This document shows, one piece after another, positions 1-64,000 of a stretch of DNA of 64,000 nucleotides (position 1 is the first letter of the stretch; every line of letters begins with the position of its first letter). This stretch comes from an uncultured delta proteobacterium (GTDB lineage: Bacteria; Myxococcota; Myxococcia; SLRQ01). Location of the stretch: NCBI GenBank assembly GCA_963727485.1, contig CAVSGM010000003.1, positions 512,001-576,000 on the forward strand, given 5' to 3'. The translations under genes were made by a program, and so were the position numbers. The notes beneath the pieces were generated by a model. The model saw only the letters and a program-made list of their open reading frames with translations. It did not search any database and was not told the DNA's origin.

Positions 1-266
1 CGGCCCTGGAGGATGGAGATGGCGTGGTCGCGCGTCGCCCGGCCCCCGTCGTCCTGGTAGAGCCTGGGGTAGGCGTGGGCCTCCTGCATGTCGAACTCGG
101 CGCGGGTGTGGTAGCCGCCGGCCTCGAGGACCACCACCGAGAGGCCCCGCTCGGCGAGGCCCGCGGCGAGGACCGCGCCGCCTGCGCCGGAGCCGATGAC
201 GCACACGTCCGGGGCGAGGGTCCGGTCGCCCTTGACCTCGCGGCCGTGGACGAAGGCGCCGGTCAC
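1..266 (-). CDS. GMC family oxidoreductase, N-terminal part (runs off window start)
   Basis: Not in ORF track. GTG at 266 overlaps the TGA of the upstream gene (GTGA); translates VTGAFVHGREVKGDRTLAPDVCVIGSGAGGAVLAAGLAERGLSVVVLEAGG with the FAD-binding GxGxGG motif. Confidence 0.85.
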   Translation of the reverse strand, partial: MTGAFVHGREVKGDRTLAPDVCVIGSGAGGAVLAAGLAERGLSVVVLEAGGYHTRAEFDMQEAHAYPRLYQDDGGRATRDHAISILQG

Positions 267-820
267 GGCGTGGCCCCCGCCGCCGGGACCATCCCCGACA
301 CGTCCGGGGGGCCCGGGTAGCCCACCGCCGCGTAGGTCGCCGGGGTGGCGTAGTAGGCGGCGAGCACCAGCGACCGGATGACCTTGTAGGCGCTGCGCCG
401 GAGCGCGAGGCGGCTGTCGCGCCACCCGAGGAGCACCCGGTCCTGGCGCGCCGGGTCGAGGCGGGTGAAGGGCACCAGGCGCCCGTCGAGGAGCAGGCCC
501 GGCAGCGCGTTCTCCAACAGGTGCAGCACCCGCGTGAGGTCCCGCTGGTCCGCGTCCTCGAGGCGGGAGACCACCGTGTCGATGTGCTCCACCACGTGCA
601 CCGCCCTCGGCCGGGGGAAGCCCGGCTTCGGGGGCACCAAACGGTCGGCCACCGCCGAGAGGACCGAGTAGCTCTCCAGGTCCAGGGCCTCGAGCCGGGC
701 CTGGGGCTTCGTCCGCTTCCCCTTCTCCGCCGCGAGGCCGGCGCCGCCCCCGAGGGCGAGGATCGCACCCCCGAGAAGCCCGCGACGGATCCAGGTCCGC
801 CGGCTCATCCGCCCGGCCAT
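263..820 (-). CDS. Gluconate 2-dehydrogenase subunit 3-like Tat-signal protein, partner of the GMC oxidoreductase
   Basis: SRRTWI twin-arginine-like N-terminus; PFTRLDPARQDRVL and AYY...VGYPGP C-terminus; coupled to the GMC gene. Confidence 0.75.
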   Translation of the reverse strand: MAGRMSRRTWIRRGLLGGAILALGGGAGLAAEKGKRTKPQARLEALDLESYSVLSAVADRLVPPKPGFPRPRAVHVVEHIDTVVSRLEDADQRDLTRVLHLLENALPGLLLDGRLVPFTRLDPARQDRVLLGWRDSRLALRRSAYKVIRSLVLAAYYATPATYAAVGYPGPPDVSGMVPAAGATP

Positions 821-909
821 GCCCCAAGGGTACGCCTCGGCGGGCGCCCCGGGGAGCCCCCTGGCCCGAGGCGGCCGGGACCCCTAGCGTTCGGGCGGAG
901 AGGAGGTCC

Positions 910-1323
910 GTGTTGAAGACGATCCACATGATGCTCACCCGGCTCGGCCCCGGCGCCGCCGAGCGTCCCCAGGACTACGTGGCCCTCTGGCGGCGGGTGA
1001 AGGTCCGCATCGACGCCGAGGTCCCCGACGTCGACTGGCGCATGAGCTACGCCGTCGGTGGCGGCTGGGACTACGTCGACGTCCTCGAGACCCCGGACAC
1101 CGAGAGCGCCCTGAAGGTGGCCGCCCTCATCCGCACCCTCGCCGGGGCCGAGGTCGAGCTGTGGCCGGCGACCCCCTGGCCGCGGTTCAAGCACCTGGTG
1201 GCGCCCCACCGGGAGGTCGACGTGGTCCAGGAGGCCGGCGCCGGGAGCTTCCCCGCCAGCGATGCCCCCGCCTTCAGCCAGATGATCACCGGCACCCACG
1301 CGACCTCGCCCGGGCCCACGTAA
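910..1323 (+). CDS. GYD domain protein with C-terminal SFPASD motif
   Basis: SYAVGGGWDYVDVLETPD...ALKVAALIRTL matches the GYD family pattern; SD-like GAGGAGG upstream. Confidence 0.7.
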   Translation: MLKTIHMMLTRLGPGAAERPQDYVALWRRVKVRIDAEVPDVDWRMSYAVGGGWDYVDVLETPDTESALKVAALIRTLAGAEVELWPATPWPRFKHLVAPHREVDVVQEAGAGSFPASDAPAFSQMITGTHATSPGPT

Positions 1324-1362
1324 GCCCCGTGGCCCCTGGCCAAAGACGGCGGCTGCGCTAGG

Positions 1363-2376
1363 GTGACGGCCCCGGAGCGCGAGATGGCAGACGACGGATT
1401 CCAGGCGCTGGTGGTGCGCCAGCAGGCGGACGCGGTCACCGCCGCGGTGGAGACCCTCCACGACGCGGACCTCGAGGCCGACCCGGTCCCGGTGGCGGTG
1501 CGCTACTCGTCCCTGAACTACAAGGACGGCCTGGCGCTGGCCGGGAAGAACAAGGTGGTGCGCCGCTACCCCATGGTCCCGGGCGTGGATCTCGTGGGCG
1601 AGGTCCTCGAGGACGCCGGGGGCTTCGAGCAGGGCCAGCAGGTGATCTGCACCGGCTTCGGCCTCGGGGAGAAGCACTTCGGCGGCTTCAGCCAGCGGGC
1701 GCGCCTCAAGCCCGAGTGGCTGGTGCCGCTCCCGGACGGCATGTCGCCCCACACCGCCATGGTCATCGGCACCGCCGGGCTGACCGCCATGCTCTGCGTC
1801 ATGGCCCTCGAGGAGGCCGGCGTCACCCCGGAGCGCGGGCCGGTGATCGTCAGCGGCGCCTCGGGCGGGGTGGGGAGCCTGGCGGTGGCGCTGCTGGGTC
1901 GCCAGGGCTTCGAGATCACCGCCGTCACCGGCAAGCCCGAGAGCCACAATCGCCTGCGCGCCCTGGGCGCCACCGCCTTCCGGTCGCGCGACGAGGCCGG
2001 CGCCGAGGCCAGGCCCCTCGAGTCCCGGCAGTGGGCCGGGGCGGTGGACACGGTGGGCGGGCCCATCCTCGCGCGCATCCTCGCCGAGATGGGCCAGGGC
2101 GGGGCGGTGGCCGCCTGCGGCAACGCCGGGGGCATGGGCCTTTCGACCACGGTGCTCCCCTTCATCCTCCGGGCGGTGCGCCTCCAGGGGGTGGAGTCGG
2201 TCATCTGCCCGGTCGACCGCCGCCGGGTCGCCTGGGACCGCCTCGCCCGGGAGCTCCCGGACGACGCCCTGGAGCAGGTCGCCCACGAGGCGTCCCTCGC
2301 CGACGTCCCCGAGCTCGCCGACGCCATCCGCCACGGCCGCGTCGAGGGCCGGGTGGTCGTCGACCCCAACGCCTGA
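1363..2376 (+). CDS. acuI: Acrylyl-CoA reductase AcuI/YhdH (MDR quinone oxidoreductase family); start may be ATG 1384
   Basis: YSSLNYKDGLA, PGVDL, IGTAGLTAM, SGASGGVGS, PFILRAVRLQGVES motifs. Confidence 0.85.
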   Translation: MTAPEREMADDGFQALVVRQQADAVTAAVETLHDADLEADPVPVAVRYSSLNYKDGLALAGKNKVVRRYPMVPGVDLVGEVLEDAGGFEQGQQVICTGFGLGEKHFGGFSQRARLKPEWLVPLPDGMSPHTAMVIGTAGLTAMLCVMALEEAGVTPERGPVIVSGASGGVGSLAVALLGRQGFEITAVTGKPESHNRLRALGATAFRSRDEAGAEARPLESRQWAGAVDTVGGPILARILAEMGQGGAVAACGNAGGMGLSTTVLPFILRAVRLQGVESVICPVDRRRVAWDRLARELPDDALEQVAHEASLADVPELADAIRHGRVEGRVVVDPNA

Positions 2377-2441
2377 CGCCCGTACACCTTCAGACCCACG
2401 CACCCGGATCCACGCACCTCGACAGAGAAGGAGAACGAAAG

Positions 2442-3272
2442 ATGGAGCTCGTCACCGGCTGGATGGACATCGAGAGCGACGGCCACACCGTCCGCGCCTA
2501 CCACGCCCGCCCCGAGTCGGCGTCCACCCCGCTCCCGGCGATCCTGGTGATCCAGGAGATCTGGGGCGTCGACGCCCACATCCAGGACCTCACCCGGCGC
2601 TACGCCGAGGCGGGCTACGTCGCCGTGGCCCCGGACCTCTACGCCGACAGCGGCATCCGCCCCGAGCCGCTCTCCGACGCCCGGGTCGCCGAGTGCAAGG
2701 CGTTCCTCAACACCCTGCCGCCTTCGGCCTGGCACGACGAGGCCGCGCGCGCCGCGGAGATCGCCAAGCTCCCCCAGCCGAGGCGCATCCGGGTGGGCGA
2801 GACCATGGGACGCCTCCTCGGTGGCGACCGGCCCATGGGCCGGTGGCTCGAGGAGCTCTCGGCGGTGGTGAGCTTCCTCGGCGGCTGGCAGCCGACCCAG
2901 GGTCGCAAGGTCGGCTCGGTGGGCTACTGCATGGGCGGCGGCCTCTCGGCGGCGCTCGCCACCACCGAGCCGCGCCTGGCCGCGGCCGCGATCTTCTACG
3001 GCGTCGCCCCGGCCGAGGACGCGATGAAGGCCATCGCCTGCCCGGTGATGGGCTTCTACGGCGGTGACGACGCGCGGATCACGGACGGGGTCCCGGCGTT
3101 CAAGGCCGCCATGGAGAAGGCCGGGAAGTCCTACGAGGCCCACGTCTACCCGGACACCCCCCACGCCTTCTTCAACGACACCCGGGTGAGCTACCGGGTG
3201 GAGGCGGCGCGGGACGCCTGGAGCCGGGTGCTGCGGCTGTTCGCCGAGAACCTCACGCCCGCGGCGGCGTAG
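2442..3272 (+). CDS. Dienelactone hydrolase family protein
   Basis: IQEIWG, APDLY, GYCMGG nucleophile, HAFFND; SD AAGGAG before ATG 2442 (the track start at 1716 is over-extended). Confidence 0.9.
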   Translation: MELVTGWMDIESDGHTVRAYHARPESASTPLPAILVIQEIWGVDAHIQDLTRRYAEAGYVAVAPDLYADSGIRPEPLSDARVAECKAFLNTLPPSAWHDEAARAAEIAKLPQPRRIRVGETMGRLLGGDRPMGRWLEELSAVVSFLGGWQPTQGRKVGSVGYCMGGGLSAALATTEPRLAAAAIFYGVAPAEDAMKAIACPVMGFYGGDDARITDGVPAFKAAMEKAGKSYEAHVYPDTPHAFFNDTRVSYRVEAARDAWSRVLRLFAENLTPAAA

Positions 3273-3352
3273 GCGGGTGCGCTCCTGGGTCGGGGCTGCG
3301 GCCCTGGCCCCCTCCGTGCTAGAAGAGCCGTTTCCGCCAGCACGGAGACCGC

Positions 3353-4759
3353 ATGGGCGCCATCGCACGGCTCAAGGAACATCCCAAGGGGTTCTGGTTC
3401 GTCTTCTGGGGCGAGCTCGCGGAGCGCGCGTCGTTCTACGGGATGCGGACCATCCTGGCCCTCTATCTCATCCAGGTCCTGGGCTTCCACCAGTCGAGCG
3501 GCGCCGCGGTGATGCAGTTCTTCATCGCCGCCGCCTACGTGGCGCCGCTCCTCGGGGGATGGATCGCCGACCGCTGGCTCGGTCGGTACAAGACGATCCT
3601 CTACTTCTCTGGGCCCTACATCCTCGGGCACATCATCCTCGGTGGCATCCAGAGCCGCTGGGCGATGTACACGGCGCTGGTGCTTCTGGCCCTGGGCTCG
3701 GGATCGATCAAGCCCAACACCTCGACCCTGATGGGCAAGATCTACGAGAAGCACAAGAAGGAGCTGCTCCTCACCGAGGCCTTCAGCTACTTCTACGCGG
3801 CCATCAACATCGGTGCGGCCATCACCAGCCTCGGCCTGCCGAAGGTGCGCGAGTACTTCGGCTACCCCACCGCCCTGATGATCCCGGCGGTGCTGATGGC
3901 GGTGGCCTTCGTCGTCTTCGCGGTGGGCAAGCGCCACTACCCCGAGGACAAGCCCGAGCCCCATCGCGTGGTCGACCCCACCACCCGGGCCGCGCGCCGG
4001 GAGACCCTCCGGCGCATCGCGCCGATCTTCGCCCTCATCGCCGTGTTCTGGTTCGTCTACGATCAGTCCGCGTCCACGTGGATCTACCTGGCGATGAGCC
4101 ACCTGGACCGGCAGCTCTTCGCCTTCCTCGGCGGCGTCGACGTGAAGCAGCTCGCGGGTCTGCCCCACTGGCTGGTGCTGGTGCTCACCCCGGTGTGGCA
4201 CCTCCTGCACTACCTGAGCGGCGTGAAGATCACGGCCGACCAGATTCAGGGCCTCAACCCGGTCTTCATCCTCCTCCTCACCCCGATGTTCAACGCCCTG
4301 TGGGAGGGCTGGAAGAAGCGTCGGGACGGCGTGCCGGTGGCCGACACCACCAAGATGCTCATCGGCTTCGGGATCGTTCTCGTCTGCATGGGCAGCATGG
4401 CGGTCGTCGGCTTCCTCACCGAGGTCGGTCAGCCCACGGTGTGGTGGGAGATCGTCGCCACCTTCGTCATCACCCTCTCCGAGCTGTGCATCAGCGTGGT
4501 GGGCCTGGAGTTCGCCTACACCCAGGCGCTCCCGGGGACCAAGTCCACGGTGACCGCGGCGTTTCTGTTCACCGTGTTCGTTGGCGACTTCTCCGGGGGC
4601 TTCTTCGACAAGCTCTACGGCACGGTGCTCAAGCCCGGACCGTACTTCCTGGTGCAGACCGCGGTGGTGGCGGTGGCGGCGGCCCTCTTTGTGGTGGTGG
4701 CCCGGCGGTTCAACCGGGATACCGGGGCCGAGCCCGAGGAGCCGGCGATCGCCGCCTGA
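3353..4759 (+). CDS. POT/PTR family proton-dependent oligopeptide transporter (MFS)
   Basis: ELAERASFYG (ExxER-type) motif, GSGSIKPN, FYAAINIG, many TM helices. Confidence 0.9.
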   Translation: MGAIARLKEHPKGFWFVFWGELAERASFYGMRTILALYLIQVLGFHQSSGAAVMQFFIAAAYVAPLLGGWIADRWLGRYKTILYFSGPYILGHIILGGIQSRWAMYTALVLLALGSGSIKPNTSTLMGKIYEKHKKELLLTEAFSYFYAAINIGAAITSLGLPKVREYFGYPTALMIPAVLMAVAFVVFAVGKRHYPEDKPEPHRVVDPTTRAARRETLRRIAPIFALIAVFWFVYDQSASTWIYLAMSHLDRQLFAFLGGVDVKQLAGLPHWLVLVLTPVWHLLHYLSGVKITADQIQGLNPVFILLLTPMFNALWEGWKKRRDGVPVADTTKMLIGFGIVLVCMGSMAVVGFLTEVGQPTVWWEIVATFVITLSELCISVVGLEFAYTQALPGTKSTVTAAFLFTVFVGDFSGGFFDKLYGTVLKPGPYFLVQTAVVAVAAALFVVVARRFNRDTGAEPEEPAIAA

Positions 4760-4795
4760 TCCCGGGGGCGGCCTGGAGCTGCTAGGCTCGGGGCC

Positions 4796-5878
4796 ATGCG
4801 TGCCCTCGCCGGTGTCGCCCTCGGGGCGCTCCTCGTCGCCTGCGGCGGGGGCGGGGTCGTGGGCGGCGACGGCGGCGTCCCCGGTGACGACGGCGGCACC
4901 GCTGCCACCGACGGCGGCCAGGCCGGCACCGACGGCGGCACCCCCAGCTGCCCCGCGGGCATCGTCTGCGTCGACCACCTGCCGTTCCGGGCGACGGGCG
5001 ACACCTCGACCCTGCCCCCGGGGATCCTCGACCACTACGCCTGCGCCCCCGCCACCGACGAGTCGGGACCCGAGCAGGTCTACCGGGTGCAGCTCTCGGC
5101 CAACGCCTTCCTCTCCGCGGCGGTCCACGACGGCGCCGGCGTCGACGTGGACGTGCACCTCCTCTCGGCCCTCGATCCCAGCGCGTGCCTCGACCGGGGC
5201 GACCATGACGCCCGCGCCGACGTCGCCGCCGGAATCTACTACGTCGTCGTCGACACCTTCGTGAGCGGCGGCACCGTCCACAGCGGGCCCTACGAGGTGG
5301 ACATCGGCGCCCTCGAGCCCTCGGTGGGCCCCTGCGAGATGCAGACGGGCACCCTGCCCCGGGTCGGCGACGGCGGGAACCACCTCGCCATGCCCGCCAC
5401 CGGGCCGGTGGTCGAGGAGGCGCACCTGGTGACCCAGGACGAGCCGGCGCCGTACCCCACCACGGCCACCGAGAACCTGGAGCGCCACTACCGGCTAAGC
5501 GAGGACACCACCGGCCTCGTGATGTACCGGACCCAGCCCTGGGCGCCGCTGGAGGGCGGGAGCTACTACGGCGCGGGGATCTGGCCGGCGTCGTACCTGC
5601 CGACCCTCGACGAGGGCTGGTACCTCAACATGTACTGGACCGCGAGCGCGCGGCCGCCGCGGGGGACGCGGATGATCGTCCGCGACCCGAGCGGGGGCCC
5701 ACGGGCGGTGGTGGTCGCCGCCGGGTACGAGACCGGGCCGGGGAACCTGGCGCACATCGCCGGGGTCCCCGAGGAGGTCCACTTCTACCTGGGCACCACG
5801 CACCTCGATCCCCTGACCGTGGGCCTCGCCGTGGACCCGTCCCTGCCGCTGGGCCCGCGGGTGTGCACCTCGCCGTAG
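4796..5878 (+). CDS. Lipoprotein with a PPC-like domain and a C-terminal RlpA/DPBB-like domain
   Basis: Lipobox LLVAC, G/D-rich linker, ESGPEQVY..DVDVHLL segment, GTRMIVRDP...RAVVVAAGYETGP. Confidence 0.6.
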   Translation: MRALAGVALGALLVACGGGGVVGGDGGVPGDDGGTAATDGGQAGTDGGTPSCPAGIVCVDHLPFRATGDTSTLPPGILDHYACAPATDESGPEQVYRVQLSANAFLSAAVHDGAGVDVDVHLLSALDPSACLDRGDHDARADVAAGIYYVVVDTFVSGGTVHSGPYEVDIGALEPSVGPCEMQTGTLPRVGDGGNHLAMPATGPVVEEAHLVTQDEPAPYPTTATENLERHYRLSEDTTGLVMYRTQPWAPLEGGSYYGAGIWPASYLPTLDEGWYLNMYWTASARPPRGTRMIVRDPSGGPRAVVVAAGYETGPGNLAHIAGVPEEVHFYLGTTHLDPLTVGLAVDPSLPLGPRVCTSP

Positions 5879-5902
5879 GGACGCGGGCGCGGGCGACCGG
5901 GC

Positions 5903-8141
5903 CTACGGCCGGATCCGGAAGAGCGCCGCGGTGGCGTCCTCGCGCAGCCACACGAAGTGCCGCGGGTCGGCGCGCACCCGCGAGAGGAGCAGCTGGTCCA
6001 CCTCCTGGTCCACCAGCACGTAGTCCGCGTGGAAGAGCCGGTGCATCGCCTGGGGCAGGGTGAGCCACTGACCGGCGTGGCCCGGGCGGGGATCGGCGAG
6101 GCGCGTGTGGCCGTCGCCGATGGCCACGTAGACCCGGGCGAGCTCCCCGGGCTCCAGGCCGTCCTCGGTGGCGTCGACCATGTAGCGCGGGTCGAGGTCG
6201 ACCAGGTAGCGCTGGCGCAGATCGTAGTGGATGAGCTGCGCCGTCGCCGACCACGACGACTCGAAGACCTGGGCGCCGTCGGGGAGGTGGCTGCGCATCC
6301 ACAGGGCGCTGGCCCGGTAGGGCGCCGGGCCCACTCCGTCGTAGGTGGTCCCCAGCCCGATCCACAGGCGCACCCCGACCACCGCGCCGACCAGGCCGGC
6401 GACGGGGACGAGGACTCGCAGCCGGCGGCGGGGCAGGGCGGCGAGGCGCCGGTGGACCCCGGCCCGGCGCAGATCGTCGACGGCCAGCGCCAGGGTCAGG
6501 GCGAAGAAGGGCGCCAGGTACTCGGCGAAGCGCTCGCTGCGCAGGAAGAGCACCGTCCACGCGAGCGAGAGCGCCAGGGCCTGCACCGTGAACCGCCGGG
6601 GCCGCGTCCGGCCGAAGCGGTAGCCGGCGAGGAGCACCATCGCCGCGCCCCACAGCGGGAAGAGCATGAGGAGCACGTGGCTCGAGGGCGGCTTGAACTC
6701 CATCCCCGTGGTCAGCCCCGGCACCTGGGAGAGCAGGGGCACCTGGAGGAAGTGGCGCAGCACCCTCGCCACCGGCGCCAGGAACGACGCCGAGCCGATG
6801 TTGAGGTTGACGATGCCCAGGAGGCGCAGGTCGTTCGCCGCGTTGGGGTGCACCGCCACCCCCAGGACCACGCCGACGACCGCGCCGGCGAGCGGCGCCG
6901 CCAGGGCGCGCAGGGGCGGACGACGCCGGGCGACCAGCTCCCCGGCGAGATCCACCGCGACCGCGATCCCCACCAGTACCACCAGGGCCTCCGGCGCCGC
7001 GTAGGTCAGGGCGTAGGCGGCGCCGAGGACCACCAGGGCCACGAACCGCCGGCGGCTGGCGAGGTGCAGGCCCAGGAGCAGGAGCGCCATGGAGTGGCAG
7101 CTGGGCCCGGACCATGGAGAAGCGCCAGGAGAAGGCGTCGGCGGCGAGCAGCAGGAAGAGCGGCCCGAGGACTGCGAAGGGGACCTGCTCCTCGGCGAGG
7201 ATCCAGATGAGGGCGGCGAAGACCAGGACCTGGAGGAACGCCAGGGCCAGCCGGCCCCTTTGGACCAGGGTGTCGGGGCCCAGCAGCGGGTGGGGCACCC
7301 GGAGCCGGGCGGGGAGGGCGGACGGGTCGGCGTGGTGCGCTTGGAGCCAGGCGGCCAGCGCCGCGGCGTGATCGTGGTCGGCGTCGACGAAGCCCCGGTC
7401 GTCCTCGAGGCTGGCGGCGCCGAGGGTGGGCACCAGCCCTCCGCCGTCGAGCCAGGTCACCGAGAAGGATCGGGCCGCGTCGCCGGCCCCGGGCGCCAGG
7501 TCCACCGTCCCCGCGCTCGCCGTCCCCTCGAGGAGGGTGACCGGGCCGGCGGGCGTTGCGGCGGGGACGCGGGCCCGGCCCCGGCCCAGATCCACCAGCA
7601 CCCCCGCGGCCCCAGGCGCCGACACCCGGAACCCGGCGGCCAGCGGCGCCGCGCGATCGTCGCGCACCAGGCGCCCGGTGGCGCGCCGGCCGTCGACGGA
7701 GGTGACGACCAGGCGCCCCACCACCGGCAGGCCCCGGGCGGGGCGGACCTCGAGCACCGTCCCCGGCACCACCGCGGACCCGGCGTCGAGGCGCACCGAC
7801 GGCGTCCCGAGGGCCACCACCTCCCCGGTGCGTACCGGCGGCGCGCGCCACCCGGCGGTGAACGGCGCCACCGCCAGGTGGAAGAGGTACTCGATGTCCG
7901 CCCAGTGCCGGTGGAAGACCGAGGCGGTGGTCCAGGGGAAGCGCCCATCGGCGAAGGCGGCGGGGCCCTGGGTCGCGTACCGGTTGGCCACCCGCACGTG
8001 GTAGTAGCCGTCGATGCCCACCAGGTAGGTCGGGGTGCAGCGCAGCACGAAGACCGTCCACCCGGCCCAGAGCGCCAGGAAGACGAGGGCCCGGCGCCGC
8101 CACCGCCGCCTGGGACCCGGCGTGCCGTGGGGCCGGTGCAT
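5903..8141 (-). CDS. Polytopic membrane protein, probable GT-C-type glycosyltransferase; one frameshift near 7095
   Basis: First TM followed by DGYYH and FPW motifs; joins ORF 5903..7090 with many TMs, RSERFAEY and a periplasmic C-terminus. Confidence 0.6.
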
Positions 8142-8287
8142 CGACCGAGGATAGCGGCATCGGCGGCCGCGCGAAAAGCGCCCACCTCCCCCGAACCGAA
8201 GGTGGCGGCGTGCCCCCATGGGAGTATCCTCTGGCCGCCGGTGCGCGCGTGGCGCCGGCGCACGAGACACCAGGGAGGACAGCGGCG

Positions 8288-9382
8288 ATGGGCATCGCAG
8301 GGTGGAGGGGTCCGAAGGGCGTGGGGCTGGCGCTCCTCGCGGTGGTGATGGCCGCCTCGGCAACCGGCTGCCGGGAGAAGACCGCCGGTGGCCGGCTCAC
8401 CGCCTACGGCACCGTGGAGGTGCGCCAGGTCGACGTGGCCTCCCGGGTCGGGGGGAAGGTCTCCCAGGTCCTGGTGGACGAGGGCGACCAGGTGAAGGCG
8501 GGCCAGCCGCTGGTGCGCTTCGACCTCCCCGAGCTCGTGGCCCAGGAAGACCAGGCGAAGGCCGCGGTCGAGGCCGCCGAGGCCCAGCTGGCGCTGCTGA
8601 AGGCCGGGGCCCGGTACCAGGACATCCAGGCCGCCGAGAAGGCCCTCTCCGCGGCGCAGATCCGCCAGGCCGCGGCCAAGCGCGAGGTGGTGCGGGTCAA
8701 GGCGCTGGTCGCCGGGAAGGTCGTCGCCTCCCAGCGCCTCGACGACGCCAGCACCGCCGTCGAGCTCGCCGAGAGCGAGGTCGCCGCGCGGAAGGCCCAG
8801 CTCTCCAAGCTTCGCGCCGGCGCGCGCAGCCAGCAGATCGCCGCCGCCGAGGCCGCCGTGGGCCAGGCGAAGGCCGCCCTGGAGGCGGTGAAGGCCCACC
8901 TGGTGGACCAGCAGCTCGACGCTCCCACCGCGGGCATCGTCCTCCACCGCCTCACCGAGCCCGGCGAGGTCGCCCGCCCCGGGGCGCCGCTGCTGGTCAT
9001 CGGCGAGGTGGCCAGGCCGTATCTCGACGTCTACGTCCCCGAGCCGAGGATCGGCGAGGCGGAGGTCGGGGCCAAGGTCGAGGTCCACCCCGACGCCTTC
9101 CCCCAGGACGTCCTCCATGGCCTGGTGCGCAACGTCGCCGACGAGGCCGAGTTCACCCCCAAGAACGTCCAGACCTCAGACCAGCGGGCGCGGCTGGTGT
9201 TCCGGGTGCGCGTCGACGTCGCCGACCCCGAGCACAAGCTGCGACCGGGGATGCCCGCCGAGGCGACCTTCCCCCCCAAGGGCACGCAGATCACCCCGCC
9301 CACCGCGCCCCCGGTGAAGCCGGCGCCCGTGGCCGCGCCCACCGAGCCCGGCGGCGCCGGGGCCTCGGACGGCGGGCGATGA
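8288..9382 (+). CDS. HlyD family membrane fusion protein (YbhG-like)
   Basis: GTVEVRQVDVASRVGGKV, coiled coil, AEFTPKNVQT, LRPGMPA. Confidence 0.9.
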   Translation: MGIAGWRGPKGVGLALLAVVMAASATGCREKTAGGRLTAYGTVEVRQVDVASRVGGKVSQVLVDEGDQVKAGQPLVRFDLPELVAQEDQAKAAVEAAEAQLALLKAGARYQDIQAAEKALSAAQIRQAAAKREVVRVKALVAGKVVASQRLDDASTAVELAESEVAARKAQLSKLRAGARSQQIAAAEAAVGQAKAALEAVKAHLVDQQLDAPTAGIVLHRLTEPGEVARPGAPLLVIGEVARPYLDVYVPEPRIGEAEVGAKVEVHPDAFPQDVLHGLVRNVADEAEFTPKNVQTSDQRARLVFRVRVDVADPEHKLRPGMPAEATFPPKGTQITPPTAPPVKPAPVAAPTEPGGAGASDGGR

Positions 9383-10310
9383 GCGAGCTCCCGGCGCTGG
9401 CGCTGGACGACGCGCGCCTCGCCTTCGGCCACGTCACCGCCCTCGACGGCATGAGCTTCGAGGTGCGCCAGGGCGAGATGTTCGGCCTGGTGGGCCCCGA
9501 CGGCGCCGGGAAGACCACCAGCATCCGGGTGCTCCTCGGCCTGCTCACCCTCGACGGGGGCACGGCCCGGGTCCTGGGTCACGACCCGGTCACCGAGAGC
9601 GCCCTGGTGAAGCCCGAGGTCGGCTACCTCTCCCAGCGCTTCACCCTCTACGGCGACCTCACGGTGAAGGAGAACATCGAGTTCTTCGGGGAGGTCCACG
9701 GGGTGAAGGACATCGCCCCCCGCCGGGACCGGCTGCTCGGCTTCACCCGCCTCGACCGGTTCCAGTCCCGGCGCGCCGACCGACTCTCCGGGGGGATGCA
9801 GAAGAAGCTGGCGCTGGCCTGCACCCTCATCCACACCCCCAAGGTGCTCTTCCTCGACGAGCCCACCACCGGCGTCGACCCCATCAGCCGCCGGGAGTTC
9901 TGGGAGCTCTTGTCGGAGCTGCTCCTCGAGGGCCTCTCGGTGCTCCTCACCACACCGTATCTCGACGAGGCCGAGCGCTGCAGCCGGGTGGCGCTGGTGC
10001 GCGCCGGCCACACGCTGGCCTGCGACACCCCGGCGGCCCTGCGCGCGAGCCTGGGGCTCCAGGTGGTGGAGGTGGTCTGCGAGCCGGTCCGCCTCGCCCG
10101 GGACCTCCTCGAGGCCGAGCCCGGGCGGGTCGCCGAGGTGCAGCTCTTCGGCGACCGCCTCCACCTCTTCCCCACGCGCGTCGACGACGACCTCGCCGAC
10201 CTGGTCCACCGGCTCCCCGGGGTGAAGGTCACCTCGGTGCGCCAGCTCGACCCCTCCCTGGAGGACGTGTTCATCCGCCGGGTCGAGGAGGCGGAGCGGG
10301 CGGAGGCCGG

Positions 10311-10314
<4 letters not shown>
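9379..10314 (+). CDS. ABC transporter ATP-binding protein (YbhF-like, first NBD)
   Basis: GPDGAGKTT, LSGGM, LDEPTTGVDP; ATGA overlap with the upstream gene. Confidence 0.92.
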
Positions 10315-11258
<944 letters not shown>

Positions 11259-11262
<4 letters not shown>

Positions 11263-12368
11263 AGAGCATCACCGCCGTCGCCCGCAAGGAGCTGCGCCAG
11301 CTCTCCCGGGATCCCAGGACCATCGCGGTCCTGGTGGTGTTCCCGGCGCTCCTGCTCCTCTTCTACGGCTACGTCCTCTCCTTCGACGTCCACCACGTGC
11401 GCCTCGCCGTCCTCGACCACGACCACTCGGCGACCAGCCGGGCGCTGGTGGCCTCCATGACCTCCAGCGAGTACTTCGACGCCGTGCGCCACCTGCCCTC
11501 GGCGGCCGACATCCCCGAGACCCTCGACGCCGGCACCGCGGCCATCGTCCTGGTCATCCCCCAGGGCTTCGAGAAGACCGTCCAGCGTGGAGGCACCGCC
11601 ACCGTCCAGGGCCTCATCGACGGCGCCAACGCCTCCCAGGCCCAGACCGCCCAGGGCTACGCCGAGGCCTTCGTCCAGGCCTTCGGGGCGCGCCTGGTGG
11701 CCACCGCCGCCGGCTCGGGGGTGCCGGTGAGCCCCAGGCTCCGGGTGCTCTTCAACCCCGAGCTCGCCAGCGAGAAGTTCCTCCTCCCGGGCCTGGTCGC
11801 CTTCATCCTGATGATCGCCTCCACCATCGCCACCGCCCTCTCGGTGGTGAAGGAGCGGGAGACCGGGACCATGGAGCAGCTGCTGGTCTCGCCGCTGACG
11901 CCCTCGGACGTGATCCTGGGCAAGGCCATCCCCTACGGGATCATCGCGCTGATGGCCGCGCTGCTGGTCATGGTCACCGCCCGGGTGGTCTTCGGCCTCG
12001 AGATCGCCGGGAGCAACTGGCTGCTCTTCGGGGAGACGGTGATCTTCGTCCTCGGGGCCCAGGGGCTGGGGCTGCTCATCTCCTCGATCACCGACAGCCA
12101 GCAGGTGGCCTTCCAGATCGCCACCTTCGCCACCATGCTCCCGACCCTGCTCCTCTCGGGCTTCGTCTTCCCCATCCGCTCCATGCCCCCGGTGATCCAG
12201 GGGCTCACCTACATCGTGCCGGCGCGCTACTTCGTGACCATCCTCCGGGGCATCGTCCTCAAGGGGGTGGGGATCGGCGACATCTGGCAGGAGACGGTGG
12301 CGCTGGGGATCTTCGCCACCTTCACCGTGGCGCTCGCCATCAGCCGCCTGCGGAGGGTGCGCCTGTGA
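11259..12368 (+). CDS. ABC-2 type permease (YbhS-like)
   Basis: ATGA overlap at 11259; KELRQLSRDPR, KERETGTMEQL, LSGFVFPI. Confidence 0.9.
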
Positions 12369-13525
12369 AGGACCCCCGTCGGCCCAAGATGCGCCTCGCC
12401 CTCAAGGGGCTCATCCTCAAGGAGCTGCGGCAGATTCGCCGGGACACCCGGATGATCCCGCTCCTCCTGGTGGCGCCGGTGATCCAGGTCTTCGTCTTCG
12501 GCTACGCCGCCACCCTCGACGTGGCCACCGCCCAGGTGGTGGTGCAGGACCGGGACCACACCGCCGAGAGCCGCACCCTCACCGCCCGCATCGGCGCCTC
12601 CGACGCCTTCGACCTGGTGGGCCAGGTCCAGACCGACGCCGAGACCGAGGACATGCTCAAGCGGGGCACCGCCGAGGTGGCGGTGGTCATCCCCAAGGGC
12701 TACGGCAAGGCGCTGGCCGGCGACGGCTCGACCCAGGTCCAGATCGTCATCGACGGCTCCGACTCCATCTCCGCCAGCGTGGGCCTCTCCTCGTCGGCGG
12801 GGCTGCTCGGCCGCGTCGCCCGGGAGGTGGCGACGCGGCGCCTCGAGTCCCTTGGGAGCGCCGCCCCGGCGGTGCCCGCCCAGGTTCAGGTGCGCACCCG
12901 GGTCCTCTACAACCCCGAGCTCAAGAGCCGGATCTTCATGGTCCCCGGGGTGCTGGCGATGGTGCTGATGATCGTCACCATGATCGCCACCTCCATGGCC
13001 ACCGTCCGCGAGAAGGAGCTGGGGACCATGGAGCAGCTCATCGTCACCCCGGTGAACCGGGCGACGCTGCTCGCCGGCAAGCTCATCCCCTTCGCCCTCT
13101 TCGGCCTCGCCGACAGCCTGGTGGTGCTGGCGGTCACCTACTGGTGGTTCAAGGTGCCGATGCAGGGGAGCATCTGGCTGCTGCTCGCCAACATCTTCCC
13201 CTACCTGCTCTCCATGCTCGGCCTGGGGCTGCTGGTCTCGACCATCTCCTCGACCCAGCAGCAGTCGATGATGACGGCGATGTTCCTGGTGATGATGCCC
13301 ATGATCTACCTCTCGGGCTTCGTCTTCCCCATCGAGTCCATGCCCCGGGCGGTGCAGCCCTTCACCCAGCTCATCCCCCTGCGGCACTTCCTGGACATCG
13401 TCCGGGGGGTGATGCTCAAGGGTGCCGGGTTCCGGGAGCTGTGGCCCTCCATCGCCAAGCTCACCGCGCTGGGCGTGGCGATCTTCGGCCTCTCGGTGGT
13501 CCTCTTCCGCAAGCGCCTGGACTGA
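12365..13525 (+). CDS. ABC-2 type permease (YbhR-like)
   Basis: KELRQIRRD, REKELGTMEQL, LSGFVFPIESMP. Confidence 0.9.
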   Translation: MKDPRRPKMRLALKGLILKELRQIRRDTRMIPLLLVAPVIQVFVFGYAATLDVATAQVVVQDRDHTAESRTLTARIGASDAFDLVGQVQTDAETEDMLKRGTAEVAVVIPKGYGKALAGDGSTQVQIVIDGSDSISASVGLSSSAGLLGRVAREVATRRLESLGSAAPAVPAQVQVRTRVLYNPELKSRIFMVPGVLAMVLMIVTMIATSMATVREKELGTMEQLIVTPVNRATLLAGKLIPFALFGLADSLVVLAVTYWWFKVPMQGSIWLLLANIFPYLLSMLGLGLLVSTISSTQQQSMMTAMFLVMMPMIYLSGFVFPIESMPRAVQPFTQLIPLRHFLDIVRGVMLKGAGFRELWPSIAKLTALGVAIFGLSVVLFRKRLD

Positions 13526-13629
13526 ACGGATATTCAGTCGCCCGCGTCCAGTTGTCGGATGGCGGGGCCCCGGCGGCATGCTAGCGTCGATCCCGTCGAA
13601 TGGAAGCGATCCCCAGGACGGAGGACGGC

Positions 13630-14388
13630 ATGCGAGTCGGTGGAGCACGGGAAGAAGGGCAGGCGCTGGTGGAGACCGCCATCGTCATGCCGCTCTACGT
13701 GTTCCTCATCCTCGGGCTGCTCCAGCTCGGGCTGATGCACCAGGCGCGGCTCATGGTCAAGTACGCCTCCTACCAGGCGGTACGCGCCGGGGCCCTCCAC
13801 AACGCCGACGTCACCGAGATGGAGAAGGCGGCCCTGGGGGTGCTCCTGCCCCTGGCGAGCCACAAGAGCGGCCGCAACGAGTACATCAAGAAGATCGACA
13901 GCGGGATTTCCTACGACACCAAGTGGACCGAGTACTGGACCGTGCGCCGCAACTACCTGGTGCCGGGCCTGATGAAGATCGCCCGGGTGACCATCTGCGG
14001 GCCCGTCACCTCCGACTTCGGGGGCAAGACGAAGGGCGAGATCGACTTCGACGACCCGAAGTACGACAGCTCCGCCTGGAAGACCAACCAGGCCACCAAG
14101 CTCCGGGCCCAGGTGACCTTCCACTACCGGATGCCGATCCCCTTCGCCAACGCGGTGATCGAGCGGATCATGTGGAACCTCAAGGTGCCCAGGGTCCTCT
14201 ACCTGAAGAAGAACAAGCTGGCGACGCCCAAGATCGGCCCGAAGTTCGCCGAGTACTACGGCCTGGCCAGCCAGGGCATCTACGTCATCCCCATCCGCGC
14301 CAACTACACCATGCGGATGCAGTCGAACATCTATCTGAAGAACATTCCCAAATCGAACAAGTGCGTGGTGCCATGGAAGTTCAAGTGA
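13630..14388 (+). CDS. TadE-like pseudopilin/minor pilin
   Basis: G|QALVETAIVMP prepilin site with E+5, hydrophobic helix, YASYQAVRAG; SD GGAGG before ATG 13630. Confidence 0.85.
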   Translation: MRVGGAREEGQALVETAIVMPLYVFLILGLLQLGLMHQARLMVKYASYQAVRAGALHNADVTEMEKAALGVLLPLASHKSGRNEYIKKIDSGISYDTKWTEYWTVRRNYLVPGLMKIARVTICGPVTSDFGGKTKGEIDFDDPKYDSSAWKTNQATKLRAQVTFHYRMPIPFANAVIERIMWNLKVPRVLYLKKNKLATPKIGPKFAEYYGLASQGIYVIPIRANYTMRMQSNIYLKNIPKSNKCVVPWKFK

Positions 14389-15905
14389 GAAGCGACCTCC
14401 GTGACCAGAGCGGTCAGGTGCTGGTGCTCGGCGCCTTGTCGATGCTCATCCTCGCCCTGATGCTGATGCTGAGCTTCAACCTCAGCGAGGCGATCCACAA
14501 CAAGATCCAGCTCCAGCAGCAGGCGGACGCCCACGCCTACTCCATGGCGGTGGTCGAGGCCCGGACCTTCAACTACATCGCCTACTCCAACCGGGCGATC
14601 GCGGCCGACCTGGTGGCGATGGCCACCATGCACGCCTACATGTCGATGATGTCCAGCGAGGTGGACATGCTCGGCGCCGCCGAGGTGAACATGTTCATCA
14701 TCGCCGGCGAGGAGTTCCTCCTCTGCTGCAGCTGCGGGCCGCCGTTCGTCTGCTGCAAGCTCCAGCACTGCTGGCACGGCGTGCAGGCCATCATGAAGGG
14801 GCTGAAGTTCAACCGCTACAAGGGGAAGTACGCCAAGAAGCTCAAGGGCCTCGAGAGCATGTTCAACAAGTCGATCATGCTCCTGCGAAGAATGATCGAC
14901 GCGATTCACATCTCCCAGGAGCTGATGCTCTACGACACCGCCAATGTGCTGCGGGGGCAGAAGCTCGACGAGATCCGAAAGTTCAACGACCCCCAGTCGA
15001 GCAAGAGCCTCCCGGCGCTGGTGGGGGTCAAGAACGTCGAGAACCTCCTCTGCGGGGTCCAGGGCACGCCCCTCGACAGCCTCTGCCCCCACAACAAGCT
15101 CTCGAAGGACGTGCAGGCCAAGCTCCTCGGCGAGGTCTCCAACGCCACCCGCCCCAAGTTCACCACCGACCGGGGCCTGATGGACATCTGGATGAACCTC
15201 CTCTCGACCTTCGGCAACGACCTCACCCACAAGATCCAGGGCAACGGCATCAGCTTCCCCGTCTACCACAAGGGCACCGCCAAGCTGACCCCGGGCACCA
15301 GCGGGCTGACCAGCTCCCAGGAGGCCATCGACGCCAAGGACGTGGGGGCCGAGGATCACGGCTGGCTCTTCAGCATCTTCCACGACGGGGTCTCGGTCTT
15401 CCCCTACAACGCCCACATCTACTCGGACAAGAACGGCGGCGAGCACAAGCCCAGCGAAACCCACCAGGGCCGCCACAGCGAGTTCAAGGGCCTGCACAGC
15501 TGCATGCTCTTCGGGAGCTGCTTCATCAAGTTCCGCGCCGACAGCAAGGTCAAGGACCACTACGACCAGCCCCTGGTCTACGACTACGCCACCCGCGACC
15601 TCTCGGTGACCCGCAAGGGCGGGCACGGGCCCTGGGAGCTGAACAAGCAGGGCAAGGTCGAGATGCGGTGGGGCGGCAAGACCGGCAAGCTCACCCTGCG
15701 CGCCGGCAAGGGCGCGGCCTTGAGCCAGGCGATGGTCTACTACCACCGCCTCGGCGACTGGAAGGACGCCCCGAACCTCTTCAGCCCCTACTGGCGAGCC
15801 AAGCTGCACCCCATGACCGGCACCACCGCGGCCGAGGTGCTGCTCTTCACTGGCAACACCGACGCGGCAGAGATCGCGGGGGCGCCAGGAACCCCGGTGA
15901 ACTGA
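14385..15905 (+). CDS. Large Tad/TadG-related pilin-like protein (candidate tip adhesin)
   Basis: GTGA overlap; G|QVLVLGALSMLILAL...KIQLQQQADAHAY Tad N-terminus; Cys cluster; C-terminal YYHR...PNLFSPYWRAKL. Confidence 0.8.
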   Translation: MRSDLRDQSGQVLVLGALSMLILALMLMLSFNLSEAIHNKIQLQQQADAHAYSMAVVEARTFNYIAYSNRAIAADLVAMATMHAYMSMMSSEVDMLGAAEVNMFIIAGEEFLLCCSCGPPFVCCKLQHCWHGVQAIMKGLKFNRYKGKYAKKLKGLESMFNKSIMLLRRMIDAIHISQELMLYDTANVLRGQKLDEIRKFNDPQSSKSLPALVGVKNVENLLCGVQGTPLDSLCPHNKLSKDVQAKLLGEVSNATRPKFTTDRGLMDIWMNLLSTFGNDLTHKIQGNGISFPVYHKGTAKLTPGTSGLTSSQEAIDAKDVGAEDHGWLFSIFHDGVSVFPYNAHIYSDKNGGEHKPSETHQGRHSEFKGLHSCMLFGSCFIKFRADSKVKDHYDQPLVYDYATRDLSVTRKGGHGPWELNKQGKVEMRWGGKTGKLTLRAGKGAALSQAMVYYHRLGDWKDAPNLFSPYWRAKLHPMTGTTAAEVLLFTGNTDAAEIAGAPGTPVN

Positions 15906-15906
15906 C

Positions 15907-16978
15907 ATGTTTATTCGTAGCGCAACTGGAGAGCGAGGCTCCGCCACGGTGGAGATGGCGATCAGCATGCTCGTCATCGTCCCGGTGATCCTCTACGCCC
16001 TGTTCATGGACGATCTGCTGCGCTTCCGTCTCGACGCCCAGGAGGCGGCGGTGAGCTCGGTCTGGGACTTCACCAACCGCAGCTACCAGCAGCGCACCGG
16101 TTCCGCCAACGACGCCTACGCGGTGCAGCACGTCGATCGGCTCATCTTCTGCGACCACAGCTCCGCCTTCGACAGCTTCAACCGGAACCAGGACTGCGAG
16201 GATCCGCGCCACCACGTGGCGGTGGCCGGTCACGTGTGCTGGCTCATTGGCGGGTCCGAGCAGGTCACCTGCAAGCTGGCCGACGCCAAGCTGGGGACCA
16301 GCTTCACCGGTGGGCCGGCGATGATGCCCGCCAACAAGTTCGTGAGCAGCTACAACAAGGGCGGCTTCTTCACCTGCGAGGCGAAGGAGGCGGTGCTCAA
16401 CTACCTCATCCCCAAACACTTCTTCACCCAGTTCACCACGGTGAAGCTCACCGACAAGAAGAAGTCCAAGGGCAACGTCCACACGGCGGCGTCGGGGGCC
16501 GGCCAGGATGCCGTCTACGATCTGCCCCGGGAGCAGCTCGGCCTCCTCGCCGACACCTGGGCGATGAACGACATCCCCGACATCGACCCGGGGAAGAAGG
16601 GTGGAATCCGGCGTCCAGAAGCAGTTCTACGACCGGGTGAACACCATCTACACCAAGAACCTCGCCTACCCGTTGTTCGAGGTTGCCGGCGAGGCCTTCT
16701 TCGCCAAGGCCGTCTCCAGCGGGCTGCTGAGCTTCATGTACGCCCAGACGCCCTTCGGCGGGATCATGGGCGACAACCCCTTCACCCCCAACCTCTCCCT
16801 GAAGAAACAGACGTCGGCGGGCGGGGTGAAACAGAAGATCGTCCAGGAGGGCAGCAGCGCCCACTACTTCGATCAGGGGTGGGACCAGAGCGGGACCGGC
16901 GACGGGAACTACAAGTCGACCTACTCCAACCGCGGGCAGTACTACCTCGGGCACACCAAGTCCGAGAGCGACAAGTGA
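15907..16978 (+). CDS. TadE-like minor pilin; frameshift near 16600
   Basis: G|SATVEMAISMLVIVP prepilin motif; reading continues in ORF 16601..16978. Confidence 0.75.
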
Positions 16979-16985
16979 CCTGGCC

Positions 16986-17846
16986 GTGGCGGCGCCGCAG
17001 CACAATGGCCTGGGCCGCCGGGGGTGGCTGGTACTCGCGGTCGCCGCGGCGGGCGGGGTGATCGGCGGCGTCGTCCTCGAGCGCAGCGGAGCCCCGGTCC
17101 CCGTGCCCTCCTTCGTCACCCCGTCGGTGCGTGGGGGCGGCATGCTGGAGCCGGCCCCGGCGCCGTCTCCGCCACCCGAGTCGGCCCCCGTCGCCGCTCT
17201 CGCCGGCCTGCCCAGCTACCCGGGCGCCGAGCCCCGGAGCCTCGGGGACGGGATCATGGCCGGCGGCGTGCCCATGGCGGTGGCCTACTTCGTCACCCCG
17301 GACCCGCCCCAGGACGTGATGGCCTTCTACCGCAACGCCCTCCAGGAGACCCACGAGCACGTCCTCCACGAGTGGATGACGCCCACCACCGGCTACGTCG
17401 GCTGGCACGACAAGAAGACCGGAGACCTCCACGGGGTGGTGTTCCGCCGGGAGGGCGAGAAGACCATGGTCTTCCCCTCCGCCGCCGCGCCGGCGCGGAT
17501 GTTCCAGAACCACCAGACGATGCCCGACTACCTGCCCAACCCCAAGGACGCCGAGGGGACCATGGTCGTCAAGATGGGCGCCGCAGCGGGTGGGAGCCGG
17601 CAGCTCTCGGTGGTCACCACCGTCCCCCTGACCACCGTGGGGCAGCTCCTCGACTTCTACAAGCAGGGCTTCAAGGGCAAGGGGTGGCAGGTCGAGAAGG
17701 CCGTCCTGAATACCCCGGACCTCGCCCACGTCACAGCCAGCCGACCCGACATGCGGGCCGAGACCTACCTGCACCACGTCAGCGACGACGGCAGCGGTCC
17801 CCGCGTCGAGGTCTATGTCGTTCTCACCACTCGCGACCACGCCTAG
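16986..17846 (+). CDS. Membrane-anchored protein with two repeated domains, in the Tad-like cassette
   Basis: N-terminal TM, Pro-rich linker, LPSYPGAE..DVMAFY and LPNPKDAE..QLLDFY repeats. Confidence 0.65.
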   Translation: MAAPQHNGLGRRGWLVLAVAAAGGVIGGVVLERSGAPVPVPSFVTPSVRGGGMLEPAPAPSPPPESAPVAALAGLPSYPGAEPRSLGDGIMAGGVPMAVAYFVTPDPPQDVMAFYRNALQETHEHVLHEWMTPTTGYVGWHDKKTGDLHGVVFRREGEKTMVFPSAAAPARMFQNHQTMPDYLPNPKDAEGTMVVKMGAAAGGSRQLSVVTTVPLTTVGQLLDFYKQGFKGKGWQVEKAVLNTPDLAHVTASRPDMRAETYLHHVSDDGSGPRVEVYVVLTTRDHA

Positions 17847-17869
17847 AGCGGGTCAGGAGGCACACTCGG

Positions 17870-18112
17870 ATGCGCACCTACAAGCTCGGACTCACCCTCG
17901 TCGCCCTCTTCTTCGGTCTGGCCATGGCCCGGCCCGCCTTCGCCGACGCCGCCCCCAAGAGCTGCAAGGCGCAGTGCGAGGCCGACACCCACGAGTGCAA
18001 GAAGATGTGCAAGGAGCACGCGCCGCCCAAGGTCCAGGGCCGCTGCACCTCCACCTGCAAGAAGGTCGAGCAGCAGTGCAAGGCGGAGTGCGACAAGGGT
18101 GGCTCCCAGTGA
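17870..18112 (+). CDS. Small secreted Cys-rich protein (four CX3C motifs), 80 aa
   Basis: SD AGGAGG; signal peptide ending AFA; CKAQC-CKKMC-CTSTC-CKAEC. Confidence 0.8.
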   Translation: MRTYKLGLTLVALFFGLAMARPAFADAAPKSCKAQCEADTHECKKMCKEHAPPKVQGRCTSTCKKVEQQCKAECDKGGSQ

Positions 18113-18303
18113 TCCCCCGGCTTCGTCGGTGGTGGCAGCGGGCGCGGGACGAGTCCGGCCAGGCCACGGTGGAGTACGCGGCGGTGACCGTGGCCATGCT
18201 CGGCGGCGGGGTGCTCTCGTGGCCGTTCTTCCTGGGCCTGATCAACGCCTTCCAGACGTACTACCACTCGATCTACTACGTGCTGCAGCTCCCCATCACC
18301 TGA
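18109..18303 (+). CDS. Flp-like small pilin, 64 aa
   Basis: GTGA overlap; DESG|QATVEYA Flp-type motif followed by a hydrophobic helix. Confidence 0.75.
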   Translation: MIPRLRRWWQRARDESGQATVEYAAVTVAMLGGGVLSWPFFLGLINAFQTYYHSIYYVLQLPIT

Positions 18304-18339
18304 GGCCCTGGCGCTGGGAGCGCGTGGCGCATTGCGCTC

Positions 18340-18792
18340 CTAGCCCAGCCGGTCGAGGCGCGCCTCGATCTGGCCCCGAGGCAGGGCGCCCACCAGCTGG
18401 TCCACCGCCCGCCCCCCCTGGAACACCGCCAGGGTGGGGATGGAGCGGATCCCGAAGCGCGCGGCGAGGGCCTGGTTTTCGTCGACGTTGACCTTGGCGA
18501 TCTTGACCTGGCCGGCGCGCGCCTTGGCGATGGCCTCCAGCGACGGCGCCACCATCCGGCAGGGGGCGCACCAGGGCGCCCAGAAGTCCACCAGCACCGG
18601 GATTGGCGAGCCCTCCACCTCCCGGGCGAAGTTGGCCCCGGTGACCTTCACCGGCGCCCGGGGAAAGATCTTCTCCTTGCACCGGCCGCAGGTGGGGTCC
18701 TGGCGGATCCGCTCGCGGGGGATGCGGTTCACCGCGCCGCAGTGGGCGCAGGGGTACCGGACGGCGTCCCTTCGGGGTTCGCTGGTGGCCAT
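18340..18792 (-). CDS. trxC: Thioredoxin 2 (Zn-finger thioredoxin)
   Basis: N-terminal CAHC..CGRC zinc site and WAPWCAPC active site. Confidence 0.9.
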   Translation of the reverse strand: MATSEPRRDAVRYPCAHCGAVNRIPRERIRQDPTCGRCKEKIFPRAPVKVTGANFAREVEGSPIPVLVDFWAPWCAPCRMVAPSLEAIAKARAGQVKIAKVNVDENQALAARFGIRSIPTLAVFQGGRAVDQLVGALPRGQIEARLDRLG

Positions 18793-18877
18793 GGCGCCTC
18801 CTCGCCGTCAGCCTAGAGCCGGTCCGCCCGGCGGCAACCGGCGCCCGGATCCCGTCCGGGTGTGGTAGACCGGCCCC

Positions 18878-20896
18878 ATGCGGAACCGTCGAGCCCTCCC
18901 CCTGGCCCTGGTCCTCGTCCTCGTCGCCGCCGGCTGCGGCCCGGGTCAGACCAAGACCCTCCCGCCGCTGAACATCCAGAGCGGCTGCAACCCCCTGGCC
19001 GCGGACTGGGACTGCATGCTGCCCTACCCCTCGGACGTGTTCCGGGTGAAGGACGCCTCCCTGCCCAGCGGCTACCGGGTGAAGCTGTCCCGCAACGCCA
19101 CCCTGCACACCGACAAGGGCGAGGCGGTGGACTTCACCGTCACCCACCCCGCCGACGGGTTCTCCATCCTCCCCCAGATCCTGGTGCTCTTCCCCAAGGG
19201 GGTCGACGACTCCAACCTGCCCATCCTCGCCGACGCCGCGGGGCTGCCCAACCACCCGGGGATCGCCACCTCGACCACCGCGGCCAGCCCCACGGCGCTC
19301 ATCGACGCCAAGACCGGCGAGCGCATCCTCCACCTCGCCGAGATCGATCCCCGGGCCGTGGACCCCACCACCGGGGCCGTCGAGACCGCGCGCCAGGGCC
19401 TCTCCATCCGGCCCCTGGTGCGCCTCGAGCACTCGACCCGCTACATCGTCGCCCTCCACGGCCTCAAGGACAAGGACGGCAACCTCCTGGCGCCCCCCGA
19501 GGGCTTCCGGCGCATCCGCGACCAGGAGACCGCCGGGGACCCGGTCCTGGGCCCGCTGGCCGACCACTACGAGAAGGACATCTTCCCGGTGCTGAAGCAG
19601 GCGGGCATCGACCGGTCGACCCTGCAGCTCGCCTGGGACTTCACCACCGAGAGCGAGAAGAACGTCACCGGCGACATGTTCGCCATGCGCGACGAGCTGG
19701 TGGCGAGCCTCAAGCAGACGCCGCCCACGGTGGCGATCACCAAGGTGAACGACAGCGTCGGCGACGGCCACACCTTCCGGCGCATCGACGGCACCCTCAC
19801 CGTGCCCCTGTTCATGGACAGCGCCCAGGCCGGGGCCGCCATCCATCGGGACGCCAGCGGAAAGGTGGCGGAGAACGGCACGGTGAAGGTCCCGTTCCTG
19901 ATGCTGATCCCCAACTCGGTGGCCGCGGACATCGCCGCGGGCAAGCCCGCCGACCGGATCTTCCAGTTCGGCCACGGGTTCTTCGGCAGCCGGGAGGAGA
20001 TCGCCAGCCACTACGTCTACAAGTTCGCCGACCGGGAGCACATGGTGGTCTTCGGCGTCGACTGGTGGGGGATGAGCACCGCCGACGCCATCATCGCCGC
20101 CGGGGACCTGTTGAGCGACATGAGCAACGGCTTCCGCTTCGCCGACCGGACCCTCCAGGGGATGGCGAACTTCATCGCCCTGACCTACGCGGCTCCCCAG
20201 ATGACCCAGGACGCCTTCAAGGTCCCGGACGGCGGCGGCACCCTGAAGCCCGCCTTCGACCCGTCCACCCTCTACTACTACGGCATCAGCCAGGGCGGGA
20301 TCCTCGGCGGGACCTACGTGGCCCTGGCGCCGAAGATCCAGAAGGCCACCCTCTCGGTGAGCGGCGCCGGCTTCCCCTTCATGATGTTCCGGGCCACGCC
20401 GTTCTCGCACTTCCTCGAGGTGATCAACGAGAACGTCTCCGACCCCCTGGATCAGCGCAAGTTCGTGACCCTCACCTCCACGGTCTTCGATCGCTTCGAC
20501 CCCATCGAGTACGCGCCCTGGGACCTCCATGGGCGCACCCCCGACGACCCGGCCGAGCGGCAGATCCTGATGCAGACCGGGATTGGGGACACCGAGGTCC
20601 CCAACCCCGCCGACCACCTCCAGGCCCGGGCCATCGGGGTGACCCACATGATCCCGGCCCCCCGGGACATCGTCGATCTCCCCTCGGCCAAGGGGCCCCT
20701 GAAGTCGGCGCTGGTGGAGTGGGACTTCGGCATCCCCAAGCCGCTGCCGGGGACCTACTCGCACCTGGAGGCCGCCGACAACCAGGTCCACGAGGGCGTG
20801 CGGATCCAGACCACCGCCGAGGACATGATCGACCAGTTCTTCCAGCCCGGCGGGATGATCAACGACACCTGCAACGGGCCCTGCGTGGCCCAGTAG
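18878..20896 (+). CDS. Lipoprotein with a C-terminal alpha/beta-hydrolase (lipase-like) domain
   Basis: Lipobox AAGC; GHGFFG, GISQGG nucleophile elbow, GDTEVPN and NQVHE as candidate Asp/His. Confidence 0.7.
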   Translation: MRNRRALPLALVLVLVAAGCGPGQTKTLPPLNIQSGCNPLAADWDCMLPYPSDVFRVKDASLPSGYRVKLSRNATLHTDKGEAVDFTVTHPADGFSILPQILVLFPKGVDDSNLPILADAAGLPNHPGIATSTTAASPTALIDAKTGERILHLAEIDPRAVDPTTGAVETARQGLSIRPLVRLEHSTRYIVALHGLKDKDGNLLAPPEGFRRIRDQETAGDPVLGPLADHYEKDIFPVLKQAGIDRSTLQLAWDFTTESEKNVTGDMFAMRDELVASLKQTPPTVAITKVNDSVGDGHTFRRIDGTLTVPLFMDSAQAGAAIHRDASGKVAENGTVKVPFLMLIPNSVAADIAAGKPADRIFQFGHGFFGSREEIASHYVYKFADREHMVVFGVDWWGMSTADAIIAAGDLLSDMSNGFRFADRTLQGMANFIALTYAAPQMTQDAFKVPDGGGTLKPAFDPSTLYYYGISQGGILGGTYVALAPKIQKATLSVSGAGFPFMMFRATPFSHFLEVINENVSDPLDQRKFVTLTSTVFDRFDPIEYAPWDLHGRTPDDPAERQILMQTGIGDTEVPNPADHLQARAIGVTHMIPAPRDIVDLPSAKGPLKSALVEWDFGIPKPLPGTYSHLEAADNQVHEGVRIQTTAEDMIDQFFQPGGMINDTCNGPCVAQ

Positions 20897-20959
20897 TGGC
20901 CGGGCCCAGGAGCCAGTTGCGGCAACGCGCAGGGGATTGGCACCGAGCAGGTGGGTGTG

Positions 20960-21378
20960 ATCCCCTGCGGACCGGCTCTCGGAAGGCCACCCGGCCTTCG
21001 TCGTGCTGGACCTGGTGAAGGAGCCGGACCACTCGGCGGCCAGCGAGTTACGGCGGCGGCACCTGGAGTCGCTGGCGGGGCTGGTGCGTTTGGGGCACGT
21101 ATCGCTGGACGGGACGAAGCTGAAGGCGAACGCGTCGAAGCACAAGGCGATGAGCTACGGGCGGATGAAGAAGACCGAGCGGGAGCTGGCGGAGCAGACC
21201 GGCGATCCACGCCCGGCGGAAGGTGATCGGCGAGCCGGTCTTCGGGCAGATCAAAGGGGCCCGAGGAGAGCGGCAGCTGCTTCTGCGCGGGCTGAAGAAG
21301 GCACCCGGGAAGTGGCGCCTGTACCGCCTGACGCACGACCTGCTGAAGCGCTACCGGGCGGGGCTCGCGGCCAGCTGA
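20960..21378 (+). mobile_element. Internally deleted IS1182-family transposase remnant
   Basis: Fragments RLSEGHPAFVVLDLV, PDH...RRRHL, GHVSLDGTKLKANASKHKAMSY and, in another frame, RRKVIGEPVFGQIK...LLRGL...THDLLK. Confidence 0.8.
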
Positions 21379-21525
21379 GCGGGTGAGCCGCGGAAGGCTC
21401 CGGGTGCCAAGTGGTCCGGAGCCCTCCAACCCCCAACCCCCGGGAGAGCCGGTCCGGCCTCCGGCCGGCCGGCTGGCCCCCGCCGGCGGATCCTCCCGCG
21501 GGGGCGTTACCTCAACGGGCGCCTA

Positions 21526-21919
21526 CTAGAGGGTGTCGAGGGCCCGGGTGAGCTTGGTGCGGACCTCCTCGGCGAGCCCCTTCACCCCGGGGTTGTCGAT
21601 GAGGGACGACATCACCACGTAGGGATCGATGGCGGCGACCATGGTCTTGCCCGCGTCGTCCTCCCAGAGGACCACGTTGCAGGGGAGCAGGACCCCCACG
21701 TCGAGCTCGGCCGAGAGGGCCTTGTGGGCGAGCGGCGGGTTGCAGGCGCCGAGGATTCTTGTACTTGCGGAAGTCGACGTCGAGCTTCTTCTTCAGGGTC
21801 GCCTTGACGTCGATCTCGGTGAGCACCCCGAACCCCTCGGTCTTGAGGGCGGCGGGGACCTTCTCCAGGGCGTCCTCGTAGGAGATGTCGAGGACCTTGT
21901 GGATGGCATAGTTGGCCAT
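21526..21919 (-). CDS. DUF302 family protein; one extra base near 21758
   Basis: EGFGVLTEIDVKATLKKKLDVDFRKYK, then ILGACNP...LLPCNVV in the shifted frame; SD GGAGG. Confidence 0.85.
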
Positions 21920-21964
21920 GTGAGCCTCCTTTTGGCCCACAGACTAGACCGGCTGGCTCCGAGG

Positions 21965-23680
21965 TCAACGCCCGGGTGCGCCGGGGTCCGGCGGGAGCCC
22001 TCCGTTCCAGCGGTAGCCCGGAGCCACGGCGGTAGCCGGGTCGTGGAGCCCCCGCCCCTCCACGCCGACGTAGCTGGCGAGGAGGCCGCCGAGGCTGACG
22101 GTGGGTCCCCCGAGGTAGGTGCCGACCAGCCGGCTCTCCGCCAGCCCCACCTGGTGGGTGACCCGCTCCACCGCGGGATCGGCGTTGCCGCCCAGCGCCT
22201 CGATGGCCTGCGCCACCGAGCGGCTCGCGGCCCGGGACAGGGCGTTGCCGGCCGCCGAGGAGAGGGGCCGGATCAGGCGGGTGGCGAGCTTTGCCGCGGC
22301 CTCGGTGCCCGCCTTGCCCCCGGTCCTGGCCACGACCTTGCTCACCAGGTCGGCTGCCGCCGCCCGCACCGCCGGCGCCACCTCGCGCTCGGCGGCGGCG
22401 CGGACCTGGGCGGTGAGCTGCTTGACCGCGGCCTGGACCCCGACCCGCTCCACCAGCTCCCGGGCGCCCCTGGAGACCAGGCGTCCGGTGGCGTCGAGGA
22501 CCGCGCGCTCCGCCTGGCCCTCCACCGAGGCCAGGGCGTCGCTCATCAGGGCCTCGGGGAGCGCCACGAAGCCCGCGCCGAGGCTCACCACCTGCCCGCC
22601 GAGCCGGGCGGCCCAGGCCTCCCGGGCGTGGGTCACCTCGCCGTGGTCCACCACGCCGGCGGCCCACAGGGACCGGGCGAGATCCACGTCGCGCCCGGTG
22701 AGCCGGTGCCAGGCGTCGACCCCGAAGCCGTAGTGCTCGGGATCGGCCAGCGCCGTGCCCCCGGTGACCGCGCGCCGGAGGGCGAAGGCCTCGGCGTAGC
22801 GGGGATCCTGGGTGGCGAGCTGGCGGACCACCGGCCGGAACACCAGGAGGGGCTCCTTCGCCTTCCAGGCGTAGTCGCGGGCGGCGACCAGCTCCTCCCG
22901 GAGCTGCGCCAGGCCATCGGCCATCTCCGCGAGGGACACCGGGGTCCCGACGATCTCCGCGTGGCCGGTGGCCACCAGCTCGGCCCGGGCCCGGGCGCCG
23001 GCCTGACTCCGGGAGAAGAGGTAGAGGGTGGGATCGCCGGTGAGGTGGCCGGCGACGCCGAGGTGGTGGGCGTCGAGGACCGCCTCCCGGGCGACCGCGG
23101 GGACCGCCCCGAAGCGCTGGAAGAAGGCCTCGAGGGCCGCCGGGTCGTGGACCTGGCCGCGCATCACCGCCGCCAGGTGGTCGACCTGCTTGATCTTGGC
23201 CGTGAGCTGGCCGGCGGCGGCGGCACGCACCCGCTCGCCGAGGATCCGGCTGACGGCGCCGGCGACCACCCGGCCCGCCCGGGCCACCTCGGCGGGGGCG
23301 AGGCCCAGGCGGGCGGCCTCGGCGCCGAGGGCCTGGCCGAAGGCGGCGCCGTCGGCCGTGGCCCGGAGGAGGATCACCTCGCCCCTGGGATCGTGGGCCC
23401 AGCGGTCGAGGACCGAGGCCATCTGGGAGGCCGAGGTGCCCTGGGAGAACACCGCCCTGGCGACGACCGGGCGCCACACCGCCCCGGGGACGGTGCTCAG
23501 CGGGGGGGGCGGGGGCGCCTCGACCCGGTCGGGGGAGGCCGACGGCTTCGGGGCCGTGCCCGAGGACACCTCTCCGACGTCCCGGTGGGGATCCGGGCCG
23601 CTGGGGCCGCTGGGGCCGCTGGGGGCGGCCGGGGGCGCGGGGGGCGGCGGGGGTGGGGCGTCACCGGAGATGCGGGGCAT
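21965..23680 (-). CDS. Hypothetical Ala-rich helical protein with a Pro-rich disordered N-terminus
   Basis: Long open frame with typical codon bias from MPRISGDAPPPP; no recognisable family motif. Confidence 0.6.
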   Translation of the reverse strand: MPRISGDAPPPPPPAPPAAPSGPSGPSGPDPHRDVGEVSSGTAPKPSASPDRVEAPPPPPLSTVPGAVWRPVVARAVFSQGTSASQMASVLDRWAHDPRGEVILLRATADGAAFGQALGAEAARLGLAPAEVARAGRVVAGAVSRILGERVRAAAAGQLTAKIKQVDHLAAVMRGQVHDPAALEAFFQRFGAVPAVAREAVLDAHHLGVAGHLTGDPTLYLFSRSQAGARARAELVATGHAEIVGTPVSLAEMADGLAQLREELVAARDYAWKAKEPLLVFRPVVRQLATQDPRYAEAFALRRAVTGGTALADPEHYGFGVDAWHRLTGRDVDLARSLWAAGVVDHGEVTHAREAWAARLGGQVVSLGAGFVALPEALMSDALASVEGQAERAVLDATGRLVSRGARELVERVGVQAAVKQLTAQVRAAAEREVAPAVRAAAADLVSKVVARTGGKAGTEAAAKLATRLIRPLSSAAGNALSRAASRSVAQAIEALGGNADPAVERVTHQVGLAESRLVGTYLGGPTVSLGGLLASYVGVEGRGLHDPATAVAPGYRWNGGLPPDPGAPGR

Positions 23681-23842
23681 GGCGGACCTGGGGTGAGGGG
23701 CGGACGTCGGGAGACGGGCTCGCCCGGCCTCCTCGCAAGGCCCGTGCCCGCCGCCAGCGCCCGGGATCCTGGCCCCTTGGCCCCGGGTGCCCCGCCCGGG
23801 CCGCCGGCGTTCCGGACCACCGGTCCGCAATCCGGTCCGGGG

Positions 23843-25807
23843 CTAGCGCGCCTCCGGCGCGGCCCGGTCGTCCGCTGGCCGGCCCTCGGGCCGCCGGTCC
23901 CCGCCGCTGCGTCCCCCGCCGGCGGACCCGCCGGCCTCGGCCTGGCGGATCTGTGCCACCGACGCCGGCCGCAGGTCCTCCACCGAGTAGGGCAGGCCGA
24001 CGATGCCCGCCTCGAGCCACCGGTGCTCCCCGTCGAGGACCGCGCGTCCGGTCCGGTACCGGGCCTCGTCGTCGTTGTCGAAGAGGTCCCGGAGGAGGTC
24101 GTCCACCCGGCGCCTGGCCCCGAGGGCGTAGGCGTCGGCGAGGGCCACCGCGTGCTCGGCGTCCGGGCGCCGGGCGTCGTGGATCGCCTTGGCCCGGGTG
24201 ACCGTGGCCACCAGGGCGAAGAGCTCCAGGGCCACGTCCACCGCCCGGAAGAGGAAGGCCTGCTTGCGCTCCAGCCCGGCCCGGTAGGCCACCATCCCGT
24301 GGAAGATCGACCGGGCCAGGCGCCTCGCCGAGCGGTTGGCGAAGCGCAGGTGGGTCGCCAGAGAGCCGTAGTCGGTGTAGCTCGGCCACTGGGCCCAGCC
24401 GAAGTATCGGCTCGGGTACCACCAAGCGTAGTGGGCGGCGATCCCCGGCAGCGCGCCGAGGCGGTCGCTCCGGCTGGCCTTGGGATCGACCAGGGTGCCG
24501 GCGACCTCCAGGTGCCGGTCCACCGCCTCCCGAGCCATGAACAGGTGCATGATCTCGCTGGAGCCCTCGAAGATGGTGTTGATCCGGGCGTCCCGCATCA
24601 TCCGCTCCACCTCCGCCGGGGCCTCGCCGCGGTCCGCCAGCGATCGCGCGGTCTCGTAGCCGCGCCCGCCCCGGACCTGGAGGGTCTGGTCGACCAGGTG
24701 CCAGAAGCGGGTGGTGTTCAGCTCCTTGGCCGCGGCCGCCTCGAGGCGGATGTCGTAGCCCTCACGGTCCGCGAAGTCTCCCACCAGGTCCGCCACCGCC
24801 TCCAGGGCGAAGGTGGTCGAGGCGATGTCCGAGAGCATGTGGGTCACCGCCTCGTGCTCGCCGATGGGAGCGCCCCACTGCTCCCGGGCCTCGGCCCAGC
24901 GGCTGGCGAGCTGGAGGCAGCGCTTGGCGCCCCCGGCCAGCGCCGCGGGGATCGAGAGGCGCCCGGTGTTGAGGGTGGTCAGGGCGATGCGCAGGCCGGC
25001 GCCCTCGTCGCCGATGCGCTGGTCGGCCGGGAGGTGCACGTCGCGGAAGCGGATGACCCCGTTGGCCAGGGCCTTGAGGCCCATGAAGTGGCAGCGGTGG
25101 ACCACCTCCACCCCGGGCTGGTCCATCTCCACCACGAAGGCGTTGATCCGGTCGGTGTCGGGGTTTCTCGCCATGACCACGATGAGCTCGGCGATGGTGC
25201 CGTTGGTGGTCCACAGCTTCTCCCCGTCGAGGACGTAGCCCCCCTCGCCGTCGGGGCGGGCGGTGGTCCCGAGGCGCGCCGGGTCCGAGCCCACCGCGGG
25301 CTCGGTGAGGGCGAAGGCGCTGATGGCCCCCTTGGCGCACCTAGGCAGGTAGCGGCGCTTCTGCGCCTCGGTGCCAAAGAGCAAGAGCGGCTGAGGCACC
25401 CCGATGGCCTGATGGGCGGAGAGCAGGGCGGTGACATTGGCGTCGTGGCTGCCGATGAGCTTCATCGCCTGCACGTACTCGGAGGCGGTGAAGCCCAGGC
25501 CCCCGTACTCGGTGGGGATCTTCATCCCGAAGGCCCCGAGGTCGGCGAGGCCCCGGATCACCTCCGGCGGGTACTCACCGGACTCGTCGATGGCCCGCGG
25601 GTCCACGCGCTCCTCGAGGAAGGTCTGGAGGCGGTCCATGAAGTCGGCGAAGGCGGGGCGGCGCTCGCCCTCGAGGGGGTAGGGGTCCACGAGGTCGAGG
25701 CGGAGGCGACCGAGGAAGAGCTCCCGGAGGAAGGCGGCTCCCTGCCAGGTGGTCTCGCGCGACGCCTCCGCGACCTCCCGGGAAGACTGTGCGTCGGGAG
25801 TGGGCAT
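23843..25807 (-). CDS. Acyl-CoA dehydrogenase (ACAD9/VLCAD-like)
   Basis: GAFGMKIP, AFALTEPAVGSD, GEKLWTTNG, RDARINTIFEGSSEI. Confidence 0.92.
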   Translation of the reverse strand: MPTPDAQSSREVAEASRETTWQGAAFLRELFLGRLRLDLVDPYPLEGERRPAFADFMDRLQTFLEERVDPRAIDESGEYPPEVIRGLADLGAFGMKIPTEYGGLGFTASEYVQAMKLIGSHDANVTALLSAHQAIGVPQPLLLFGTEAQKRRYLPRCAKGAISAFALTEPAVGSDPARLGTTARPDGEGGYVLDGEKLWTTNGTIAELIVVMARNPDTDRINAFVVEMDQPGVEVVHRCHFMGLKALANGVIRFRDVHLPADQRIGDEGAGLRIALTTLNTGRLSIPAALAGGAKRCLQLASRWAEAREQWGAPIGEHEAVTHMLSDIASTTFALEAVADLVGDFADREGYDIRLEAAAAKELNTTRFWHLVDQTLQVRGGRGYETARSLADRGEAPAEVERMMRDARINTIFEGSSEIMHLFMAREAVDRHLEVAGTLVDPKASRSDRLGALPGIAAHYAWWYPSRYFGWAQWPSYTDYGSLATHLRFANRSARRLARSIFHGMVAYRAGLERKQAFLFRAVDVALELFALVATVTRAKAIHDARRPDAEHAVALADAYALGARRRVDDLLRDLFDNDDEARYRTGRAVLDGEHRWLEAGIVGLPYSVEDLRPASVAQIRQAEAGGSAGGGRSGGDRRPEGRPADDRAAPEAR

Positions 25808-25910
25808 GGCGTGCTCCTTTCGCCAACCACGTTAGGGTGCCGAGCGCACGCCGCCACCGGTGGACGGCGCAGCGGCGAGGCGATAGACCCGGGCGCCAAG
25901 GAGGCTCACC

Positions 25911-27109
<1,199 letters not shown>

Positions 27110-27113
<4 letters not shown>

Positions 27114-28273
27114 CGGGGGCGTCGTCTTTGAGCCTGCGGCCGGGCCGCCTTCGCCTCGCGGTCCTCGTCGCCGCCGGTCTCCTCGCCGGCTGCGGGGGCG
27201 GACCCGCGATCTCCGGGACCGTCACCTGCCAGGTGGTCGGCCGGCGCGCGGACGGCACCTACGCCCTGGTGACCCGGAAGCTCACGGTCACCGACCTCTC
27301 GCGCCTCGAGGGGCCGGTGACCCGCTTCTGGGCCCGGGGGCAGCTGGCCAGCACCACCGACGCCTCGGGCAACCCCAACGGGATGGGGGTCGACGGGGGC
27401 CACGCCATGGCCCTGCAGCTCGACGACAAGGACGGGACCTTCGTCGCCCGGGACTTCGACTCCCTGATGGCGATGACGATCTACGACCACCTCGCCCGGG
27501 GGCGGGCGTACTTCGCGACGCTGGGCCTGGGGACCGACACCCCGCCGCTCCCGGCCCTGCCCACCGAGTACCTGCCCACCGAGTCGGTCCTGGGCCTGGG
27601 CCTGCCGCTGATCAGCGACAACGCCGCCTACTCGCCGTTTGCCGACGCCTTCCTCATCTTCCCCCAGAGCCTCCTCGACGAGGTGCCGCTGGCCGCCAAC
27701 GAGGGCGTGGTCACCCACGAGCTGGCCCACGCGGTCTTCAACCTCCTCACCAGCCGCAGCCGCGGCCAGACGGTGCCGGCGCGGTACGCGGACAACTGGC
27801 CCGCCCGGCCCATGAACCTGGTCGCCTCCCTCAACGAGGGGCTCTCCGACGTCCACGGGGCGGCGATGACCGGGGACCCGGACTTCATCGCCCCGAGCGC
27901 CACCGCGCTGCACCTCGACCGGGATCTCTCCAAGCACCGCACCTACACCGCGGACATGGACCAGGCCCTCGACGGCGACGCCACCGGCTACAATCCCTAC
28001 GTCCTGGGGAGCGTGTTCGCCTCGACCTTCTGGGCCTTCCGGGGGCGCCTGGTGGACGGGGGGATGGCCGCCGCGGATGCGCGGCACGAGATGGCCCAGG
28101 TGGCCTTCGACGGCACCCGGCAGCTCAGCCTCACGCCGGATATCACCGTGGCGTCGGTGCTCTCGGTCTTCGTGGCGGCGGCGCCCGCCGGGGCCGAGCG
28201 CCAGGCCTTCTGCGCCGCTGTCGGCGAGGCCTTCGCCCGGGTCGCCGGGCAGGTGACCGGGTGCGGGCCGTGA
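27110..28273 (+). CDS. Lipoprotein gluzincin metallopeptidase (M4/M36-like)
   Basis: GTGA overlap; lipobox LLAGC; DNAAY, THELAH and NEGLSD zinc ligands. Confidence 0.75.
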
Positions 28274-28920
28274 GGCGCCGAGGGATCGGGGTGCTCCTCG
28301 CGGCGCTCGGGATCGCCGCCGGGGGCCTGCCTGCCGGGGCGGCCCGAGCCGACGTGCCCCCGCCGCCGCTCCCGGCGTCCGCGCCGCCTCCTGCGCCTGC
28401 GCCGCCCCCTGCGCCGCCCTCTGCGCCGCCCCGGCACCTCGCCCTCGTCCCCGCGGTGGGCCTGCGCCTCGGCCTCGCCGGCGCGCCGACCGGCACCGGC
28501 GACGCCAGCCTCGCCCCGACCCTCGGCGCCGTCGTCGCCCTGCGCGTCGGCCGGCACCTCGACGCCCACCTCGCCTGGGACGCCGCGTTCCTCTCCGGGG
28601 GCACCTCGTCGGTCTCGGTGCGCTCGGTGACCCACGGCCTGTCGCTGGTCGCCGACGGACGCCTGGTCCTCCACGGCGCCGTGGCCCTGGTCGCCGGGGC
28701 GGGCCCGGGCCTCGCCGTGGAGGTGATCACGGGCCGGGCCCCGGCCGGGTCGGTGACCCACGTCACCGTCCGCCCGGGCCTGGTCTGGGATGCTGGCCTG
28801 GACCTCGCCGCCGGTCGCTTCGACCTGCGCCTCGGGGTCGAGGGCCGCCTCGACCGCCTCGGTCACCGCATCGCGTTTCTGGCGGGCGTCCGGTTTCGCC
28901 TGCACAATCCGGGGACCTGA
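28270..28920 (+). CDS. Putative outer-membrane beta-barrel protein
   Basis: Signal peptide, Pro-rich linker, alternating amphipathic strands, GVRFRL near the C-terminus. Confidence 0.55.
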   Translation: MRRRGIGVLLAALGIAAGGLPAGAARADVPPPPLPASAPPPAPAPPPAPPSAPPRHLALVPAVGLRLGLAGAPTGTGDASLAPTLGAVVALRVGRHLDAHLAWDAAFLSGGTSSVSVRSVTHGLSLVADGRLVLHGAVALVAGAGPGLAVEVITGRAPAGSVTHVTVRPGLVWDAGLDLAAGRFDLRLGVEGRLDRLGHRIAFLAGVRFRLHNPGT

Positions 28921-28942
28921 CACCCCCCTCCCGGGAGCCAAC

Positions 28943-29659
28943 ATGTACTTCAAGCGACTCACGCCGCTCATCGCCGCCCTCGCCCTCACCGTCACCGCCG
29001 GGGGCTGCGCCACCATCGGCACCCTGCAGACCGCCAACACCCTGGGCAAGGGCAAGTTCCAGATGGCCCTCGAGCCCAGCGCCTGGGGCGCCATCGGCTC
29101 CACCACCGTCCTCGTCCCCAACGTGACCCTCGCCGCCCGCTACGGCCTCTCGCCCACCCTCGACATCGGCGGCCGGGTCGGCTCCAACGGCTTCGAGATC
29201 AACGGCAAGCTCCAGCTCACCCCGCCCAAGGCCCCGGGCCTGGTGGTCTCCATCGCTCCCAGCCTCGGGGGCTTCGCGCTGGCCGCCGGCGGCGCCTCCG
29301 CCGGGAGCCTCTACGTCCAGGTCCCGGTCCTCCTCGGCTTCGACCTCGGCGGCGGGAGCCAGCTCGTCCTCGGCCCCAAGCTCCTCGACTGGCTCTTCTT
29401 CGGCGGCGGCACCGCCAGCTCCGGGGGCACCACCTCCTCGGCGGGCGGCTCGGGGAACCTCCTCGCCGTGGGGACCTCCGTCGGCGTCAGCCTCAAGCTC
29501 GCCGACGGCTTCCGCCTCCTCCCGGAGATCTCGGTCGCCTACCCCCTGGTCACCGGCATCTCGGGCAGCGCCAACGGCAACAGCGCCGGGAGCACCTCGG
29601 TGGCCACCAGCAACGGCCTGCTCACCCAGATCAGCCTGGCCCTGCTCTTCGGGGGCTGA
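28943..29659 (+). CDS. Lipoprotein / small outer-membrane beta-barrel-like protein
   Basis: Lipobox AGGC, QTANTLGKG, RYGLSPTLDIG, LLPEIS; SD GGGAG before ATG 28943. Confidence 0.65.
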   Translation: MYFKRLTPLIAALALTVTAGGCATIGTLQTANTLGKGKFQMALEPSAWGAIGSTTVLVPNVTLAARYGLSPTLDIGGRVGSNGFEINGKLQLTPPKAPGLVVSIAPSLGGFALAAGGASAGSLYVQVPVLLGFDLGGGSQLVLGPKLLDWLFFGGGTASSGGTTSSAGGSGNLLAVGTSVGVSLKLADGFRLLPEISVAYPLVTGISGSANGNSAGSTSVATSNGLLTQISLALLFGG

Positions 29660-29729
29660 GCGGCGCCCGGGGCGATCGGCGTGTCGAGCCGATCGCCCGC
29701 GCCCCGGGATCGCCCGCCGGTCCCGGGGC

Positions 29730-30191
29730 CTACTTGAGGCCGAGCTCGCGCTTGAGCTTCTTGACCGCGGCGAAGTACGTCGAGCGGTCGTAGGGGACGT
29801 TGAGGATGTGGAAGTCCGCCTTCTGCAGGCCCACGCACCCGAAGCAGTAGCTGCAGTCGGAGCACTCCTGGCAGTAGGTGAGGTAGGCGGAGCCCACGCA
29901 CTGCTCGCACTCGACGCAGTGGGCGCAGCTGTGACACGCCCGGCAGCCCTGGCAGTGGTTGCAGTTGCTGGAGCCGGTGCACCCCTGGCAGTAGTTGCAG
30001 CGGTAGCAGGCCGTGCAGTCCTCGCAGAAGATGCAGGAGGCGCAGTGGTCGCAGCCGGTGCACTGGTAGGAGTTGAGGTTCTCCGCGGTCTGGGCGTGGT
30101 CGCGGCGCAGTCGCTCGAGGGCGTCGAGGAAGGCGCGGCGATCGGTCGGGGGCGTGGGGGCGATCTCGGCTGCGTCGAGGGCTTCGGCCAT
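29730..30191 (-). CDS. Cys-rich CxxCxxC repeat protein, 153 aa
   Basis: 23 Cys at 3-residue periodicity ending CFGCVGL...HILN. Confidence 0.8.
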   Translation of the reverse strand: MAEALDAAEIAPTPPTDRRAFLDALERLRRDHAQTAENLNSYQCTGCDHCASCIFCEDCTACYRCNYCQGCTGSSNCNHCQGCRACHSCAHCVECEQCVGSAYLTYCQECSDCSYCFGCVGLQKADFHILNVPYDRSTYFAAVKKLKRELGLK

Positions 30192-30282
30192 GGGGCTTGG
30201 GTTATAGCAGAACCCGGGGGTTTCGGGCCCGGCCTTGCGACGCCCCGGGGCGCTGCGTACCATGCCGCGCCCTCGAGCCCTC

Positions 30283-32320
30283 ATGGTCGACCTGTCGCAC
30301 CTCAACCCCGAGCAGCGCCTCGCCGTCACCACCACCGAGGGGGCCCTCCTGGTCCTCGCCGGCGCGGGCTCCGGGAAGACCCGGGTGGTGGTGCACCGCA
30401 TCGCCCACCTCCTCGACCAGGGGACCGAGCCCGAGGCGATCCTGGCGGTCACCTTCACCAACAAGGCCGCCGGGGAGATGCGGGCGCGGGTGGCGCAGCT
30501 CACCGGCAAGCGCATCGCCGAGCGCCTCACCGTCTCCACCTTCCACGCCTTCGGGGTGAGCGTCCTGCGGGACCACATCCACCGCCTCGACTACGGCAAG
30601 CACTTCGCCATCTTCGACAGCCAGGACCAGCTCGCCACCCTCAAGCGGGTGCTGGCCCAGGTGTCGCTGGGCGATCGGGCCTTCGACAGCGGGCGGATCC
30701 AGGCGCGGATCGGCCGGGCCAAGAACGCCGGCGTCGATCCCGACACCTTCATCGCCCAGGCCGACCCCGAGGACGACTACGACGTCATCCTCTGCGAGGT
30801 CTACCCGCGCTACCAGCAGGCCTTGAAGGCGATGAACGCCGTCGACTTCGACGACCTCATCCTCCTGCCCCTGACCCTGCTCCGGGACCACGCCGAGGTC
30901 CGGGAGGCCTACCGCGCGCGCTACCGCTACTTCATGGTCGACGAGTACCAGGACACCAGCCGGGTCCAGGTGCGCTTCCTCCAGGCGCTGGCCGGCGAGG
31001 GCGGGAACGTGTGCGTGGTGGGCGACGACGACCAGGCCATCTACGCCTGGCGCGGCGCCGAGGTGGACAACATCCTGCGCTTCGAGCACGCCTTCCCCGG
31101 GGCGCAGGAGATCAAGCTCACCCGCAACTACCGCTCCACCAGCCACATCCTCGACGCCGCCAACGCGGTCATCGCCCTCAACGCCAAGCGGCGGGGCAAG
31201 GACCTGTGGACCGAGGCCGGCGCCGGGGAGCCCATCCAGGTGGTCCTCTGCCCCGACGAGGAGGAGGAGGCCCGGTGGGTGGTCGACGAGATCGATCGGC
31301 TGGTCCACCTCGAGCACCTGCGCCGGGACGACTGCGCCATCCTCTTCCGCACCAACGGCCAGTCGAGGCCCCTCGAGGAGGCGCTCCGGGCCAAGGGCAT
31401 GGGCTACAAGCTGGTGGGCGGGACCCGGTTCTTCGACCGCAAGGAGATCCGCGACGGCCTCGCCTGGCTCCGGGCCCTGGCCTACCCCAAGGACGACCTG
31501 AGCCTCCTGCGCGCGGTCCACACCCCGGCCCGCGGCATCGGCGACACCTCCCTGGAGCGCCTGGGGCAGTGGGCGAGGGCCCACGGGCGGTCCCTCTTCG
31601 AGGCGATGCGCCGGGTGGAGCACATCGAGGGCTGCGAGCGCGCGGTGGGGCCGGTCCACGAGCTGGTGGACATCCTGGAGCGCCACCGCCACGCGTTTCG
31701 TCCCGGGGGGCGCCTGGACCAGGCGGCGTCGGCCCTCTTCGAGGAGGCCGGGGTCTTCGAGGCGGTGCGCGCCAGCGTGAAGAGCGCCACCGCCGGGGCC
31801 CAGCGGGTGGCGAACCTCGAGGCCCTGGTGGCGTCCATCGGCCGCTACTGCGACCGGGAGAAGCGGCCGACCCTGCCCGCCTATCTGGCCCGGGTGGCCC
31901 TCGACGGCCGGGAGGAGGACGACGACGGGGGCCAGGGGAAGGTCACCCTGCTCACCCTCCACGCCGCCAAGGGCCTGGAGTTCCCGGTGGTCTTCCTCGC
32001 GGGCCTCGAGGAGGGCCTCCTGCCCCACGAGGGGATGCAGGGGATGCCCCCGGACCTCCCGGAGGAGCGGCGGCTCGCCTACGTGGGGATCACCCGGGCC
32101 AAGCGCCGCCTCTACCTCTCCCGGGCGTTGGCGCGGCAGCGGCGGGGGAAGCTCGGCGAACGCATCCCCTCGCGATTCCTGGAGGATCTCCCGGAGCACA
32201 CCTTCGTGACCGTGGACACCGCGGTCCCCACCGGGCCCCTGACCGGCGACGATTCTCGAGGCCGGGAAGGCGTTCCTGGCGCAGATCAAGGCCTCCCTCG
32301 GCGCCGGGGCGGACGAGTGA
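30283..32320 (+). CDS. UvrD/Rep family SF1 DNA helicase; frameshift near 32260
   Basis: LAGAGSGKT, TFTNKAA, TFHAFG, VDEYQD, VGDDDQAIY, NYRST, TLHAAKGLEF, EERRLAYVGITRA; C-terminus AFLAQIKASLGAGADE ends at TGA 32318-32320. Confidence 0.92.
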
Positions 32321-32356
32321 GGGCCGGCCCCGGTGTCGATCCTCGGGTCAACGGGC

Positions 32357-32385
32357 TTGACGTGGGGTCCGGAGGCCCTTATACA
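32357..32385 (+). promoter_or_regulatory. Sigma70-type promoter of rplM-rpsI
   Basis: TTGACG-17 nt-TATACA upstream of rplM. Confidence 0.65.
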
Positions 32386-32439
32386 CGCGCCTTTCCCGGC
32401 CCCCGGTCCGGGCCACCCGTCTATTGCGGAGCAGCACCC

Positions 32440-32874
32440 ATGTCCACGCCGAGCCTCAAGCAGGGAGACGCCGAGCAGCGCTGGCTGCTGATCGACGCCG
32501 AGGACCTCGTCCTCGGTCGCGCCGCCTCCCAGATCGCCAGCATCCTGCGCGGGAAGCACAAGCCCCAGTACACCCCCCACGCCGATGCCGGCGACCACGT
32601 GGTCGTGGTGAACGCGGCCAAGGTTCGCCTCACCGGCCGGAAGTGGGCCGACAAGATGTACTACCGGCACACCGGCTATCCCGGTGGCCTGGTCGAGCGC
32701 ACCGCCTCGGAGCTGCGGGACAAGAAGCCCGAGGACCTCATCTACAACGCCGTGCGGCGCATGCTCCCCAGGAGTCCCCTGGGCCGGAGCCTGATGCGCA
32801 AGCTCCGGGTCTACCCCGGCGCCGAGCATCCGCACGTCGCGCAGCAGCCCGAGCCCTTCAAGCTCGCCTACTAG
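32440..32874 (+). CDS. rplM: 50S ribosomal protein L13
   Basis: [41 protein letters not shown]. Confidence 0.97.
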
Positions 32875-32891
32875 GTTCCAGGAGCATCGTC

Positions 32892-33287
32892 ATGCAGGAC
32901 ACCCCGGTCTTCAGCGCCGTCGGCCGCCGCAAGGAGTCGGTCGCCCGCGTCCGCGTCTCCCCCGGAGACGGCAAGCTCTTCATCAACAAGCGCCCGGTCG
33001 AGGAGTACTTCCCCTGGGAGACCGGCAAGGCCCAGGTCCGCGCGCCCCTGGTGGCCACGGAGATGGAGGGCAAGGTCGACGTCCACGTGAACGTGCGCGG
33101 CGGCGGGCTCACCGGTCAGGCCGGCGCCATCCGCCACGGCCTCTCCCGGGCCCTCATGGCCTACGATCCCGAGCTCCGGGCCCTCCTCAAGAAGGCCGGC
33201 TACGTGACCCGGGACGCCCGCGGCGTCGAGCGGAAGAAGTACGGGCAGCCTGGCGCCCGCAAGAAGTTCCAGTACTCCAAGCGGTAG
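32892..33287 (+). CDS. rpsI: 30S ribosomal protein S9
   Basis: [43 protein letters not shown]. Confidence 0.97.
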
Positions 33288-33412
33288 GCGTCTCGCCGCC
33301 GTCGCCCGGTGCCCCCAGACGGGGCGCGCCGGGCCCCTCGTGCACCCGGCCTCGGCCGGGTGTACGCGTCTGGGGGATCCGGCCGCCGCGCCGGAGCCGG
33401 GGGAGCGCCCTG

Positions 33413-33441
33413 TGCTACACTGGGTCGTGACCCTCGTCACA
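33413..33441 (+). promoter_or_regulatory. Extended -10 element plus CRP/FNR-like palindrome upstream of pilT
   Basis: TGcTACACT at 33413-33421; CGTGA-N6-TCACA at 33426-33441. Confidence 0.45.
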
Positions 33442-33479
33442 CAGGTGCGCGCCCGCGCACGCCCGGAGGCGCCCCCTAC

Positions 33480-34722
<1,243 letters not shown>

Positions 34723-34729
34723 GCCGCGC

Positions 34730-35845
34730 CTACTCCATCAGGGCGTGGCCCAGCTCCTCGGCGGTCTGGAGCCGGTCGGCCGGGTCCTTGCGCAGCAGCT
34801 CGTGGGCGATGCGCGCGAGCTTGAAGTCGACGCCCGGGTTGAGGCTCGCCACCGGCGGGGGCTCGGACTCCATGAGCTCCTTCCACAGGTCCAGGGGATG
34901 CCGGGCGAGGAACGGCGGGCGGCCCGTGAGCAGCTCGTAGAGGATCACGCCGAGGGAGTAGAGGTCGGCGCGCTGGTCCACCCGCTCGCCGGCGGCCTGC
35001 TCCGGGGCCATGTACCGGTAGGTGCCCACCACCCGGCCCGCGTCGGTGACCTCGGCGGCGTCGGCCAGCGCCTTGCATAGGCCGAAGTCCATGATCCGCG
35101 CGTCGCCGTCGACGTCGACGAGGATGTTCGAGGGCTTGAGGTCCCGGTGGACCAGGCCCCGGGAGTGGACGTAGGCGAGCCCCGAGCACACCTGGGTGAG
35201 CACCTCCCGGAGGCGGGCGACGCGCATGGCGCCGTTGAGGACGGTGAGGTCCGCGGCCTCGCCGAAGGCGGGGAGCTCGTAGGGCTCCGGGGGGAGGACC
35301 AGGTCGGCAAAGGGCAGGTCCACCGACGGCGCCGGCCCCGACGAGCCCACCTCCATCGGCCCCGGGTCGCTGGGCTCGTGGCCCATGAGGACGTCCGAGT
35401 CGGGCTCCTCAAGCCAGGCATCGAGGTTGAAGGCGCGGGCGGCGCTCCCGGAGAAGCTCCCCGAGAAGCTCCGTCGAACGAGTCGTCGAGGCGCACCCCG
35501 GGGCTGGAGGTGGACGACCAGCTCGAAGGGGTCCTCGGTGACCAGGTCGAGGTGGCGCTTGATGTCCACCCCGTCGATGAGCTCCATGGCGAAGTAGGGC
35601 ATGTCGCCGGCGATCCCGGCGTCGATGACCTTGACCACGTAGGGGTGGTCGAGGAGCGCCAGGGACTCGAACTCCCGGGTGAAGCGCAGGGCGGCGCGGC
35701 TGTCGCCGGCCGGGGTCCCGGTGAGGAGCTTGACCGCGACCTCCTCGTCGCTGCGGTCGTCGAGGGCGCGGTACACCACCCCCAGGCCTCCCTTCCCCAG
35801 GAGGTCCAGGATTCGGTAGGGACCGAGCCGTTCCGGACGCATCAA
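34730..35845 (-). CDS. Cytoplasmic Hanks-type Ser/Thr protein kinase
   Basis: LGKGGLGVVY, VAVK, HRDLKPSN, DFG, GTYRYMAPE, DLYSLG. Confidence 0.92.
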   Translation of the reverse strand: MMRPERLGPYRILDLLGKGGLGVVYRALDDRSDEEVAVKLLTGTPAGDSRAALRFTREFESLALLDHPYVVKVIDAGIAGDMPYFAMELIDGVDIKRHLDLVTEDPFELVVHLQPRGAPRRLVRRSFSGSFSGSAARAFNLDAWLEEPDSDVLMGHEPSDPGPMEVGSSGPAPSVDLPFADLVLPPEPYELPAFGEAADLTVLNGAMRVARLREVLTQVCSGLAYVHSRGLVHRDLKPSNILVDVDGDARIMDFGLCKALADAAEVTDAGRVVGTYRYMAPEQAAGERVDQRADLYSLGVILYELLTGRPPFLARHPLDLWKELMESEPPPVASLNPGVDFKLARIAHELLRKDPADRLQTAEELGHALME

Positions 35846-35931
35846 GGTGTTGCGCCTCTACCCCCCAGGGTGCGGGGCACTATAGCATTCCTTTCCAGGC
35901 AACACCGGTTCCCGGGGTAGACTTCCGCGCC

Positions 35932-37617
35932 GTGAGGGTGGAACCGGACGGGCGTCCCGAGACGCCGGAGGAGCGGGAGGCGCGCCAGTCCCGGCGGTGG
36001 CGCCGGGTGGGGCTGACGGCGGCGGTGGCCGCCTTCCTTCTCATCTCCTCGGTCATCGCCATCTCCACCCTCGCGGTCGCCTACGGCACCCGCATCTACG
36101 GCGACCGGCACCTGGTGCCCGGGCACCGGGCGGCGTTCCGGGTCGCCGCCTACGTCCTCGCCGCCCAGGACTTCGCCCCCGGGCTCGGGGCGAGTTGTGG
36201 CTCGAGGGGCCCTCGGGCAAGCGGGTGCGCCTCGGGGGCGGGGCCAGCGGCGGCCGCGGCGGGGTCGACGTGGACGCCCGGATCCCCTGGGCTGGCCCCC
36301 GGGGCGCGTACACCCTGGTGGCTCGAGGTCACTACTCCCGCCGGGGCCAAGGAGACCGCGCGGGTGCCCGTGACCCTGGCGCCCGCGAAGGCCCACCCGT
36401 GGCTGCGCACCCGGAACGGGTGCGAGGAGGGGAGCCACCCGCGCAGCGACGGCACCTGGGAGGGGAGTGTCCTCTGTGGCCGCGCCTATTCCCCTGGCGC
36501 GCCTCTACCCCGAGGCCGGGCACCTGGTGGGGCAACCTCTCCAACCGGGTCTTCGCCTGGGTCCCTGGGCTCCCGCCCTCTGGGGGTCACCTGGCAGCCC
36601 CTGGGGGGCCCGCCCGGCCGCCTGCGCCGGAGCGACCGCCGGCGCCGGCGCCCCCCTCGCCGCTTCGCCTCGACGCCTTCGGCCTCGGCACCTTCGACGA
36701 CGTCCCCGCCTACCCCCGGGGGCCCCTGCAGATCACCGCCGGATCCAGCGGGCTGAGCCCCTCTGGCTCCGGGCGCTCCCGAGCCAGTTATCCGCCTCCG
36801 GGCCACCCGGGCGCTCCTCGGCCTCGGCGATTGCCTCGATGTCACGGTGTCGCTCCTGCGCGGCCGGGTGCCCCTCTTCCTCGACCTCTGGACCGGAGGC
36901 CGGTGGATCGCCACCGACAGCGACGTCGCCACCGGCGGCGCCTACCGCTATAGCGGTGGACCTGCCCCGGTTCCTCGCTCGGCTTCGTGGCCCTGCGGGC
37001 CTACACCAACACCAGCGGCCCCACGGGCACCTACGACGAGCGGGTGTTCTGGCGGAGCGAGGACGCACGGACCCCGGCGGGCCTGAAGGCCCTGGCCCTG
37101 GGTGGTGGCGGCGCTCCCGGTGGCGCCCGGCCTCTCCAAGGCGGTGCCCCACCCGGGCCCCGATCCCCTCTTCGCCGCGGTGGTGGCCGCGAAGCCGGGG
37201 ACCCTCGACGCCCTCGGCGACGCCGGCCGGGAGGACGTGGCGGCGGCGCTCCTCTCGCGGGTCGAGGTGGTGCCCGAGGCGGCGCCGCCCCTGGCCGACA
37301 CCAGCGAGGCCAAGATTGCGGCCATGGAGGCCCACAAGCGCGCCCTGCGCCGGCCCCTCCTCGCCGGGCTGGCGCTCCTCGGGCTGGGGGCGGTGCTGGC
37401 GATGATCGTCGCCCTCCTCGGTGACCGCCGGGGCCTGCGCCGGCGCCTGGCCGCCCTGGAGATTGACGACCAGGTGCTCCCCGAGGACGAGGCCGAGGGC
37501 GCCGGGCCCGGCCGGATTACCGCCCAGGGCGGGCTGCTTCTGGGGCTGATGCTCCTGGCGCTGATGGGCGCGGCCTTCGCCGGGCTCCTGACGCTGCTGG
37601 AGACGCTGCGCTGGTAG
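35932..37617 (+). CDS. Hypothetical membrane protein (N-terminal TM, beta-rich periplasmic part, two C-terminal TMs); multiple frameshifts
   Basis: Pieces in ORFs 35932, 35997, 36847, 36987 and 37102 share coding bias and can be joined. Confidence 0.5.
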
Positions 37618-37668
37618 GCGCGTGTCCTGGAAGACGCAGCCCCGGTCCATCCCCTCCACGCCGAAGGC

Positions 37669-38557
37669 TTAGTGCTGGCGACCCGCTGGCCTTGGCCACC
37701 CGCCCGGTGTGCTCCACGGGCTCGAGGAGCGCGAAGCCGGCCACCGGCCACTTCCGGTAGAGGCTGTTCCGGTGGACGAAGTCGGCGAGGCGCTCGTCGA
37801 CCACCTTGTGCCACAGGGCCTTGGCCGCGTGCCGCAGCACAGGTGCCCGTGCACCCGGAACACGAAGCCCACGTGGGTGACCCGGATGGGCTCCAGCGGC
37901 CGGTCGGTGCGCACCACCAGGAGGATCGTCCCGTCGGGGATCCGCGACATCACCGCCGGGAACCGGCCGATGGGCACGTAGGCGAGGGCGCGCGGTCGAG
38001 CTTGAGGTCGGCGACCGAGAGGGGCAGGCCGACGCCCCGGCGGTGGCGCCAGAGGCCGCGCGGTGAGGTCCTTCTCGGCGACCTGCACCGAGGCGCCGCC
38101 GACCTCCCGGGTGACGGAAGCGGACGAACCCCTTCTTCTCGTTGTCGGGGATCCACTCGTCCATCATCAGGTGGTCGCGGTGGCCGAAGGCGGGGACCCC
38201 GTCGCGGTAGCGGATGTGCAGGAGGGTGTGGAGGACGTGGTCGGGGTCGGGGCTGCTCGCCAGCGCCAGGACCGTGTCCACGTAGGTGAGGCAGTCGACG
38301 GTGTCGTAGCGGATGAGGGGGTCCGGGTCGTAGCCGGCGCCCTCGCCCAGCGGCGACTCGAGGTAGGGGGTCCCGAGGAACGCCCGGGAGATGGCGTCGA
38401 GGCGCGCGGGGAAGGGCTCGCCGGCGACCGACTCGGCGACCTTCAGGGGCGAGGGCCGGGGGGCGAGCTCGCCGTGGGGCGCCGAGCCGCCGGTCTTGCC
38501 CGGGCCGCCGCCCTGACCCGGGGCCGCCTGCTTCTGCTGGGCCCGGTGCATCTTCAC
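37669..38557 (-). CDS. DUF1460 / AmiA-like NlpC/P60-superfamily amidase domain; frameshifted, possibly fused to the HEAT protein
   Basis: FLGTPY, DCLTYV (catalytic Cys), RDH, VTHVGF, RHA motifs. Confidence 0.75.
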
Positions 38558-39505
38558 CCGGAGCCGGGTGAGGCGGGCTCGGGGATTCTGAGGCGCTGGA
38601 GGGCGTCGGCGGCGGCCAGGGACACCTGCGGCGCCCCATGGTCCACTGCGTTCACCAGGAACTCCAGCCCGCCGACGTCGCCGTGGGCGCCGAGGGCCTC
38701 GGCAGCGGCGATGCGCACCTTGGGGGCGTCGTCGTGAGGCGCGGTGCGCAGGGCGCCATCGGACCAGTGGCCCGGGACCTGGCCCAGGAGCCGCGCCGCG
38801 TCGACCCGGGCGTAGGCCGAGGGGGCGTCGAGGCGGGCGAGGAGCGCGAGCCGCGCCTGCTTGTCGCCCAGGCTCGCCAGGGCCCGGAGGGCGGCCAGGC
38901 GCACCGCCTCGCTCCCGTCCCGGGTCTTGGCCTTCAGCGCCCGCCGGGCCCCCCGCCACCGGCAGCGGCCCAGGGCCGTCAGGAGGGCCATCTCGTACTC
39001 GCGGTCGTCGCCGACCTTCTTCAGGGCCTTGACCAGCGCCCGGCCCCCGTGGGGATCGCCGGGGCGGCAGGGCGCGGGCCGCCTCCAGGCGGACCGATCG
39101 CTCGGGGTCGCCGAGGTGTCCGGCGATCTTCCGGGTGGCCCGCCGGTCGCCGAGCTTGCCCAGGGCGAAGATCGCGTCCTGGCGCACGGACCAGTCCGAG
39201 TCGTCGACCACCCGCTCCAGGGCGCGCTCGGTGCCGTGGACCGCGAGGATCCCCAGGGCGTAGGCGGCGCGGTCGCGGACGTCGGGATCCGGGTCCCGGA
39301 GCGCGCGGGTGATGAGGAACGCCGCCCGCCCCCCGCCTTGGAACGCCTCCTGGTCGAGGAGCGGGTCCAGGGCCTCCTTGGGGCCGGTCTGCACCGTGCG
39401 CACCAGAGCCCGGGTGACCTGGGCCCGGGCCGGGGTGGCCGGGGCGGCGAGGGCCACGAGGAGGAGCGCGCCGCCGAGGGCCGGGAGGGGGGACGGACGG
39501 ACCAT
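38554..39505 (-). CDS. Secreted HEAT-repeat protein; frameshift near 39070
   Basis: Signal peptide; repeated DPDPDVRDRAAYALG, DSDWSVRQDAIFALG, DGSEAVRLAALRAL units. Confidence 0.75.
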
Positions 39506-39587
39506 CGGCTCCAGTCCACCACAGGCGGCCGTCCACCGCCAGATGATCCCCACCGCGAAATCAGGGTAGACTGCGGGCGGTGAGGAG

Positions 39588-40168
39588 GTGGTCGAGACCG
39601 TTCCCTTCGACGTCATCCTGAGCCTGGCGGTGGGCCTGTCGGTGGCCTGGACGGCACAGGTGCACCTCGCCGCCGCCCCGCGCCTGGTCTCCAGCCGACC
39701 CCTGTGGGCGGTGGTGCTCTTCGAGCTGCTGATCTTCTGCCCGGTGGGCGCCTATCTCTACATCGTCCACCCGGCGTGGTCCTGGAACTACCTCGCGATT
39801 CGGCCCCTTCTCCGGGGTGGCTGGGGCCGGTGGCCATCGGGGCCTACGCCGTCGCTGGCATCGCCGGCTTCCTCTGGGGTGGGCACCTGGTGCGCACCGA
39901 CCAGAGCAAGCAGCTCGGGCGTATCGTCCTCGGGGTCCTGGGGCTCCTTCTGGTCTACTTCGGGGTCTTCGCCCGGCAGTTCTGGTGGGTGGGCAGCTAC
40001 GCGGCCTGGGAGGCGGGTCACCAGGGGATGCAGGGGCTGCCCTTCTCGCGCCTCGGCCTCGCCCTCGCCGGGGTGGGCCCAATCTCCTCGGCGTTCCTCG
40101 GCTGGATCCTCTTCCGCGAGTGGCGCCACGGTCAGCGGCTCCTCGCCGCCGACTCCCGGAACCCTTGA
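39588..40168 (+). CDS. Hypothetical integral membrane protein; frameshift near 39810
   Basis: PFDVILSL, HPAWSWNYL, then TM-rich continuation in ORF 39704..40168. Confidence 0.6.
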
Positions 40169-40198
40169 AGATTCCATGGGAAAGCCGGGGGCCGATTC

Positions 40199-40226
40199 TT
40201 GACACCCCCGGACCCCCTGTTACAGA
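40199..40226 (+). promoter_or_regulatory. Sigma70-type promoter upstream of the DUF4398-OmpA genes
   Basis: TTGACA-16 nt-TACAGA with TG extension. Confidence 0.45.
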
Positions 40227-40269
40227 TCGCGATGGACCATCGGTGGGAGAGATGCGCCGTGGAGGGTCG

Positions 40270-40701
40270 ATGAAGCGTATCGTCGTTGGGGTCTCGCGGC
40301 CGCGGGCCTGCTCGCCGGCTGCGGGCCAATTGAGTCCGTGGCGGTGATTGACGACGCCCAGGTGGCCCTCACCGGCGCCAAGGCGGCCAACGGTGACCGC
40401 TACGCCCCCTACGAGTACACCTCGGCCGAGCTCCCTCGACAAGGCCCGGGAGGAGCGGGGCCACGCCGAGTACCAGCAGGCCATCGGGTACGCCCGGCAG
40501 GCCCGGGAGATGGCCCGCGAGGCCGAGAGCAAGTCGATGAAGGCGACCCAGCAGAGCGGGGACGACGCCGCCCAGGGCGGCCTGGTGCCCTACCAGAGCG
40601 GGAGCGCACGACCCCGCCGCCTCCGCCCCCGCCCCCGACGACGTCTGGGCCCGGACGGATCGCAGACCGCGCCGGTCAAGATCGTGGCCCCCACGCCCTG
40701 A
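40270..40701 (+). CDS. DUF4398 domain lipoprotein; frameshifted
   Basis: LLAGC lipobox across a frameshift; YAPYEYTSAE..LDKAREE..EYQQAI. Confidence 0.7.
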
Positions 40702-40722
40702 CCCCCAGGAGCCTCCCCGCCC

Positions 40723-41986
40723 ATGGCCACCGCCCGTTCCCTCGCCCTCACCGCCCTCGCCGGCGTCCTCCCTCTTCGCCGGCTGTGTGACTGGCGGCCA
40801 GCTCCGCGCCACCGCCGGGGTGGTCCAAGAACCTCAAGCTCGCCCGGAAGCAGGGCGCCATGCGGTGCGCCCCCCGGGAGCTCGCCCGCGGGGAGGCCCA
40901 CCTCACCTTCGCCCTCGGTGAGCTCATCAGGGCGACTGGCAGCGGGCCCAGCAGGACTCGACCAGGCCCAGACCTCGACCCGCAAGGCCGTGCGCCTCTC
41001 CCGGGGCTGCATCAAGCAGGTCCTGATCGAAGCCCAAGCCGCCTCCGGTGATCGTCAAGATCAAGGAGAAGGACACCGACGGCGACGGGATCCCGGACAA
41101 CACGGACAAGTGCCCCAAGGAGCCCGGGCCAAGTCGAACGAGGGCTGCCCGGTGGTCAAGCCCAAGGACACCGACGGCGACGGGCTCACCGACGACGTCG
41201 ACCGCTGCCCCAAGGTTCCGGGCCCGGCGTCGAACCAGGGCTGCCCGGCCGCCGAGGCGCCGCTCGACACCGACGGCGACGGGATCCCCGACAGGCCGAC
41301 AAGTGCCCCAAGAAGGCCGGGCCGGCGTCGAACCACGGGTGCCCCATCCTCGACAGCGACGGCGACGGCATCCCCGACAACGTCGACAACTGCCCCAACG
41401 AGCCCGAGGACAAGGACGGGTTCCAGGACCAGGACGGCTGCCCGGATCTCGACAACGACCAGGACGGCATCCCCGACGTCAGGGACAAGGCGCCGAACCA
41501 GCCGGGCCCGCCGGAGACCAACGGCTCCCGCCCAAGAACAGCAACAGCGACGGCGTCCTCGACTACCAGGACAAGTGCCCGCAGACGCCGGGCCTGCAAG
41601 AAGCTCGGGCTGCCCGCGAAAGTACAAGCTGGTCACGTCACCAAGAAGAGATCGAGATCAAGCAGCAGGTCCAATTCGCCAGTGGGCGCTACCGGATCCT
41701 CTCGGACAAGCTTCGAGCTGCTCGACGAGGTGGGCCAGGTACTCAAGGACAACCCCAAGATCAACCTGCGCATCGAGGGGCACACCGACAGCCGCGGCTC
41801 GGACAGCGGCAACCTCCGCCTGTCCCAGAAGCGCGCCAGCTCGGTCCGGCGCTACCCGTCGCCAGAACATCGAACCGGGCCGGCTAAAGGCCGTGGGCTC
41901 GGCAAGACGCGTCCCATCGCCGTCAACGCCACGCGGGCGGGCCGGGAGGCCGATCGCCGGGTCAAGCCGTGATCACCTCCCAGTAG
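40723..41986 (+). CDS. OmpA family protein with thrombospondin type-3 (DxDGDG) repeats; multiple frameshifts
   Basis: DTDGDGIPD..DKCP repeats, EPEDKDGFQDQDGCP, IEGHTDSRG, NLRLSQKRA. Confidence 0.85.
41072..41600 (+). repeat. Coding TSP3 repeats (GACACCGACGGCGACGGG-like, ~86-99 nt period)
   Basis: Copies start at 41072, 41167, 41266 and 41352, with degenerate copies after. Confidence 0.8.
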
Positions 41987-41996
41987 CGGAGCGACC

Positions 41997-43075
41997 ATGC
42001 CGAGCTTCGAGTCTTCATCCCCGCCGCCCTGGAAACGGGGTTCGACCTGATCTTCCGGGTCGACGCCGACAACTGGATGCCGCCTTGAAGACCGGCCTCG
42101 AGCAGGTCGGCCTCAGGGCCACCGGGGCAACTCCTCGCCCATCAAGCCCACCGGGATCGACGTCACCGATCCCGGCTCCGGGAAGGAGCTTCCGGATCCG
42201 CGGCTCCGCCGAGGGCGAGGCCGCGGTGGTCCCCGGCCCCCGGCGGCCCCGAGCCTCCCCAGCCGATGACCGAGGTCATCACCGCGCCGGCGCCGGCGTC
42301 CCCAGAACGGCGCCCCCCGTCGAGGCACCGGTCGAGCCGCCGATCCCGCGCCGGCGGTCCGCCCCGAGCCGGCCCCGCCGCCGGCCCCGCCTCCGAGGCC
42401 GCCCCCAGGCCCCGCCGCCCCGGCCGCCCTCCAAGCGCTTCTCCCGCCGCCCCACCACAGCGACACCGAGGTCCGCTCGGTGAGCCGCATCGAGCGCCGG
42501 GCCGCGACCCCGCCGCCGCCGTCGGCCGGGCCCAGGCCAAGGCGAGCGTCTCCCAGGACGAGGTCCTCGCCGAGCTCTTCGAGCGAGTGCAGCGGATCTA
42601 CGACGCCAAGGACGCCGACGCCGCCCTCGGCTTCGTCCTCGACCTCGCCATGGAGAAGGTCCCCGCCGAGAGCGGCTCCGCCTACCGCGCCGACATCTCC
42701 AGCCGGATGGTCCGCTTCGTCGCGGCCCGGCGCCCCAAGGCAGACGAGCTCATGCGCCTGGGCCCGGCGGTCCCCGTGGGCACGGGCCTCGTGGGCGTCT
42801 CGGTGGAGCAGGGCGTGGGGCTGGCCATCAGCGACGCCGACCAGGACCCGAGGTTCTTCCGCGCCTCTCCGACCGCCTGGGCTACGAGACCCGCTCGGTG
42901 ATCACCGTGCCCATCCAGCGCGAGGGGCAGGTCATGGGCGCCCTCCAGCTCATCAACCGCCGCGAGGGCAGCACCTTCAGCGAGCCCGACCTCGCCATCC
43001 TCGACTACCTGGGCCGGGAGTGCGCCGAGTACCTCCGGGCCACCGGCGAGGTCACGGCCTGGCCGCACCCCCGGG
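41997..43075 (+). CDS. GAF domain protein with Pro-rich linker; frameshifted, end approximate
   Basis: LIFRVDADNWM..LKTGL N-terminus; VPVGTGLVG..ISDADQDPRF..ITVPI..GALQLINR..FSEPDL GAF. Confidence 0.7.
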
Positions 43076-43084
43076 CGTCGGCGG

Positions 43085-44528
43085 TCACCGGGGGCCCAGG
43101 CCTCGCCCTGGCGGGCCACCTTTCCCTCGGCGACCAGCTTCTCCAGGTGCGCCAGACGCTGCGGTCGGCGAAGGGGTACAGGGCGGGGGCCATCGGTGTA
43201 CACCGCCTCGACCACCCCGCGGATCGCCCGCTGCCCCGCCTCGAGGCGGCGAGGATCGCGTCCTCCCGAGCCTGGCCATGGGCGAGGTAGGTTCGATGCG
43301 CACCGCCGCCTCGGCGCCGGGGGCCCGTGGGGCGGCTGGACCATGGCCGGCTCGAGGGCCCGGAGCCGGCGGACCGAGCCGAGGTAGGCGGCCATGTCCC
43401 CCTCGGGGGGTCGATGATGATGGTACCCACCCCCGCCATCATGTCGCCGCCACCACCGCCCCGGTGGCCGCGTGGAAGCACAGATCGCCGGGGCGTGGCC
43501 CGGGGTGTGGAACGCGGCCAGGCTGGTCCACCGGTCCCACGAGCCGGTCCCCGCCGCCGTCGTCGAGGAGGGCGCCGACCAGCCCCGCCGGGAGACGCTG
43601 GCGGTGCGCCCATGGGCCTTCACCGGGACCCCCAGCCGGGCCTTGAGGTGGGCGACGCCGCCGACGTCGTCCAGGTGGTGGTGGGTGAGCCAGATGGCAG
43701 TGACCCAGGCGCCCTCGGCGGCGAGGTCGTCGAGGACCGCGTCGAGGCGCGCCTGGGCGTCCTCCCAGGGCGAGGCCGCTTCCACGACGACCCGCTCGGC
43801 GCCGGTGCCGAGGACGTAGACGTTGGTGTGGGTCGCCGGGGGCAGGGTGGGCGTGCGCACGGGGACCAGGAAGCGTGCTCGGAGGGGCTCGTGGCGCGAC
43901 GGCGCGCCCTCGCCGAGGTCGGCGCCTCCCGCGGCCAGGGCCACCAGCGGCTGGCGCACCGTCTCCGGGAGCGCCAGCTCCCCGGCGTCGAAGGCCGCCA
44001 GCGCCGCCTCCGGCCGCCACCACCGCAGGGCCGAGACCTCCGGGGACAACGGGCTCCCCTCGTGGGGGACGCCCTCGGGGAGCTGCAGGCGGTGGAGGAC
44101 GAGGTCCAGGGCATGGACCACGCAGCCCTTGAGGCGCCAGCGCCCGGTGGGCACCACCGCCGCCAGGTCCACCTCTTTCGCCCCTCGGCCTCGAGGTAGT
44201 CGGTGAAGGCCAGGTGCCGGTCCCGGAGGGCGGCGCGGTGGGGGACGAGGCGCCCGGATGGCACGCGCCCGGCGCCGGGGACGGCCAGGATCCCCGTCTC
44301 CTCTTGAAGAGCTCCCGGAGGGCGGCGACCCGGCGGGCCCGGTCGTCGTCGGCGAGGCCGGCGCCGCCGAGGCGCCCGGAGGGTCGCGCGTCGCCTTCGG
44401 CCACCGAGCCCCCGGGGAAATCCCCGAGGTCCCCTTCGAGGAGGCGGCCGGCGGCCCGGCGGCCGAGGAGCACCTCGGGGCCGTCCGCGCCGGGGCGCAG
44501 GAGCAGGACGAGGGGGCGGCGGTCGATG
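43085..44528 (-). CDS. NUDIX + metallo-beta-lactamase fold hydrolase fusion; frameshifted, ends approximate
   Basis: EVLLGRR, FPGG, ALRELFEE(T)G; TPTLPPATHTN, LTHHHLDD, HTPGHAP, GDM. Confidence 0.75.
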
Positions 44529-44548
44529 GTCGCCTAGGATAGGGCCCG

Positions 44549-44908
44549 ATGCCCGCCGCCGTGAGCTGTCCTGCCCTTCTCCCCCTGGCGCGACGTCGAC
44601 GCCCCCGGCGCCCTCCCCGCCGGACCGGCGGTGGTGCAGGTGAAGCTCGCCGCGGGCCTGGTCGACTACCCCGGCGGCCGGAGCGCCACGGCCTCTTCTA
44701 CCTGTGGACCCACGACCTCGAGGCTCTCCCCGCGTCGGTCCTCCCGGCGATCGGCGCCCGGGTCGCCGAGGGGGGCCTCGCGGCGCCCCTGCGCTTCCGC
44801 GTTTTCGCCTGGATGCCGATTCCCGCCCGGGCGACGGCCGCGCTCCTCGCCCGCTTCCACGCCCGCTTCGGTGCCATCCCGCGCCTCAACGGCCCGCCGG
44901 CCCGGTGA
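44549..44908 (+). CDS. Hypothetical protein; frameshifted
   Basis: VVQVKLAAGLVDYPGGRSA and LRFR...LLARFHARFGAIPRLN segments with coding bias. Confidence 0.45.
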   Translation: MPAAVSCPALLPLARRRRPRRPPRRTGGGAGEARRGPGRLPRRPERHGLFYLWTHDLEALPASVLPAIGARVAEGGLAAPLRFRVFAWMPIPARATAALLARFHARFGAIPRLNGPPAR

Positions 44909-44916
44909 GCCGGGGG

Positions 44917-45768
44917 CTACTGGGTGCGCCCGCAGTAGCCCTGGAAGGTGTAGATTGCGGCGAGGGGGTCAGGGGCGACTGCTGGAAGTCCCCCTTGTCG
45001 TCGTTGAGGATGGTGTAGGAGACCGCCCACGGTGACCAGAGTCACAGCCGCCGTAGAAGTTGGGGACCACCCAGGCGGCGCACAGGCCCAGGGAGTCGAG
45101 CATCCCAGGCCGCCCTGGGTGAACTGGCGCTGCTGGAAGGCGTCGCTCCATGGTCAGGAACACCGGCCGGCCGTCGACGGTGGGCGGGGAGGGTGGAGAC
45201 GGCTGCGACCTGGGTCGCCTGGGATGCGCGAAGGTGAGGGCGGCGAAGGCCTGGGCGCTCGAGAGGTCGACGAGGGGCCCGACATCGGGTCCGAACGTGC
45301 CGTGGAGGCCCTGGTCGACGTAGCCGCCGGTGAGGTTCTGGGTCATGGGCCCGACGAAGCTGCACTTGAACACCCCGTAGGTCCCGGGGATGCCCATAGG
45401 CGTCGATGGCCTTGAACAGCTGGAGGTAGGTGCCCGAGCCGGCGGCGGTGACGTCGGTGTAGCCGGCCTTCTTCAGGTTCGCGAGGGCGGTCGCCGGGTC
45501 GTCGGCGCAGGGGAGGCTGCGGGTGATGACGTGGCCCCGAGGTTCGCCTCCGACGCCGCCAGCAGGGTGCCCGCCGGGAGCTTCTGGGGGTCGGGGAGGC
45601 TGCCCAGGTCCTTCTGGTCGTAGGCCGCGTGGACGACCTGCGCCGCGGTGAACGTGCCGCCGCACGCCGAGAGGGAAACGGTCTCGAGCTTCTTGTAGTC
45701 CGGCGGCGTCGCACCGCAGGCGGCCAGGCTGGCCAGCGGCGAGACAGGAGCGGCAGGGCCCTGCGCAT
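44917..45768 (-). CDS. Hypothetical lipoprotein; frameshifted
   Basis: MRRALPLL..LAAC lipobox; pieces in several minus frames; TAG at 44917-44919. Confidence 0.5.
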
Positions 45769-45800
45769 GGGACTCACCATAGTGCTTCCCGGCCCCGGCG

Positions 45801-46893
45801 TCAGGCCCCGGCGTCACCGGCGGGGATCCCGGCGAGGGCGAGGACCTTCCGGGCCAGGGTCGAGAGGGGCACGGCGTCGACGCCGCCTCGGGGATCCAGC
45901 GCCGCGCCTCGTAGCAGCCGGCCTCGGTGGGCGGCCCCCGGCGGCGGGGGGCGACCTCGAGGGCGAAGACCTCGAGCTTCAGCTCGATGTGGGTGAACAC
46001 GTGGGTCACCGTGCCCAGGCGGCGGCCGGCGCGGGCGGCGGCCTCGGGGACCCGGGGCGGCTCCCAGAGGCCCCCGAGGAGGCCCGTGGCCGGGCGCCGG
46101 GCGAGGAGGACCCGATCCGCCCGGGTGGCCACGGCGCAGAAGGCCCGCTCCCGCCGGCGCCGGGGGCGGCGGGCCACCTGGGGGAGCTCGGCCTCGCGGC
46201 CCTGGCGCCGGGCGAGGCAGGACGCCGACACCGGGCACAGGAGGCAGGCGGGGCCGGTGGGGGTGCACACGGTGGCGCCGAGCTCCATCAGGGCCTGGTT
46301 CAGCGCCGAGGGATCGCCCCCGGTCTCGACCAGGGCCCCGGCCCGGGCCCAGAGGGCGGCCTTCACCGGCTCCGGACGCCGGATCGCCCTCGAGGGCGTC
46401 GAGGCGCGAGAGGACGCGGATGACGTTCCCGTCGACCAGCGGGCACCGGGTCGCCGAAGGCGATGGAGCGGATGGCCCCGAGGGTGTAGGGGCCGACACC
46501 CGGGAGGGCGGCGAGGGCCGCCGGGTCCCGGGGGACCACGCCGCGGTGATCCCGGGCCACCGCCTGGGCGGCCCGGTGGAGGTTGCGGCACCGGGCGTAG
46601 TAGCCCAGGCCCGACCAGTGGCCGAGGACCGTCTCCAGGTCGGCGGCGGCGAGGTCGGCGACGGTGGGGAAGGCGGCCATCCACCGGTGGTAGTAGGGCA
46701 CCACCGTGGCCACCTGGGTCTGCTGGAGCATGATTTCGCTGACCCAGACACCGGTAGGGCCCGGTGACCGGGTCGGCGGCGTCCCGGCGCCAGGGGAGGT
46801 CCCGGGCGTGGCCGGCGGTACCAGCGGACCAGTGGCGGCGGCGCAGGGCGTCGGCGGCGGCGGGGGCCTCTGCCGGACCGGCGGCCGGGTCAC
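45801..46893 (-). CDS. mutY: A/G-specific adenine glycosylase; frameshifted
   Basis: [51 protein letters not shown] and CX6CX2CX5C Fe-S motif. Confidence 0.92.
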
Positions 46894-48496
46894 CGGCCCT
46901 CGCCGTCGAGCCAGCGGCGCACCTCGTCGCCCACCGCGTAGGTGGTGGGGAGGCGTGGTTCCGTCGACCAGGCGGCAGGTGCCCTGGAGGTCCATCTCGT
47001 ACCCGGCGGCGATGGCGCTCGCGGTCGGCGACCAGCTTCGTGCAGCGCGCTGACCAGGGCGTCCACGTCGGCCCCGGTGGAGTAGACGCCCAGCGAGGCC
47101 CGGACAGCCCCGGGGACGTGGCGCCGGTCGTGGGCCTTCATCTCCGCGCCGGTAGCTGACCTCGGTGCCGGGGTCCACGTGGAGCAGGCGCTTGACGTAG
47201 GGGTGGGCGCAGAAGCACTCGTTGCGCACCGCGATGTCGTGGAAGTCGTTGAGGTAGTGGGCGACCACCGCGTGGTGGAGACCGTCGACGTTGAAGGAGA
47301 CCACGCCGGCGCGGGGCACGGCGTCGAGGTCGGTGCTCCCGTAGACGGTGACGCCCGTCGATGGCGTCGAGCCCCTCGACCAGCCGGCGCACCAGAGCCC
47401 GCCTCGGCCTCGGCGACGGTGTCCATGCCGATGGCCATCAGGGTCTCGGCCACCAGGCCCATGGCGATGGAGCCGAGGATGTTCGGGGTCCCGGCCTCCT
47501 CGCGGGCGGTGACCTGGTCCTTGATCTCGAAGTCCTCGAGGCTCACGTACTCGACCATGCCCCCGCCGACGTCGGTGACGCAGTGGCGGCCGGTGAGGGT
47601 CTGGAGGTTGCCGATGAGGGCGCCGCGGCTCCCCGGGGCGTAGAGCTTGTGGCCCGAGAGCACCAGGTAGTCGAGGCACTCGGCGGCGTCGCCCGGGTGC
47701 ATGTCCACCGGATCGTGGGGCACCCACTGGGCGCCGTCGGCGAGGATCTGGGCGCCGGCGCGCGTGGGCCATCCGGGCGATGCGCGTGGACCGGGTTGTT
47801 GATCCCGGTGACGTTGGAGACGCCGGTGACCGCCACCAGCCGCACCCGCTGGCCCTCCTCGGCGAGGATGCGCTCGAGGTGGGCGAGGTCGAGGGCGCCG
47901 GTGGCGGGATCGATGTCCGACCGCGCGGACGTTGTGGTGGCCCACCGCCTCCATCCAGGGCAGGAGGTTGGAGTGGTGCTCCATCACCGTGGTGACCACC
48001 AGCGGCCGGGCGAGGAGCTCGTCGATGGCCTGGCGGCGCCGCCGGGCCGCAGCGCGGTCTTGAAGGCCTCGACCACCTCGGCGGGGGCGCCCTCGGGGAA
48101 GCGCTTGACCAGCGAGCGGCATCTCCGGCGGGAACAGGGCCCGGGCGAGGAAGTTGATGGCCCCGGTGGCGCCGTTGCCGGTGAACAGACACGACGTCGG
48201 TGTCCGGGCGTGTAGCCGACCAGGCGCCCGATGGCGTCGCGGCTCTCCTCGATGGCGCGGGTGGTGTCGCGGCCGGCGCGGTGGGCCACGGTGTGGCTGT
48301 TGGCGCTCGCCGCCTCGAGGTAGCGCTCGAGGCTCTCCCACACCATCGCGGGGCATCAGCGCGGTGGCGGTGGTGTCGAGGTAGACCCGGCGTCGCTCGC
48401 ACGCGTGTCGCCGCCCGGGCCCACCACGGGGTCCCGGCGGTCGAGCCCGATGAAGTCCCGGGCGAAGCGGTCGAGGAGGGCGCGGCGCGTGTCCAT
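46890..48496 (-). CDS. Class V aminotransferase, SufS/CsdA-like cysteine desulfurase; frameshifted
   Basis: [32 protein letters not shown] (PLP Lys), [16 protein letters not shown]. Confidence 0.85.
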
Positions 48497-48538
48497 GGGC
48501 TTGCCTCCGAGGCCCGGGCAACCTACACCCGAACGCCG

Positions 48539-51238
48539 ATGGAGACCACGGGCGCCGCGCGGACCCTCGCCGAGGACGTCCGCGCCCTGGGAGACCTCCT
48601 CGGCGAGACCCTCGCCGCCCACGGGGGCGAGGGGCTGCTCGCCGACGTGGAGGAGATGCGCCTGGCCGCCAAGAGCGCCCGGGAGGCCGGGGACGAGGCG
48701 ACCCGCGAGGCGGCCCGGGCCGAGCTCGCCGAGGTGGCCGCCCGCCTCGACGCCTCGCAGGGCCGGCGAGGTGGTGCGCGCCTTCGGCCTCTACTTCCAG
48801 CTGGTCAACCTCGCCGAGGACGTGGCGCGCACCCGGGTCGCTGCGCGCAGCGCGAGGCCGAGGGGCCCGAGGCGGTGGACGAGTCGCTGGCCGCCTGCGT
48901 CGCCGAGCTCCACGCCCGCGGCGCCACCCGGCGACGAGGTCCTCGCCGCCCTCGGCGACCTCCACCTGCGCTTCGTGTTCACCGCCCACCCCACCGAGGC
49001 CAGGCGGCGCACCACCGAGCGGCTCCTGGCGCTGGCGCGCCGGGCCCTGGTGGACCTCGACCGGCGGCGGCTGACCCCCTGGGAGGACCGAGGCGACGCG
49101 CCGGCGCCTCCGGGCGGCGGTGGAGGCCCTGTGGGAGCACGCCGACGAGCGCCACCGCCCCCCGGAGGTCCTCGACGAGGTGCGCACCGGCCTCTGGTAC
49201 TTCGAAACCGTCCTCCTCGACGCCCTCCCGGATCTCCAGCGGCGCCTCGCCGCCGCCGTCGCCGGGCGCTACGGCGAGGTGGACCCGGCCCGCCTCCCGC
49301 TCCCGGTGGGCTTCGGCTCGTGGATGGGCGGCGACCGGGACGGAAACCCCTTCGTCGACGCGGACACCACCGAGGCGGCCCTGCGCCTCCACCGGCGCCT
49401 GGTCCTCGGGCGCTACCTCGACGACCTGGCGGCGCTCGCCGATCCCCTCGCCGCCGCTTCGGCCCGGCTCCCGGCGTCCCGGTCGCTCGACGCCGCCCTC
49501 GACCGCAACCGCCGCGCCCTCGGCGACGCCGCCGCCGCCCTCGGGGCCCGGAACCCCGCCGAGCCCCTGCGCCGGCTCCTCACCTTCATGCGCGCGCGCC
49601 TGGACCGGGCGCGCACCTTCGCCGCCGGGGCCTACCCGGGGCCCGAGGCCTTCCTCGCCGACCTCGACGCGGTGCGGGCCACCCTGCGCCGGGCCCGGGC
49701 GCAAGGCGCTGCCCGACGACGCCCTCCTCGACCTCATCCTCCGGGTGCGGGGCTTCGGCTTCGCCCTGGTGGCCCTCGACCTCCGGGAGGACGCCCGGGT
49801 CCACCGGCGGGTGGTCGCCGAGCTCCTCGGCGAGGCCGGGTACCTCGAGTGGGACGACGCGAGGCGCCGGGAGGCCCTCGCTGGCCCTGCGCCTCCCCGA
49901 CGATCCCGCCGGCCTCACCGACGAGGCCCGCCGGCTCCTCGCCCTCTTCGCGCAGCCTCGCCGACCAGCAGGCCCGCTACGGTCCGGCGGCGGTGAGCAC
50001 CTACGCCATCAGCCACTGCGAGTCGGTCACCGACGTCCTCGAGGTCCACCGCCTCGCCGCCCTCCACGGCGTCGACGCCGTGGACGTGGTGCCGCTCCTG
50101 GAGTCGAGCCACGCCCTGGCCACCGCCGGCGAGCTCCTCGGCGCGATCCTCGACGATCCGGCCTACCGGGCCCACGTGGCGCGGCGCGGGGATCTCCAGG
50201 AGGTCCTCCTCGGCTACTCCGACTCGGCGAAGGAGGCGGGGATCGCCGCCAGCCGGGTGGGGATCCTCGAGGCCCAGCTCGCCGCCGCCGGGGCCTGCGG
50301 CACCCGGGGGGTGCGCCTGCGCCTCTTCCACGGCCGCGGGGGCTCGGTGAGCCGGGGCGGCGGGCCCACCCACCGGGCCCTCCGCGCCCTGCCCCGGGGG
50401 GCGTTCTCCGGCGACCTGAAGGTCACCGAGCAGGGCGAGACCCGGGCCTTCCACTTCGGCGACCCGGGCCTCGCCAGCCGCTACCTCGAGCGCACCGTGG
50501 GCGCGGCGCTGGTGGTCCGCTTCGAGGCGCGCACCGGCGCCGGCACCGGCCCCACCGCCGGCGAGCCCCACCTCCTGGCCCTCGCCGCCGCCAGCCGCGC
50601 CGCGTTTCGCCGCCTGGTCGAGGCCGAGGGCTTCGTCGCGTTCTTCCGGGAGGCGACGCCGCTGGCCGAGAATCGCCGCCCTCAACATCGGCAGCCGCCC
50701 GGCCCGGCGCGGGGGCGACCGGGCGCTGGACAACCTGCGCGCCATCCCCTGGGTCTTCGCCTGGAGCCAGTCGCGGCTCCTGGTCCCCGCCTGGTTCGGG
50801 GTGGGCGCCGGCCTCGAGGCCCTCGCCGCCGGCGACGGAGGCCTCGCGGCCCTCACCGGCCTCTACGCCCGCAGCCCCTTCTTCCAGGACCTGATGGACA
50901 ACGTCCACATGGCGCTGGCCAAGACCGACGTCCCCATCGCCACCCGCTACGCCGCCCTCTGCCCCGACCCCGACCGCCGCCAGCGGATCTTCGGCGCCAT
51001 CCTCGAGGAGCACGCCCGCACCGTGCGCCTGGTCCTCGCGGTCACCGGCCAGGCCGAGCTCCTGGGCGAGGATCCGGTGGTGCAGCGCTCGGTGCGCCTG
51101 CGCAACCCCTATGTCGATCCGCTCTCCTACCTCCAGGTGGAGGCCCTGCGCCGGAGCCGCGCCGGGGACGCGGCCTTCGCGGCGGTGGCGCGCAGCGCGG
51201 TGCGGGGGATCGCCGGGGGCCTGCGGAACACCGGGTGA
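48539..51238 (+). CDS. ppc: Phosphoenolpyruvate carboxylase; several frameshifts
   Basis: VFTAHPTE, GSWMGGDRDGNP, GYSDSAK, FHGRGGSVSRGGGP, TEQGE, LRAIPW, LRNPY, GLRNTG C-terminus. Confidence 0.93.
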
Positions 51239-51289
51239 GGGCCCGGGGCCGGTGGAGCCCGGGGCCGCCGGTGGGGTAGCCTCTCGGGG

Positions 51290-52468
51290 ATGGCCCGCCC
51301 GACCCTCCGCCAATCCGCCGTCGTCGCCGGCGCCGTGCTCCTCGCCCTGGCCGGGGCCGGGGCCGCCCCCGCCGCCGACCCCCCGCCGCCGCGGACCCCG
51401 GCGGGCCTCCTCTCGGCCCTGGCCCAGTGCCGGGCCAACGAGGACTACGCCTGCGTCGACCGGCTCCTCACCGGCAGCGAGCTCATCACCCGCGTCGCCC
51501 GGGCGAAGCTCCGGGCCCCGGGCGGAGCCTCGGACCCGGATTTCCTCCCGGCCCTCCTCGCCAACGCCGACGCCGGGGGCCGTCGCCGCTTCCTCACCCT
51601 CCTCAAGGGGCCCCTGGACCAGTGCGACATGGCCCTGTCGCTGGCCGCAGAGGCCCTGTGCCACGTCCAGGGCCAGGGGCGAAGGGCGCCCCCGGAGCGC
51701 GACGTCGCCGGCCTCCCGGCCAAGGCCCGCGCCGCCCTCGAAGGCCTCGACCGCCACCTCGGCGCCGGGCTGCGCCACCGCCGGGTGCGGCGCCTGGTCT
51801 GCGGCCCCTACGCCGACCTCTCCGGGACCTTCCGCTTCGCCGCGGCCACCCTGGTCCTCGCCGATTGCCCGGGGACCGGGCCCACGATCCTCGACCTGGC
51901 CTGCCACACCCTGAACGCCGGCGGGCCCACCCACCGGACGCCGGTGCCCCTGGCCAAGGTGGTCGAGGCGCCGGACTCGGAGGCGGTGGTCGCCGCCGTC
52001 GACCGGGGGCTGCACTGCCTCGAGGACGGCGGGCGCGGCTGCCTCGACGCCGTCGCGCCCTTCGGCCGGCTCCTCCACGCCTGGCTGGTCAGCGCCCTCG
52101 ACGCCGACCGCGCCGACCGGGAGGCCGCCCTCACCCGGGCCCGGGGCCTGGTCGCCGGTGATCCCGGCGATCGCGCCAGCTTCCTCCTCCACCAGCTCCA
52201 GGTCCGCTGCGGTGACCTCACCCGCCTCACCGCCGGCGACTGCCGGGCCGGCGCCGCCACCCCCGCGCCCGCGGCGCCCCCCCTGCCCCGGCGCCTCGGC
52301 CCCTCCGAGGCCGCCCGGGCCCGGGCCCTCGAGGCGCTCGCCGGCGCCCGGGCCCCCACCGGCCCCCTGGAGGTCCGCCACCTCGCCTGCGGGGACCTCC
52401 GGGCCACGGTGACCCTGGTCCGCCCCACAGGTGGCCTCCCGGCGCTCGTCGATCTCACCTGTCGCTAG
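51290..52468 (+). CDS. Secreted hypothetical protein with a duplicated Cys-containing domain
   Basis: Signal peptide; two copies of CX7C...VRxLxCG...DLxC. Confidence 0.65.
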   Translation: MARPTLRQSAVVAGAVLLALAGAGAAPAADPPPPRTPAGLLSALAQCRANEDYACVDRLLTGSELITRVARAKLRAPGGASDPDFLPALLANADAGGRRRFLTLLKGPLDQCDMALSLAAEALCHVQGQGRRAPPERDVAGLPAKARAALEGLDRHLGAGLRHRRVRRLVCGPYADLSGTFRFAAATLVLADCPGTGPTILDLACHTLNAGGPTHRTPVPLAKVVEAPDSEAVVAAVDRGLHCLEDGGRGCLDAVAPFGRLLHAWLVSALDADRADREAALTRARGLVAGDPGDRASFLLHQLQVRCGDLTRLTAGDCRAGAATPAPAAPPLPRRLGPSEAARARALEALAGARAPTGPLEVRHLACGDLRATVTLVRPTGGLPALVDLTCR

Positions 52469-52507
52469 AGGCGCCCGGCGCCGCGCACCCCCAGGAGGCC
52501 GGCCGCC

Positions 52508-53342
52508 TCACCCGAGGACGTGGTGCCGGTGGCTCGGGATCTCCCCGCGCACCGCCTCGAGCCACGCCGGGTCGACCTCGGCCAGCGCCAGCCCCTCGGC
52601 GCGGTCCGGCGCCCGGGCGAGGACCTTCCCCCAGGGGTCCGCGACCAGGGCGTTGCCGTAGGTCACCCGCTTCTCCGAGTGGCGCCCGAACTGCGCCGGC
52701 GCCGCCACGTAGCACCCGTTCTCGATGGCCCGGGCCCGGAGCAGCACCTCCCAGTGGTCCTTGCCGGTGTGGAGGGTGAAGGCCGCCGGGACCCAGAGGA
52801 GCCGGGCGCCGGCGCGCTCGAGGCGCTGGTAGAGCTCGGGGAAGCGCAGGTCGTAGCAGACGGTGAGGCCGTGGGTGACGCCGGCGGCCTCGCCGGTGAC
52901 GACCTCGGTGCCGGGGGCGATGTGCCCACTCTCCCGGTAGACCGAGCCGTCGGCGAGGTCCACGTCGAAGAGGTGGATTTTCCGGTACACCGCCCGGAGC
53001 TCGCCCTCGGCGTCGACGAGGACCGAGGTGTTGTGGACCCGCGCCGGATCGGCGGTGCGCTCCGGGAAGGTCCCCCCGGAGGATCACCAGCCCCGTCTCC
53101 CGGGCGAGCGCCCGCAGCCTCGCCACCGTGGGGCCCTCGAGGTCCTCGGCGAGGCCGGGTTTGTCCCCCTCGGGGCCCATGTAGCTGAAGTTCTCCGGGA
53201 GCCCGGCGACGGCGGCGCCCCGGGCCCGGGCGGCCCGGAGGAGGTCCGCGGCCCGATTGAGGTCGCGGCCCATGTCGGGCCCCGAGGACATCTGGATGGC
53301 GGCGACGACGATGGGGCTTGCGGTGTCCGGCTTCTGGGGCAT
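52508..53342 (-). CDS. Carbon-nitrogen hydrolase (Nit1-like deaminated glutathione amidase); frameshift near 53080
   Basis: LPENF, YRKIHLFD, VCYDLRFPE triad motifs, RARAIEN. Confidence 0.9.
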
Positions 53343-53395
53343 GATTCCCTCCTCCCCCGTGGTTATAGAGGAGGCCGGCCGAAGGGCCAGAGGTC

Positions 53396-53424
53396 TTGCG
53401 ACCTCCGGGGGGGCGTGGTAGAGA
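53396..53424 (+). promoter_or_regulatory. Promoter of the rimP-nusA-infB operon
   Basis: TTGCGA-17 nt-TAGAGA with TG extension. Confidence 0.5.
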
Positions 53425-53451
53425 CACCCTGCATTTTCGGTAGGTTGTTCC

Positions 53452-53486
53452 GAAAGTGGGCGCGGTCCGGCCCGCTTTTCTTTTTT
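53452..53486 (+). promoter_or_regulatory. rimP-leader-like terminator/attenuator hairpin
   Basis: AAAGTGGGC-loop-GCCCGCTTT followed by TCTTTTTT, about 15 nt before rimP ATG. Confidence 0.7.
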
Positions 53487-53500
53487 CTGTACGCGAGCTT

Positions 53501-53998
53501 ATGTCCAAGCAGACCCGAGAGGTGGAACGACGTGTCTGGGCCCTCCTCGAGCCAGTGATGGCCGTGGACGGGTATGAGCTCGTGGAAGTCGAGTACGTCT
53601 TCGAGGAAGGTCGGGCGGTCCTGCGCATCTACATCGACAAGTCAGAGGGCGCGATCACCCTGGCGGACACCACCGCGGTGACCCACCTGGTGGACCCGGT
53701 CCTCGACGTCGAGGATCCCATCGACCACGCCTACACCCTCGAGGTGTCGAGCCCGGGGCTCGACCGGCCCCTGCGCAAGCCCGAGCACTTCTCGCGCTTC
53801 GCCGGGGAGCAGGTGCGCATCCGCACCGAGAAGAAGCTCGAAGAGGCCGGCAACCGCCGGAACTTCAACGGAATCCTGAAGGGTTACCACGACGGACTGG
53901 TGACGGTCGACGTGGACGGGACCCTCTTTGACGTACCCCACGCGGCCATCATCCGGGCCACCGTGGCGTACCAGTTCGACGAGGAGCACCAGCGATGA
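53501..53998 (+). CDS. rimP: Ribosome maturation factor RimP
   Basis: [28 protein letters not shown]. Confidence 0.95.
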
Positions 53999-54015
53999 CG
54001 CCGGGCGGAGTAAAC

Positions 54016-55728
54016 ATGAACCTGATCCTCGATCAGGTCGCCAAGGAGAAGGGCGTCGAGCGGGGCGTCCTGGTGGAGACCCTGGAGCAGGCGATCCGGA
54101 CCGCCGCCCTCAAGACCTTCGGGCTCGATCGCGAGATCGAGGCCCAGTACAACGAGGACAAGGGCGTCGTCGAGGTCTTCCAGGCCCTCACCGTGGCCGC
54201 CGAGGTCACCGACCCGGTGAACCAGATCACGGTACAGGAGGCCCAGGAGAAGGGCATCGACGCCGAGCCCGGTGACGAGCTCCTCTTCCAGATCTTCTAC
54301 CGCGAGGAAGACAACGAGGAGGCCCGGATCCAGGACGAGCGCTACGGCGACATCCTCAAGATCCAGACCCACCGCCGTGCCTTCGGTCGCATCGCCGCCC
54401 AGACCGCCAAGCAGGTCATCATCCAGCGGGTGCGCGACGCCGAGCGCGAGAACGTCTTCCAGCAGTTCCGCGACTACCAGGGCACGCTGATGACCGGCGT
54501 GGTGCGCCGCTTCGAGCGGGGCAACATCGTGGTCGAGATCGACCGGATCGGGAACAACACCGCCGAGGCGGTGCTCCCGGTCCGCGAGCAGGTGCCCCGG
54601 GAGAGCTACCGCGCCGGCGACCGCATCCAGGCCTTCGTCCTGGAGGTGCTCCGGGAGGCCAAGGGCCCCCAGATCATCCTCTCGCGGGCCAGCGAGCACC
54701 TCCTGGTGAAGCTCTTCGAGATGGAGGTCCCCGAGATTTACGAGGGGATCGTCTCCATCGTCCGCGCCGCCCGCGAGCCCGGGGGCCGGGCCAAGATCGC
54801 CGTGGCCAGCCGCGACGCCCAGGTCGACCCCGTCGGGGCCTGCGTGGGCATGAAGGGCAGCCGGGTCCAGGCGGTGGTCCAGGAGCTCCGGGGCGAGAAG
54901 ATCGACATCGTCCCCTACGACGAGGATCCCGCGCGCTTCGTCTGCGCCGCCCTGGCGCCCGCCGAGGTCACCCGGGTGCTCATCGACGAGGCCAACCGGG
55001 CGATGGAGATCATCTGCCCCGACGACCAGCTCTCGCTGGCCATCGGCCGCAAGGGCCAGAACGTGCGCCTGGCGGCGAAGCTCACCGGGTGGAAGCTCGA
55101 CATCAACTCGGAGACCCGCGCCGAGGAGATGCGCGACTTCGCCGACGAGTCCCTGGGGGCCGTCGCCGGGGTGGATCCCGAGCTCATCGAGGTCCTCTAC
55201 GCCCACGGCTTCCGCCGCTCCTCGGACATCGCCGACGCCAACTCCGAGGTGCTCGAGCAGATCCCCGGGGTGAAGCCGGAGATGGTCGAGCAGATGCAGG
55301 CGACCGCCCGGGAGCAGGCCATCAAGGACGCGGCCCGGGAGGCCGAGCTCGAGCGCGAGCGCGAGGAGGCCCGCCAGCGCGAGCTGCGGCGCCACCCCGA
55401 CGAGCTCAACCAGAAGGAGCGCATGACCCGGGTGCGCGGCATCGGCGACCGGACCATCGACCAGCTCTCCCAGGGCGGGTACAACACCGTCGAGGATTCG
55501 GTGAACGAGGCCGACCCCATCAAGCTCGGCGAGTCCACCGGGGTGGGCCTGAAGAAGGCGCGGCAGCTGAAGACCGCCGCCGCCAACTACATCGAGGAAG
55601 AGAAGCGGCTGCGCGAGGAGCTCGACGCCGAGAAGGCGGCGGGCGGCGGGGCCGCCACAGGGACCGAGGCACCCGAGGCAGCCGCCCCGGAGGCGCCCGC
55701 GGCGGAGGCCGCGGATCAGCCGGTGTAG
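54016..55728 (+). CDS. nusA: Transcription elongation factor NusA with C-terminal HhH domains
   Basis: [51 protein letters not shown] before ATG 54016 (alternative start 53995). Confidence 0.96.
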
Positions 55729-55741
55729 GGGGACGCCCACC

Positions 55742-56029
55742 TTGGGCCCCTCCCTTCGAACCTGCATTGGCTGCAATCACAAGGACTTGAAGAAGAAGCT
55801 GTTGAGACTCGTTCGTGACACAGACGGAGCCATCCACGTCGACCCCGGGGCACGCCTCCCCGGTCGCGGCGCCTACGTGCACCCCCGCACGCGGTGCCTC
55901 GACCCGGGACTCACGGCGGCCCGGCTCGCCCGCGCCTTCCGGGGCCGGGTGTCGGTCGGCGAGGGGCTCGTGGACGCGGCGCGGGACGCCGCGGCGATTG
56001 CGTTGACGGACGGACAGCAGGACGGGTGA
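55742..56029 (+). CDS. ylxR: YlxR/DUF448 RNA-binding protein
   Basis: RTCIGC, LLRLV, PGRGAYVH, LARAF; lies between nusA and infB. Confidence 0.85.
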   Translation: MGPSLRTCIGCNHKDLKKKLLRLVRDTDGAIHVDPGARLPGRGAYVHPRTRCLDPGLTAARLARAFRGRVSVGEGLVDAARDAAAIALTDGQQDG

Positions 56030-56035
56030 CGAGAG

Positions 56036-58726
56036 ATGGCGAAGAAGCGCGTCTACGAGATGGCCAAGGAGCTGGGCCTCTCCAACAAGGAAGTGGTCGA
56101 CAAGCTCCAGGCACTGGGGTTCGACGTGAAGTCGCACTCCTCGAGCCTGGAAGACGTCGAGGCCGATGCGGCGATGTCCCGGATCCGCGGTGAGACCGCC
56201 GAGCCGGAGGCGCCGAAGAAGGTCGCGGCGCCGGCGGGCGTGGTCCGCCGTCGCCGGAAGAAGACCGCCGGCGACACCGAGGTGGTGACCGAGACCCGGA
56301 TCGTCCCCGGGGCCCCCCAGGCCCAGGAGGAGGTCGTCCGGACCACCGAGCAGCCGGTGGCCCCCGAGCCCGAGGAGGTGCCCGCCGAGGTCGCCGCCGA
56401 GGGGATTGAGGCCGAGGCCGCCGCCGAGGGCGAGGCCGCCGGTGTCGAGGCCGCCGCCGAGGGCGAGACCCCGGCCGTCGCCGCCGAGGGCGAGTCCCAG
56501 GCCGCCGCCAGCGCCGAGGCCGGCACCAACGGCGGGGCCGCCGCCAAGAGCGACCCGAACCTCCCCGCCGTCAACGAGGGCGAGGTGGTCAGCGTCGAAG
56601 ATCGGCTCAAGGAGCCCACGGCCACCCAGGCGGTGGTCATCAGCCGGCCCCTGATCCCGGTGGCGCCCAAGGTCCCGCCGGCGCCCCGGACCGCCGGTGG
56701 CCCCGGCCGGCGCATCGGGCCGGTCAAGGAGTACCAGGTGGTCTCCGACGCCCTCGGCCGCGGCCGGGAGTTCGTCGACGTCACCAAGGACAAGGGCAAG
56801 CGCAAGACCCCAGGCGGCGAGCGCCGCGCCAAGGAGGCCTTCAGCAAGCGCGAGCTGATGACCATGGCCCGCTCCCGGGCCTTCGTGCCCATGCGCGGCC
56901 GCAAGCGCCGGCCCACCAAGAAGGGCAAGAAGACCGAGGTCACCCAGGCGGCGGCCCACAAGCGGATCATCCGCGTCGAGGAGACCATCCAGGTCGCCGA
57001 GCTCGCCAAGGGCATGGGCGTGCGGCTCACCGACGTCATCCGCAAGCTGATGCAGCTCGGGGCGCCGGCGACGGCCAACCAGTCCATCGACGTGGAGACC
57101 GCGCAGCTGGTGGCCGACGAGTTCGAGTACACCGTGGTGAAGACCGGCATCGAGCTCGAGGACATCCTGGAGACCGCGCCCGAGGGCGAGGAGATCGAGG
57201 GCGGCGAGTCGCGGCCGGCGGTGGTCACCGTCATGGGCCACGTCGACCACGGCAAGACCTCGCTCCTCGACTACATCCGCAAGAGCCGGGTGGCGTCGGG
57301 CGAGGCCGGGGGCATCACCCAGCACATCGGCGCCTACAGCGTGCCGGTGGGCGAGGGGAGCATCACCTTCCTCGACACCCCGGGCCACGAGGCGTTCACC
57401 GCGATGCGCGCCCGCGGGGCCCAGGTCACCGACGTGGTGATCCTGGTCGTCGCCGCCGACGACTCGATCATGCCCCAGACCGTCGAGGCCATCAATCACG
57501 CCAAGGAGGCGGGGGTGCCCCTGGTGGTCGCGGTCAACAAGTGCGACCTCCCCCAGGCGAACCCCGAGCGGGTGCGCCAGGGCCTCACCGAGCACGGCCT
57601 CGTCCCCGAGGAGTGGGGCGGCGACGTGATGGTGGTCGACGTCTCGGCCAAGAGCGGCGAGGGCGTGGACAAGCTGCTGGACGCCGTGAACCTCCAGGCC
57701 GAGGTCCTCGAGCTCAAGGCCAACCCCGAGGCGCCGGCCCAGGGCGTGGTCATCGAGGCCAAGGTCGAGAAGGGCCGCGGGCCGGTGGCCAGCGTCCTGG
57801 TGAAGAACGGCACCCTCCACAAGGGCGACGTGATCTTCACCGGCACCCACTACGGCAAGATCCGCGCGCTCCTCGACGACACCGGCAAGCCCATCAAGGA
57901 CGTCGGTCCGGGGCTCCCGGCCGAGGTCCTCGGTCTCGACGGCGTGCCCTCGGCGGGGGACAAGTTCTACACCGCCAAGGACGAGAAGGCGGCCCGGGAG
58001 CTGGCGGCCAAGAACGCCGAGAAGGCCCACGTCGAGGGCCTCGGCGGCGACGCCGCCCTCGACAAGCGCATGAGCCTCGAGCAGCTGTTCTCCGCGATGA
58101 AGGAGTCGGAGCAGAAGGAGCTCAAGCTCATCGTCAAGGCCGACGTCCAGGGCTCCACCGAGGCGGTGATCGGCGCCCTGACCAAGCTGACCACCGAGAA
58201 GGTGAAGGTCACGGTCATCCACCAGGGCGTCGGGGCCATCTCCGAGTCCGACGTGATGCTCGCCGCCGCCTCCGGGGCGGTGATCGTGGGCTTCAACGTC
58301 AAGCCCGACGGCAAGGCCCGGAAGACCGCCGACCACGAGGGCGTGGATGTGCGCGCCTACAGCGTCATCTACGACGCGGTGGACGACGTGAAGGCCGCGA
58401 TGATTGGCCTGTTGCCCCCCATCCGCAAGGAGCAGTCGGTGGGCCACGCCGAGGTCCGGGAGGTCTTCCGGGTCAGCGGCAAGGGCACCATCGCCGGCTG
58501 CGCGGTGGTCGACGGCAAGGTGCAGCGCTCCGCCCACATCCGGGTGCTCCGCGACAAGGCCTCGGTCTTCGAGGGGCGGATCGACGGCCTCAAGCGGTTC
58601 AAGGAGGACGTCCGCGAGGTGCCCACCGGCATGGAGTGCGGCGTCAGCATCGCCGGCTTCAACGACGTGAAGGCCGGCGACGTCCTCGAGGTCTTCGACA
58701 TCGAGGAGGTGCGGCCCACCCTCTAG
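56036..58726 (+). CDS. infB: Translation initiation factor IF-2
   Basis: [47 protein letters not shown]. Confidence 0.98.
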
Positions 58727-58765
58727 CAGGGGGCCGCATCGGCCCGGAACCCGGGCGCGTCTCCA

Positions 58766-59362
58766 ATGGTCGTCGGCATCACCCGCGTCAGCCTGGCCCT
58801 CCCGGGCAACGACTCCCTGAAGGGCAAGCGCTCGGTGGTGAAGAAGCTCCTGGAGCGGGTGCGCTCGCGGTTCCACATCTCCGCTGCCGAGGTCGACGCC
58901 CAGGACAGCCTCCAGCGGGCGGTCCTCGGGTTTGCCACCGTGGGCAGCGATGGCCGCAAGGTCGCCACCGTCCTCGAGCGCATGGTCGACTTCATCGACG
59001 ACGCAGGGTTGGCCCAGGTGGTGGCGGTGGAGCAGGAGACCGTGAACTACGGCGACGACGCCCTCGGCGAGGATGTGTGGGGGAGCTACGCGGAGAAGTT
59101 CGGCGCCGACGAGACCTGGCCCCCGGCGGGGGTGATGCCGGCGCTGGACGCCGGGCCCGCCGGGGACGCCGACGCCCGTGACGCCACTGACGCCGACGCC
59201 ATCGCCACCGACGCCGGGGAGCTCGCCGACGCCCGGGACGGCGCCGGGTCCGGGCACCGGGTGCGCATCCGCCCGGGGAGCCTGGGCTTCGGCTCCCGGA
59301 AGGCCGTGGACATCCCCGCTCCCGGGGACGCGGCCACCGACGAGGACGAGGAGGATTCGTGA
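58766..59362 (+). CDS. DUF503 (YlxP) family protein with long acidic C-terminal extension
   Basis: MVVG...SLKGKRSVV...SAAEVDAQD; position between infB and rbfA. Confidence 0.8.
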   Translation: MVVGITRVSLALPGNDSLKGKRSVVKKLLERVRSRFHISAAEVDAQDSLQRAVLGFATVGSDGRKVATVLERMVDFIDDAGLAQVVAVEQETVNYGDDALGEDVWGSYAEKFGADETWPPAGVMPALDAGPAGDADARDATDADAIATDAGELADARDGAGSGHRVRIRPGSLGFGSRKAVDIPAPGDAATDEDEEDS

Positions 59363-59820
59363 GCCACCGTACCGCCATGCTGGGTCACGTGATCCAGAGG
59401 AGATCACCACCCTCATCCAGCGGGGGAAGCTCAAGGACCCGCGGGTCCACGAGCTGACCACCATCACCGGGGTCGACGTCACCGGCAATCTCTCCCTGGC
59501 CCGGGTCTACTTCACCGTCCTCGGCGACCAGGCGGCCATCGAGGAGACGGGCCGGGGGCTCCAGGCCGCCAGCGGCTTCCTCCACCGGCACCTGGGCAAG
59601 GTCCTCACCGTGCGCCAGGTCCCGACCCTGGAGTTCCGCTACGACCCCTCGGTGGCCCAGGGGGAATCGGATCGAGCGGCTGCTGGCGGGCCTGCCGGAG
59701 CTGCATGAGGACGCCGCGGGAGATGCGGGGGACGACGCCGAGGCCGAGGCCGACGCCGGTGCCGAGGCCGATGTCGAGGCCGAGGACGAGGACGATCCTG
59801 AGGGATCCGCCCAGCGGTAG
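59359..59820 (+). CDS. rbfA: Ribosome-binding factor A; frameshifted
   Basis: GTGA overlap; KDPR..TITGVDVTGNLSLARVY..ASGFL..VPTLEFRYDPS; acidic tail to TAG 59820. Confidence 0.88.
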
Positions 59821-60165
59821 ACGTCCGGGACCGGCCGGCGACGTGCCGGGCGGTGGTGGGGGCGTTCGGGAGGGGTCCGGCGTGCCCGTTTAATCCGGCG
59901 TCGGGGAAGCCCGCACCCGCCCTTGGGCACCGCGCCACACGGCGCCTGAACCCTTCAGGCGAGGACCCGCCGCGAGCCGGCTCCCCGCGTCCGCATGGGT
60001 GATCTCCCCACTCGCCGCCCCTGGAAGAGCTTGCGCGCGGGGCCGGATCCCCCCTTTCCCCAAGGTCTTGGGGTGCCCACATTCCCGATCCGCGGTCCGA
60101 ATCCTTCACATCCGGGGCCGCGGAAGGATAATCTGGCCTTTCCCCACCCTGGCTCGGGAGGGCAC

Positions 60166-61134
60166 ATGCTTGAGCGGGTCGCGGACCTGGTCCGCGAAGG
60201 ACGGCGATTTCTGGTGACGATGCATCGGCGCCCCGACGGGGACGCCCTGGGGTCCAGCCTCGCGCTGGCCTGCGCCCTGCGAGAGATGGGCAAGGACGTG
60301 GTCCACTACAACCCGGACCCGGTGCCCTACAACCTGCGCTTCCTCCCGGGCGCCGATCGCATCGTCGACACCGTCGAGGGTGATTTCGACGCCACGCTGG
60401 TGTGCGACACCCCTCGCCTCGAGCGCCTCGGCGACGCCCTCCCGGGGGCCCCGGCGCGGGGCGTGCTGGTGAGCCTCGACCACCACGGCGGCGAGCCCTT
60501 CGGCGACGTGAACCTGGTGGACACCGGGGCGGCGGCGGTGGGGGTCCTGGTGTGGCGGCTCCTCGGGACCCTCGGGCACCCGGTGAGCCGGGAGGTGGCC
60601 CACGGCCTCTACGCCTCGATCCTCACCGACACCGGCTCGTTCCGCTACGACTCCACCGACCCCGAGTCGCTGACGATCACCGGCGAGCTCATCGCCGCCG
60701 GGGTCCGTCCCTGGGAGATCGCCTCCCGGATCTACGAGTCCCAGCCCGCGGCCCGGGTGCGTCTGCTGGCGCGGGTGCTGGCCACCCTCGACGTCACCCT
60801 CGCCGGCCGCTACGCCACCCTGGTGGTCACCCGCGAGATGCTCGACGCCTGCGGGGCCACCGAGGAGATGCTCGACGGCTTCGTGAACCACGCCCGGGGC
60901 GTGGATGGGGTGGAGGTCGCGGGTCTGTTCGTGGAGCTCCCGGACGGCGCCTGGAAGGGCTCGTTCCGCAGCCGCGGCAACGTCGACCTCCGGGCGCTGG
61001 GCAGCGGCCTCGGGGGCAACGGCAAGCACAACGCCGCCAGCGCCGTCTTGACCGGCGACGAAGCAGCGGTTAAGGACCGGGCGGCGCGCGCCGTGGCCTC
61101 ACTCTTCGGCGTCGCCGACACCGCCGTGGCCTGA
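60166..61134 (+). CDS. nrnA: DHH/DHHA1 phosphoesterase (nanoRNase/pAp phosphatase)
   Basis: HRRPDGDALGS, DHH, TDTGSF, SFRS; SD GGAGG before ATG 60166. Confidence 0.88.
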   Translation: MLERVADLVREGRRFLVTMHRRPDGDALGSSLALACALREMGKDVVHYNPDPVPYNLRFLPGADRIVDTVEGDFDATLVCDTPRLERLGDALPGAPARGVLVSLDHHGGEPFGDVNLVDTGAAAVGVLVWRLLGTLGHPVSREVAHGLYASILTDTGSFRYDSTDPESLTITGELIAAGVRPWEIASRIYESQPAARVRLLARVLATLDVTLAGRYATLVVTREMLDACGATEEMLDGFVNHARGVDGVEVAGLFVELPDGAWKGSFRSRGNVDLRALGSGLGGNGKHNAASAVLTGDEAAVKDRAARAVASLFGVADTAVA

Positions 61135-61197
61135 CCGCCACTGACCACCCTCTTCGCCCACGCGGGTCCGAGCCCCGCGCGGCTTCGCGAGATCGCC

Positions 61198-62151
61198 ATG
61201 AGCACCGTGTCCTCGGGGAAGGCGCCCCGCCCCCCGGATCCCGCCGGGATCCTCGTCGTCAACAAGCCCAGTGGCCCCACCTCCCACGACGTGGTCGCGT
61301 CCATCCGCCGCCACCTCCGGGTCAAGCGGGTCGGCCACACCGGCACCCTGGATCCCCTCGCCGAGGGCGTGCTGGTGGTGTGCCTCGGCGAGGCGACCAA
61401 GCTCGCCGGCTACCTCACCCACGCCGAGAAGGACTACGAGACCACCGTCCGTCTCGGCGAGAGCACCGACACCCACGACGCCACCGGCCAGGTCCTCGAG
61501 TCGCGGCCGGTGGAGGTCACCCGGGAGCAGGTGGAGGCGGCCCTCGAGGGCTTCCGCGGGCAGATCACCCAGATCCCGCCCATGTACTCGGCCCTGAAGA
61601 AGGACGGGCAGCGCCTCTACAAGCTGGCGCGCAAGGGTGAGGTGGTGGAGCGCGATCCCCGCATCGTCCAGGTCCACCGCCTGGACCTCACCCGCTTCGA
61701 GACCCCCGAGCTCGATCTCTCGGTGACCTGCGGCAAGGGCACCTACGTGCGCACGCTGGCCCACGACATCGGGGAGGTGCTCGGCTGCGGGGCGCACCTC
61801 AAGAGCCTCACCCGGACCCGGGTGGGCCTCTTCGGCCTCGACGAGGCGATCTCCCTCGAGGACGTCCGCGCGGTGAGGGACGCCGAGGCCAAGGAGACGC
61901 TCCTCACCCACCTGGTGCCCATGTCCGAAGCCATGCGCGATCACCCGGCCCTGCGCCTCGACCGCCGGGCGATCCGCGGCGTGGTCCAGGGGCGGGCCCT
62001 CAAGCCCGGCGAGGTGGCGAGCGCCGGCGGCGGGGGCCTGCGCCCCGGCCAGCTCACCCGGCTCCTCGACGAGGAGGGGCAGCTGGTGGCCCTCGGCGAG
62101 GTGAAGAGCCACGGGCTCCAGCCAATCCGCGTCTTCCGCCACAACCCCTGA
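61198..62151 (+). CDS. truB: tRNA pseudouridine(55) synthase
   Basis: [37 protein letters not shown]. Confidence 0.96.
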
Positions 62152-62167
62152 GGGAGGTCGGGCGCGG

Positions 62168-63572
62168 GTGATCTCCATCTGTGAGACGACCCGGTGGGTG
62201 GACGGCGAGCTCGCGGCGATCAGCCGTGAGCTGAAGATGCTCTACTACCTGAACCCGGTGAACTCCGACGACCAGCGCGCCCGGTTCTTCGCCAAGAAGG
62301 GGAGCTGGCAGCCGCGCTTCCGCTACAAGCGCCTGGACTTCGACCGGGACCTGGTGCGCCGGAATCTCTACGAGCTGCCGATCGAGGGCATCGCCGATCC
62401 GCTCCTCCAGGACCTCTACCGGAAGAAGCGCTGGGAGATCGACAACCAGCTCTCGCTCCTCGACGAGCGCGGCAGCGACAACCTCACCCTCACCAGCGAG
62501 AAGCTCTACGGCGGCGTCGACGCCCAGGCCGTCCGCGACGCCCACGAGATCCTGGAGATGGATCCGGAGCCCGAGACCCGGACCGTCTCCGCCGAGCGGG
62601 TCAAGCGGATGCTGGAGCAGGTGGTGGCCAGCTACAGCCGCAAGGCCGGCGAGCCCTTCGACTGCAAGGTGCGCCTCCGCCGCCACCTCTCGAGCAACGC
62701 CGCCGCCGGTGAGCGCTCGGTGGCCCTCAAGACCCAGAGTCGCTACAGCCTCAACGACGCGCGGATCTACGGGGTCCACGAGGTGGGCTGGCACGTGCTC
62801 ACCGCCAACAACGGCGGCCGGCAGCCCCTCCAGATCTTCGCCATCGGGCTCCCGGGCTTCCTCGGCGCCCAGGAGGGCGCGGCGATCTTCGCCGAGTACA
62901 TGGCCGGGGCCCTGACCGTGAACCGCCTGCGGATCATCGCCGGGCGGACGCTGGCGGTGTCCCTGGCGCTGGAGGGCTGGCCCTTCTCCGAGACCTACGA
63001 CTACCTGATGCGCATGCCCCACGGCTTCCACCGGCTGGACGCGTTCACCATCTGCGAGCGCGCCTACCGGGGCGGCGCCGCGGACCGCAGCGGCCGGTGG
63101 CACGGGGTCTACACCAAGGACGCCATCTACCAGCGCGACTTCGTCCGGGTGTTCACCTGGTGGCGCTCGGGCCTCGACCTCTCGGTGCTCTCGGCGGGGA
63201 AGATGGACCTGGAGCACGTGGGCTGGGTGGGGCAGGCCATCGCCGAGGGGGATCTGTTGCCCCCGGCGTTCCTCCCGGCCTTCGTCGCCGACGTGGACAA
63301 CCTCAAGCTGCGGCAGATCGTGTTCTCCCTGCTCACCCGTCGCCCCTCCCCCGACGCGCCCGACGCGGCGGCCGCCTGGCCCCCGCCGCCGCCGGCGATG
63401 GTCACCCCCGCGCCCGGGCCGATCCCGCCGGCGCCGCCGCGGACGCCGACCTCGCCGCCCCAGAAGAAGCGGACGAAGAAGGCACCTGCCGCCGGGAAGG
63501 CGAAGGCGTCCTCCGCCGCCCGGGAAGGCGAAGCGGGCAGGGAAGCACAAGCCCGGCGGAGGCCGGGGCTGA
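62168..63572 (+). CDS. DUF1704 / QEGLA-motif / MATCAP-like HExxxH metallo-carboxypeptidase; probable frameshift near 63510
   Basis: Absent from the ORF track because its frame runs off the window. SD GGAGG, GTG 62168; [14 protein letters not shown] (62777-62803), QEGAA, YTKDAIY; TGATG overlap with dtd. Confidence 0.8.
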
Positions 63573-64000
63573 TGCGCCTGGTGGTCCAACGGGTCACCGA
63601 GGCCCGGGTCACCGTGGGCGACGAGGAGACCGGCGCCATCGGCGAGGGCCTGCTGGTCCTCCTCGGCGTCGGTCGGGACGACGGCGACAGCCGAGGTCAC
63701 CTGGGCGGCGGACAAGATCGCCGGCCTGCGGATCTTCGAGGACGACGCCGGGAAGATGAACCGCTCGGTCACCGACACCGGCGGGGCGGTGCTGGTGGTC
63801 AGCCAGTTCACCCTCTATGGCGACGTGCGCAAGGGCCGGCGGCCCTCGTTCGTCGCCGCCGGCGACCCCGCCGAGGCCGACGCCCGGTACCAGCAGGTCT
63901 GCGCCGGCCTCCGGGCCCGGGGCCTGACCGTCGCCACCGGGCGCTTCCAGGCCCACATGGCCGTCGCCAGCGTCAACGACGGCCCGGTGACCATCCTCCT
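63572..64000 (+). CDS. dtd: D-aminoacyl-tRNA deacylase (partial, frameshift near 63690)
   Basis: [47 protein letters not shown]. Confidence 0.92.

Follow-up and report, generated by a model that had tools for sequence, protein, structure and literature searches.

A probable Tip3 module of the Kil (Tad-like) pilus, with two conserved companion genes, in an uncultured order outside Myxococcales

Six genes at positions 13630 to 18303 of the window (the whole stretch of DNA that was analysed, 64,000 nucleotides from an uncultured delta proteobacterium) most probably make up a Tip3 module for a Kil (Tad-like) pilus; they likely cap a pilus that contacts prey and that has its motor genes at another place in the genome. 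By sequence comparison, the cassette is orthologous to the tip3 cluster of Myxococcus xanthus rather than to tip1, tip2 or tip4. The six genes are the counterpart of a published tip gene set (kilM3 (mxan_1146), kilN3 (1147), kilL3 (1148), mxan_1149 and kilO (1150); Herrou et al. 2025, PMC12075869), and they are therefore likely to perform the same job in their host. Since the tip itself is known, the main contribution of the cassette is to add a small uncultured order outside Myxococcales to those in which Tip3 and the Kil core occur; what appears to be new is a pair of conserved companion genes (genes 4 and 5), and for the first of these a weak prediction of tip binding was obtained.

The cassette, encoded on the plus strand, opens with three adjacent minor pilins that carry prepilin cleavage sites and follow the KilM-KilN-KilL order: gene 1, the kilM3 ortholog (13630..14388), a TadE-like minor pilin of 252 aa (G|QALVE); gene 2, the kilN3 ortholog (14373..15905), a large TadG-like tip pilin of 510 aa (G|QVLVL); and gene 3, the kilL3 ortholog (15907..16978), a minor pilin of about 355 aa (G|SATVE) that is frameshifted in the assembly. 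Their cysteine counts (2, 10 and 5, respectively) and the conserved cysteine columns in alignments mark them as putative Cys-rich tip pilins. These are followed by gene 4, which occupies the mxan_1149 position (16986..17846); by gene 5, encoding a secreted peptide (17870..18112); and by gene 6, the kilO ortholog (18109..18303), an Flp adapter pilin of 64 aa (G|QATVEY). A preliminary description had reported six tightly packed or overlapping co-directional genes and four prepilin N-termini; the coordinates and intergenic gaps (-16, +1, +7, +23 and -4 bases) bear out the former, and the latter are present exactly so in the sequence. A promoter and terminator scan returned no promoters and one terminator (against 2.7 expected), and a search of sequencing runs listed no RNA run among the matches. 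The best-matching DNA run contains 0.48 of the words and may be related to the source of the assembly.

The assignment to Tip3 rests on agreement among the individual pilins, for which the tip3 reference was a genome (G026) with a KilN3 at 98% identity to MXAN_1147. Gene 1 exceeds the Pfam cut-off for TadE (E 3.5e-11), and the comparison with prepilin profiles gave no refutation of the pilin reading; gene 1 is 48% identical to the first tip3 gene of the reference, as compared to 28-33% for the corresponding genes of tip1, tip2 and tip4, and falls inside the tip3 group of a KilM tree with support of 94/97. Gene 2 aligns with MXAN_1147 at 38% identity over 528 columns (E 3e-106), and the two are reciprocal best matches among the Tip genes compared; when MXAN_1147 was used as the query against the host genome, gene 2 was recovered at 8.6e-93 and the next match at 1.2e-11. 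A KilN tree also places gene 2 in the tip3 group, although this tree was made by a quick method and tip4-like rows nest among its tip3-like rows with weak support. Gene 2 lacks the Glu5 of pilins; the leucine found in its place is shared without exception by the 52 orthologs aligned. Gene 3 matches KilL3 of the reference by tblastn in two pieces (38% and 31%, E 4e-54), and gene 6 is 47% identical over 59 aa (E 7e-15) to the last tip3 gene of that genome, itself an exact match to the published kilO primer, versus 34% to KilK. Gene order is likewise kept across related tip3 loci, where gene 1 is found in 78 of 80, gene 3 in all 80 and kilO in 74 of the 77 with enough flank; the six-gene order occurs in two classes of the phylum. 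In profile and pattern searches, NCBIfam gave no matches for genes 1-4 and 6, genes 2-4 had none in the Pfam copy searched, and gene 6 matched only DUF4244 under the cut-off. When the genome collection was scanned with the gene 2 protein by itself, 51 pattern matches came back and none was confirmed, whereas an alignment query succeeded.

The reading frame of gene 3 shifts by one base at about 16603-16606, which raises the question of whether the cassette is decaying, with a genuine kilL3 lesion and Tip3 no longer produced. The shift is indeed present in the assembly, but a 152-base short-read contig, otherwise identical, lacks base 16605, and for that reason the frameshift is probably an assembly or sequencing error; the repair depends on this one contig of low depth (3.4). 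Unrelated genes of the same assembly (a PilT-type gene and SctV) are frameshifted too, and both halves of kilL3 have high third-position GC and match intact orthologs, making decay extremely improbable.

A stand-alone module of this kind would require core machinery elsewhere, as the preliminary description had proposed while noting no secretin, CpaF/TadA ATPase, platform or prepilin peptidase within the 64 kb. That absence held: tblastn with seven Kil core proteins of the host genome gave no match in the window, nor did profile searches for secretin and TadB/C, and the single secretion-ATPase match is a frameshifted PilT-type gene rather than CpaF. KilA, B, C, D, F, G, H and P were all located outside the window. 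An FHA-kilA-kilC-kilF-kilD cluster lies at C2:755586-762497, in the order of M. xanthus cluster I, with an FHA-fused KilF that is 70-72% identical to its Myxococcus-genus ortholog; kilB, kilG and kilH lie at C11:682858-685461 (56%, 66% and 64% identical to their counterparts); and KilP lies at C11:752435-752695 (61-65% identical to the gene matching the published kilP primers). The idea of a tip module that uses a core encoded elsewhere thus stands, having already been published for stand-alone tip clusters such as Tip3 with KilO (Herrou et al. 2025, PMC12075869). A likeness, noted by eye, of the genes beside the C2 cassette to mxan_4654/4656 received no confirmation from tblastn.

By analogy with M. 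xanthus (Herrou et al. 2025), the prepilins would be cleaved by KilA; KilM3, KilN3 and KilL3 would form a disulfide-rich spearhead, their heterotrimer being a published AlphaFold model for that species (PMC12075869); and KilO would couple the spearhead to the KilP filament. Upon prey contact, the KilF ATPase and the KilG/H platform would extend the pilus through the KilC secretin, and killing by Tip3 would need the type III secretion system (T3SS) that lacks a needle. Homologs of the T3SS export genes SctN and SctV are present in the host genome. When SctN was compared with two Myxococcus-genus genomes, one ATPase alone matched strongly (49%), while SctV, which is split in the assembly, is tied between two Myxococcus T3SS clusters (57% versus 60-61%). 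The genome holds three secretins, none in the T3SS cluster, and no fourth as a possible T3SS secretin.

In most bacteria Tad pili act as adhesins, and a true Tip3 ortholog might in this lineage serve surface or partner attachment, with no killing of prey. Such a role would suit a genome that is small for a myxobacterial predator (5.55 Mb), in which two tip clusters were found (in an assembly that is 93% complete), and in which the T3SS genes lie in two places with an SctV that is not assignable to the predation cluster. Retention of features specific to Kil (the FHA-fused KilF, KilD, KilP and the cluster I order), together with the SctN match, makes attachment alone quite improbable as compared to a prey-contact pilus.

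The product of gene 4 has an N-terminal membrane anchor, a Pro-rich linker and two tandem DcrB/PA1624-like alpha/beta domains, and is predicted to be periplasmic and membrane-anchored. It is 29% identical to the gene between kilL3 and kilO of the tip3 reference genome, and homologs are present in 78 of 80 tip3 loci (a tandem second tip3 copy in one locus, L063, lacks it), in both tip clusters of the host genome, and in a Myxococcus-genus genome (G024), each of whose four tip clusters has a homolog following kilL (profile E 3.5e-9, 1.3e-11, 4e-46 and 1e-22). The gene-4 homologs of tip1, tip2 and tip4 appear by eye to have signal peptides rather than the tip3-type anchor. A precomputed Pfam assignment places gene 4 in PF27226, with no match to Pfam DcrB. 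In its AlphaFold2 model (pLDDT 91.6) the best fold match was PA1624 (Z 11.1, rmsd 2.4, 107 aligned), followed by DcrB (Z 9.1, rmsd 2.8, 96 aligned); across this class, fold Z-scores of 8-11 accompany 9-12% sequence identity.

Complex prediction with orthologs from locus L022 gave gene 4 and the KilN-containing tip a score of 0.47, against 0.01 for the best of three controls, with at least 86% of contacts in agreement between runs and partner pLDDT of at least 73. Of 157 solved pairs, 116 reached the mark applied to such scores, as did 2 of the 215 that were mismatched; with scores no higher than 0.60, it was reached by only 18 solved pairs and both mismatches. The value of 0.47 (obtained with alignments built by the analyst) falls where passes are wrong more often than they are right. 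Binding of the tip by gene 4, dependent on KilN, was graded as having ‘weak support’. One natural fusion joins a KilN3 fragment to gene 4 (P0229, a single case); this protein is degenerate and may be a deletion product.

Gene 4 is thus put forward as a candidate tip-assembly factor, which would remain periplasmic, held at the inner membrane by its anchor, and would hold or load the KilN-containing tip before extrusion. A self-protection (immunity) protein against a toxic tip activity would likewise be periplasmic and present in one copy per tip; Foldseek ranked the T6SS immunity proteins TplEi and Tli4 highest (E 6e-4 to 3e-3), and Tip4 of M. xanthus carries or binds a toxic activity independent of the T3SS (PMC12075869). 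Those matches, however, have TM-scores of only 0.24-0.26 and rmsd of about 15-16, and PA1624, DcrB, SciW and BamC ranked first in a wider fold search. In addition, tips 1-3 do not kill without the T3SS (PMC12075869), yet all carry the gene. An immunity role for gene 4 is on this evidence unlikely. A protein of the Tli4/TplEi kind would be expected to have a cognate lipase effector encoded next door; inside the cassette no effector gene was seen.

Gene 5 encodes an 80-aa product with a signal peptide and two CX3CX6CX3C repeats, which is predicted to fold as a disulfide-stapled helical hairpin (two helices, pLDDT 88.2). Homologs were found in 54 of the 77 tip3 loci with enough flank, in 49 cases with gene 4 on one side and kilO on the other. 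Six cysteines are invariant in 52 aligned members, 42 of which have eight and 10 of which have six. It is absent from the M. xanthus-type tip3, and is envisaged as a dispensable secreted helper. Foldseek gave no match at E<=0.001; the best Atlas match (0.86) is treated as a lead only, and a Pfam match to T4 Spackle (E 0.015) fell under the cut-off, so that gene 5 was placed in no family. An eight-cysteine peptide after kilL1 in G024 has longer spacers and no score against the gene-5 profile, and its homology to gene 5 is thus unsupported.

The preliminary description also noted that the pilin genes are richer in lysine and asparagine and poorer in GC than their neighbours, and proposed an interchangeable module whose accessory genes may set prey specificity. 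On a fuller reading along these lines, a swappable cassette would have been acquired recently, and its accessory genes would decide which prey is recognised. Genes 1-3 are indeed low in GC and rich in lysine and asparagine (lowest 1% and top 4%, respectively, among 2,895 filtered long ORFs), the flanking genes differ from those of the Myxococcus tip3 locus, and gene 5 is fast-evolving (18-43% identity among homologs) and patchy. However, third-position GC is at the genome median (31st-55th percentile), so that the low GC is an amino-acid effect and not a sign of transfer; abundant Lys+Asn characterises the family as a whole (medians of 0.09-0.11 among orthologs), and GC is just as low in the core genes kilB/G/H. 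A foreign origin deduced from composition was rejected. Further evidence against this version, which appears very improbable, is that the six-gene order is present in two classes, that gene 4 is present in all tip types, and that within the Myxococcus-containing genus gene 5 was found in no more than 3 of 20 genomes (KilN3 being found in 29 of 29, in a different sample). A prey-specificity role lacks support for gene 4, because it is predicted to be periplasmic and anchored and is common to four tip types, and for gene 5, because it is absent from the M. xanthus-type tip3, where Tip3 alone supports killing (yet is a weak tip against the prey tested; PMC12075869). Prey selectivity, if any, more likely resides in the variable middle of KilN3, where column conservation falls to 0.40-0.55 (residues 91-360) from 0.75-0.84 at residues 31-90 and 451-480.

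A broader and distinctly tentative proposal is that each Kil tip is a four-part module, in which the tip’s own periplasmic two-domain protein would bind its KilN and load or license the tip at the base of the pilus, the ancestral Tip3 also having a disulfide-stapled secreted hairpin that was lost in most Myxococcus. The two-domain proteins in question are mxan_1149, mxan_4657 and those whose genes follow kilL1 and kilL2. Tip selection by the Kil system has been called unclear (Herrou et al. 2025, PMC12075869); if the proposal is true, the gene-4 family would provide the step at which a tip is chosen, so far missing from the picture of myxobacterial predation. What is useful is the gene 4 lead itself: each of the four clusters has a conserved fourth gene, for which a KilN-dependent contact is weakly predicted. 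Published tip deletions cover kilM-kilN-kilL only and leave the genes at the gene-4 position in place (PMC12075869), and the single-tip strains of M. xanthus that already exist would allow the lead to be tested directly, one gene at a time.

In comparison with known systems, the cassette most closely resembles M. xanthus tip3, with which it shares its gene order, pilins that are 38-48% identical, a stand-alone location, its own Flp adapter and a core split elsewhere; it differs in having an eight-cysteine secreted peptide that separates the mxan_1149 ortholog from kilO, a six-gene arrangement that is the common one outside Myxococcus. The host order is separate, represented by five genomes, within the same class as M. 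xanthus, and the two tip clusters found in the host genome compare with four in that species, with none of the tip4 genes that adjoin kilB/G/H in Myxococcus. The tip4/kilK region (mxan_4655-4660), tip1 and tip2 have the same KilM-KilN-KilL order followed by a member of the gene-4 family, but only their pilin ends align with the cassette (KilN E 1e-5 to 1e-17), and they form separate clades in both trees. Canonical tad/cpa loci (TadE/F/G) have TadE-like N-termini and an Flp pilin in common with the cassette, which differs in lacking secretin, ATPase, platform and peptidase at the locus and in its large Cys-rich Kil-type tip domains. Finally, gene 4 resembles the Mog1p-PsbP-like periplasmic domains of DcrB and PA1624 in the predicted fold of its domains and in its predicted location, a likeness that in itself shows no function. 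DcrB (PMC13712963) is anchored in the inner membrane, binds Lpp and aids its maturation, whereas gene 4 has two such domains in tandem and no link to Lpp.

The six-gene cassette at 13630-18303 of the window was borne out by re-reading of the sequence as a closely packed series on one strand, and its four prepilin motifs are all real, with cleavage motifs that are seen again in orthologs; gene 1 scores above the Pfam TadE cut-off in a profile HMM search, and gene 2 carries, in place of glutamate at position +5, a leucine that is invariant (52/52 aligned orthologs). Gene 3 changes frame near 16605, which is probably an assembly error, because one 152-base short-read contig (depth 3.4), identical in the rest, lacks that base, and because further genes of the assembly are frameshifted. 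The several frameshifts that break a PilT/PilU-type ATPase gene (33480-34500, plus strand) are also probably assembly errors, and apparent frame changes in an ABC ATPase/permease pair (10311-12368, plus strand) and in a small gene near 21700 (21526-21940, minus strand) are consistent with an indel-prone assembly. The second gene downstream of the cassette (18878-20896, plus strand) encodes a predicted 672-residue lipoprotein with zero matches in a Pfam search; after it, near 21000-21390, a transposase-like remnant is visible by eye.

The cassette itself belongs to a known, published kind, the Kil Tip3 cluster. The 112 proteins found in a search with gene 2 are, where named, myxobacterial or deltaproteobacterial, and one cluster among them contains MXAN_1147 of Myxococcus xanthus DK1622, named KilN3 by Herrou et al. 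(2025; PMC12075869). Aligned over 528 columns, the two proteins share 38% identity, and MXAN_1147 searched against the whole genome finds gene 2 at 8.6e-93 (runner-up 1.2e-11). Compared with the tip clusters of two Myxococcus genomes (G024 and G026), genes 1, 3 and 6 match tip3 best (48%, 38/31% and 47%); the labels kilO, kilK, kilP, tip1 and tip2 were verified by published primers with 0-3 mismatches. In trees of 35 KilM and KilN sequences the window groups with tip3 (split support 94/97 for KilM; the KilN tree, made by a quick method, has lower resolution), and a preprint predicts kilO within one operon with tip3 (DiscOperon, 10.64898/2026.08.20.745974).

The central idea of the preliminary description, a stand-alone tip module with its machinery encoded elsewhere, agrees with this already published work. 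A search of the window with seven core Kil proteins found no match, and the only ATPase match there is of PilT type (in another genome, G003, a PilT-like gene lies immediately upstream of tip3). The genome (5.55 Mb, 93% complete; in the class of Myxococcus, but in a separate order with five genomes) carries that machinery outside the window: an FHA gene, kilA, kilC, kilF and kilD, arranged as in cluster I (contig C2:755586-762497), kilB/G/H (C11:682858-685461) and kilP (C11:752435-752695). Export genes of type III secretion (T3SS) occupy C5:57587-66263, with an SctN-like ATPase encoded at C11:660170; SctV is a tie between both Myxococcus T3SS clusters, and the only three secretins all lie outside the T3SS cluster. 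A stretch at C11:409825-410400 matches KilC in its N-terminal part (35%, E 4e-24) and had no match in the secretin profile search.

By orthology with the steps published for M. xanthus (Herrou 2025; related work in Seef 2021, PMC8460266, and a review, PMC12428579), KilA would cleave the prepilins, KilM3, KilN3 and KilL3 would form a spearhead that KilO joins to KilP, extension on contact would be driven by KilF/G/H/C, and lysis would require the T3SS. Column conservation in KilN3 is high at the ends and low in the middle, a pattern that fits, at the level of sequence, the proposal of Herrou et al. that KilN recognizes prey.

The pilin genes had been described as low in GC and rich in lysine and asparagine, and measurement bore out both features for genes 1-3 (among 2,895 long ORFs left after filtering, they fall in the bottom 1% by GC and in the highest 4% by Lys+Asn); as a sign of foreign origin they did not hold. 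Recent transfer as the cause is contradicted by third-position GC that is ordinary (31st-55th percentile), by core kilB/G/H genes of equally low GC, and by similar Lys+Asn richness in orthologs. The dip is an effect of protein composition.

The finding that merits pursuit is gene 4, a conserved member of the cassette. It encodes, after an N-terminal hydrophobic segment and a proline-rich linker, a tandem pair of alpha/beta domains (AlphaFold2 pLDDT 91.6; precomputed family PF27226), with best fold matches to PA1624 (Z 11.1; see PMC7716261), DcrB (9.1), SciW (8.2) and BamC (8.0), and to TplEi/Tli4 by Foldseek at a TM of about 0.25. With a broader profile, each of the four tip clusters of G024, and both of those in the present genome, showed a homolog following kilL, and one 490-residue protein (P0229) fuses a shortened, degenerate KilN3 to the gene-4 domain pair. 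Complex prediction with orthologs from one tip3 locus (L022), pairing gene 4 with KilN plus KilL, scored 0.47 ('weak support'; best control 0.01). The mark is attained by 116 of 157 solved pairs, against 2 of 215 mismatched ones; with a score no higher than 0.60, however, it is attained by just 18 of the solved pairs, along with the two mismatched ones. The score dropped to 0.01 once KilN was replaced; contacts agreed between runs by at least 86%, with partner pLDDT of at least 73. DcrB, a protein of the inner membrane, binds Lpp and aids its maturation (PMC13712963); on this analogy, gene 4 may hold or load the tip in the periplasm. A strict one-to-one role is opposed by two loci with no gene 4: the second tip3 copy (M, N, L and kilO present) in a tandem duplication at L063:6162-14760, and a lone kilN4-like gene of G024 (L109:7995-10091), beside which no kilM or kilL was found either. 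Such tip3 duplications occur in some Myxococcus species (also L060, L061 and L068). A literature search outside subscription papers found no study of tip accessory genes and no paper for six locus tags, MXAN_1149 and MXAN_4657 included; these two do not appear in the Herrou 2025 supplements examined (a synteny figure outside that set may show genes 4 and 5), nor MXAN_4657 in the accessible text of Seef 2021.

The paralogous cassette sought elsewhere in the genome was found near dnaN-recF-gyrB, in the order KilM-KilN-KilL-gene 4-Flp and without a Cys peptide (C2:1393323-1398073; L001:5323-10073). Paralogs of two same-family genomes group with it in a clade sister to tip4; it may represent a tip type that has yet to be described, or else the 'fifth tip' mentioned by Herrou 2025.

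Gene 5 encodes a signal peptide followed by two CX3CX6CX3C motifs; its model is a hairpin of two helices (pLDDT 88.2), and searches of Pfam, Atlas and Foldseek found no family for it. Of 301 genomes sampled from the phylum, 115, the present one among them, gave a KilN3 match at E<=1e-45. Among the best 80 of 142 tip3 loci, fetched by KilN3 alignment, gene 1 is present in 78, gene 3 in 80 and gene 4 in 78 (both misses are cuts at locus ends); of the 77 with at least 700 bases after gene 4, 74 have kilO and 54 have gene 5, which in 49 of them is flanked by gene 4 and kilO. One family of another class has the full six-gene order in six of eight fetched loci; of the other two, one is cut by its contig end and one bears a repeated kilM at the stretch end. 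A gene-5 profile matches in 43 of 121 genomes of the class and in 3 of 20 of the genus containing Myxococcus; since it was built from tip3 loci, the position of 45 of 47 class matches within 3 kb downstream of KilN3 demonstrates only rarity elsewhere. From these locus counts, the other-class family and the spread of the profile, the six-gene tip3 is, as judged from sequence, the widespread form.

In Myxococcus, cluster II has tip4 and kilK between core genes, whereas that of the present genome (C11:680549-686874) retains a sigma factor, an anti-sigma factor, kilB, kilG, kilH and an FHA gene, with neither tip4 nor kilK. In the tip1 cluster of G024, between kilL1 and the gene-4 homolog, a secreted eight-Cys peptide (CX3CX10CX3C twice; L106:7861-8205) shares the design of gene 5, a likeness rather than demonstrated homology. 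Because Tip3 works in M. xanthus without gene 5, that gene is dispensable there, provided that the similar tip1 peptide does not take its place; tip3 of the M. xanthus type has five genes, and that of the window six.
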